From Macrostomum lignano (Eukaryota), in contig NIVC01001427.1 of the NCBI GenBank assembly GCA_002269645.1, forward strand, positions 160,761 through 224,760: a DNA stretch of 64,000 nt, read 5' to 3'. Under the pieces are notes generated by a model. The model was not told where the DNA came from, searched no databases, and saw nothing but the letters and a program-made list of their open reading frames with translations. A program made the position numbers and the translations under genes. Shown one piece after another: positions 1 to 64,000 of this stretch (the first letter of the stretch is position 1; each line of letters starts with the position of its first letter).

Positions 1-2064
<2,064 letters not shown>

Positions 2065-2817
2065 GATCTGTGCGTCTCCTGGACTGAGAAACTTGCAGTA
2101 AGCGAGCGCTGCACTCCGTTTGAGCAAGCTCTTGAAAACTCGTGATTTAAATTCGAATGGGTCAACTAGATACGGCCAAACTGCATGAGTTCAGAAGGGT
2201 GCGCTAGGGGCTGAGGGCCAAGGGCCAAAGGTCCAAATTTTGCTGGGCTAGGAGGGGTGGAGCTATACTTGCATTCTTCTGAGGGGTTGGCGGGGCCAGT
2301 GCACGGCAGTGGGTGTAACAATGAGTTGGTTTGCCCAGGTATAAACGCAGTCCCTATACGTTCGGGCTAGATTTTGCGGAAAGGAAAGAGAGTGCCAACC
2401 AACCAATCTTCCACACTATCAATGGAATAGAAACATGCCCCTGCCATAAGTGTACACTAATATGCCAGGGGTGTTGCTGGCTTCAATTAGGGCAGTGGAG
2501 CCTAATAGGCTTGTGCGACATCACGTGGCACATTTATAATCACCGGCCTGCACTCTTATTAGCCTGCCCTGCAGGCAGGTGTACTTTAAATTTCTTAGGC
2601 AGGAGAAATATGCACTTGTGGAAGCTGAGAGGCTGAATGAAATTTTGCTCAACGCAATTAATCGAAAAATGTAGTTCCCATAAGCTGGAATTGATACAGT
2701 ATAACACTTAACTCGAGCAGATTCCAAGATTCAAAATTTCTCTGGATCTTGTGAATAAATTACTATAAAGTACCTTACATTAATACGACGCACTTAGCAG
2801 CTAATGATCAGCGGGTT

Positions 2818-3460
2818 TGTCTATGGCCCGCAAGCCGAGTTTAGAATGTCTATGGCCTGACGGCCAGTACAGTCAGTCGTAGGAGGGTCAGCTTAAAACA
2901 GATCTTAACAAGTGCGACAGATACCAGCTGCCTCAAATCCCAAAGTGTCTCTGAATTGAAACTGATTTTTCCGAGTCTTACTTGAACAAGCAAAACTATG
3001 GTTCAGCTTCAGCTCCTTATGCTGCTCATTGCCATCATCGCGTTGCTAAGTGAGTAATCCTTTCTTTGAATTTCATAATTTCTCATTCAATCATCAACCT
3101 CATTGTCTAACGCGCGATTTGTCCGTCTGCAGTTCCAGGTCTCGCCGAAGGCTGCTTTGAGCGCAGCATCAACAGACTGGATCAGGACGAGGATTTCAGA
3201 AAGAAGCGATCAGTATGAGCGAGCCGTGTCTGCGGTCCATTGACTATTAAGACGATTGATGAATTTCAATTGTTTTTTCGAGTTCTTTTTTTGTTCCTTC
3301 AAGCTTCCTGTTTAGCCAGTCTATTATTCATCCAAATAAAATACTTAACCTGGTTAAATATTTCTTAAAACCGTTTAAGCTAAAAGTGTTGTAAATGGTT
3401 TGTTTTCTATTTATTTCGCTGTTGAGACGCATGAACCAATTCATTATATTCCTTCATCCA
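2818..3460 (+). repeat. Local duplication, copy 1 (copy 2 at about 9878-10555), containing the micro-peptide gene
   Basis: Near-identical from TTGTCTATGGCCCGCAAGCCGAG to about 3345/10420, with weaker similarity beyond. An isolated piece of the gene's intron recurs at about 3890-3932. Confidence 0.9.
2998..3218 (+). CDS. Small secreted peptide precursor, 45 aa, copy 1
   Basis: Exons 2998-3049 and 3133-3218 (A|GTGAGT ... TCTGCAG|TT). Protein MVQLQLLMLLIAIIALLIPGLAEG-CFERSINRLDQDEDF-RKKR-SV*. Hydrophobic signal peptide, RKKR site, AATAAA about 115 nt downstream. Confidence 0.7.
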
Positions 3461-4650
3461 TTATAGATTATGTGTGACGTAAGATTATTTTGATTTTAAT
3501 ATCCATGTGGCGCTGGTACTATCGGCATTCCTGGATTCAATCCTGAAACATCAAAATTCTCTATTTTCAAGAAAGTTGTTTGGGGGAGCCAGATCAAAAC
3601 TGCTGCAAAGTTGAGAATACTTAAGACTTAGCTCGTACTTTTACGACTGATCAACCCAATCGAAAAAATGTAATCCTGAGAAGCTGGAATGATCCTATTT
3701 GTTAAGATATTTGTAGACAACATCAGAAAAAGCTCAGAACAAGAGCAACGAATCTCATCGATATTTTATCAATCAACCAAACACTCAAGCCGCCCTCACT
3801 GCTTAAACTAGTCAACACTCACTGGAAGGTCAACCAAAAGCTCTTTCTTTGAACTCCAAAGAACTATATACAGTGTTCCTTGCTCCATAGCTTCTCATTC
3901 AATCATCAACCTCATTGTCTGATGCGCGATTTCTTGATGGACTCAAGGACAACTTAAGTAGAAGGACGCAACACTCGAAATCTATCGTAAAAGTTTTGAA
4001 GGCCGATTATTTCGCCTAAAAATACACTACAGAGATAGGAGGTTTTAATTTTTTCAGCACAAAAATTGTTATTGCTTTTGATAGGAGGCAGATCCAGTGT
4101 TCATCTTTTGATTTGTTGTGCCCTTCTTATTGCTCTATCGATGTTCATAAAGCTTTTCGTTCAGAAACAGTTTTAAAGGCAGGTTTCACCGGAAAAATAC
4201 ACTACCGAGATAGGAAATTTCACGATTTTCAACACTAAAACAGTGATTGGGTCTCTTAACAGTGTCAGAGAAAGTCCTAATCACACTATTTTGTGCCTCA
4301 CATGCTGCTCTAACGACGCATTAATCGATTTTTCTTTTTAAATTGGTCTCTCATTATTTTAAACGCTTTTTCTTGATTTCTTTTTCTTTTCTTGATTTAG
4401 TCAAAAGAAAGCAACACTTAATTAAAGAATTGAAAACTCATTCAGAAAAGCGTCTATCACATTTGTGTCGAGCACTAAGATTGTATAGTAGTGCTCAGAT
4501 TGCCACAAAATTATGCTCATCAGTCGACAGACCCCTAATACCCGGCTCAATGATGCTTTTGTAATTCGGCATGGTTGGTTCATTTGTTAGCTTTGTAACG
4601 ATGTTAATATTTAGTTATTCGTAAATAATATGGTATATTTAATGTCTTCT

Positions 4651-7600
4651 GGCACAGCGACCTGAGCCAGCTGACCTTCGCCCTGGAGGGAGAGCGGCCG
4701 AAGACCATCCGCCATCGGATTTGGGTCCCGGCCGACAGTGCAATCAAGTCCGGGGAGCAGCTGCGGCAGCTCCTGCTCAAGCGGCACCCGGATCTCGACG
4801 CCAGTGGTCTTGTGTACCACAACACGGTCCGCAAGGGCACGACCGGGGCCACCGTCATCCTCGGCCTGACGGAGGGATGGGCCAAGCGGCTACCGCATGG
4901 CTCAAACCTCCACCTTGGTCTCCATCAACTGACCAACCTCCGCTGCGAGGAGGGCAAGGTGGAGACCAAGAACGATGGGCCGCACCCGGAGCTGGGGCCC
5001 AGGCTTCGCCGGCCAAGCGGCAGCAGCAACCCGATCCCGAGCCTAACAAGGCCATTCGCACTGCTGAGTCCGCCTCGCGCGGACGTAGACCCGCCCGCAG
5101 TAACCGGCGGTCCGGGCTAATCCAGCGCGCACTTGACGAAGCTCAGTCTCTGAGACTTCACCTCGAGCAGACTCGTGCTGCTCGCAAAAACACTGAAAGC
5201 CAGCCGAGGGAACTGGACGACGGCATGGCTCAGCCTTCCAACTGGTGGGATTACCACCAGGAGGACCTGCCGGCCGAGCTCAGACTCCCGACGGCGGGGC
5301 GCAAGGCGAAGGCAGCAGCCGTACCCCAGTCGCTGGGAGGAGGGCGGTGTAGCGAGGCTAGGTGACTCACCTGCCGTGGGCGCCGTGTCCGCCTCCGCGG
5401 CGGCTGGGGAGGCGGCTGAGCCTGAGCCAATGGAAATTGGCGACTCAACTCTCACCGATGAGGTTAAGAATGAGTTGCTTTTCTCCTCCCCTGGACAGTA
5501 GACATGACCGTCTCCCAGGGCATCCACTGCTTGCAGGTCAACCTGCAGCACAGCACTGCTGCTTCAGTCAACCTATTGAAGCAAACTGACCAATACGCAC
5601 CAGGGATTATCCTTATCCAGGAACCTTGGACGCTAAGGGGCAGCCCCCAGCATGTCCCCACCGGCTTCCAGTGTTTAACCGCTGGCACCCGGGAGGGAAA
5701 CCTGGCACCAAGATCTTGCATAATGGTGTCTAGCTCCATTAACGCATGGCTCAGATCGGACCTGTCTACCAGGGACATCTGTGTCATCCAGTCTGAAGAC
5801 ATACTCCCTGGGAGGACTAGCCTCATCGCCTCGGTCTACCTACCAGGCGACGGCGAGATGATCCCAGGAGAGCTTCAAGGCACCTTGCTTTGCTCCACCA
5901 GGAATTATGAGCTGCTTGTGGCAGGCGGCATCAACGCCCACCACACCCACTGGGGCAGTTCTGATATTAACCAGAGAGGTGAAGACTTCCTGGCTTATAT
6001 TGCTACTACAACCCTTGAGTTCTGTAACTCGGGTAGTACCCCTACCTTCAATAACGGACGCCGATCGGAGGTGCTGGATGCCACCCTCGCCACGCCCAGG
6101 CTCTTCCAGAGCACTAGGGAGTGGCGGGTGCTCTCTGAGGCGTCCCACTCCGATCACAAGCTCATCTCCTTCACGCTGGCCAGCGCCCGAAACGCAGGCC
6201 AGGATTACTGGAAACGAAATGCTAGGAATACCGATTGGACTGCCTTCAGGCTTGCCTTGGAGGAGACCTATCGATGCACTAGCTCTCCAGTCTCCATCAA
6301 CACCTGCGAGGAAGCAGATGAATTTGCGGCCGTACTTACGGACTCGCTTACTGCTGCCTTAGAAGCCTCATGCCCACTAAAGGCATATAAAGGCAAACAG
6401 TCGGCCCCATGGTGGAACCCGCAGCTTGGCGACCTCCGCCGCAGAGCCAAAAGGCTTCACCGTACGGCCCAAAAAACTAAAAATCCGGCCGACCAAACCG
6501 CCTACCTGAACTCAATCCACGAGTTCAAGAGGCAGGTTAGGAACGCCAAAACCAATAAGTGGCGCGAATACTGTGAGGAACTTGAGGGCTCCCGCCCCAC
6601 CTCCAGAATCGTTAATGTCCAAATGTCCAAAATGTCCAAACTCTCCTCAGTCAAGAGAGCCGACGGCTCGCTCACTGAGAACCCAGGAGAAACACTGGAA
6701 GCGATGCTAACAGCGTTTTTCCCGTGCGAGCCAGCCAGGCCCGACCCCCCTGATCACTCAGTGGGCGGTCACGTACTGGCTGACTTAATCATCACGGAGG
6801 ACCGCGTTGCTAAAGCTGTCTCCTTCTTCAAACCCTTCAAATCCCCAGGACCGGACGGCATTGTGCCAGCTTTCCTCCGAGAGGCGGTGAAATGCACCGG
6901 TTTTCTGCGGAACCTTTGCCAGCTCTTGAAAGCTTGCATTGTACTCGGCTTTGTTCCGAAACCCTGGACCGAGGCCAAGGTGGTTTTTATCGCCAAGCCG
7001 GGCCGACCGGACTACCGGTCCATTAAATCCTTCAGACCAATTAGCCTCACCTCACTGGTGAAGCTGTTAGAGAGACTGGTGCTCTGGCGCCTCCTCTCTG
7101 TGGAACTGAAGAACAAGCCGCTCAGTGGGAACCAGCACGCCTTTCGGGCAGGCCGGTCCACGGAGAGCGCGCTTCACGTTTTGGTTGACATGCTGGAGAA
7201 AGCCGTTCTTGGTAATGGCTACGCTCTCGCTGTCTTCCTCGACATTGTTGGAGCCTTCGATAATGTCCTCTTCGAGGCCTTTGACAGAGCTCTACGTGCT
7301 AGAGGAACCCACTCGCACCTCACCCGGTGGATCATGTATATGATCAGCCACCGCACTGCCACCGCACACCTGCTGGGCCACCAACGGACGGTAACCGTCT
7401 GCAAAGGCAGCCCCCAGGGCGGTGTCCTTTCTCCAGTTCTCTGGAACATGGTCATCGATGAGCTCCTTCAGGACAGCCATCTGGACCCCATCCTTAAGGT
7501 CGGTTACGCCGATGATGTCACAGCCGTAGCATCCGGTCCGTCACCCGAAACCCTCAGGGATCTTCTGCAAAACTTTATTCGCTCTGCTGAACAATGGGCG

Positions 7601-9301
7601 GACAGGTGCGGCCTCAGACTCTTCGAGACCAAAACTGTCGCGATCATGTTCACCAGCAGGGTCAACTGGCGTATTCGCCCACTAAAGCTTTACGGGGTGG
7701 AAATCCCATCCTGCAAGCAAACCAAGTGTCTCGGCGTTACGCTGGACCACCGGCTGAGCTGGTCCACCCACGTTCAGGCCAAAACCAAAAAAGCCCTCGC
7801 GATTCTTGTGCAGCTGCGCAGAGCCGTCGGCACCACCTCGGGCCTCACCCCGAAACGGCTCTGGTGGATCTACACCGCAATGGTCCGGCCGGCCGTCACT
7901 TACGCCGGCCTGGTCTGCACCAGCGCCTTGCAGATTAAAACCTGCCACGAAGCCCTCAAAAAGGTGCAGGGACTTGCGTGCCGCATGATCCTGAATGCCC
8001 CGCTCTCTGCTCCCTTTGACGGCCTCAACGCCTTTCTCTGCCTCCCGCCCCTGGACATCTTTGTCCGTCGCGAGGCTGCTAAAACCACCCGCCGGCTCAT
8101 CGAGGCTGGTGTTAACTTCAAGCCACAAAGAGCGATGGCGAAGCGCAAGCTATTGCCGCACTCTGACCTGTGCCTTAAAGTTCTGGAGGAGAGTGGGAGT
8201 GCGGCTGTCCTTTCGGACGCTAAGCCGCGCTCCCTCAATCTCTACCAACGCTTCAAGGTTACTATCCCCTCCAGGGAGAACGCCAACGACAGCTGGGCCC
8301 CTCAGGAGGTTCACTGCTTCACTGACGGATCCTCCAAAGACAGTTTATCCGGCTTTGGAGTCTGCATCCTTACCAACGGCCGCGTGATCGCCACTCACGC
8401 CCAACACACTGGCAGACTCTCCAGCGTCTTCCAGAACGAAGTCCTTGCCATCAGCTCCTGTGCAGCTGAGCTTCAAGGACTTCAAGGACAGAAGAATTCT
8501 ATTCCACTCTGACAGTCAGGCCGCTTTGCAGGCCCTGTGTCACACCACTACGAATTCTCGAACAGTCCACGACTGTATCGGGCAGCTCAACAAGCTGGCT
8601 CGGAGGAAAACCGTCCGGCTCACGTGTATCCCAGGACACGCTGGGTTCAAAGGTAACGAGCTCGCCGACTCCCTCGCCAAGGCGGGTAGTTCTGGCTCGC
8701 TCCTTGGCCCCGTGCCCCTGGCCCCCATCCCTGCCACGGTCATTAATCGTGAGATTAATGCTGGGCGGACATCCTGCACTTAAGCAGATGGGTTGGCATT
8801 TCCAACTGCCGCCAGTCCCGTGCTGCAGTGCCCAATCCGTCCCTCAAGCTGCGGAAAATTCTTTTGAATCAAATTCGAAAAGATATCCGCGCTCTCACTA
8901 TGACCTTCACAGGTCACGGTTGCTTTGCCAGGCACTGCTTCCTCCGAAGTATTCGCCGGAGCGAACTCTGCCCCTTCTGCAGCCTTGAGAACGAAGATGC
9001 CATGCACTTCATCTGCTACTGCCCGGCCTTCAACCGAGACCGGCTCAATCACCTCGGGCCCAACCCGTCCCTGGACGACGTTTGCCGGCCCGAGAACATC
9101 CCACGGCTCATCCGGTTCCTCCGGGCTACCAAACGAGCCTCCGTCTTCCCCACCGAAGACAACGCTGCAGACAGAACCGGCAGACCTCCCTGACCGGCCC
9201 CGCGCCCTAGCCTTTGCAGGTCTTTCAGGGATTAGCGGAATGGGCGACGCTCGCCTCCTCGCTGCGTCTTCGGACCGCCCTGCAGCTAAGTCAAGTAAGT
9301 C
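4651..9301 (+). mobile_element. 5'-truncated non-LTR retrotransposon (LOA/R1-type LINE with RNase H)
   Basis: Frameshifted ORF1 remnant from 4651 (RIWVP...LLLKRHPDL...VILGL, DUF4780-like by my reading), ORF2 from 5504, 3' tail GCTAAGTCAAGTAAGTC. Flanked by AATGTCTTCT (4641-4650) and AATCTCTTCT (9302-9311), a 10-bp TSD with one mismatch. Confidence 0.92.
5504..9193 (+). pseudogene. LINE ORF2: APE endonuclease - reverse transcriptase - RNase H - C-terminal Cys/His finger, frameshifted
   Basis: QVNLQH, LIQEPW and SDH (APE); PQGGVLSP and YADD (RT); FTDGS, QNEVLAI, HSDSQAAL, IPGHAGFKGNELAD (RNase H); CPFCSLENEDAMHFICYCP. Frameshifts near 8480 and 8765. Confidence 0.9.
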
Positions 9302-9592
9302 AATCTCTTCTTAGTATTGTATTAATTTATCTACTACTATTCATTAGCGAATTTTAAAGTTATTCAATATGTACGCTTAAAATTTGTTTTACAGTATCTT
9401 TCATAGAAGTATTGTATATTATTTAAAGACTGTTCAATCGCGATTTTGCGCTCATCGTCTCTTGTGTTTTTCGGGTGGTCCGCTGCTTTGTGCCCGTCTG
9501 CAGTAGTTTACCATCAACAATTTAACGGCGATAAAACTAAAAGTGTATCCTATCTGTTCAAATATATAGAATAAGACAAGTCAACTCGATTC

Positions 9593-9642
9593 GCCGTAAG
9601 ACTGTCTCTTACTACGAAGACTCAATTTATTATTGTGCATAG
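9593..9642 (+). other. Spliced-leader-like sequence (degenerate SL exon copy)
   Basis: GCCGTAAGACTGTCTCTTACTACGAAGACTCAATTTATT closely matches the Macrostomum lignano SL as I remember it (CCGTAAAGACGGTCTCTTACTGCGAAGACTCAATTTATTGCATG). The 3' end diverges and lacks the ATG|GT junction. The reference is recalled, not looked up. Confidence 0.6.
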
Positions 9643-9877
9643 CCGTCAGTCTCGAACTCAGAAGGGTCTCGTCACAGCTAGATTTAAAGTTGCTTATAAC
9701 CTCTAGCTAAGTTTTGTCTGTAAGTCAAATAAGTTTGAAACTCTGAGCCCCGATTATTTACGATGCACTTTACTGCATACTGAATTTCACTACTAACTAT
9801 ACTGTATCGACGGTTAAGGCAGGCTGCATTTTTAGCTTGGCTGAAGCGGCTCATGCACCGATAAACTGTGAAACACT

Positions 9878-10555
9878 TGTCTATGGCCCGCAAGCCGAGT
9901 TTAGAATGTCTATGGCCTGACGACCAGTACAGTCAGTCGTAGGAGGGTCAGCTTAAAACAGATCTTAACAAGTGCGACAGAAGCCAGCTGCTCAAATCCC
10001 AAAGTGTCTCTGAATTGAAACTGATTTTTCCGAGTCTTACTTGAACAAACAAAACAATGGCTCAGCTCCAGCTCCTTATGCTGCTCATTGCCATCATCGC
10101 GTTGCTAAGTGAGTAATCATTTCTTTGAATTTCATAACTTCTCATTCAATCATCAGCCTCATTGTCTAACGCGCGATTTGTCCGTCTGCAGTTCCAGGTC
10201 TCGCCGAAGGCTGCTTTGAGCGCAGCATCAACAGACTGGATCAGGACGAGGATTTCAGAAAGAAGCGATCAGTATGAGCGAGCCGTGTCTGCGGTCCATT
10301 GACTATGAAGACGATTGGTGAATTTCAATTGTTTTTTCGAGTTCTTTTTTTGTTCCTTTAAGCTTCCTGTTTAGCCAGTCTATTATTCTTTCAAATAAAA
10401 TATTGAATATTAGAAAGTTGAGTCAAAAATGGTTGGCCATAAGCGCATATGTTTCTTTGACGCGTTTGAGCTACAAGTGTGGTAAATGTGTGTTTTCAAT
10501 TTATTGGCTGTCAAGACGGATGAACTAATCCATTGCATATAATATTCCTTCATCT
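9878..10555 (+). repeat. Local duplication, copy 2
   Basis: Paralogous to 2818-3460; the LINE lies between the two copies. Confidence 0.9.
10057..10277 (+). CDS. Small secreted peptide precursor, 45 aa, copy 2
   Basis: Exons 10057-10108 and 10192-10277. MAQLQLLMLLIAIIALLIPGLAEGCFERSINRLDQDEDFRKKRSV*; differs from copy 1 only at residue 2 (V/A). Confidence 0.7.
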
Positions 10556-11327
10556 AGGATGGTGGAAAATATTGCACAATTAATAATCATGTGACATAAA
10601 ATAGATCATTTTGTGTTTAGTATCTGAGGCGTTGCTATGGTTGGCATTTTTGAATTCAATCCTAAAACAGCAGCAGTCTTTATTTTCATGAAAACTGTTG
10701 ATGGGGCAGCGAGAGCTCGGCTTTGCTGGAAATTTGTTTTTGCCTGTTTTTCGTGTCCGCAAGCCCAACGAATCCTGCATCGATTTTTCATCAATCCACC
10801 CAAACACGAAGGTCGCTCTTGCTACTTAAAGTAGCAAACACTGCAAGGCCAATCGAAAAGTAAAAGAACAAATGCAGCACAAGGCAAGAGAGGCCAGTTT
10901 TCGGTCTCTGATGAACTGCAGGGATGAAAAAGAAACTTTCTGTGAAAAAGCAACAGTTACAAAAAATATCGGCATCTTAAGAGTTGCAGCAAATGAAGGC
11001 TGACTTTTTACCACTGCCAGCCCAGTCTCACCTGTACTGCTCTGATGGATCTGCTCGGATAATCAAAAATCTATTCCCGACTTCCTTTCCTGGAATCTGG
11101 GTGTCATGGATACGAATCAATAAAAAACTGTAGACAAACAACCCCTGCTCTGCTATCTAAACGGTTAGGGTTACATTAAAATTCATACTCTGCCAAAACT
11201 TTTTTCTAATAAAAAATGGATTGCATTTCATATGAAAGATTTCATCACAGGCAGTGCCCGCCACGGGAAGGCTCTCAAGTTTCCCCTGGAGCGGCAACGG
11301 GAATGAGTTTCTATTTATTTTGAGAAC

Positions 11328-12118
11328 TGCACAATATCACTAGAAATCTCTTTGAAAACTACACAATCTCACTAGAAATCTCTATGAGAACTGCACAATC
11401 TCACTAGAAATCTCTTTGAAAACTACACAGTCTCACTAGAGATCTCTATGAGAACTACACAATCTCACTAGAAATCTCTATGAGAACTGCACAATCTCAC
11501 TAGAAATCTTAATGAGAACTGCACAATCTCACTAGAAATCTCAATGAGAACTACACAATCTCACTAGAGATCTCTATGAGAACTACACAATCTCACTGGA
11601 AATCTCTATGAGAACTGCACAATCTCAGTAGAAATCTCTATGAGAGCTACACAATCTCACTAGAAATCTCTATGAGAGCTACACAATCTCACTATAAATC
11701 TCTATGAGAACTGCACAATCTCACTAGAAATCTCTATGAGAATTACACAATCTCACTAGAAATCTTTCTGAGAGCTACAAAATCTCACTAGAAATCTCTA
11801 TGAGAACTGCACAATCTCACTAGAAATCTCTATGAGAGCTACACAATCTCACTATAAATCTCTATGAGAACTGCACAATCTCACTAGAAATCTCTATGAG
11901 AATTACACAATCTCACTAGAAATCTTTCTGAGAGCTACAAAATCTCACTAGAAATCTCTATGAGAACTGCACAATCTCACTAGAAATCTCTATGAGAATT
12001 ACACAATCTCACTAGAAATCTTTTTGAGAGCTACAAAATCTCACTAGAAATCTCTATGAGAACTACACAATCTCACTAGAAATCTCTATGAGAACCACAC
12101 AATCTCACTAGAAATCTC
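11328..12118. repeat. Minisatellite, 30-bp unit (GAGAACTACACAATCTCACTAGAAATCTCTAT-type)
   Basis: Direct tandem repeats with no unique spacers. Confidence 0.95.
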
Positions 12119-12258
12119 TGGTCGCAAATCCGAGTGCGCGAGAGATTCCAGCTTACAACCCAGCGCTACGCCTGGTTGGATCTTAGGCTATTCAGCCATT
12201 TCAGCCACCCCCTCCAGCAAGTCGCAGTCAGAGTGGCCCAGAGATTTGCGTCGCTCTT

Positions 12259-12264
12259 TATAAA
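12259..12264 (+). promoter_or_regulatory. Candidate TATA box of the lectin gene
   Basis: TATAAA about 105 nt upstream of the ATG at 12366. Confidence 0.4.
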
Positions 12265-12365
12265 CACAGGAGCTTGCAAGAGGACTGTCGTGAATGCCCT
12301 GCTGGAGCCCCGTTGCAATAAGTCAGACATTTAAATTTCAACAAGTCAGATCGAGGAACTCCAGA

Positions 12366-13130
12366 ATGCTGCCGCACACCCTGCTGCTGCTGCTGCTGTG
12401 GGCGGCGCCTCCGCAGCTGCTGTCCGAGTCCTGCAGCTCCCCCAGAGCCGCCTTCCACCCAACCACTGGGCTGGACTGCGTGAGCTCCGACTTCACTCGG
12501 ACACTGTCCGGTCTGTGCTCACCGCTCGAGTGCAGCCACGCCTGCGCCAACAAGCGAAGCTGCCAGGCCTTCACGGTGAGGAGCAGCGGTGCCTGCCAGT
12601 GCAGGCTGTTCGAGTTCGACAAGTGCAGCCACCGCGTGCAGTCGGTGCCGAACTGCACCAACCAGGTGACTGTGTATGTGAGGTCTCTGCCTGGCGTGCC
12701 TCCGGGCCACCTGTGCCCGCCCGGATACCGGCATGCCAGGTACGGCACCTCCTACAAGCTGGTCACCGCGGGTGCTGCCACCTGGAGCGCTGCCAGCCAG
12801 AGCTGCAGCTCGGATCCCGGACTGTCCAAGTTCGCTGACGCAATCGACCTGGACGAAGCCGAGTACCTGCAGCTGCTGCAGCACCGAATCGCCAGCTCCA
12901 GCAGCTTCTTCATCGGCGGGCGCGCTGAGCAGCCCAGAAACAAATCGAACTGGTTCTGGACGGCCTGCCAGCTGCCCGTTGACCCGACCGTCTGGCACTC
13001 CGGGGAGCCGAATACTGACGCACCGTCTGCCTGCGCCAGCCTCTACAGCGGTTTTTCGTCCGGTGGCCAGGACGATACACACTGCGATGCGGTCCATGGA
13101 TTCGTCTGCGAGTGCCAGTCCGTGTTCTGA
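12366..13130 (+). CDS. Secreted PAN/Apple + C-type lectin domain protein, intronless, 254 aa
   Basis: Signal peptide MLPHTLLLLLLWAAPPQLLS; PAN-like CSHACANKRSCQAF...CQCRLF; CTLD WSAASQSC, FFIGG, WHSGEPN, C...DDTHC...FVCEC. Confidence 0.85.
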   Translation: MLPHTLLLLLLWAAPPQLLSESCSSPRAAFHPTTGLDCVSSDFTRTLSGLCSPLECSHACANKRSCQAFTVRSSGACQCRLFEFDKCSHRVQSVPNCTNQVTVYVRSLPGVPPGHLCPPGYRHARYGTSYKLVTAGAATWSAASQSCSSDPGLSKFADAIDLDEAEYLQLLQHRIASSSSFFIGGRAEQPRNKSNWFWTACQLPVDPTVWHSGEPNTDAPSACASLYSGFSSGGQDDTHCDAVHGFVCECQSVF

Positions 13131-14647
13131 AGTGATAGCTAATAATGTCTTGTCGTTTTGTTCTGTGCACTTGTGGTATTCTGCTGCATCGTCATTGTTA
13201 TCGTGACAGAGTTGTTATAGGATGCAGAAGATGCAATATCGTTATGTCGACTCACTTCGCTTTTGTCCTTCTACAAGCCTGTGGAGGCACAGGGTTAAGG
13301 CTGAGAATGAGAATAGCCGCTCGAATTGCATTTTTCAACGCAAAAGCTTTCAGATTTCACTGGTAGAACTGCCTGTCTCTTTACTGAATTGAGGTTCAAC
13401 TGCAGACGAATTTCTACTTCAAAGCACGCATCAGTGAGCTCGTTGCAATCAAGCTGTGTTGAAAAACCTTTGTTGCAACCAAGCTGTGTTGAGAAAACAT
13501 TGTTGCTCTGTTCAAAAACCATTGTTGCAACCAAGCCCTGTTGAGAAACCATAATAAAAGCATGAGCAGTCAGCTGTCACTGGCAAAAAAGCATGTGTTC
13601 CAGATGTTTTCATCGTTTTTCAATTTGATGAAAATAGAATTTGTGAGGCGTATGGTGAGAGTACCTCCAAAAGTAACCTGTTCGCGTGGGTCTGTAGTAC
13701 CGTCTCTGTGTAGCGGATCGAGACTCAAAAGTTAGCTAGCTGGATGTGGCATTGTCACTTCTTTGTTTTTCCATAACCCTCAAGTAATAACGTTTTATGG
13801 CGCATTGGAGAAGTTAGAAACGGATATGGTACCACTTTCGATCATGCAGGTGACTGAACATTATACTCGTCCGAGTATCAAGTTGTCTACTGTTATCGGT
13901 ACGCTCGTAGTTGAAGCGCCCTACGCTGGACATTCCTGGACTTTATCAAACAGACTTGGGTGACAAATCCGGGCAATAAAAGGATTTATGATCATACGCT
14001 CGTATAACAAATCAGTGTAGTGAAAAATTCATTGAAGACACGACTAGAAACCAAGGACCACTAGGAACTCTTCTTTCAAGTCTAGTAGTCCTTGCTAGAA
14101 ACACAGGCGCAGGTCCGGGTCCCTTCCGGAGCGTTTTTAAGCTCCATTCTAGAGCCCTAGTGAGAAACGGATCGGATGTGTCGTTGTTTCTATCTATAAA
14201 CAGTATATACATGTACAGACTGCATGTGTATTGAAATCCTATTTACTTTTTTACTCGCTTTTTGAACTTCTGAAAGGCAAATGAAGGCATGAACAGGTTG
14301 ATATGACAAAAAACAGGAATGCAACAGAATGGCTAAAAATCTGAATTCAAGTAAACTTGCCGACCAACCATCCAGTCGCAGACAAGCGTCACTACATACA
14401 TGTATGCTCTCAGAAGTATTAAAAAACGGAAATACTTCTTCCGTTTAGAAAAAAAACAAATTCAATGAAACTTCAAAGAGAGGTGTCTATATTTCGGATG
14501 CTAAAGTCCTGCAGTAAGAGCGCGGAGGTAAGTTAAAAGCAGAATACACCGTTTCTTAGTGAGGCACCACTAAGATAATCTCACTGCATCACCGTCGCAT
14601 CCATGGATTCCAGTCGTTATTTTTTTGCTTGTCTTGGCAGTCCGCTT

Positions 14648-15132
14648 GACTTACTTGACTTAGCTGCAGGGGGCTTCGCGCGTCCGGAAACAGCGAGGAG
14701 GCGTTGCCGCCCATTTCGCTAGCCCCTGGCGACCACGGGCAGCTAGTGCTGCGGTGTCGCGCAGGGAGTTCCGGTGGTGCCGGCGTCCGCAGCGCGGTCC
14801 CCCTCCGGAGTGTCCAGGAGGTGGATGTTCGCTCGCCCAGTAGCCCTTAGGTAGCGGACGAGCTGGCAGAGATTCTCGGGCCTGAAAACGTCGGAGAGGT
14901 CCGGGTTTGGGCCGAGGTAGGTGAGCCTGTCCTGAGTAAAGGCGGGGCATTCACAGATGAAGTGCTCCGCATTCTCGACACCGGAGAGGCAGAAAGGGCA
15001 TTCCTCACTGCGGATTTTCTCCTGGAGGTAACGATGCCTGGCAAAGCAGCCATGACCCGAGAGGGCCATGGTCACCGCCCTGATGTCCCTGCGGTTAAGT
15101 CCAAGCAGGGCCCTGCGTAGGGCGGAGGAGGG
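14648..15132 (-). mobile_element. 5'-truncated copy of a related LOA/R1-type LINE subfamily
   Basis: Encodes LSGHGCFARH...CPFCLSGVENAEHFICECP, homologous to the ORF2 C-terminus of the large element. Same tail CTGCAGCTAAGTCAAGTAAGTC. Perfect 13-bp TSD TGGCAGTCCGCTT at 14635-14647 and 15133-15145. Confidence 0.92.
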
Positions 15133-15892
15133 TGGCAGTCCGCTTAGTTCTTCAGAAGCTTCTAGAGTTCGTTTTTTAGCTCGGAAGACCAATGATCGCG
15201 TCGGTTCGGTTTGTGACTGCTGCCTCTCATGGAATGGACTATTCAAAACATTTAGCAAGTTTTACAAGACAGACTTTACATTACGGACAGACGTAAAATC
15301 CGCGTAAGTTTTCCGCGTTCACAGGTCTTCTGGATAGAAACTACCGACAAACGGAACTACTAAGGTAACACTTCAAGGAATTGACTGAAGTGGGTCTACT
15401 TGGGCCTTAAAAAAACAACTGAGCACGTGTTGCATGTAACGAGCGAACCTCTATCGCTCCATCGATGAAAACCTGTGTGTACTTGTGGATATTTGATAGT
15501 ATATGTTAAATATCGAATATAGGATAGTGGAGATTGAGTATGAACTGGAGTTTAATCATCGGTGAAAGTGCACAGCAGAAGATGCTTCCATGCAGCGAAT
15601 GACCCGTGTATTATGACCGTAAATGAGTTTTTAATTGCGCTCATTTATAGATTGAACTGCTTGGCGTTACTGTATTTTAGGCGACGCTGGATATTTATTT
15701 AGGTGTCATTGTAAAATTTTTAGCTTTTCTCAGCTCGTTTCCAGTCTAGATGAGTTCACGGAGCTCCTACGAGTACTTTAGCCTTATCAGTCATCAAGGG
15801 ATTCTAATTCTAATGGGAATTGTCAGCAGTCAGTTTGCAGCTCCTGGTTAACATAGGTAATGCTCCTGTCAGAGAAATCTATTGAGCAGCCG

Positions 15893-17342
15893 TCAATGAC
15901 CAATGCAATCGGCGAATAGGGTGAGCAGTCTCAGTCGAACCCAGCCGTGCTCACTGCCTACACTGGCAGCAGCTACTGTGGAGCAGTTGCTTCCGCCACA
16001 GAAGGAGCCACCGCCGCCTCCGGCATGCTGCGGACTCACTCCAGCTCCACCTCCGCAGTAGCCGCCGCCGCCGCCGCCCGCCCCAGTCGAAGAAGCTCCT
16101 CCGCCCCCACCGAATCCGCCATGGCCAGCGCTGCCGGCTCCGGCGCTGCCGCCGATCCAGCCTGCAGTGCGGCCGCTTCCTCCCTCGCCTTGTTTCTCAT
16201 CGGTTCTCCCTCAAGAAGCGCTGTCCATCCAGCCAGCTCCGCAGCCACCTGCGTCCTGAGAGCTATTAGCCGGACCATTGCTTCCTGGGTTGCCGCCAGC
16301 TCCTCCAGATCCCCTTTTGTCGTTGTCATTGCCAATCGAATCGCCTCCTTGGATGTTAATCTCCGTTCCACCTAAAACAAATTCGATCTTATTGGATTTC
16401 AGCTGTAAACTTAGCAGCGTCTTGTCGAAATAAAATTTACCTTGGTTGAAGCGCGAGGCGCCTCCGCCTCCGCCCGCCGCGATCAGAAGCTCGCTGTTGT
16501 CACTCCGGTACGCGAAGCTGCCTCCACCTCCGCCAGCTCCTGAGTTTTTATCGTTGACCGAGCCTCCAGACTGGCCAACCACAATGACCAGCTGGGTGCC
16601 GGCGCTCAGGTTGAAGCTGCCAGCAGTGAAGGCGCCGACGCCTCCGAGCTTGGACTCGAAGGAATTCGCTCCACCATTCGCTCCCGCGGCTTCGATGCGA
16701 TAGCAGCCTGTCAGGATGATTTCCATCGTCTGGATTGAACCGTTTCTTCCCGTGCTGCTGTCTGCAACCATCGGGTTCGAGCTTATGTTTAATTACTATT
16801 TAAAGCTTATCAAGATCGATGGCACACTTGCATCCGCTCATTACTCACTCGAGAAAGTCCTGGTGAATGCAGACGCGTTCAGAGCTCTAGACTGGATCAG
16901 CTCACGCAGATCCTTCGCAGTCCACGTCCGAGCTCCGGGCTCCGACCCGAGCAGTCTCTTCACGTGGCTCTCCGGAGATCCAGGGACCTGAGACGCGTCA
17001 TTCACGATGGCGAGTTGGCAGACGCTGTCCGTCTCGATGACAACGGCCACCGCGCAGTGGCGCATTCGGCACAACATCAGGCAGCTGGGCACAGAAGCGA
17101 CACCCGTGATGTTATGAGCTTGCTGCTGGTGGTTGCGTTAAGGAGAAGGGCGCCGTCATGGGGTAGGTAGTTCACGCTGCAGGCTGCAAGGTGCAGTTAA
17201 ATCAATAAGCCTCGACGTTAATCATGAAATTAATGTCATTAAAAAGCTTGACTGCATGCATATTGCAATCCAAAAAATAACCTTGTCCGACTCCAATCAG
17301 CAAAGGTTGAATCGCAAGCACCAGCCATAACACTGCGACCAT
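15893..17342 (-). pseudogene. Secreted PAN-like + ALK/LTK-type glycine-rich domain protein, disrupted
   Basis: Exons 17282-17342 (signal peptide MVAVLWLVLAIQPLLIGVGQ), 16849-17183, 16441-16761, 15893-16371. Gly-rich motifs GSIQ..EI..TGCYRIEAAGANGG, LVIVVGQSGG, AAGGGGG, GGFGGGGG, GGGGGYCGG, HGWVRL. One-base frameshift near 17112 and in-frame TGA at 16211-16213. Confidence 0.75.
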
Positions 17343-17942
17343 TTTTCCGTCTGTCAGATATGCCATGGACTCGTGATGCAGCAATCGTGTGTTTTGCAGA
17401 GGTTTTCGGAGCGGGGCTGTCTCTCGCTTCGAGGCCTACTCTTAATATACTTGTATTAAAGAAGGTCTGTGATTGATGTCACTAATGATTCTGTAGCCAG
17501 TTGAATGAGGGCAGAAGTTCAATCTGCTAAAATGCTCATATACGAGTGTGACTGGTGACATGTGACTTGAGGTGACTTGATGTGGCATGTAAACTCAAAA
17601 ATGCTTATATTCAAAGACGACATATGAATTCACAAAAATGAATTCATTCTAGTCGGCGCGAACTATTTGCAAATAAGAACCTCATCCTTACAATTGAGAA
17701 GACCCTTCAACTGAGATGACAGATCACATCAGGTCACCTAGCCTGAGTTCAAGCTGAATTCGAAGTACGAAAATCGCATATATACACTACATCGTTGAAA
17801 CTTAAATTGTGTACCAGCGACTATGTTTGACATGTTGTATTTTATATTAAGTACTATAAAAGTTGAAAGGTTTAACATGCTGTCAGTATCGCTCCTGTCT
17901 CCTATCGCGCTATCTATCTATCTGCTTCGTGGCTTGCTGAGC

Positions 17943-18449
17943 CAGGGAGTCAGGGACTATACTTAAACTAGGGACGGGAAACTGGCCAAAAACTGGCTTG
18001 AAAAAAGTTGGCTGGCTAGAGTTTGTTTCGTCTTCAGCTACGCTCGTCATTCATTATATCAGGCTCTATCAGTCATCAGACAGACTAAAGCCAAGCCTTC
18101 GTTGCATGCTCATGCAATTGATACACAAGTGTTATAGTGATGCGTTTTATACCATATAGACAACAAGCCGTCTGACTGCAGATTTTTTTAGGCATTCTCT
18201 ATACAAAACACTGTGAAAAAATGGGGTTCTGTGTACAAAAAAGCTCACACTGCTCCTCTCAGAATGAAGATTGACAAACATCGAGTAGTGCAGTGCAGCT
18301 TGTAGAGGGATAAATTTTGTACAGGAAGGCGAAGTAAACAGCTTTCTACGCTCAATAATAAATTCTAGGGAGTAATAGAAAAAACCAGCCTCCAACTATT
18401 TTCTGCATGATTTGGCCAGTTTCTCGTCCCTAGTTTAAGTAGTCCCTGC
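17943..18449. mobile_element. MITE / non-autonomous DNA transposon
   Basis: About 40-bp inverted repeats CAGGGACTA(TA)CTTAAACTAGGGACGRGAAACTGGCCAAA at 17951-17990 and 18412-18449; CTGAGC on both flanks as a possible TSD; no ORF. Confidence 0.65.
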
Positions 18450-19329
18450 TGAGCTTCATCTTGCTCTGGTAGAAAGCATGCATGTATGTTTGTGCGATTC
18501 TCACAGTTTTTTAGCGTCGTACAGCCTGACAGCCTAAACCATCGGTACATGTAAATTGCAGCCCTTTCACTTTAACTGGTGCTTTTGACCTAGATGTACA
18601 CATACTATGTATAAATTTAGGACATGTGCATGTGCGAGACTGCATGCATTGCAATGCCTTTGCCTTTTAACAATTTGTTTTTTCTCAATTACATTCATAA
18701 ATTTGTTAACCTTAAGTCTTGTACGCCTTTTCTTTTTAGGACCTTCTGTAATATTCTGTCACGGGGCCCCTGCATGCGCATCGCGCTACATATGTAACAG
18801 TAGTGTATTTTATAAAGAATACATTGTGAGGGTCTCCGGCCAAAATATGCATGAAAGAGACATAAGTGTAATGATTTAGATTTAAAATTGATGAAAATCA
18901 ATCGCTGATCTCTGTCAATAGTGGGAAACCACACTCATTCAGTTTTGTTGCAATGTCCGGATTGGGTCCTGCTACATAGCTTTACGGTCAACTTTAAAAT
19001 AAGCTAAACTTTAAGCAGGAAGAGAATACTTGAGAATAGGATAAATATTTTTCAACAAAAAAATTTACGAAGATTTTTAGGTACAATACGCTCTTGGAAA
19101 CTAAATTTATCATGTCTAATTTAGTTTAAACACTAACTTTTTTTGAACTCTAAACTTTGCTAGAAATAATCTAGATCTAGATCCAAATCATGGATGGTTG
19201 TCTGCCAATCTACAAACATTCAAACATTATGTAATACAAATTTAATTGGACGCTAATATAGAAAACTGCCAAATACAACTTTCTATCGCAGATGCCTTGA
19301 TTTTTCAAGAAAAGTCTGAATATATTGTC

Positions 19330-21874
19330 ATGTCGGCATCGTCATCATCGAACTTAGTTGACAAAGTTGTCCGAATAAAAATTTCACGTGGACTCAACGA
19401 CGAAGTTACAGTTGATCCCGAGAATTTCGAAGATTATAACTTGTTTGATAAGTCAAATCTACCAATCCGATTTCATGATATATACAAAGAAAAAAAGACC
19501 ATCATTGTGTTTTTGAGGGTAAGTTTTTAGTATATTTTATATTATACATGTATTTTTAGGCAGTTGTTATTGTTATGGTGACCATATAAACAAAAAATGT
19601 TTTTTTGTAGGCCTATAGTCAACACATTAAACAGTTACTATCTAAACTAGGTAACGAAATTGTGAGTGTGTATATAATATGAGGCTATAAATACAGTAAT
19701 TAAAAAATAAAGAAATGAGTTTTTAATTATTGATAGGGGGCCTACAATGTGACTAGGTGACTGGTGGTTCATATAATTGACTTTAACTAGCTTAAATTTT
19801 GAACCTAACTTTAAATGTTTATGAAAATTCTTCCAACATAAAAATAGCCATTTTGCTTCTAATTAAAAATAGATATTTTTTTAAACCAAGTGTAAAGTTG
19901 CCAACTTTTTGGCCAACTTAAGTTGCCAACTTAAAAAAAAACTATTAGAATTTTTATTTTGGCATACACTTATTATAATCTAGACTATAGGGTCATATAC
20001 TTTGTAGTAAATGATAAAAGCTGCCTTTTTATTGAACCAACCTCTACTTTGTTCTTTTTCAAAGCTTTCAACTATCTGCTATACCCCTAGATATTCTATA
20101 ATAAGCTTATTAGTATTATGTATAATTATGATAGCCTAGTAATATTCTTATACTATTGGCAATATTGATAATACTTTTTGGGTATTAAATATCAGAAGCC
20201 TTATAAGTCTATACTTTTAAAAGTATTAGACTTTATTAACTTCTAATACAATTTTTCAATTTTCCAATAGTTTAACAGTCCTATACCATTCCCATTGAAC
20301 CCAGTTGGAATAAGTGGACAAATAGTCAAAGAACTAAGCAATTTAATTTGTTTAGTGATAGCTGCCTATACATTTTTTGAAAATGTTATATGCATCTTAA
20401 TATATACTTGGTTTAAACAACTTAACCTATGTAGCTATGGTCAATGCTTAGAAAAATGATAGAAGATTGCATCTAAATAATAAAATTACCTTCTCTGATA
20501 TTTTTGTACTAAAGAAAATGATTTACCTTTTTTATATTTAGAAAACTAAAGAAAGCTAATCCTCATCAAACACTTTAGCACCCACAGTGCTTTGCTGCCA
20601 AAGAGTACATGGAGGACTTGGCAACAATACCTGATGGTGTCCTGCAGCAAGCCAACGTTCAACTTGTTGCGGTTGTGCCCAGCATGCCTGAGCTGCTGTC
20701 GGTATGTCTGATTTGTGTTGCTTTTCATGAGTTTCACCATTGCTGTTCTTGTCTTTATTTATCAAATTGCTTAAATATTTTTCCTAGCTGAGAGCAATTC
20801 AACACTTTGCAGGTGTTCAAAGAGGAGACTGGCTTTAGGCATGCACTTTACTGCGACCCCAGTGCTAACATCTACAGAAAAATTGGCTTTAAATGCGGAG
20901 TTGTGCCGCATGACCAATGTGAGTTATTGAGAACTGCATGATAACACTTGAAAAAGGACCGCATATTTGAAATAGCTCTCTAATCCTCTCCCAGACCCTC
21001 AGTTGCTGGGCCACTCACCCTCCCAGATGCTTAGTTGCTGGCCAGCCACTCTCTCACTCTCTCAGATCCTCAGTTGCTGGCCAGCCACTCTCTCACTCTC
21101 TCAGATCCTCAGTTGCTGGCCAGCCACTTTCTCACTCTCTCAAATCCTCAGTTGCTGGCTAGCCACTCTCTCACTCTCTCAGATCCTCAAGTTTCTGGCC
21201 AGCCACTCTCTCATTCTCTCAGATCCTCAGTTGCTGGCTAGCCACTCTCTCACTCTCTCAAATCCTCAGTTGCTGGCTAGCCACTCTCTTACTCTCTCAG
21301 ATCCTCAGTTTCTGGCCAGCCACTCTCTCACTCTCTCAGATCCTCGGTTGCTGGCCAGCCACTCTCTCAATCTCTCAGATCCTCAGTTGCTGGCCAGCCA
21401 CTCTCTCACTCTCTCAGATCCTCAAGTTGCTGGCCAGCCACTCTCTCACTCTCTCAGATCCTCAGTTGCTGGCCAGCCACTCTCTCACTCTCTCAGATCC
21501 TCAGTTGCTGGCCAGCCACTCTCTCACTCTCTCAGATCCTCAAGTTGCTGGGCCGGCCATCCCAGATCCTCACTCTCAGCAACAGACCCGCCGCCCCTGA
21601 ACGCCCAGCAGACCCGGTCAACAACAAGCACGTGAAGTCCAGCTGGATGTTAGGCGTCCTGCGCAGCACCTACCGCACGGCCGTGCTTTACCGGGACTTC
21701 AACGCCGACATGCTGGTGAACGGCGGCTGCCTGGTGCTGGGGCCGGGCCGGCAGCTGCACTGCAGCCACCTGGACAACGGCATGTTCGACCAGATGCCCA
21801 TCAACAGCCTGCTGGAGCGAGTCTGCGGAGTCACCATGAGCTTCCCCAAGGACCGGCGCGTGCTGCACCTCTGA
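19330..21874 (+). CDS. PRXL2C: Peroxiredoxin-like 2C / AAED1 (AhpC-TSA antioxidant enzyme family)
   Basis: Exons 19330-19518, 20579-20701, 20813-20918, about 21609/21612-21874. IVFLRHPQCFAAKEYMEDLA, LYCDP..IYRKIG, GGCLVLGPG..LH..H, PINSLL match the family pattern. Confidence 0.85.
20995..21545. repeat. Intronic minisatellite, 39-bp unit
   Basis: CAGATCCTCAGTTGCTGGCCAGCCACTCTCTCACTCTCT repeated about 14 times in PRXL2C intron 3. Confidence 0.95.
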
Positions 21875-22638
21875 TTCACCGAGGCTGTCATCAATTTTTT
21901 CAGGTCTGCTGCGTTTATTGACAAATTTGTATTGCGGTAAGCAAAAAGTCAAGTCCTAGTTAGTCAGCAAGATTTCCAGTATTCTCATCATTTGTGTTTC
22001 TCTGATAGATTTTAAATACAAGTGCAATGAAGTATTGTTTTGTTCGGCAGTAAATAAAATATCTTTAATTGCATTAAGCTCTTTGATTCATTTCTCTCAT
22101 CTCTCATCTCTTCTCTCCCGTCTCTCCTCTCATCTTCTCTTACCGTATTTTGTGTCTGCTCTCTTCTCCTTTATTCCCTCGCCTCGCCTGTTCCCTCCCT
22201 CTCCTCCCGTTCTGGAGAGCACTTTTGCCAGACGCGGTCTCTCACTAATGGGCAGCTGCAGCTAAATGCACTTCATGCAGCGATAGGACAAATGTGCCAT
22301 ACTGGGCTCTGGTTCATTTCTAAGATATCGAATGCAATGTCCTGCTTCATTATTGTCACTAGAATAGTGGTGCACTTGAATTCCACTCACTCTAGTACGT
22401 GCAAATACTTGCTACTGTAAGTTTAGGTCTGTTTCATGTTTATACAGTAATGGTTTTAATAAAGATGCATGATGTAAAGAATTTCAAACTGAAAACGAAG
22501 ACTATAGAGCTTTTCAGTTTTATTAACTTCCTGTAGGAAAAGATCTGGCCATGCAGCCAAGCTACACGCGCGTCAGAATGTGAAATTAAATGAAATCATA
22601 CTATGCATGCTTTCATTGCATTTTGAGCTGGCTAAAGG

Positions 22639-23236
22639 TCACGGGTGGCTCTTCGCAGCCAGAGGCGGTGGGAAGCCTATAAATGTTCTTTTCAGGCCGT
22701 GGAATAAAGGCGCTTGAGTTTCCTGCTGGCGTAACTCCACCTTCAGATCGGATTTCTCCCGGACTATTGAACACCTTCCGGGTTCAGTCGGGGCCTGACG
22801 CTGTCGCTGGTCGGTGCATTCGCTTTCAGCCGGCTGCAGTGGCTGCTGCTGACTGTCCAGTCTGAGGACTGCCATTCTTTTCGTCAGCTCGTCAACCTGA
22901 GCCGCTTCGAACTGCAGTCGAAATCGATCAAACTGTACCGATCTGCTCGTTTAAATTTCAATAAACTAAATAGCCTCGATCAGCTCCTTACCTGACGCCG
23001 ACGGACTTCGGTAGAATCCTCCACGAGCTGTCCACCGTGCCGCAGCTGATTCGCCCACAGTCTAGCAGTGAGCTGCTCAAATATTCAAAGGATTTATCAC
23101 TATTCAAAAGAGGCTTTAAGGTCATCCAGCTACACGTTTTGCTAGGGATACAGGCTGGAAGTGTGGCGAGACTTACACAGAGCTGGTAACAGTGCGAATT
23201 TCGCGGTGGCAACGGCGGCTGCATGGTGTCTGACAT
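22639..23236 (-). CDS. Hypothetical three-exon orphan gene, 137 aa
   Basis: Exons 23177-23236, 22992-23072, 22639-22911; donors GTAAGT and GTAAGG, CAG acceptors, all phase 0, open to a stop. No recognisable domain. Confidence 0.35.
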
Positions 23237-23375
23237 TCTGACACGGCGAGAACTGTTGAACTCGGGGCGGCCTTAATTGCATAATAAATTATGCACCAGC
23301 TGTAGATAATGGCTCACTTCCACGTTGCCGATGCCAACTGCGTTTCGTGATAGACTTTGCAGCACTACATGTATG

Positions 23376-23415
23376 TCAAGGACAACTTGATAACTAGTTA
23401 TCAAGTTGTCCTTGA
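23376..23415. repeat. Perfect 40-bp palindrome flanked by a TGTATG direct repeat
   Basis: TCAAGGACAACTTGATAACTAGTTATCAAGTTGTCCTTGA equals its own reverse complement; TGTATG at 23370-23375 and 23416-23421. Confidence 0.9.
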
Positions 23416-25550
23416 TGTATGTACTACTTCAAACGCAATTGATAATTACGAGTATATGATTAACTAATTCAAGCCATAGACAGCTGGACCAAATGAATGT
23501 ATAGAGTAGTGCATTTTATCGGATCCCGTTCATGTACATTTTTGAGCTCCATGGTGGGTCATATTTAGATAGAAATGGGTCTGGGTCTTTATCGAGTGAC
23601 TGTTCTTGGTCATGACCACGAGCTACATGTATAACTTAAAGTTTCATTGTACAGTAGTCAAGCCGACAGTCGATCCACAGCCGTTGTCACGCACGTTTCG
23701 CGCTGATGAGCAACTCACCCGCTAGCTCAACTTGAGCAGAAAACGGAACACTTTAGAGGTAGTGAAAGGACGAAGGAATTATATTATGAGCACCTGGTGC
23801 GACGCCTTCGGCGAAATCATCTCTTAGTGCGATATGGATCCAGGATTTTTCCGGGAGTCATTCACCCTCTAATTTTTTCGAACCCCTAGACTTCCCTGAA
23901 TCTGGATTCAAGCCCTGCTAATGTATATGGCCGGCCACAAGGTAGAAGTTGATTGCATCTCTCTATTGCAATTTTTGCGCCAGGCACGATTTTCTAAACA
24001 AAGCTTCCTAAGCCCTGCGTGTCTACTCGTAGAGTCTTCGCGTGACAGCCCATGTCTCGTAAATACTTTAAAGCCAGGTTCGGACACTTACACTTACTCG
24101 AAAGCGTGGATCACAATTAAGCCGCAGACCACTCTTTTATCAGAAAAGGCCACGACAAAAAAAACTTTAGAAATTAAAAATTAATAAATCAGTCAACTAC
24201 AGCCTTGATCAAAGTGACTGCCCCCGCTTTCACTGGTGGTGCCTCTTGTCACTCTCTCCTTGATGTACTCTATTGAAGTCTTCTAATCTTGTTCCTTTGA
24301 GGACTTGTTTCACTTTGGGGAAGAGGTCCAACTCTACAAGCTGTCTTTGGCTTTGGCTCACTGGAAACGCCTTGTGCGATGTGGCAGTGTAGTGATGTAG
24401 CAACCAGCCATTGTTCTCCCATTGTTCGCAATATGTAAAATAGATGCTTTGACTTTAACTTTGAATTTGACGATCTTTGACATTGTCCCGCTTCCAATTT
24501 GAAATAAGCATACACAGCAAGCAGGTCAATGACACTGTTTGATCTATATGATACTATGATAGATAATTGATTTATTTATTTAATTTCTGTTCTAATGTAC
24601 AAAAATTAAATCGGTTTTTAGTAGTTGTCGCCTTGAGTCCAGCAAAAGTAAAAAAATAATTAAGCAAACAATATGCCAGCTACAGATAATTATGAATTAA
24701 TAATTTTAGTCACGTGACAGCAGCCATGGCACACAGCTGCTGGATAGCGGTATATATAAGTCCAGAAGCAAGTTAAGTTAGTATGCAGTCAGTTGCGGAT
24801 TTGAACTGCTCAATTAAAAGCCACCTCTTCGACCAGTGGCTCCAGTGAATCTTCGAGCAGTTCAAATTCCGACACTGATACTCTCGACAGATTAAGCAGA
24901 AAAAACAGGCCAGATAGCTGTGTATAACGGATTTTCTATTTTTAATGTACAAACAAAAATGTTTTCGAAATCTAGCATTTGTAAATAAATAAATATAACG
25001 CATAGACCACCGATGAAAAACGGTAACCCAGGACAAGAAGCGTCTCAGAGTCGTTGCAGGTAACACAGGTAAAATAGGAAAGAACTGACTCTAAAGTCAT
25101 CTAAGAGAAGAAAGACTCTGTTAAGTCTACTTGAGTAAGTAGAATGTTAAGCGCTAACAATGACTCTTGTACGACTCTTCCGTGACTCAACAGTACAATC
25201 GTTTTGAGTCCTTAAAACAGTCGCCCCAGAGTGCGTTGTTTGCAATGAATTCTTGAACGATTCTTGTCCCAGTAACGTTTTTAACGCATAGGAGAAAGAT
25301 TACAAATATACTATTAATAGATGTTCTACTAGCAATCTACGCCCCCCGTTGGGGAGCCAAAGAAATGCAATACACGTTTTTTTAATAAGCTAAATGTATC
25401 CTTGAAATCTTAAAAAATCTCCTGTCAAACCTTGTAAGCCTTGACTTGTCAGTTATCCCACCACAAGCTTTAACATATCAACTTCCCCCCTTGACATCTC
25501 AGCAATGCCCCCAATAAGCCTTGGAAATCTAAAAATATCTGTCAACCTTC

Positions 25551-25593
25551 TAACCCTAACCCTAGCCTAACCCTAACCCTAACCCTAACCCTA
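25551..25593. repeat. Interstitial telomere-like (CCCTAA)n, about 7 units
   Basis: TAACCCTAACCCTAGCCTAACCCTAACCCTAACCCTAACCCTAA; degenerate echo at about 25968-26015. Confidence 0.8.
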
Positions 25594-26509
25594 AAGCATT
25601 GAAATTTCAGTAATTCTCTCTAAGAGTCATTATAGCACTACTACAGCATTATAGCGATTCCTTGCAAGCCTCAACATCGTAGGGATTCCCCAATGAATCT
25701 CTTAACTTCGACATGAAGCTTCTTTTATTCTTTACATTACGCTTTTTTATCAGCGATCCCTCCCCTGAGGAGGCATCAAATAATGTAATAAAAAGTTTTC
25801 AATAAACTACATGTAGCTTCTGACTTTAGCCTTGAAATCTCATTTATACCCCCGTGAGCCTTGACATCTCAGCTATTCCCCCCGTAAGCCTTGACATGTC
25901 AGCTATTCCCCCCCGTAAGCCTTGAAATCTAAAAAATCCCCTGTTAACCTTGAAACCCGATAAAATATAACCCTCAACCCACACCTGACCTAAACCTAAC
26001 TTTAACCCAACCTAAAGCCTTGAAATCTCAGCAATTCTTCTCCCCTAAGCCTTGACATTTTAGTGATTCTTTCTTTAAGAATCACAGCACTATAACGATT
26101 TCCACCAAGCTTTGACATCGTAGCAATTCCCAAATGAATCTTTTAACTTCGACATGACTTTTCTTTTATGTATAAATAGTGCTACTTTTATTTTTTACAT
26201 GACTTTTCTTCTATCAGCGCCCCCCCCCGTGACGAGCCAACAAAGAATGCAATAAAAAATGGAGTAAAGTACATGAACTTTGAAGTAGCTTCTGACTTTT
26301 GCTTTGACATCTCAGAAACCCCCCCCCCGTAATCTCAGTTATTCTCTGAGAGCCTTTGCGTCTCAGTTTTTCTCCCCAGCACAGCATTATAGTTGCATTT
26401 AATTTTTACATGAACCCTTCATGTCTGACATGACGTTTCTTTTATTCTACCGTGACGCTTCTTAATTTTTTAAATGACACTTTCATTAGTTTTAAATGAG
26501 GCTTCTATG

Positions 26510-29500
26510 ATTTTTTCTTGACGCTTCTATGATTTTTACATGACGCTTCTATGATTTTTATATGACGTTTCTATGATTGTTTACATGACGCTTCTATGAT
26601 TGTTTACATGACGCTTCTATGATTGTTTACATGACGCTTCTATGATTTTTTACATGACGCTTCTATGATTTTTTACATGACGCTTCTATGATTGTTTACA
26701 TGACGCTTCTACGATTTTTTACATGACGCTTCTATGATTGTTTACATGACGCTTCTATGATTGTTTACATGACGCTTCTATGATTTTTTACATGACGCTT
26801 CTACGATTTTTTACATGACGCTTCTACGATTGTTTACATGACGCTTCTATGATTTTTACATGACGCTTCTATGATTGTTTACATGACGCTTCTATGATTT
26901 TTTACATGACGCTTCTATGATTTTTTACATGACGCTTCTATGATTTTTACATGAAGCTTCTACGATTGTTTACATGACGCTTCTACGATTGTTTACATGA
27001 CGCTTCTATGATTGTTTACATGACGCTTCTATGATTTTTACATGACGCTTCTATGATTGTTACATGACGCTTCTATGATTTTTTACATGACGCTTCTACG
27101 ATTGTTTACATGACGCTTCTATGATTTTTAATGACGCTTCTACGATTTCTTACATGACGCTTCTACGATTTTTTACATGACGCTTCTATGATTTTTTACA
27201 TGACGCTTCTATGATTGTTTACATGACGCTTCTACGATTTTTTTACATGACGCTTCTATGATTTTTTACATGACGCTTCTACGATTGTTTACATGACGCT
27301 TCTATGATTTTTTACATGACGCTTCTACGATTTTTTACATGACGCTTCTACGATTTTTTACATGACGCTTCTAAGATTGTTTACATGACGCTTCTATGAT
27401 TTTTATATGACGCTTCTATGATTGTTTACATTACGCTTCTATGATTTTTTCATGACGCTTCTATGATTGTTTACATGACGCTTCTATGATTTTTTTACAT
27501 GACGCTTCTATGATTTTTTACATGACGCTTCTACGATTGTTTACATGACGCTTCTATGATTTTTTACATGACGCTTCTACGATTTTTTACATGACGCTTC
27601 TACGATTTTTTACATGACGCTTCTAAGATTGTTTACATGACGCTTCTATGATTTTTATATGACGCTTCTATGATTGTTTACATTACGCTTCTATGATTTT
27701 TTCATGACGCTTCTATGATTGTTTACATGACGCTTCTATGATTTTTTACATGACGCTTCTATGATTTTTACATGACGCTTCTATGATTTTTACATGACGC
27801 TTCTATGATTTTTACATGACGCTTCTATGATTTTTACATGACGCTTCTACGATTGTTTGCATGACGCTTCTATGATTTTTAATGACGCTTCTACGATTTC
27901 TTACATGACGCTTCTACGATTTTTTACATGACGCTTCTATGATTTTTTACATGACACTTCTATGATTTTTACATGACGCTTCTATGATTTTTACATGACG
28001 CTTCTATGATTTTTACATGACGCATCTATGATTTTTACATGACGCTTCTATGATTTTTTTTTCATGACGCTTCTACGATTGTTTACATGACGCTTCTATG
28101 ATTGTTTACATGACGCTTCTATGATTTTTTTACATGACGCTTCTATGATTTTTACATGACGCTTCATGACATGACTTTTACGATTGTTTACATGACGCTT
28201 CTATGATTTTTACATGACGCTTCTATGATTTTTTACATGACGCTTCTACGATTGTTTGCATGACGCTTCTATGATTTTTAATGACGCTTCTACGATTTCT
28301 TACATGACGCTTCTACGATTTTTTGTAGGACGCTTCTATGATTGTTTACATGACGCTTCTATGATTTTTTACATGACGCTTCTATGATTTTTACATGACG
28401 CTTCTATGATTTTTACATGACGCTTCTATGATTTTTTGTATGACGCTTCTATGATTGTTTACATGACGCTTCTATGATTGTTTACATGACGCTTCTATGA
28501 TTGTTTACATGACGCTTCTATGATTTTTTGTATGACGCTTCTATGATTGTTTACATGACGCTTCTATGACTGTTTACATGACGCTTCTATGACTTTTACA
28601 TGACGCTTCTGTGATTTTTCATGACGCTTCTATGATTGTTTACATGACGCTTCTATGATTTTTTGTAGGACGCTTCTACGATTGTTTACATGACGCTTCT
28701 ACGATTGTTTACATGACGCTTCTACGATTGTTTACATGACGCTTCTATGATTGTTTACATGACGCTTCTATGATTGTTTAAATGACGCTTCTATGATTGT
28801 TTACATGACGCTTCTATGATTTTTTACATGACGCTTTTATGACTTTTACATGACGCTTCTATGATTTTTTACGTGACACTTCTATGATTTTTACATGACG
28901 CTTCTATGATTTTTACATGACGCATCTATGATTTTTACATGACGCTTCTATGATTTTTTACATGACGCTTCTATGATTTTTACATGACGCTTCTATGATT
29001 TTTTTACATGACGCTTCTATGATTTTTTACATGACGCTTCTATGATTTTTACATGACGCTTCTATGATTTTTACATGACGCTTCTATGATTTTTTGTATG
29101 ACGCTTCTATGATTGTTTACATGACGCTTCTATGATTGTTTACATGACGCTTCTGATTTTTCATGACGCTTCTATGATTGTTTACATGATGCTTCTATGA
29201 TTTTTTGTATGACGCTTCTATGATTGTTTACATGACGCTTCTATGATTGTTTACATGACGCTTCTATGACTTTTACATGACGCTTCTGTGATTTTTCATG
29301 ACGCTTCTATGATTGTTTACATGACGCTTCTATGATTGTTTACATGACGCTTCTATGATTGTTTACATGACGCTTCTATGATTGTTTACATGACGCTTCT
29401 ATGATTGTTTAAATGACGCTTCTACGATTGTTTACATGACGCTTCTATGATTTTTCATGACGCTTCTACGATTCTTTACATGACGCTTCTACGATTTTTT

Positions 29501-29600
29501 ACATGACGCTTCTACGATTCTTTACATGACGCTTCTACGATTTTTTACATGACGCTTCTACGATTGTTTACATGACGCTTCTATGGTTTTTACATGACGC
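26510..29600. repeat. Large satellite array, 22-24-bp unit (TTTACATGACGCTTCTATGATT)
   Basis: About 3.1 kb of tandem units varying mainly in T-run length. Confidence 0.97.
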
Positions 29601-29656
29601 CTTTAGTCCTTTAATTAGTCCTTTAATAAAAGCTTTCAATAAAAAAAACATTTCTC

Positions 29657-29715
29657 TACTAAGATTCGAACCCAGGTCGCTGCATTGGCAGTCCAGTCTG
29701 TTCACATCTAGGCAA
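29657..29715 (-). other. tRNA-derived segment (A/B boxes), copy A
   Basis: TTGCCTAGATGTGAACAGACTGGACTGCCAATGCAGCGACCTGGGTTCGAATC followed by a T run; no acceptor stem. Confidence 0.6.
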
Positions 29716-30221
29716 GCTCTTATCGAATTTATTAATGAAATATTGTAGCACTTATATAAAATTTAACACTCACTCACGAAGCAGTTATGACATAATCAAT
29801 TTCCCAGGCAAGTCAGTATCAGTCTCAATTAAAGTTGACAATATGGTTACGCAATCTAAATCAAGTCTGGTGCTACGCTTCCACACTGCATTTTCAATAC
29901 TGTGACGCAATTCAAGTCGGAGTTACAATTCAGTTATGATGCAATCTATTTCAGAATCAGAATTCAACCAGTCAGTTTTTTCTCTAGCATTCTTACAATG
30001 CATTTCAAGTCGAAAAGTTTGCTTGACCTTTGCAAAAAAGCATGTTTTTCGAATATTTAATGCCTTTAGCATCGAGAAATTTCTTAGCCACGATGCATGT
30101 ACAGTCACGGGAAAATTTCTGATCGAACAGTGCAAGTCTCATGAAAATCGGTTAAGCCATTTTTTCTCTAATCGATTACAAGCAAGCAAGCAAGCAAGAT
30201 TTTCATTTTTAGTATATAGGA

Positions 30222-30580
30222 CTAGCTAATTAGAGCTGGCTGCCAGCAGCCAGAATAATTTTTTTATTGCCCCCCTTTAAGTGGAGCGGAGTGAGTTTTC
30301 TTATCAGTTGGCTCTGGCGCAATCAATTAAAATTGGCAGTGAAGTTTCTGGCTGATAAAATTTGCATTGAAAAAGGCCATTTAAAACAGTTTTTCGAATA
30401 TTTAATCCCTTTAGCATTGAAGCAGATACGATAAATTTTAACCGTCTTCTTTCCAGACAATTTTGAATCTTTTGGCGAAAACGCGATCAAAATCGGTGAA
30501 GAATTGCAGTCTCTAGAGCGTTATGGACATTCATTCATTCAAGCATACAAACCTTAGAGATTTAGTATATTTAGATATAG
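30222..30580 (+). mobile_element. Short related Helitron/Helentron-like element
   Basis: Starts ACTAG plus hairpin CTGGCTG..CAGCCAG; shares TTTTTCGAATATTTAAT.CCTTTAGCAT with copy A; ends AAAATCGGTGAAG...(CATT)n...TTAGTATATTTAGAT. Confidence 0.5.
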
Positions 30581-30715
30581 AAAGGTAACGCGCATTTCTG
30601 CTCTCTCCTATCTGCCTGTCTGTCTGAAAACAATAATTATGTCTATGGGAGATTTGCTGTTTATTTGGTGCATGCTTAGACACAGGTGGGGGTCATCCAG
30701 CTGGTGATTGACAGC

Positions 30716-33700
30716 TCAGGTGGCCCAGGCCTCCAGCTCGCGCATCTCGTCCTCCTCGGACTTCGCTCCGGCCGGCTTTTTAGCGGCTGCGGCTTCCGGC
30801 TGGCCGCGCGGGGCGCTCGGCAGCTCCGGGACGCTGGTGCCGCCAACGTCAAGAAGCTGCTTGTCCAGGTCCTCCTGCTCCAGCTCCTCCAGCTCCGCCA
30901 GCAGGTCGTCCTCGTCGACATCGTGACCGAAGCCGGCGGGACTGCTGATGGCGTCGCTGATCTCCTGGGCGATCTCCTGCTGCTCGTGAATCTCGTCCAT
31001 CACGTCGTTCACCTGCAGAGGGGCGGCACAGAGCCGGGCTGCGATCTGGATCTAGCAGCTGAGGGTCTGGAGCTAGCAGCTGAGAGTCTGGATCTAGCAG
31101 CTGAGGGTCTGGATCTAGCAGCTGAGGGTCTGGATCTAGCAGCTGAGGGTCTGGATCTAGCAGCTGAGAGTCTGGATCTGCCAGCTGAGGGTCCGGATCT
31201 AGCAGCTGAGGGTCTGGATCTAGCAGCTGAGGGTCTGGATCTGCCAGCTGAGGGTCTGGATCTAGCAGCTGAGGGTCTGGATCTGCCAGCTGAGGGTCTG
31301 GATCTAGCAGCTGAGGGTCTAGATCTAGCAGCTGAGAGTCTGGATCTGCCAGCTGAGGGTCTGGATCTGCCAGCTGAGAGTCTGGATCTAGCAGCTGAGG
31401 GTCTGGATCTAGCAGCTGAGGGTCTGGATCTAGCAGCTGAGGGTCTGGATCTAGCAGCTGAGAGTCTGGATCTGCCAGCTGAGGGTCCGGATCTAGCAGC
31501 TGAGGGTCTGGATCTGCCAGCTGAGGGTCTGGATCTAGCAGCTGAGGGTCTGGATCTAGCAGCTGAGGGTCTGGATCTGCCAGCTGAGGGTCTGGATCTA
31601 GCAGCTGAGGGTCTGGATCTAGCAGCTGAGAGTCTGGATCTGCCAGCTGAGGGTCTGGATCTGCCAGCTGAGGGCCTGGATCTGCTCCCGAATGCTGACA
31701 GCATTGGATCCTGGCACCAGTATGCAAGTTTATCCTGTAACTTGAACAGAAAACACACCTGATCGATATTGAGATCCTGGTGAGCAGATTTAAGTGACTT
31801 GGCGGCCACTTGCATGGCCTTGAGCACTTCGGTGTTGGTGCTGGCGTTCTCCAGTGCCTCGCGCTGGAACTCGATGGTGGTCAGGGTGCCGTCAATCTGG
31901 GTGAGCTGCTTCTCGTACCGCTTCTTCCTGGCCAGAGCTTGCAGGGCCGCTGTGGTGTTAAGACGAGTTTTTGGCGGATGGTCAGTTTAGTGTGAGAGAG
32001 AGGGTGTGAAAAGCATGTCAACCTAGGCCAAGTTTTCTGCATAAGCCTCAAATTAATGCAGCCATGCATAGAATCAAACCAAGAGATATTGCTCAAGGTC
32101 AATCATTATTTAAGAGACTAGGATATAAAATGCAATCATTATTAATATTCACTAAAAACAGCCTAAATTTATTTATATGTTACTTAATATTTTTTGCTTT
32201 GATTTCATTCTCTTTCTACAAGGTCATTTTTTGTACTATAAGAATTTCTATAATATATTAAAAATTAAAAAGTGTTTGTTTTTATATACATAGTAGGCCT
32301 ATAAAAGCATTTCTATAGTCAAAAAATACAATAGCATGGGACCTTTAAAAGAAAATACATTTGAGGCCAATACTAAAGTCAAGCTTAACCAAGTTAAAGT
32401 TAGTTAATTTTTTTAATATTAACTTATAATAAAAATTTTGCTACCAATGGCAATGCATAATAAATGATTAATTTACTCAGTTATCTTATATTTTTAAACT
32501 TTACAAATAAAGAGAACTCTTTAGTTGGAGTTAAATTGAATAGATAATAAGTAGAACAGAAGGCCTAAATGAATAAAATATGTAAGACAACTAGGAAGGG
32601 CTTGAATATAGATAATTAAAAAGGACAAAGGCAAAGCATGCAACTAAGGAAACAGGTAAAATTGAATAGCCTATTATTGATTGGTTTATGAGTATAAACA
32701 ATAATATTATAAAACCTAATATAATATAATAAATCATATATACTAAAAATGAAATGTCTGTAACTATCTAGCTATGCGATAGATTTCAGAAAAAGTGGCT
32801 CAACCGATTTTCTTCAAACTTGCACCATTTGATCAGAAATTTTCCTGGGACGGTACATGCATCTTGGCTAAGAAATTGCTCAATTTTAAAGGGATTAAAT
32901 ATTCGAAAAACATGCTTTTTTGCAAAGGTCAAGCAGCTCTTTCGACCTGAAATGAATTGTAAAAATGCGAAAGAAAAAACTGACTGACTGAATTTCAATT
33001 GTGATAAAGATTGCATCACAACAAGATGAAAACAGTGTCGAAAAAATGCACACAAGACTTGATTGTAATTGCGTAACCATATTGCTAACTTGAATTGAGA
33101 CTGATACTGGCTGACTGAGAAATTGATTATGTCATAACTTTTTACTCTAACTGACTTGCTATAAGAATTGAATTATAAGGGCCACAATACATGTTCTCCA
33201 ATTGAAAAGAGATAGCCAAGATGGGAACAGACTGGACTGCTAATGTAGCGACCTGGGTTCGAATCTTAGTAGTGCAAAAACATTTTTTTATTAAAACACT
33301 TTAAAACACAAAATGCTAAACATAAAAGAAGCGCAATGTCAAATATAAAAGAGCCACCATGCCAAACAAAAAAAAAGTGCCACCATGTAGAACACAGAAG
33401 AGACACCATGTCAAACATAAAAGAGCCACCATTTCAAACATAAAAGAGCCACCATGTGAAACATATACGTGACTCAATGTCAAACATTAAAGAGCCACCA
33501 TGTCAAACATTAAAGAGCCACCATGTCGAACATAACAGAGACAACATTTCAAACATAAAAGAGCCATCATGTCAAACATAAAAGAGCCACCATGTCGAAC
33601 ATTAAAGAGCCACTATGTCAAACATAACAGAGACAACATTTCAAACATAAAAGAGCCATCATGTCAAACATTAAAGAGCCACCATGTCGAACATTAAAGA

Positions 33701-36700
33701 GCCACCATGTTGAACATTGAAGAGCCACCATGTCAAACATTAAAGAGCCACCAAGTAAAATATAAAAGAGCTACCATGTCAAACATAAAAGAGCCACCAT
33801 GTCGAACATAACAGAGACAACATTTCAAACATTTAAGAGCCACCATGTCAAACATAAAAGAGCCACCATGTCGAGCATAAAAGAGCCACCATGTCAAACA
33901 TAAAAGAGCCACCATGTCAAACATTAAAGAGCCACCATGTCAAACATTCAAGAGAAACCATGTCGAACATAACAGAGACAACATTTCAAACATTTAAGAG
34001 CCACCATGTCAAACATAAAAGAGCCACCATGTCGAGCATAAAATAGCCACCATGTTGAACATTAAAGAGCCACCATGTCAAACATTAAAGAGCCACCATG
34101 TCGAGCATAAAAGAGCCACCATGTCGAACATAAAAGAGCCACCATGTCAAACATTAAAGAGCCACCATGTCAAACATTCAAGAGACACCATGTCGAACAT
34201 AACAGAGACAACATTTCAAACATTTAAGAGCCACCATGTCAAACATAAAAGATCTACCATGTCAAACATAAAAGAGCCATCATGTCAAACATAAAAGAGC
34301 CACCATGTCGAACATTAAAGAGCCACCATGTTCAACATTAAGGAGCCACCATGTCAAACATAAAAGAGCCACCATGTCAAACATTAAAGAGCCACCATGT
34401 CAAACATTAAAGAGCCACCATGTCAAACATTCAAGATCAGCCATGTCGAACATAAAAGAGCCACCATGTAAAATATAAAAGAGCTACCATGTCAAACATA
34501 AAAGAGCCATCATGTCAAACATAAAAGAGCCATCATGTGAAACATATACGTGACTCAATGTCAAACATTAAAGAGCCACCATGTCAAACATATACGTGAC
34601 TCCATGTCAAACATTAAAGAGCCACCATGTCAAACATATATGACTCCATGTCAAACATATATGACTCCATGTCAAACATATATGACTCCATGTCAAACAT
34701 TAAAAATAAAAAAGACACCATGTCACACATAAGGGAGCCACCATATCAAACATAAAAGAGCTACCATGTCAAAACATTATTGAGCCATTATGCCCAATAT
34801 AAAAAGACACAATTTCAAATGTAAAAGGGCCGCCATGTCAAACATAGAAGAGCCACCATGTCAAACATAGAAGAGCCACCATGTCAAACAACTAAGCCAC
34901 CATGTCAAACATAACAGAGACACCATTTCAAACGTAAAAGGGCCGCCATGGCAAACATAGAAGAGCCACCATGTCAAACATTAAAGAGCTACCATGTCAA
35001 ACACAAAAGGGCCACCACGTCCAACATTAAAGAGCTATCATGTCAAACACAAAAGAGCTACCATGTCAAACATTAAAAAGCCACTTTTTTAAACAAAAAA
35101 GAGACACCATTTCAAACATAAAAGAAGTGTCATGCCAAACAAAATGAAACCATTATAAAGCTAAGGAAATTGTTGCACTAGCTACTTGTTCTCTGGTGGA
35201 TGCTTGCTATTTAAGGATGGATACTTGCTATCAGGGGGATGCTTGCTCTTGGGGGTGGAGAGTACTTGCTATCTGAGAGGGGGTTGCTAGATATCTATAA
35301 GGTATCTTTGTATCCAGGTTATGCTTGCTATCAGGGGTTGCTTGCTGTCTGGGGATGCTTGCTATCTGGGGGGGGATGCTTGCTATCTAGGGGATGCTTG
35401 CTATCTGCGGGATGCTTGCTATCTGGGGGATGCTTGCTATCTGCGGGATGCTTGCTATCTGGGGGACGCTTGCTATCTGGGGTCTGGGGGAATGCTTGCT
35501 ATCTGGGGATGCTTGCGATCTGGGGGATGCTTGCTATCTGAGGAATGCTTGCTATCTGGGGGATGCTTGCTATCTGCGGGATGCTTGCTATCTGGGGGAT
35601 GCTTGCTATCTGGGGTCTGGGGGAATGCTTGCTATCGGGGGGATGCTTGCAGTCTGGGGGATGCTTGCTATCTGGGGATGCTTGCCATCTGGGGGACGCT
35701 TGCTATCTGGGGTCTGGGGGAATGCTTGCTATCTGGGGATGCTTGCGATCTGGGGGATGCTTGCTATCTGAGGAATGCTTGCTATCTGGGGGATGCTTGC
35801 TATCTGCGGGATGCTTGCTATCTGGGGGATGCTTGCTATCTGGGGTCTGGGGAATGCTTGCTATCGGGGGATGCTTGCAGTCTGGGGATGCTTGCTATCT
35901 GGGGATGCTTGCTATCTGGGGGATGCTTGCAGTCTGGGGGATGCTTGCTATTTGGGGATCAATGCTTGAATGTTGTCTGAGGATGCTTGCTGTCTTGGGA
36001 TGTTTTGTTTTTAAGAGGGAATGTCTGTTGTTTTTTCTGAAGGCTTTATTTCGCTGTCTATTTGTTATTTGTAAAAAACAAGGATTCTATCCAGATGTCC
36101 CCCATCGGGGGGCAAAGATTGCTAGTACTCCAAACTAAATATTAGATTTCAAGAATCAATCAAAAAGCAGCAAAAGAATGATAAGAAAAACAATTTTGAA
36201 CTGACAGGAGGAGAGAAAACAGAAAGTCAAAACAAAAAATGCATATAAAAAATCAATAGATTATGATGGCCATTATTGGTATAAAAAAAATAGGCCTAAC
36301 TAACCATCTAAATTAAATTCTAACTAATATATATTTTTATTTTCTTGAAATAACAAGACAAAACATTCATATGAAAAATAAAAATAAAAAATAAATTTAT
36401 AATAGATTGATCATGTATTTCGCCTAGCCTATACCATGATTGCAGAGCAGTCTGAAATGGAGGTCTTATTAGGCCTATTACTAAGGCAAAGCATAAGCTC
36501 AAGGAAAATAAACAATAGCAAATCCACATACCTCGTTTGTTCTTTGTTCCATGTTTCTTTGCTTGCGTAATTTCTTCGTGAATTTTCTTTTCCAAAAACT
36601 GCGACTTTTTATTTAACATTTCTTCTGTGTTTCGCAACCTCTGGATCGCCTCTTGTGGAGACTCAGACTTCTCCTTCTTCTTTCCGAATAGAAAAGACAT
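30716..36700 (-). CDS. CHMP4: Charged multivesicular body protein 4 (Snf7/Shrub, ESCRT-III)
   Basis: In-frame exons 36532-36700, 31759-31949, 30716-31012. AIQRLRNTEEMLNKKSQFLEKKI, ALQALARKKRYEKQLTQIDGTLTTIEFQREALENA, DEDDLLAELEEL, MRELEAWAT*. Confidence 0.95.
31040..31685. repeat. Intronic minisatellite, 21-bp unit (GATCTAGCAGCTGAGGGTCTG)
   Basis: Tandem repeats in CHMP4 intron 2; source of the spurious LDLAAEG and DPDPQLL ORFs. Confidence 0.95.
33213..33272 (+). other. tRNA-derived segment (A/B boxes), copy B
   Basis: TAGCCAAGATGG (A box) ... GGACTGCTAAT (tRNA-Ser-like anticodon arm) ... GGTTCGAATC (B box), then T7 at about 33283-33289. Confidence 0.6.
33340..35140. repeat. Satellite, 23-24-bp unit (AAACATAAAAGAGCCACCATGTC)
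   Basis: Its reverse complement resembles the 26510-29600 unit. Confidence 0.95.
35205..35995. repeat. Minisatellite, 17-18-bp unit (GGGGATGCTTGCTATCT)
   Basis: Tandem repeats. Confidence 0.95.
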
Positions 36701-37864
36701 TGTTCTCAACAATAGCTAAATTAACAAAAAGGACAACAATTCTGGATGACACAAAACAGCTTAACGAGGCTGGACAACGCCTTGTTTTGCTTTTTGCTTT
36801 ACTTACAATAAACTCTACAATATAGCAATGCAATCTAAAATAGCAGTTAACATAGCAATTTCGAATTAGTGCGTTATATTCATCAGCTAGCTTAACAAAG
36901 TTTTTTCCTTTCCTGTCAATATAAGAATAAATAATTTTTGAAAAGTGGCAAAAACTATACTTATTTGACAGTTTTTTAGTTTTTTCTTTCTGAGTACCTG
37001 TTTTTTCATCCCTGAATATGTTGTTCAGGCTCTAAAAGTCTTTTAGCCGGATACATTAACTTTTAACTATTTCGTGACTGAACTGAGCAATTTTAGACAA
37101 ACTATAGAGTAGGACGCTATTATCTGGGAATCCTACAGATTTTGCAGATTTTCCTGCAGATTTTCCCAACGAATTCCACAACGGACTTGCTATTCCACAA
37201 TATTCTAATTCTATAATAATTACATCGCTAAATTGACTGCTGTGGCGGCCCAATCAGCACGCAGCCAGCGATTGCGAGTACATCTGCACTGAAACCCCTG
37301 CCCGCCAAGCTGGGGGGTGGGTGTACTCGGACAGACAGTCAATATGCTTAGTCGGGGGGGGGGGGGTTCGTGCCACCTTTTTGGCGCACCTCCCCATGTG
37401 ATCGCGTGCTTATTTATAAAGCTAATAAACTTTTACTTTTCCCGCTTGCAACTTACTTCGTTTTTCCGCAAACTGCACATGTAGCTACTTGTTGATTTTG
37501 TGCGTGTAGCTCGTAGATGTATGAGTTCGAATTTTAAGTACTCGTACATGTACATCTAATTATGACAAAAAGATCTTGGAGATCAAAAAATCAGTAATTG
37601 CAAGTTGCTCTAAAATATATCCATCCCAGTTGTCTATTTGCGTGTTTGATTTATTTTATAAAACGCATTTATCCCTATGCAGACCCTGAGTGCAAAAAAA
37701 TATTTTTCCGCGTTTAGAAATAATTCAATTTCGCGCCAAAATTCGATGAAAATTTACTCGGATTCGATCAATTTTATACAGCAAACAGCGTCATTGATTT
37801 ATATCAGACCTTGGGTTTGTCTAGCAAAAATTATCAACAGGTTTTCTTGTAAGTTTGGTACGAA

Positions 37865-40054
37865 TCAAAATAACGAGCGCATTATCCCCTCAATTCTTCT
37901 GCGACAAACCAAGGCATTCGGCTCTGGAGCGACCGAACGAGACAGCTCAATGATGGCAAGAGCAACAACTATGCCCATTGAGGTTGCAGCGAATGCGCCG
38001 AAGAACACTTTGTCAGTGCCGGTGACGACGGCGGCCCAGTCTTTGGTCGTTTTCGGTTGGACAGTCATCCGGCTGGGTGATTCCGCTGGGTGCTGCTGCG
38101 ACTTCGGACTCAGGGTAACAGCTACTGAGCCCTTTGCACGCAGCTGCCTTTCTGCACAAGCCAGTTGAGGAAGAGAGCGCGGATCAGCTGGTTGCTGACG
38201 CGAGCGCTGCTGTGCTGCTTAAAGTGGCAGCTGATGACGAATGCGTTGCAGAGGACGTTTAGAATCGTCATGAGCACGGCCAAACTGAAGTATAGGGCTG
38301 CAATTACATGTTAATGATTACCGTTTGTTCCTGATGGGACAAATTTTATAACGCACATTACGTGACTCACTGATGAGCGGCACGGACTCGCTCTGCGTGG
38401 GCGTGTAGTTGCCAGCCAGCTGCAGGAACACGCACATGGACAGCACGATGGTGATGCTGAAGGAGACTCGCTCGCCGCACTCGAGTGGCATGCGGAATGC
38501 GAGCGCAGAGATGGCGAGGAGAAGGATGCTGGGCAGCATCAGGTTCACCACGTAGAATGTCGGCATCCTCTGAAAAAAATTGTTTCCCTGCGCTCAATCG
38601 GTGAATTTGAGTCCCCACTTACACCCGATGAGGAAATCTTACACTGAACGATACTTTCAGTGCCGCAGCTTCAAATGTGATTTCTCCTCGCCAGACCAGC
38701 TTCGCATCCGTGATGCAGAACTCGTTGCTCTTGGAAATCTCGTTAGTTAGCGTCAGGTTTAGAAAGAAGTCCTTTGTGCGCAACTTGATCGCGCTGCTGG
38801 GCTAAAATGAGCTACCAATCTGGACCTCGCAGGTCTGGACATCATACGAGAAGCCGAACATGTGCATGCAGCACTTCGATGTCACGACTAGCTGGGTGCC
38901 GCGAACCACCCAGACTGAACTTTGCAGCACCACGATAACTCGCTCGTCGGAGACCCGCTTGTAGCTTAATCTGTAGTGGGAAAAAGTCTTATAGAATCCT
39001 ATGCTTTAGTATATTTATAAACAGCGGAGTATGATTTCTCGAAAGTTTCATACACATCATAAAATGCGACATCGGGCTGCCAAAGCAGGTCTGCTGGGAG
39101 GAAAATCATGTCAGTGCCATCCAGACTGGAGTTGAATCGACCCAGCCAGCTGAAAGGCGGCTGTCCTTCCAATACTTAAATGGTACGTGAATTATTCAAA
39201 GGTTTAATTGATTGACAAAAATCAGTATTACTCGTAAAAGAACACGATCTCCTGAGCTGCAGAGTCCTAAAATGATTGCGATGCAAAGTTTTAATTCAGA
39301 GACCAACAGACACAGGCTCCGCGAGGACCTGGTATTGACCTTCAACCGAAAGTCCTAATCAGTCTTACCACTTTAATACGGCTGCTCAGGTGCACGAAAA
39401 CGCTGACCGTATTGGCTGTCCCATTGTCCGGCGGAGGCCGGATGGCGCTGTTGTACTCTGAGGCGAGCTTCAGCGCTGCCACCACCTCGGCGTCGGGCGA
39501 TGCGGGCGAAGCAGAGGCGGCCGCATGGCTCCATGGCTCCTTCGATTGGTTGGACTCAGAGAGGGAATTAATAGATTGCCGCAGGCTTTTAAACGGCAAT
39601 GCAGAAATATTTGCAGTTGAGGTGAGCATCCCCAGTGAGACTCTTCTGGCAGCAGCTGTGGCATCGAATTTCTCGACAAGAATCCTTGTTCTGCTCTCAG
39701 TGTTGTTTGCATAGCTCGAACGGGTCTGTTTGCTGCTCTCTTATGCTTGTCGAGCCATGCAAAGTCTCGCGGGCGAGTCGCTTTCTTAGCGTGTATCGCC
39801 CTTGTCCTCTTGACAGGAGAAGCCATTCTAATCCAAAAAGTGCGACTGATATTCAGAGGGAGACAGCACTGTAAAAATATCCTAATGACACTACTGGAAG
39901 AAGTAAGGCTTGAATGAAACTGTGTAGATTGAGAGTATGGCAGACAGTTTAAATGCATACAAAACGCATTTACTTTTCCGTGGTAGCTCAACTCCGTGAA
40001 TACGAGTAAGATTGTGCAGGACAGAAAGAAACTCAAGCTGAGAAGTTTTGGCAT
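37865..40054 (-). pseudogene. Cys-loop ligand-gated ion channel subunit (nAChR-like, non-alpha, cation-type), decayed
   Basis: YNSAIRP..TVSVFVHL, WKDSRL, LLWQPDVAFYD, Cys-loop CCMHMFGFSYDVQTC, M1 PTFYVVNLMLP, M2 GERVSFSITIVLS, M3, M4 DWAAVVTGTDKVFF. Lesions: frameshift near 39150, in-frame TAG at 38802-38804, frameshift near 38140. The signal-peptide exon (about 39974-40054) is tentative. Confidence 0.8.
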
Positions 40055-40617
40055 ACAAAGCAACCCAGCCCTAAAAATAAGTGCTGCGCAAGAGTTGAAA
40101 ACAAATTCTAAAGATGCGCGCCTGCCTGACGCTCCCAACTCTGCCTCTCGTGTTTATAGCCCAGCCCTCTGTCCGCACTATAGCTTGGCCGACGATAAAG
40201 CATCGCCTTTTTTAACGAGTTTTTTTCGAGCTCTTCAGAGCTCTAGGGGCTCTGTTTGCTGTGACTACCTACGCTGGCACACTGTAGATAGCCTGCACTG
40301 CTCGGGCAATGGTGCTGCGCCAGGAGAGAGGCGAGCAGATTTGTCAGTAGGCATTGTGTAGCGAGCGCTGGGCCCGGCCCCACAAATGAGAGGGAAGGGT
40401 GTTGTGCTGCTTCGATGCATTCGGAGCCCAAGTGTGCATGGCAGCTGCAAAAACGCGTAAACACAAACAGACAAAAACTGCTTTTCGCAACTGGTACGGT
40501 ATATAAGGCTCATTTGAGCACTCGGCCCTGACAATCGGCTGCTTGGACAGGACAAACTCAACTCTACTGACATCTCAATTACCTAATAGAAGAAGACTAA
40601 CCAACTATAAACTTGAA

Positions 40618-41113
40618 ATGTCTTCCCAGAAAACAAAGAAGTCTGTCAAAGATCTCGACATGAACCGGCGAGATCCGCAGGACGTGAACATCCACCTGCA
40701 GGTGAGTGAATCGAGTCAAGCACGAGAATGATTAGAAATCCGAGGAGTGCAATAAATCACTGCCGATTTGCTCACACAAGGTGGAGTTCGATGACATCCT
40801 GGCCGAGCCCGAGGGCGCCTACTCAATCAACTGCGTCTGGCGCTGCTCATACCGCTGCTACGAGTGCTGGAAGAACTGCTGGTACCGGACCCTCACTCTG
40901 CTCTGCGGCTGCTGCATCGCCGCCATGTGGGGCTGCCACTTCGCCGAGTTGGCCTTCTGCCACGTCTGGTGCTGCACGCCGTACCTGAAGAGCTACATCA
41001 TGGACATCAAGATCATTCGCGAGATGAACGCGGCCTGCTACGACGCCTGCCTTGGCACCTGTTGCTCAGCCTGCGGCAACTGTTTCAGCAGAATCCGAGT
41101 GCAGCAGAACTGA
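40618..41113 (+). CDS. Caveolin, Cys-rich, paralog A (138 aa)
   Basis: Exons 40618-40701 and 40781-41113; RDPQDVNIHLQ-VEFDDILAEPEG matches the caveolin signature FEDVIAEP. Confidence 0.92.
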
Positions 41114-41629
41114 TGTTGGCGATCTCGTGAACAGTTTAACCAGTTCCAGCTGTCCCTCTTCTGTTATGGTGGGCAGTGAAAGCTCGAGACTGAAGGCTAA
41201 CCTGCGTATAGCTGGCATCCTAAAATACCTACTAACACTTTTCTATTACTTACTCTACAACAAGAAACTACGAGCGGATAATCATTTCTACGAATTTAAC
41301 CCTGTCTAGCGAGAAGTTGTGTACAAAACAATTTCAATTTGTTTTTATAAATATAGCTGGAACTATAGGCGATACTAACCGAATTATTATTTATATTATA
41401 TTACTTTAACTTATCCGAGGCAAGGTGAAATACATTGACTTTTTTGGGTGTATTAACCCGTGATCGCATCTTGTTGAAAACTTTCTGCAACTGCAACAGA
41501 GTATCACTTTAAGATCGCTCTCGTTTAGAAGGATGAATAAAACTTATTGATAGATTGAATTAAAATACTAAGATTTTATTAAGCGACTTGTAAATAACTC
41601 GTGGATCAAGGTCTCAATGCACATTGCCT

Positions 41630-43100
41630 CGACCCGGATCATCTGCAATGCACACTGCCTCAACCCGGATCATCTGCAATGCACACTGCCCCAACCCGGA
41701 TCATCTGCAATACACACTGCCCCAACCCCAATCACCTGCAATACACACTGCCTCAACCCGGATCATCTGCAATGCACACTGCCCCAACCCGGATCATCTG
41801 CAATGTACACTGCCCCAACCCGGATCATCTGCAATGTACACTGCCCCAACCCGGATCATCTGCAATGCACACTGCCCCAACCCGGATCATCTGCAATGCA
41901 CACTGCCCCAACCCGGATCATCTGCAATGCACACTGCCCCAACCCGGATCATCTGCAATGCACACTGCCCCAACCCGAATCATCTGCAGTGCACACTGCC
42001 CCAACCCGGATCATCTGCAATGCACACTGCCCCAACCCGGATCATCTGCAATGCACACTGCCCCAACCCGGATCATCTGCAATGTACACTGCCCCAACCC
42101 GAATCATCTGCAGTGCACACTGCCCCAACCCGGATCATCTGCAATGCACACTGCCCCAACCCGGATCATCTGCAATGTACACTGCCCCAACCCGGATCAT
42201 CTGCAATGTACACTGCCCCAACCCGGATCATCTGCAATGCACACTGCCCCAACCCGGATCATCTGCAATGCACACTGCCCCAACCCGGATCATCTGCAAT
42301 GCACACTGCCCCAACCCGGATCATCTGCAATGCACACTGCCCCAACCCGAATCATCTGCAGTGCACACTGCCCCAACCCGGATCATCTGCAATGCACACT
42401 GCCCCAACCCGGATCATCTGCAATGCACACTGCCCCAACCCGGATCATCTGCAATGTACACTGCCCCAACCCGAATCATCTGCAGTGCACACTGCCCCAA
42501 CCCGGATCATCTGCAATACACACTGCCCCAACCCGGATCATCTGCAATGCACACTGCCCCAACCCCAATCACCTGCAATGCACACTGCCCCAACCCGGAT
42601 CATCTGCAATGCACACTGCCCCAACCCGGATCATCTGCAATGTACACTGCCCCAACCCGGATCATCTGCAATGCACACTGCCCCAACCCGGATCATCTGC
42701 AATGTACACTGCCCCAACCCGGATCATCTGCATTGTACACTGCCCCAACCCGGATCATCTGCAATGCACACTGCCTCAACCCGGATCATCTGCAATGCAC
42801 ACTGCCCCAACCCGGATCATCTGCAATGCACACTGCCCCAACCCGGATCATCTGCAATGCACACTGCCTCAACCCGGATCATCTGCAATGCACACTGCCC
42901 CAACCCGGATCATCTGCAATGCACACTGCCCCAACCCGGATCATCTGCAATGTACACTGCCCCAACCCGGATCATCTGCATTGTACACTGCCCCAACCCG
43001 GATCATCTGCAATGCACACTGCCTCAACCCGGATCATCTGCAGTGCACACTGCCCCAACCCGAATCATCTGCAGTGCACACTGCCCCAACCCGAATCATC
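41630..43100. repeat. Minisatellite, 31-bp unit (ATGCACACTGCCCCAACCCGGATCATCTGCA)
   Basis: Stop-free in all three plus frames with 31-aa periodicity, which marks an array rather than a gene. Confidence 0.95.
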
Positions 43101-43439
43101 TAGATCGAGTGTTCAAATTTCAAAGCAAGCACCCTCTCTGAGCTTGCATGAAATTTAATGATACGTGAAGTACAAATTGCCGTACTTAGCTATAGGTTGG
43201 GTACTCGATCTTGAAAGTATAAAAAATTTATTTTGTGCACAGAAATCCGCTGGCTCAGAGTGCCACTAAAGCACGGGCGCGATTGTCAGGTGCAGATTAA
43301 GATGGCAGTAAAAAAACAATTTTTAAGAATAGATTTGAGAGATTTGGTCATTCGCGGTGCAGGCTATGCAGCTTATTTTAACAACAGCGGGTCAGCTGGA
43401 ATGTTCAATGGTGAATTTTGCACAAAACGTCAGAGACCA

Positions 43440-43918
43440 TCAGTTCTGCTGCACTCGGACTCTGCTCAAAAAGTTGCCGCAGGCTGAGCAACAGGTGCCA
43501 AGGCAGGCGTCGTAGCAGGCCGTGTTGATCTCGCGGACGATCTTGATGTTCATGATGTAGCTCTTCAGGTGCGGCGTGCAGCACCAGACGTGGCAGAAGG
43601 CCATCTCGGCGAAGTGGCAGCCCCACATGGCGGCGATGCAGCAGCCGCAGAGCAGAGTGAGGGTCCGGTACCAGCAGTTCTTCCAGCACTCGTAGCAGCG
43701 GTATGAGCAGCGCCAGATGCAGTCGATGGAATGCGCGCCCTCCGGCTCGGCGAGGACGTCATCGAATTCCACCTGCAATTGAAGCGTTTGTTAAACTGTT
43801 TGAGTCCAATAAATCTTTTGATACTCCCCCGATTTTCGCCACTCGCCTGCAGGTGGATGTTCACGTCCTGCGGATCCCGCCGGTCCATGTCGAGATTCTT
43901 CTTCTCCTTCGAAGACAT
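43440..43918 (-). CDS. Caveolin, Cys-rich, paralog B (134 aa)
   Basis: Exons 43847-43918 and 43440-43772; VEFDDVLAEPEG; intron reads CAG|GCGAGT...TTGCAG (GC-AG). Confidence 0.9.
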
Positions 43919-44494
43919 GCTGGAGTTTTGGGTAGCAGTTGTAAACTAACGAGCTTCTTCGGCGCTTTGAGCACTCGGTTTGAGAAGAGACTCGGTGCTC
44001 TGGCTGCTGAGTTTGTGCCCCCTAATATCATAGAAGAGCACACTCTGTCTTGCAAAGGAGTGGGGCAGGGCCAGAACTATTGTTTACCCCCAGCCTCCTG
44101 CTGTATCCATAGCAAAATAGTGCGGCTCAGTCGATGGGTAGGAGGCTCACGCAGCCTCACACTTCTCTTCTTTGCAACGCTCGCTCTCAAGCCAGTCTCA
44201 AGTCCCACGACCTCCTGCTATCACTTTTAGACGCTTTAGTAAAGAAAAAAACATTTTATTACTCTACAGCTGACAGGGTCGCCATTTTTTAATGCTCGGT
44301 GGCAAGAGCAGCGCGCAGTCTGCTCTCAGGCCAGCGGGTGGTCAGGAAAACTAGTCGCAAGATGAAGATGCTCGGTGCGCCCGAACTATACTGTAGATAC
44401 TGTACGAAGCACTCAAGTGCTCTTTCACATTCTAAACCAATTGTAAACAAGTTGTTATGCTTACCTGTAAGCTCCATTTTTCTGCTTCTTCATC

Positions 44495-44880
44495 AGTCTA
44501 CTTCTTCATCAATCTGCTTCTTCATTAATCTGCTTCTTCATTAATCTGCTTCTTCATTAATCTGCTTCTTCATCAATCTGCTTCTTCATCAATCTGCTTC
44601 TTCATCAATCTGCTTCTTCATCAATCTGCTTCTTCATCAATCTGCTTCTTCATCAATCTGCTTCTTCATCAATCTGCTTCTTCATTAATCTGCTTCTTCA
44701 TTAATCTGCTTCTTCATCAATCTGCTTCTTCATCAATCTGCTTCTTCATCAGTCTGCTTCTTCACCAATCTGCTTCTTCACCAGTCTGCTTCTTCACCAG
44801 TCTGCTTCTTCACCAGTCTGCTTCTTCACCAGTCTGCTTCTTCACCAGTCTGCTTCTTCACCAATCTGCTTCTTCATCAG
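44495..44880. repeat. Minisatellite, 16-bp unit (TCAATCTGCTTCTTCA)
   Basis: Tandem repeats. Confidence 0.95.
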
Positions 44881-45288
44881 TCTTGAACGGGCAAAGTCTA
44901 TGCCATGCTTTCTTAACCTCGCATATGTAGCAAATCTCGTTTTGTTTGACTAAAGACTCATTAAACTGTCAAAAGCGACACTGGTTTTATTGATCAAGGA
45001 GGGACTCCTCAAAGGTGCAAAGGCGCTCTGGTTTCCAATTAAAGACATTTATAAAGCACTGCATTCCAAAATCACAAATTAAGCCTAGCAAGAACGCAAT
45101 TGCAACAGATTGCAAATCTGGTGCTTTCGGCTGCGCACTAAGAATGAATTAAGTCCAAGTGTAATTGCTTTGATAAGGAAAGTAGTTAACTAAAGGCTAT
45201 AAAGCATTAGAGGTTGTTCGACTGGTTAATTTTATTTCTGAATAATGTATAGCTATAAAAACAGCCTGTTGTCAGGAGTGTCCGGCAT

Positions 45289-45714
45289 CTACCAGCCGTC
45301 AATGCAGCCCAAATTGCCAGCGTGCACGTCGTTCCTGGCGTTCTTATGCAGCACTTTGCCCTCCTCGTCAACCACCACCAGGCAGGGGATGCCGCTGACG
45401 CCGTACTGCTCGGAGAGGCCCTTGCGCTCCTCGGCGTCGAAGGGCACCACATAGTAGTCTCCGTGCAACTCTTTCATGTAGCTCCACATGGAGGCCTCGT
45501 CGTGGTCGCACGACACGAACACGCACTCCACGGCCTTGTTGGCAGCCTTGGCCTCGGCGTAGAACTTGGCCAGCACCGGGCTGAAGCTGCGGCAAGGCGG
45601 GCACCAGTGCGCGGAGAAGTACAGCATGATCTTCTTTCCCTGTAGCAGATCTTTGCCGGAGAATTCCTTCTTCTTCTTGTTCAGCAGCTTCAGGTCGATG
45701 GGCTTGATCGGCAT
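45289..45714 (-). CDS. Nucleoredoxin/tryparedoxin-like single-domain thioredoxin (141 aa)
   Basis: LYFSAHWCPPCRSF, ECVFVSCDHDE, YGVSGIPCLVVVD; acceptor-like CAG one base before the ATG. Confidence 0.92.
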   Translation of the reverse strand: MPIKPIDLKLLNKKKKEFSGKDLLQGKKIMLYFSAHWCPPCRSFSPVLAKFYAEAKAANKAVECVFVSCDHDEASMWSYMKELHGDYYVVPFDAEERKGLSEQYGVSGIPCLVVVDEEGKVLHKNARNDVHAGNLGCIDGW

Positions 45715-46229
45715 CCTGTTTGAGCGGATTTCCAAGCTTTTCAGGGAGGCAGGTCAGGAGCAGGAGAGATGCCAAGGCGGCTGTGTCCAGTCCCGACAGT
45801 TCAACAATATATTATGCCAGACAAGCGAGGGAAGAGTTGCCATTGGTAACAAACTGCCGAGAGGGGTATGCAGGCTGTACGCCAAATGTACATTTGGACT
45901 GATGGGGGAGAGGGGAGGGACAGAGAATGCAGAGTACGTACTGCAGTTTTCACGCACTCTGGTGTCGAGTGGCCTGCGCGCACTGGTCGGTCCAGTAGGG
46001 GGGGGGGGGTAGAATGAGCTGCAGTCTCATGGGAAGAGAATTTTTTCTCGTATCCCAAGAGAGAATCAAATCGATATTGCCAAAGCACGTCGCAATGCAC
46101 TGCAATACATGATTTTAACAAATGGAAAATTCCACAAAGCGACGTGGCTAGATCGTGTCGCCATCATGAGTCACTGAACAGGGATTTTTCAATTGCATGC
46201 GTTTGTGCAAAATGTTGCATGTACTTTTA

Positions 46230-47265
46230 ATCAACTTCGGCCCGACCACAGACTACAGAAACGAATTTATTCCCCACATGGGCCCGGCTATAACTATACT
46301 CGTAGAAATGTATTTATTCCCCACATAGTCCCGGTCATAGACTACAGAAACGAATTTATTCCCCACATGGGCCCGGCTATAACTATACTCGTAGAAATGT
46401 ATTTATTCCCCACATAGTCCCGGTCATAGACTACAGAAACGAATTTATTCCCCACATGGGCCCGGCTATAACTATACTCGTAGAAATGTATTTTTTCCCC
46501 ACATAGTCCCGGTCATAGACTACAGAAACGAATTTATTCCCCACAGTCCCGGCCATAGACTACAGAAACGAATTTATTCCCCACAGTCCCGGCCATAGAC
46601 TACAGAAACGAATTTATTCCCCACATAGGCCCGGCCATAGACTACAGAAACGAATTTATTCCCATCCCCACATTGGCCCGGCCATAGACTACAGAAACGA
46701 ATTTATTCCCCACATAGTCCCGGCCATAGACTACAGAAACTAATTTATTCCCCACATAGGCCCGGCCATAAACTACAGAAACTAATTTTTTCCCCACATA
46801 GTCCCGACCATAGACTACAGAAATGAATTTATTCCCCACATGGGCCCGGCCATAGACTACAGAAACTAATTTATTCCCCACATAGGCCCGGCCATAAACT
46901 ACAGAAATGAATTTATTACCCACATAGTCCCGGCCATAGACTACAGAAACTAATTTATTCCCCACATAGCCCCGGCCATAAACTACAGAAACGAATCTAT
47001 TCCCCACATAGTCCCGGCCATAGACTACAGAAACTAATTTATTCCCCACATAGTCCCGGCCATAGACTACAGAAACTAATTTATTCCCATCCCCACATAG
47101 TCCCGGCCATAGACTACGGAAACTAATTTATTCCCCACATAGCCCCGGCCATAGACTACAGAAACGAATTTATTCCCATCCCATAGTCCCGGCCATAGAC
47201 TACAGAAACGAATTTATTCCCCACATAGTCCCGGCCATAGACTACAGAAATGAATTTATTACTTA
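46230..47265. repeat. Minisatellite, 42-bp unit (CCCCACATAGTCCCGGCCATAGACTACAGAAACGAATTTATT)
   Basis: Tandem repeats with no unique spacers. Confidence 0.95.
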
Positions 47266-47750
47266 CATAGACCTGTGCATAGATTACAGAAAACAAATTT
47301 AATCTTTCTTTGGAATTGAATTTCAATCGAAGTTCTTGTACGGTTTAATTTAGAATTTAAATTTGTTTAAAATTCAGGGCGAAATGGTTTATTGCATAAC
47401 TAATGTGCCAGTATATATTAGCATTGTTCAAGCGACCTTCTACGAGATTCAATATATCGTAGAATCAATCAGGTTGGCTCGGAAGCAGCAACCGCACCGG
47501 AATGTTAACACATCGGGGACCTCCCTGAGACCCGGCGAGTTCAATGCTCCCCGATCATTGCCAAATAAATAACAAGGGCACTCGCCAGCCAAGACCGATT
47601 TAGGATTGAGAAATTCAGTCAAAACTAGCAATACAAATTGATTTAAAATTGCCAGTTCGGTAGCGCAGCTCGGTGTCAATATATTTAGGCTAGCAGAAAT
47701 GCTCAGGCTCGAGTAACGGTCGATCATCAAGAGGTCAGGCAATTCGCACT

Positions 47751-50700
47751 TCACCTGCCCCTGCCACCGCCGCCTTTCCGCTTGCCGCCCTTCCGGTTCG
47801 TCAGCTTGTTCCGCTCGCGAGTTATGCGCGCCTTCACAATCTGCTCCACGCTTTTGCGCTCCGACTGCTGCTGCCCACCTTTCTTTCCTGGGCGGCCGCC
47901 TGGCGTCGCTGCTGCTGCCGCCGCGGCCGCTGTAGGACCGTGCCGCTTTCGCTGCAGACCCAGGACGCGCATTCCGCCACGGCCACCGCCGCCTCCCCGA
48001 CCTTCTCCGTCGTTGCCGGCGCCGTCATCGTCAGCGCCGTCCTCGCCGCCGCCTCCCAGCGCCTCCGCATCGCCGCCGCCGATATCGGGGTTCCGCTTGC
48101 GCCACTTGGCGTAGCGGTCGGTCTTGTAGGAGGCCGGCACCAGCTGGCCGCTCTCCGTCCGCACCATCAGCCGCTTGGCCGCCGACGGGCCGCCGCCGGC
48201 CGCCGAATCTGCCGACACGAACTTCTTCCGCTTCCGGTCCCAGATCCGACCGCCGGCGCCCGGCGCCCGTCCGCCGCGGCGCATCTGGTCGGTCTCATCA
48301 GCCAGGATGTCCATACTGTGCCGCTGCAGGTCCTGCGCCAAGCCGCGCTCCGTCGCCGCCGTGGCCTCGTCGCGGGTGTACGGCATGAAGAAGCCGCCGG
48401 CGCCGCTGGCTTTGATGTCGCCGCTGTCGGCGCCGTCTGCGTTGGATCCCGTTGCGACCGCCGCCGCCTCCCGTTTGCCTCCGCCGCGCAGTGCGGCATC
48501 AAGCCAGCCGGCCGGCCGCTTCTGAGTCTTGGCCTGCAGATACAAAAATGCGATCAATACTACTCAAAACAGAAAGTAAGTAGTGTAGAAAAGATTTGAA
48601 ATACTGATAAACACCGCGGCCCTCACCTTTTCAATGACTCGACGATTCTTTTGCCGGAATTTTTGCATCACCTCGGCAACAGCGGCCGGCGCGTTCTTCG
48701 TCTCGAACACCGTGGCCCGGGCTCGGTAAGCTCTGCGGGGCGGGCTCTGCTTCGTTAATAGTGCCGGACACTCACTCTGACACTGACGGACACTCACCCC
48801 ACTGGCCGGACGCTCACTCTGACACTGGCCGGACACTCGCCATGACACTGCCGGACACTCACCCAGACACTGGCCTGACACTCACCCAGACACTGGCCGC
48901 ACACTCACCCAGACACTGGCCGGACACTAACCCAGACACTGGCCGGACACTCACCCAGACACTGGCCGGACACTTACCCAGACACTGGCCGCACACTCAC
49001 CCAGACACTGGCCGGAAACTCACCCAGACACTGGCCGGACACTCACCCAGACACTGGCCGGAAACTCACCCAGACACTGGCCGGACACTCACCCAGACAC
49101 TGGCCGGACACTAACCCAGACACTGGCCGGACACTCACCCAGACACTGGCCGGACACTAACCCAGACACTGGCCGGACACTCACCCAGACACTAGCCGGA
49201 AACTCACCCAGACACTGGCCGGACACTCACCCAGACACTGGCCGGACACTCACCCAGACACTGGCCGGACACTCACCCAGACACTAGCCGGAAACTCACC
49301 CAGACACTGGCCGGACACTCACCCAGACACTGGCCGGACACTCACCCAGACACTGGCCGGACACTCACCCAGACACTGGCCGGAAACTCACCCAGACACT
49401 GGCCGGACACTCACCCAGACACTGGCCGGACACTAACCCAGACACTGGCCGGACACTAACCCAGACACTGGCCGGACACTCACCCAGACACTAGCCGGAA
49501 ACTCACCCAGACACTGGCCGGACACTCACCCAGACACTGGCCGGACACTCACCCAGACACTGGCCGGACACTCACCCAGACACTAGCCGGAAACTCACCC
49601 AGACACTGGCCGGACACTCACCCAGACACTGGCCGGACACTCACCCAGACACTGGCCGGACACTCACCCAGACACTGGCCGGACACTCACCCAGACACTG
49701 GCCGGACACTCACCCAGACACTGGCCGGACACTCACCCCGACACCGTTCTGAAAGCCCGCAGCTCACCTGATCTGCTTAAGCACATCATCCTTGGCGCTG
49801 GTTAGCTCCGCAAACATCGGGTGCGGCTGCAGGTCGAGCTGGCCGGTCCGTCGGGCCTCCTTGCACTTGGCCACCGCCTGCCGGCTGGCGCCCGGCCTTG
49901 ACCGGACATAGTGCTCCATGGCGCGCTTGGCGCAATCCAGCTGGGCGCGCAAATCGGCGCTGATGTCGTGTCGATGCCGGCACCAATCAGCGAATTCTTC
50001 CACGGCGGCGGCGGGCACGCAGCCGACCAGGTCGCCGGGTTCGTCCGGCTGAACCGGCGGTTCGCCCGGCGCCGCGCGGAGGTAGCGAAGGCGCCTGGCG
50101 CCGAGGAACAACTCAAGGTCGAACAGGTAGGCCAGCTCGTCCGGCGCCAGCAGCGACACGGCGCGGCCCGGCCGGCCGGCTCGAGCAACCCGGCCAACCC
50201 GGTGGACGAAGAGCTTCTCCCTGGGCGGGAAGTGAAAATTCACGACGTTGTTGAGGCGCGGCAGGTCGAGGCCGCGGGCGGCCAGGTCGGTGGTGACAAG
50301 GACGTGCCGCTCGCCGCACCGGAAGTTGGCAGCGTGAATCCGACGGGCCGCCGGGTCCAGGGAGGAGTACAGGTAGGTCACCGAGATGCTGGCGTCCTGG
50401 GATAGCACCTGGGGGGTGCGGGGTGTTGAGCTGGTGCTTGAGCACTTTTATCATAGGCAAATGTGAGACGAAATTGATCAATAAAAAGCCTGAGAGATCC
50501 TTGCTAATTGCCAGCACATTAAAAATCCCAGATCGCGAACCTGATACAGCCACTCCACGTGGTGCTTAGTGGCCACGAACACAATGGTGAGCTCCTGGCC
50601 CTTCAGCGCCGTGTGCAGCAGGTGCAGCAGCACCGGCAGTTTGTCTTCGTCGCGGCAAAGCAGGAAGCTGGCGGTCAGCTGGTCGGACAGCTTGGCGTCC

Positions 50701-52245
50701 AGGTCCAGACGGACCAGCAGGGGGTCGGACAGGCCGGCCCTGGCGAACTCGGCCACCGACTGCGGCAGGGTGGCGCTGAACAGCAGCGTCTGGCGCTGGG
50801 TTGGCAGCCGGCTGAGCAGCAGCTGCAGCTGCTCCTGGAAGCCCAGCTCGAATAGGCGGTCGCATTCGTCCAGCACCAGGATCTCCACCTTGCTCAGCCT
50901 GCGGTCGGGCGGGGGCGGGATTTGAGTTGGGACTTGTAGTGGGATTCCTACCTTAGGGATTGGGATTCTCACCATAGGGATTTGGATTCTTACCTTAGGG
51001 ATTGGGATTCTTTCCTTAGGGATTGGGATTCTCACCATAGGGATTGGGATTCTTACCTTAGGGATTGGGATTCTTACCTTAGGGATTGGGATTCTTACCT
51101 TAGGGATTGGGATTCTTACCCGATGGATTGGGATTCTCACCATAAGAATTGGGATTCTTACCATAGGGATTAGGATTCTACAATAGGGTTTGGGATTCTT
51201 AACTTAGGGATCAAGATTTTACAATAGGGATTCGGATTCTTTCTCCCCTTAGAGATAGGGATTCTTACTATAGGCATTGGGATTCTTACCTTAGGGATTG
51301 GGATTCTTTCCTTAGGGATTGGGATTCTCACCATAGGGATTGGGATTCTTACCTTAGGGATTGGGATTCTTACCTTAGGGATTGGGATTCTCACCATAGG
51401 GATTGGGATTCTTACCTTAGGGATTGGGATTCTTACCCGATGGATTGGGATTCTCACCATAAGAATTGGTATTCTTACCATAGGGATTAGGATTCTACAA
51501 TAGGGTTTGGGATTCTTAACTTAGGGATCAAGATTCTACAATAGGGATTCGGATTCTTTCTCCCCTTAGAGATAGGGATTCTTACTATAGGCATTGGGAT
51601 TCTTAACTTAGGGATTAGGATTCTACACTAGGAATTGGGATTCTCCCCTTAGAGATAGGGATTCTTACTATAGGAGTTGGGATTCCTAAATTACTTTAGA
51701 CATAAACAAAACCTGAGCAGGTCTCACTTGGCGTCCATCTCAGTGAGCAGGTGCAGCAGCCGGCCCGGACAGGCCACAACAATGTCCGGGTTGCTGTGCA
51801 GGGCGCTGAACTGCCGCTCCATGCTGTCGCCGCCCAGCACCAGAGCCACGGTGAGGTCGGTGAAGCGGCCCAGGGCCCGGCAGAAGTCCAGAGTCTGCAG
51901 CGCGAGCTCCCGGGTCGGGCTGAGCACCAGAGCTCGGGCGCCGTTGCACTGGTGAGCCCGCAGGCGCTCCAGCAGCGGCACCAGGAAGGCGGCGGTCTTG
52001 CCAGAGCCGGTGCGCGCCATGGCGACGACATCCCTGCCGGCCAGGATGTGCGGCATGGTCTTGCGCTGGATCGGGGTGGGCACCCGGTAGCCTTTGCGCA
52101 CGATGCCTTTGTACACTGGCGCCGACAGGCCCAGCGACTGGAAGCCACCGGACTTCCGCTGCTTCCGGTTCCGGCTGGCGATGGCCGAGCGGGACTCCGC
52201 CCGCTCCGCCGACAAGGCGGCGTCCTCAACGACTGCCGGGGTCGA
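47751..52245 (-). CDS. DDX54: ATP-dependent RNA helicase DDX54/DBP10 (no genomic start codon found)
   Basis: In-frame exons 51728-52245, 50541-50898, 49768-50408, 48627-48732, 47751-48533 (801 codons plus stop). [65 protein letters not shown]-terminal [20 protein letters not shown]. Confidence 0.95.
48765..49740. repeat. Intronic minisatellite, 23-bp unit (CACTCACCCAGACACTGGCCGGA)
   Basis: About 40 units in DDX54 intron 3. Confidence 0.95.
50945..51685. repeat. Intronic minisatellite, 21-bp unit (GGGATTGGGATTCTTACCTTA)
   Basis: DDX54 intron 1. Confidence 0.92.
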
Positions 52246-52284
52246 CTGCGGGCGGCGGTAAAGTGCATCGATAACCCAGCAGGG

Positions 52285-52555
52285 AGTTGGGGTAATCCAG
52301 TAGTGGGTTAGAGTAATCCGCAAGGGGGTTGGGGTAATCCGGAAGGGGGTTGGGGTAATCTAGTGGGGGGTTGGGGTAATCCAGTGGGTGGGTTGGGGTA
52401 ATCCGGAAGGGGGTTGGGGTAATCCGCAAGGGGGTTGGGGTAATCCACAAGGGGGTTGGGGTAATCTAGTGGGTGGGTTGGGGTAATCCGGTAGGGGGTT
52501 GGGGTAATCCGCAAGGGGGTTGGGGTAATCCGGCAGGGGGTTGGGGTAATCCGGA
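52285..52555. repeat. Minisatellite, 21-bp unit (GGGGGTTGGGGTAATCCGGAA), between NBS1 and DDX54
   Basis: Tandem repeats, G-rich on the plus strand. Confidence 0.92.
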
Positions 52556-52906
52556 AGAGATTGAGAATTGGGGCACTAGGAACAATCCTAATGGCACGCA
52601 AGACCATCAGTGGTTAATGAAACCACTAAAGGATTAAGACAGCAATAAAAAGTCCAATTAAAGCAGCAAACAGCTGACTAAACAGCAACGGTAACTCTTG
52701 AATAAGACCTAAGATTCACGGGTTTATTGAATTACTCGCAAAGCATACATTAGTACAAAAATAGACCAAGTAAAAATGCAGCTGCGCTTATAAATTGAAG
52801 CGAAAAACAGACGAGCAAAAATGTAAATTGCAAAAGAAACAAAAATGCAGGGGGCTGACAGACCCCCTTAAAAATAATATAAATACAGATAGAGAGCGGC
52901 AGGTGG

Positions 52907-54834
52907 TCACGTGAACAGATCGTCAAACAGACGGTCAGCCTGGGAGGCGCTGTCGCCAGCATTAGAGGCCTGCCCCTGAAATCCGACACGACCTCCCCGA
53001 CCGGTGGACTTCGCCTTCCGCCGCGACTCGCCGATTCCGTCATTGGCGTCGTCCTCGGCCTCCAGCAAGTCGAAGACGCTGCCGTGGCCGCCGCCGTCGC
53101 TGCCACTGCCGGCAATCTTTCTGGTGTCATCGGTGCTGACGGAGCCGCCGCTGATGCCGCCGCCGCTGTCGCGGGCAACAAGCCGAGTGATGAGCGGCGA
53201 TCTGGCGGCCGACGAGCCCGACGCCTGCTGGCTGACCGACCGAGCAGCAGCCGACTTGGCAACGAAGCGCTTGAAGTTCGGAACCACCCGGCCGCGCCAC
53301 ACGGCCTGGTTGGGCCCAGCGGGGGAGGCGGCGGGCTGCGGCGTTAGCGGCTTCGGCTTGGCGGAGATCAGCGACCGCTTGTTGACGCGCATGTAGCGCG
53401 GCTCCTCGGCGGCCAGGGGGAAATCGCTGAGGGTCAGCTCGGCGGCAGGTGGCTTGCGCAGCGACTGCTTGTCTGGCGGCGCTGGACCGATGTTTGTCTT
53501 CACCTCGGATAGTGGCGCCAGCAGTGGCGCCGGCTTTGGCGCCGGCTGCTCCGGCGAGTCGGCGGCTGTTTTGCTGAAGTACTGCAGCATGCTGGCCTGC
53601 CGCTTGGCCTGCGGAGCAGCGGCGTCCGACGGTTCGCCTTTGCGCCGCCGGCTGCCGGCCAGGCCGACCGACTCGTTGGCTGGCTTCTTCACCGGTGACG
53701 GCGACTGGCTGCACAGGCGCTTCGGTGCCGGCCTCGGGGCCGCCGGTTCCACAGCGGGGCTGCTGCCATCGTCCGCGAATAGCGACAGAATGCCGCGGCC
53801 AGCGACTCCGCTTTCGGTTCCGCTTCCGGCTTCGTTTTTGACTTCCCCTTTGTCGCAGCCGTCGGCCGCACTGGCCGATGCCGACGGAGCTTCGGACAGT
53901 CGTGGCCGGCGCCTGTCCGGCTGGACGCATTCGGCGTCGACCTCGCCAGCAATAGCTATGGAAGAACGCTTGCGCGGTTGCTGCTGTGGCTGCTGCTGCT
54001 GCTCGGAGGCCTGGGTGGAGGTGTCCAGCAGGCTGGGGTCGCAGGGGGCGCACGGGTTGCAGACCAGGTCGGTGCGGCAGGCCAGCACGGCCCAGCAGAT
54101 CTCCAGCTCTAGCACTGGCCGGCGGCTCGCAGACCTCAGGAGGCTGAAGACCCGCCCGGTCCAGTCCGAGTCCGCGGGGCCCGCCGAGGCCGACCGGACA
54201 ACCAGGACGGTGTCATCCGCCAAATCGGCCAGCTGCAGGCCGACGGCGAGCAGCGCTGACTCCGAGTGGGCGGCCAAGGCGACTCCTCCGGCCGCCTGGA
54301 CGATGTCGCCGAACCGGCCGAGGCCGTCCGGACGAAGGAAACAGCAGCGCCGGCCGGACAGCAGGCGGCGTCGCTCTGGCTGGGGTCCAAAGTCGACGCT
54401 GTCGGCCAGCGGGCCGGACAGCAGGGCGGCCTCGGACACGGCCGGCCGAAATCGCTCGGGAAGTGGGGGCGGTTGGCCGGCCTGGACAGCCGCGGCCAGG
54501 CGGGTGAGAAAATCGGGCAGCACGGGAGCGGCCAGGTGCAGCAGGCCGAGCACCAGCTTGGCCGTCACGGTCAGCCGCGGCATCACCAGCAGGTCGGCGC
54601 CGTCTCTGGCGTCGTCCACCACCCGGCCGCCGAGCCGCTGCAGCGTCGTGGTGGCCGTCTGCCGGCTGGCCTCGCTTAGCGCTGAGAAGCAGACTCGGAG
54701 GCCTTGGCGCCTGAGGCGGCAGACCGCGCCCAGGCTAGGGTCCGAGTCCCCGAATTCCAGCTGATCGCCCGGCCTGGCGGGAAAGTGGCGAATGCGGCGA
54801 AATCAATGACAGACAGACAGACAGACAGACAGTC

Positions 54835-54879
<45 letters not shown>

Positions 54880-54884
54880 CCCGA

Positions 54885-54981
<97 letters not shown>

Positions 54982-54999
54982 AAGACAGACAGACAGACC

Positions 55000-55035
<36 letters not shown>

Positions 55036-55040
55036 CCCGA

Positions 55041-55115
<75 letters not shown>

Positions 55116-56328
55116 GCCGGACAGACAGCAGCTGTAACAGACAGACAGCCAGACAGACAGACAGACAGCCGGACAGACAGCAGCTGTGACAGACAGACAT
55201 CCAGACAGACAGACAGACAGACAGCCGGACAGACAGCAGCTGTGACAGACAGACAGACAGACAGCCAGACAGGCAGGCAGACAGCCGGACAGACAGACAG
55301 CCGGACAGACAGCAGCTGAGACAGACAGACAGCAGCTGAGACAGACAGACAGCCAGACAGGCAGGCAGACAGCAGCTGAGACAGACAGACAGCCAGACAG
55401 CCAGACAGACGGACAGACAGCCAGACAGCCGGACAGACAGCAGCTGTAACAGACAGACAGCCAGACAGACAGACAGACAGCCGGACAGACAGCAGCTGTG
55501 ACAGACAGACAGACAGACAGCCAGACAGGCAGGCAGACAGCCGGACAGACAAACAGCCGGACAGACAGACAGCCGGACAGACAGCAGCTGAGACAGACAG
55601 ACAGCCAGACAGCCAGACAGACGGACAGACAGCCAGACAGACAGACAGACAGACAGACAGCCGGACAGACAGCAGCTGAGACAGACAGACAGCAGCTGAG
55701 ACAGACAGACAGCCAGACAGGCAGGCAGACAGCAGCTGAGACAGACAGACAGCCAGACAGCCAGACAGACGGACAGACAGCCAGACAGCCGGACAGACAG
55801 CAGCTGTAACAGACAGACAGCCAGACAGACAGACAGACAGCCAGACAGACAGCAGCTGTAACAGACAGACAGACAGCCAGACAGGCAGGCAGACAGCCGG
55901 ACAGACAGACAGCCGGACAGACAGACAGCCGGACAGACAGCAGCTGAGACAGACAGACAGCCAGACAGCCAGACAGACGGACAGACAGCCAGACAGACAG
56001 ACAGGCAGACAGCCGGACAAACAGCAGCTGAGACAGACCCATAAAACAGTTCACAGACTTACCGAACGGTGACCCCGGCGGGCCCGGCAGGCGCGGCATC
56101 GCAGCCGTTGACGCGGGTGCCGTACCGGGAGGCCAGGTCAGCCAGTATGAGCAAGCCCGGCTCCGGGCCCGGCCGGAGCTCGGCGTGCACCCGGCTGACG
56201 GACTTGCAGTCCAGGTGCAGCTGCACTTTGCTCTTCAGGCGGCCGATATGGGCCCGGCTACCCGGCTGGTCCATGGGCGGCAGGTAGAGGCACCGGTCCG
56301 ACTCCTGCAGTTCCAGGTACCACAGCAT
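52907..56328 (-). CDS. NBN: Nibrin (NBS1): FHA - BRCT - BRCT - MRE11/ATM-binding tail
   Basis: Exons 56063-56328 and 52907-54773. FHA IGR..KSVSRVHAEL..DLASRYGTRVN..GDQLEFG; BRCT CFSAL..LQRLGG..LVMPRLTVTAKLVLGL; LLSGRRCCFL..DIVQAAGG; PNFKRF; ADRLFDDLF. Confidence 0.88.
54808..56038. repeat. (GACA)n microsatellite with higher-order variants
   Basis: Fills the NBS1 intron. Confidence 0.97.
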
Positions 56329-56481
56329 GGCCGGTGGAATGCTGAAGAGTGTGGCAGGTTGCTTCAAGTTAGTGCGGAGGACTACCATTGGCTAAACCGA
56401 TGGGCACAGCATCCGGGGATTAAAAGATGAAGGACGGGTGGCCGAATCAGATTGAAATATGCAGATTTTAGAGAAAGGGAT

Positions 56482-57385
<904 letters not shown>

Positions 57386-57799
57386 ATCTATCCAATAAAA
57401 GAACCAAAGCTTCGCACGCACATTTCTTATCAATTAAAAATCGCTGAACAGCTGTCAGTTTATTAGCATAAAATTTGGCGTAAAATGCGACACCCAATTA
57501 ATACAAACGGATTAGCAGAGACAAAGCACAAAGACACACGAGTTGCCCATAGAAATTTGATTTTAAAATTGTATACAAACTTGTCATTCGATTTGTAAAT
57601 GTGAATTTAATACGAAAAATGCGATTAGTTAAGAAATATTAATTGTTAATTGCAAATATTTTATGTAGGATACGGATGATATACTAGTAAAATGATTCCG
57701 GTAATGCTCGCATGCCATACTCAATACTGTGAGTAGAAAGCCAGGATTTTTTTAGTCTGGCTGAAAAGAGGATTTTGGAATTGAGATATCGGGATCTCA

Positions 57800-57995
57800 T
57801 AGTCAAACTGGGATCCCATGATCAGACTGAGATCTCATGATCAGACTGGGATCTCATGGTCAGACTGGGATATCATGGTCAGACTGGGTCTGGGATCTCA
57901 TGGTCAGACTGGGATCTCATGATCAGACTGGGATCTCATGGTCAGACTGGGATCTCATGGTCAGACTAGGATCTCATGATCATACTGGGATCTCA
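57800..57995. repeat. Minisatellite, about 20-bp unit (CTGGGATCTCATGRTCAGAC)
   Basis: Tandem repeats. Confidence 0.85.
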
Positions 57996-58073
57996 TGGTA
58001 CCTGGATTTACAGGAGTTGGGATCTGGGATCATCCCACAGTCTATTTACTGTTAACCTTGTCAGCGGAAATCG

Positions 58074-59576
58074 CTACACCTGGGTGGTGAGCAGCCGCAG
58101 CAGGTGCTCCTCAATAGCCAGCTGGGCCTGCCGGGCCCCTTCCTGGTGCACAGGGCGTAGGCGTTGAGCCGGTCGGCATTCTCAGCGTAGAGATCCGCGC
58201 CCCAGCGCAGCAGCTTAGCCACGCAGTCGGAGTGGTTGTTGTAGGCGGAGTACATCAGGGCGGTGTTGTACAGCTCGTCGCTCTGATTCACATCGGCGCC
58301 AGCTCGCAGCAGGTGCTCAACAATGTCCGCATGGCCGTAGCAGGCAGCCAGCAGCAGGCCGCTCTCGCCATTGTCGGCTGTGAGGTTCAATGAGGCGCCT
58401 TTGTACAGCAGCAGCTCCACGGTTGGCGTCTGGCCGTTGGCACAGGCCCAGAGCAGCGGGCTGAAGCCTTTTTGGTCCTGCTGGTCCAGGTCCAGGCCGG
58501 GCCGGTTCATGCGCTCCTGCGATAATCACAATATTTGAAGGGATTGTGAAGGGATAATTGGAGGGATTGTGAAGGGATAGCTGGGGATTGTAAAGGGATA
58601 ACTGGTGGATTGGGAAGAGATAATTGAAGGGATTGCGAAGGGATAACTGGTGGATTGCGAAGGGATAATTAAAAGGATTGTGGAGGGATTGTGAAGGGAT
58701 AATTGAAGGGATTGTGAAGGGATTGTGAAGGGATAATTGAAGGGATTGTGAAGGGATAATTGAAGGTATTGTGAAGGGATAATTGAAGGGATTGTGAAGG
58801 GATAATTGAAGGGATTTTGAAGGGATAATTGAAGGGATTGTGAAGGGATATTTGAAGGTATTGTGAAGGGATAATTGAAGGTATTGTGAAGGGATAATTG
58901 AAGGGATTGTGAAGGGATAATTGAAGGGATTGTGAAGGGATAATTGAAGGGATTGTGAAGGGATAATTGAAGGTATTGTGAAGGTATGAGGGAACAGACT
59001 GAGAATGAAACAATTGAGCAGGTTGTGGAGAGAATAGTGGATCATTGTGGAGAAAAATGGAAGGGAAAGATTGCGACAGGCCGCCAAAAAGGTTAAAATT
59101 AGACTCCTCAAAGGCAGGCAGACTCACCTGCAGCAGGTTGAGCTCGCCCTGGGCAGCCAGCTGGTGAAGCGTGAGCTCCCTGACTTCAAACTGGGCGGTG
59201 GTCTGGATATTCCGGCGCTGCACGTTGGTCAGCACTGTGCTGATCTTGTTTGGCGACCGGCCCTTCTGCGGCGGCTGCTGCTGCTGCTGCGCCTGGGAAA
59301 CTGGCTGATGAGGCAGTGGCGGAGTCTGCTGCGTCTGCAGCTGCTGCTGATGGTGCGGCGGTTGCATCATGCCGAAGTGAAACACGGGCCCCATTGATGC
59401 AGCAGGGAGCTGTGAGCTGCCTTTGTGCCACCGCCACCACCGCCCATGAGCTGCTGCTGTTGAAGGCGGTGGGCAGCCGCTGCAGCCGCCATCTGATGCT
59501 GCTGCTGCTGCTGGTAGGCAGCCGAGATCGAGTGGTGCTGCGAGTGCGGCTGCTGCAACAGCACGGGATCAGGCAT
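58074..59576 (-). CDS. ANKRA2: Ankyrin repeat family A protein (ANKRA2/RFXANK-like); two single-base frameshifts as assembled
   Basis: Exons 59128-59576 and 58074-58516. STVLTNVQRRN...LTLHQLAAQGEL, GFSPLLWACANGQ, GESGLLLAAC.GHADIV.HLL..GADVNQ.D...NTALMYSAYNNH. Adding one base at about 59395 (AA run) and about 58137 (C4 run) restores the frame and the C-terminus AIEEHLLRLL. Confidence 0.85.
58535..58985. repeat. Intronic minisatellite, 23-bp unit (GAAGGGATAATTGAAGGGATTGT)
   Basis: ANKRA2 intron. Confidence 0.93.
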
Positions 59577-59609
59577 AGGGCTGCGGCTCTTCCTCATTAC
59601 TCGCTCAAG

Positions 59610-60022
59610 AGTTCCGATCCCAACTTCATATCCTCACTCGAGAGTCCTGATCCCAACCCCAGATCCTCACTCAAGAGTCCCGATCCCAACTTCATATCCT
59701 CACTCGAGAGTCCCGATCCCAACTTCATATCCTCACTCAAGAGTCCCGATCCCAATCCCAGATCCTCACTCAAGAGTCCCGATCCCAACCCCAGATCCTC
59801 ACTCGAGAGTCCTGATCCCAACCCCAGATCCTCACTCGAGAGTCCCGATCCCAACCCCAGATCCTCACTCAAGAGTCCCGATCCCAATCCCAGATCCTCA
59901 CTCGAGAGTCCCGATCCCAACCCCAGATCCTCACTCGAGAGTCCTGATCCCAACCCCAGATCCTCACTCAAGAGTCCCGATCCCAATCCCAGATCCTCAC
60001 TCAAGAGTCCCAATCCCAACCT
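59610..60022. repeat. Minisatellite, 33-bp unit (GATCCCAACCCCAGATCCTCACTCGAGAGTCCC)
   Basis: Tandem repeats just upstream of ANKRA2. Confidence 0.93.
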
Positions 60023-60454
60023 CGGATCAATAGTATAACCTGAATCTCGACCTTAAATTCTTACTTAAGTCAGGATCCAATCAAATTGCACTAGCAACAC
60101 AATAATAATTTTAATCCAGTTATTAATCAACAGAAATCAGGTAAATAAAGCACAGAACCGATTACGCGCACAAAACAGAAACCGAATGACAGGATCAGAA
60201 ACTTATTGTCACCCGCGCCAAATACCGAACAGCAGGGCTTGGCGGGGTGAGGAATTTCGATAAACAGAAGAAGCCACCAAACACTGAAAGCGATAAATAA
60301 ATTTCTAAACAGAGCAGACAGTTGACAGCCAATTAGCTGCAAAAAAACAACTCTAAAACAACAAATACGAAATGAAAAAGTAAGACAGGTAGATGGGATT
60401 CGAGCGATTAATTATGAGAGGCAAAAGTAGGACCATCAAAAAACAAGAAGGGAA

Positions 60455-60805
60455 GTCAGTGAAGGGATGATTGCAGGGTCAGTGAAGGGATGATTGAAGG
60501 GTCAGTGAAGTGATGATTGAAGGGTCAGTGAAGTGATGATTGCAGGGTCAGTGAAGGGATGATTGAATGGTCAGTGAAGTGATGATTGCAGGGTCAGTGA
60601 AGGGATGATTGCAGGGTCAGTGAAGGGATGATTGAAGGGTCAGTGAAGTGATGATTGAAGGGTCAGTGAAGTGATGATTGAAGGGTCAGTGAAGTGATGA
60701 TTGCAGGGTCAGTGAAGTGATGATTGAAGGGTCAGTGAAGTGATGATTGCAGGGTCAGTGAAGGGATGATTGAAGGGTCAGTGAAGTGATGATTGAAGGT
60801 CAGTG
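60455..60805. repeat. Minisatellite, 23-bp unit (GGGTCAGTGAAGTGATGATTGCA)
   Basis: Tandem repeats downstream of SPCS1. Confidence 0.93.
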
Positions 60806-60944
60806 AATGCACCGATGGGGTCAGTGCAGGGAGAGAAACAGCTGACTGTAACACACTGGAGAAAGGCTATTACAGATTGCACTATTGTGCCGCATTGAAA
60901 TTTGCTCCAAGCAAAGTTCTCCCCGGAGGCATCAGGCCAGGCTT

Positions 60945-61271
60945 TCACTTGTCCTTCTTGTTCTGCTTCCGGCCCTGCTGCTTGCTGCCGGTTTCAGCCT
61001 CGCCAGTGGCCGCAGCGGGCCGCACCGGCTGCCAGTGCAGCTGACTACGCCGGTACATGGGCCAGGGCGGCAGGGTGAGCAGGGCGGACAGGGCAAAGCC
61101 GGCGGCGAGGATGAGCACAGTCTGCGAGAACTGCTGGCAGATGTAGCCCCAGGCTAACCCAGCCACGCCAAATATTGCCAGTACAAACTGGAAGGTGCGC
61201 TCGGCCCTGCGCTGGCCCTCGAAGTCCATGTGGGTGGGGATGCGGCTGGTCAGGTCAGTGAGAAACTTCAT
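60945..61271 (-). CDS. SPCS1: Signal peptidase complex subunit 1 (SPC12)
   Basis: HMDFEGQRRAE, GLAWGYICQQFSQTV, LLTLPPWPMYRR..L.W; two hydrophobic segments; intronless. Confidence 0.95.
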   Translation of the reverse strand: MKFLTDLTSRIPTHMDFEGQRRAERTFQFVLAIFGVAGLAWGYICQQFSQTVLILAAGFALSALLTLPPWPMYRRSQLHWQPVRPAAATGEAETGSKQQGRKQNKKDK

Positions 61272-64000
61272 TGTTGAGGCTTGGTGAGGGGACGCTCAGC
61301 GCTGCAATATTGGATGCCGCATGGTAACAAGCATGAAGTGCGCCAAGTGGTTTGGACCTCAAAGAACTCGCATACACATAGCACAAGACTAGGCTGAACT
61401 GCATATTAAACCCTTATAAACTATTTTGCCTCCCTCTAAGGCACCAAGTATGCCTAGCAATGAAAGTCAAAAGGCTAATTATCTAGTATATTAAAAACAT
61501 AAAGGTTTTGTCACATTGTCAAAAGGTATTAACTATTTTTATTAGGATTATATATAAATATTAATTTATTTGTAGAATTTTCTAAAAAGACAATTTTTGT
61601 GTCAATTATATTCTAGTTTTTAAGTCCAAAAATAATTAGTTATCAATATCTATTTATCTATTTCAAAAATTTCTATATTTATAAAAATATATATATTTCA
61701 ATACAATAATACCCATTGATGGCATACTTTATTATCTTTATTAAATTCCTTTGCAAAATGCTTTGCATAAAAGTTTGTCATTAAAAATGCTTTATAATTT
61801 AGGCCTAGCATATAATAAAAAACCAAGATTTCTTCATGAAACATTGTCTTTATAATAACCATTTCTAATTCTTTATATATAACTAAGAAAGGAAATTTTG
61901 TTTTTAAAGGAATATTGTCAATAAAAATTACTTACTCCAATATTAAACATTTGATAAAACTCTATGGCATTCTTATACTACCTTTAGGAATAAATAACTT
62001 GATCTTAAAAATATAAGATAATTAATCAAGCCATATCTAAAAAACATGAGGATTCCACATATATGGACATATAAAATATGGAGGTTTTAGATAGGGAGAT
62101 GCTTTAATGGGGATTGATTTTTTATAAACTTAATAGAGACAGGCATCTATTAAAAATTAAGTATATAAATTTCTAGACCTTGGGGATAGGGTAGATGACT
62201 AAGAGGTCAAGAATTGGACCATGAGAAATAAAGGATTTTAAGATAGAGAAATACTTTATATAGATTAATTTTATACATCTAAACTTTAGCAAATGGATTG
62301 GGATTTGTTAAAAATTATGTAGCCTTATATAAAATATATAAATGTTTAGACCTTTAAGAATATAAGATAAAAGGCTAGCTTAGAACATAAATGAATTTTT
62401 AGAATATTACTCACTATGTTATTTTTCACTATACCTTATTGTACCATGGTTATAGATCTTTAATTTGTTATAGTTAAGCCTGAACTTATGCTATTTATAG
62501 ATATTTTTATACTATAGCTAGCTTTTTAAGCTGTCTTTTTACTAGCTTGCAACTTTTACAAATTAACCAGGTGCAAAAACTATATTCTATACTACTATTA
62601 CTACAATATAGTATACTTTTATATACTTTTAGCTATTTTTTATTCTTTTTAAAGTTTTAAAAAAAGTTTTTAAAAAGAAAATTGGAAATATTATATACAC
62701 CTAAGGTTTAGGAAGTACTAACAGATAGTAAAATATAAAACAAAATTATACATATAAATAAATACAATTACAAACGACCATAGATTATGATGATATTAAT
62801 TAAGGCCTAGTAAAAATTGTTTTACTAATCTAATCATCAAAAGGACTAAAATTGTCTATATAATACCAAACAGTCTAAGTTTTTATTAGAGAAATTTAAT
62901 TTGAGAGCAAAAAAACACTTAAGTAGGGCTTATTATTAAGAGATATACTATTTACTTTACTAGGCCTAAGAAACAAATTTAAATTTTCTTTTAAAAAATA
63001 TCTTGAGAAAGTTCAATGTAACGGTTCAGTGCTAGCTATGCCTATAGAGACAAAAGTCTCACAAATGCAATAATTTTACACGCCTAAATTTAATCATAAA
63101 ACACAAATACTAGACTGCAAACACTAGTCCTATTACAATAAAAAGAAAATGACTTGTCTCATTGCTAATTTGCCTTAATTTTGGCAAAAGAAACTCTAAG
63201 TCTAGTATTGCCTATCAGGGGCAAATTATTTAAAAAAATCTATTTTCTGATTACTAGGCCTAGCTAGACACAGACTCGAGGCCTCGAGCTAGATATCAAA
63301 ATGGAAAAAGTAGAATAGTTAGCTAGGCCTAGCTATCCCCTATGCTGATATACTAAACTAAGCCTGTAAAAACTAAAAAATTGAAATCCGAAAATGGATA
63401 ATTGTATATTTGGCCAGAACTGAAAATAACCTTTGTCTTCCGGGCATCAAACAAACCCATCGATCCAACCCGCCCGTCTATAGTTAGCAAGCATACCCGA
63501 ATTTGGGATTTTGTTAAATTCGTAGAACGTGTTATAATTCAAATGTGGTTTTTGCTAGCAAATTAAAACTAAACATTGCTTTTTCTATTATAACTACCTT
63601 GAATTTTTTTTTCTAATGTAAATAAAAAAATAAAAACTAAAAATTGGTTTACTTTCACTTTGAAATCTATTTTTATTATTCTACTCTTTGAGCTTTCGAT
63701 ATTTATAAAACATATATTTAAAATTCTGAAGTCGTCTGGAATTCTTTCGCTTTTTAGTATTAAATGCACTCATTGATTAATTATTAGTTTTTTTTCAACA
63801 ATCTTAAAAGCCCGTCTTTTAATTAAAAGATGTCATTTCATTTTGGTTTCAATCCAAATCGCTTTGAAACTTCAACTGTTTGTTCAGTTTTATATTCAGC
63901 TGCAAGAATTATCATCTGTTATAGTTATAGCCAGAAGCCAGACCCAGCCAGATCCACAATGTATGATTTTACTTGCTTAAAATAGGGTTGGACCCTGTCG

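Follow-up and report, generated by a model that had tools for sequence, protein, structure and literature searches.

The window analyzed here, a 64,000-nt stretch of contig NIVC01001427.1 from Macrostomum lignano, carries on its minus strand a DDX54/Dbp10-type DEAD-box helicase gene preceded on the same strand by an NBS1-like gene; the features of the region are collected in Table 1. The five-exon DDX54 model, running from 52245 down to 47751, comprises 801 codons, or 802 amino acids when a Met from the spliced leader (SL) is counted, and it is identical to the GenBank protein PAA68056.1. A pseudogene or an assembly error was considered and rejected, because the frameshift that a four-exon model shows between exon 3 and the last exon is explained by a 106-nt exon at 48732-48627. 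Pfam searches of the protein detected DEAD (1.1e-50, residues 57-223), Helicase_C (5.6e-23) and DBP10CT (NUC160; 3.2e-15), which, together with the Q motif in front of the DEAD core, are the elements shared with DDX54/Dbp10, a nucleolar DEAD-box helicase. When exon 1 alone was searched, the top match among solved structures was human DDX54 from structure 8fkt of pre-60S particles (E = 9e-67). A protein query with that exon returned only short fragments of at most 72% identity, none from Macrostomum, and the M. lignano entries were retrieved with the full-length protein. Metazoan DDX54 proteins are 40-58% identical to the M. lignano protein, and GGFQ...PTPIQ is invariant in the orthologue alignment.

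Table 1. Features of the NBS1-like/DDX54 region and deposited DDX54 coding sequences. Positions are those of the window; a slash marks a potential splice junction; L001, L002 and L003 denote the three genomic copies.
Feature	Position	Strand	Remarks
Stop codon TGA of NBS1-like gene (FHA/NIBRIN_BRCT_II), BOX15_Mlig017032g1; gene end at L003 position 9339 (window 52907)	52907..52909	(-)	upstream gene
AATAAA poly(A) signal of NBS1-like gene	52723..52728	(-)	kept in 3/3 genomic copies
Outron/intergenic spacer, NBS1 poly(A) signal to DDX54 acceptor	52246..52722	(-)	477 nt; ~190 nt minus repeat
ATG followed by GT (ATG/GTCTTG)	52605..52607	(-)	out of frame in unspliced RNA; sole cis micro-exon candidate yielding the same M-S-T-P
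21-nt minisatellite, sense unit CCGGATTACCCCAACCCCCTW, non-coding	52272..52557	(-)	TRF: 286 nt, 13 copies
Nearest upstream in-frame stop TAG	52360..52362	(-)	within repeat
Second out-of-frame ATG	52266..52268	(-)	23 nt before acceptor
3' splice acceptor TTTACCGCCGCCCGCAG, putative SL trans-splice site	52246..52262	(-)	same in L001, L002, L003
DDX54 coding exon 1	51728..52245	(-)	518 nt; STPAVV...TEMDAK; donor GTGAGA
Q-motif region	52066..52143	(-)	F35 ... PTPIQ60
First genomic in-frame ATG (codon 64)	52054..52056	(-)	downstream of Q motif
DDX54 exon 2	50541..50898	(-)	5-exon model
DDX54 exon 3	49768..50408	(-)	Helicase_C
DDX54 exon 4	48627..48732	(-)	106 nt
DDX54 exon 5	47751..48533	(-)	DBP10CT domain, basic tail, TGA stop
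BOX15_Mlig020098g1 (PAA68056.1)			window/L003; begins STPAVV, partial
BOX15_Mlig020098g2 (PAA86580.1)			L001; begins STPAVV, partial
BOX15_Mlig020098g3 (PAA85936.1)			L002; begins TPAVV, partial

This M. lignano DDX54/Dbp10 orthologue lacks a genomic initiation codon. The original prediction placed the first coding exon, reading TCG ACC CCG GCA, behind an acceptor at 52246 and saw no in-frame Met ahead of the Q-motif region, and the sequence confirms both points: on the minus strand, ...ctttaccgccgcccgcag terminates in G at 52246, TCG ACC CCG GCA begins directly after it at 52245, and there is no in-frame ATG between the TAG at 52362 and exon 1. The first one in the gene is codon 64 (52056), located within RKT-M-PHIL, four residues past Q60 of PTPIQ and already within the stretch that Pfam assigns to DEAD, from residue 57 onwards. 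Because Met64 comes after the invariant GGFQ...PTPIQ60, a start at this codon would truncate the helicase core; a genomic in-frame AUG that preserves the conserved N-terminus is absent, as is characteristic of an slORF. A run of 63 codons free of Met is not unusual in itself, with a chance that we estimate at roughly 0.98^63, or about 0.3, and the weight of the case rests on the combination of a phase-0 acceptor, an in-frame stop upstream of it and the lack of any start ahead of a motif that the protein cannot do without.

A comparison with parasitic flatworms (Clonorchis, Taenia, Rodentolepis, Heterobilharzia, Anoplocephala and Schistocephalus) bears on where the protein should begin. With an SL-encoded Met, the M. 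lignano protein has 33 residues before GGFQ, compared with 29-32 in these species, and this agreement indicates that nothing except the Met is missing from the N-terminus. In contrast to M. lignano, the DDX54 genes of Clonorchis, Taenia and Heterobilharzia have their own genomic ATG at the homologous position, so the ATG-less state is not general to flatworm DDX54.

The stretch between the two genes was described in the original prediction as about 480 nt containing a 270-nt repeat and a single ATG, out of frame and with no convincing donor, at 52607. The length holds, at 476-477 nt, while the repeat measures 286 nt by TRF; the ATG at 52607 is indeed out of frame in unspliced RNA, but there is a second one at 52268, which in unspliced RNA would open a junk ORF of roughly 190 codons across exon 1. 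The spacers of the three genomic copies differ solely in the copy number of the minisatellite, with 13 units in the window copy (L003), about 30 in L001 and 22 in L002, so that the distance from the NBS1 stop to TCG is 661, 998 and 850 nt, respectively. Since none of these length differences is divisible by 3, the distal ATGs stand in a different frame to TCG from copy to copy, and so varies the position of the nearest in-frame stop upstream of TCG, found at 117 nt in L003, 669 nt in L001 and 138 nt in L002. Given that repeat number, frame and stop distance all vary, read-through of the repeat is not a conserved coding solution. This variation weighs against the possibility that DDX54 is translated without any SL, either from a non-AUG codon somewhere in 52359-52246, where the frame is open, or from the internal Met64. 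Upstream of TCG the frame does stay open over 38 codons, ATT, ATC and TTG among them, and no genomic in-frame AUG comes before Met64; yet the open stretch consists of the minisatellite, a scanning ribosome would meet the out-of-frame AUGs at 52607 and 52268 first, a start at Met64 would remove the Q motif together with the beginning of the DEAD domain, and the N-termini of the orthologues agree with a start at the acceptor. We consider translation without an SL to be very improbable.

The deposited annotation points in the same direction as the gene structure. The minus strand of the window matches NIVC01001427.1 of assembly Mlig_3_7 (locus L003) at every base, and the three GenBank DDX54 entries, whose suffixes g1, g2 and g3 number genomic copies and not the order of genes in a transcriptional unit, are without exception 5'-partial and devoid of an initiator Met. 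In g1 and g2 the annotated CDS follows ...cgcag directly; in g3 it is set back by a further 3 nt, an offset that sits less well with an SL site at the acceptor. A UniProt entry, A0A1I8HKH6, begins QSTPAVV. For this annotation, peaks of SL-containing RNA-seq reads defined where genes were cut at their 5' ends (TBONE), and TransDecoder supplied the ORFs (PMC5730564). In a transcript model extended farther upstream, the TAG at 52362 would interrupt the frame and a 'complete' ORF from Met64 would be the expected call, whereas a partial ORF that starts exactly after the AG implies, as we infer, that the transcript model begins there. The deposited 5'-partial CDSs thus point, indirectly but strongly, to a probable SL site at 52246, although partial status alone proves nothing, since 5'-partial CDSs also arise at ends that are not acceptors, as in the neighbouring Redoxin gene of the same annotation.

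The copies were also compared for selection on the helicase frame. All eight differences within exon 1 are synonymous and fall on third positions of the helicase frame, the first of them at codon 26, and over the whole CDS the copies differ at 17-21 nt, with about three amino-acid changes and one extra Ala. With so few of the differences changing a residue, the DDX54 copies are under purifying selection and are not pseudogenes. The copies are only 0.3-1% diverged overall, and with zero differences in codons 1-25 the comparison is silent on the extreme N-terminus.

The published M. lignano SL is CGGTCTCTTACTGCGAAGACTCAATTTATTGCATG, its 3' part being ...AATTTATTGCATG with ...TTGCATG as the last bases (PMC8629364). 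The organism's SL therefore has an AUG at its 3' end, a defining property for slORFs, and the premise of the original prediction that flatworm SLs end in an AUG able to initiate translation agrees with the literature. Joining the leader to the DDX54 acceptor gives GCATG/TCG ACC CCG, which translates as MSTPAVV... in a frame that stays open to the stop of the 802-aa protein; the predicted product M-S-T-P.. of 802 aa thus matches both the published SL and the 801-codon model. In the modelled mature mRNA no AUG precedes that of the SL, and Met64 follows it at a distance of 189 nt. The Kozak context of the SL AUG is weak, with U at -3 and U at +4. Trans-splice acceptors of M. lignano are enriched for [T/C]TNCAG (PMC8629364), to which the CCGCAG of DDX54 is a partial match only; in style the site is a C-rich ...GCAG, like the internal cis acceptors of the same gene (...cccgaccgcag, ...caccccccag and ...cccgccccgcag).

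We also scanned every AG from 52725 to 52100 as an alternative acceptor, prefixing ATG to the sequence downstream of each. Upstream of the coding sequence, only the site at 52246 and a TAG/ATT inside the minisatellite leave the helicase frame open. The CAG at 52233 was rejected as an acceptor, being out of the helicase frame. A search of the 64-kb window for an SL sequence or SL RNA gene yielded nothing beyond a single chance match with three mismatches, and Rfam returned nothing credible over 51600-53000.

On this basis, the start AUG of DDX54 is very probably supplied by the trans-spliced leader, with the use of the SL at this site and of its AUG as start codon both predicted from sequence and annotation. 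In the proposed sequence of events, the DDX54 pre-mRNA would be SL trans-spliced at the CAG whose last base is 52246, producing the junction ...TTATTGCATG/TCGACCCCGGCA with 52245 as the first genomic base, and the 35-nt SL, with the AUG at its 3' end, would be joined to TCG so as to bring that AUG into frame. Lying 32 nt from the cap, with no AUG ahead of it in the mature mRNA, it would direct synthesis of the 802-aa protein. If the SL were not added, the TAG at 52362 would close the helicase frame, and translation would find no usable AUG before codon 64, with loss of the Q motif. That the helicase is essential, and that it is translatable only after trans-splicing, were both put forward in the original prediction and are inferences.

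An upstream exon could in principle provide the same ATG by cis-splicing. The ATG at 52607, which the original prediction set aside for want of a convincing donor, is not dismissible on grounds of frame, since a phase-0 splice from ATG/GT at 52607 to the acceptor at 52246 would also read M-S-T-P. A cis-spliced 5' micro-exon joined to this same acceptor could therefore end at ATG 52607-52605, with GTCTTG (52604) as donor, or consist of the five codons of MYALR (52750-52736), with GTAATT (52735) as donor. Both options are phase-compatible and stop-free, both sit in unique flanks conserved in all three copies, and a non-consensus donor has a precedent in DDX54 itself, where one donor, GTTCGC of intron 2, departs from the consensus. 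However, neither GTCTTG nor GTAATT fits GT[G/A]AG, the pattern enriched at M. lignano donors (122,399 of 187,627 regions; PMC8629364), so that the original judgement on the donor at 52607 stands even though its frame does not exclude it. Moreover, the MYALR exon would fall within the NBS1 3' UTR, upstream of AATAAA, and an upstream exon appears in none of the three RNA-seq-based models, which are all 5'-partial; the conservation of the flanks is uninformative on function in copies so little diverged. We regard a micro-exon as a very unlikely source of the ATG, if marginally less so than translation without an SL.

The least probable alternative, in our judgement, is that DDX54 is expressed as a fusion with the NBS1-like gene or by read-through from it. 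Two UniProt models, A0A1I8IU19 and A0A1I8FG00, do join NBS1 to STPAVV, one via the same acceptor and the other through the repeat, and acceptors common to cis- and trans-splicing have been reported in flatworms. Against this, the NBS1-like gene has its own stop, its own AATAAA and a complete 710-aa RNA-seq-based model, while the read-through model translates a minisatellite that varies between 13 and about 30 copies. The fusion models are moreover ab initio predictions from an older, error-rich assembly, one of them containing frameshifted stretches. On that assembly such models managed to close the DDX54 gene only by joining it to NBS1, and they seem to show the prediction program getting round the absent ATG.

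Initiation at an AUG contributed by the SL, the reading we favour for DDX54, is a known flatworm mechanism, and this gene is a new clean example of it and not a new phenomenon. The use of the 3'-terminal AUG of flatworm SLs as initiator Met was described by Cheng et al. (2006); more than 40 cDNAs of S. mansoni have been reported to require it, and the role has been restated for Hymenolepis and S. mansoni. In E. granulosus, 143 of 187 clusters that carry the SL count, by prediction, as full-length with the SL ATG, and 10 of 15 orthologues keep this use of the SL ATG across Neodermata (PMC3510090). For Macrostomum, the final ATG of the SL has been labelled 'translation start codon' (PMC10468722), whereas the M. 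lignano SL and operon papers PMC5730564 and PMC8629364 contain no discussion of the SL AUG as a start codon, and the searchable papers and supplements make no mention of Macrostomum DDX54 or Mlig020098. With the known flatworm SL-AUG ORFs, M. lignano DDX54 shares an SL ending in AUG, a phase-0 acceptor and, in the modelled mRNA, the position of the SL AUG as the first one, and like them it has no in-frame genomic AUG that would keep the conserved N-terminus. It differs in that the known cases are neodermatan, and supported by cDNA or translation assays, while M. lignano is a free-living macrostomorph in which SL AUG use for DDX54 is predicted from sequence and annotation.

Biologically, the DDX54 case adds little to a mechanism established since 2006, and its main value lies in an annotation fix and a reporter case. 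The GenBank 'partial' DDX54 protein is probably complete except for the SL-encoded Met, and the chimeric NBS1-DDX54 models in UniProt appear to exist only because predictors found no start; annotation pipelines for Macrostomum should accordingly add the SL AUG at phase-0 acceptors. A conserved housekeeping ORF completed by the SL alone, in a free-living flatworm that is tractable to transgenesis, would be testable with reporters. A more far-reaching reading holds that the loss of the ATG is derived in Macrostomum and fixed in the three copies, that a helicase of 60S biogenesis is strictly SL-dependent, and that it is coupled to SL RNP supply in neoblasts. If this were true, ribosome production would be tied to that supply in cells where trans-spliced genes are enriched, and DDX54 could also be one among many obligate SL-AUG genes, a class for which no count exists in any free-living flatworm; we consider this reading rather unlikely.

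The relationship of DDX54 to its upstream neighbour resembles that described for M. lignano operons (Wudarski et al. 2017, PMC5730564; Ustyantsev & Berezikov 2021, PMC8629364), since here too there is an upstream gene on the same strand and a CAG acceptor downstream. With the 286-nt repeat removed, the two genes lie ~190 nt apart, or 375 nt when measured from the stop codon, and the adjusted spacer of ~190 nt comes close to the ~100 bp reported as the mode of operon distances and stays below the 1-kb threshold (PMC8629364). The pair differs from those operons in that no transcriptional unit or polycistronic precursor shared by the NBS1-like gene and DDX54 is annotated, their prefixes being Mlig017032 and Mlig020098. 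According to the authors of the operon study, transcriptional units are often broken in repeat-rich spacers (PMC8629364), and the differing prefixes are therefore weak evidence against an operon. Judging from the arrangement of the two genes, DDX54 is plausibly the second member of an operon-like pair headed by the NBS1-like gene. That upstream gene carries TTCAG/CATTCCACCGGCC-ATG at its 5' end, the G being at 56342, and as the partial CDS of its L002 copy starts 1 nt after this acceptor, it too appears to start at an SL-type acceptor.

The NBS1-like gene, which lies immediately upstream of the ATG-less helicase gene DDX54 on the same strand, seems to start at a spliced-leader (SL)-type acceptor of its own, a putative site reading cactcTTCAG/CATTCCACCGGCC-ATG (slash, splice point). 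Its relation to the leader is the opposite of that of its neighbour: whereas the AUG for DDX54 probably comes from the SL, an SL AUG joined at the TTCAG acceptor would be out of frame with the NBS1-like gene's own ATG and would begin a 28-codon upstream ORF overlapping that ATG. Positions of these and the other features are listed in the table below.

A second in-frame SL-AUG case could be provided by the ankyrin-repeat gene. At locus L002, one of the three genomic copies of the region, its partial CDS follows directly after the SL-type acceptor ctgTTGCAG/CAGCCGCAC and reads QPHSQHH... The annotations of this gene are inconsistent between copies: the annotated frame of the window copy differs from that of L002 and starts 14 nt downstream, and locus L001 carries only a short model of 145 aa.

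Two public models, UniProt A0A1I8IU19 and A0A1I8FG00, are NBS1-DDX54 chimeras, with the 21-nt minisatellite translated in one and frameshifted stretches in the other; they are probably artefacts in which a start codon was forced onto an ATG-less gene. The deposited CDS of the third DDX54 copy (BOX15_Mlig020098g3, L002) opens at ACC rather than TCG, 3 nt past the acceptor common to the copies, an offset that may reflect read trimming or the codon_start convention.

The whole of DDX54 exon 1 is also spanned by an alternative frame, +2 relative to that of the helicase, which runs for 203 codons without a stop and is entered by an ATG in the outron (the spacer before the DDX54 acceptor). This frame is probably a by-product of the GC content of about 68%, and translation of unspliced DDX54 RNA in it would yield a lengthy junk peptide starting at the outron ATG.

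In DDX54, minisatellites with a common 21-nt period but differing units occur in the outron as well as in intron 1, and satellites also fill intron 3 and others. The copy number of the outron array is 13, 22 or about 30 across the three genome copies.

Elsewhere in the window, an intact thioredoxin-like/Redoxin ORF (Thioredoxin_8 match, 8.5e-27) has homologues called in L001 and L002, and the window's own record, L003, lists no gene there. The window also holds an apparently intact copy of a non-LTR retrotransposon, whose open frame of 1012 codons encodes an endonuclease domain (Exo_endo_phos_2) and a reverse-transcriptase domain (RVT_1).

Coordinates of the features in the window and at the three loci
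Feature	Window	L001	L002	L003	Strand
NBS1-like start region (putative SL-type acceptor through own ATG)	56342-56326				minus
NBS1-like own ATG	56328				
NBS1-DDX54 chimeric models	about 52246-56330				
Ankyrin-repeat CDS start region	about 59552		1719	2708	minus
DDX54 g3 CDS opening			9998-10003		
203-codon alternative frame	52307-51699				minus
Outron ATG	52268				
DDX54 outron minisatellite array	52272-52557	about 9360-9975	9501-9971		
DDX54 intron 1 minisatellite	50940-51685				
Thioredoxin-like/Redoxin ORF	45292-45753				minus
Non-LTR retrotransposon frame	5474-8509				plus
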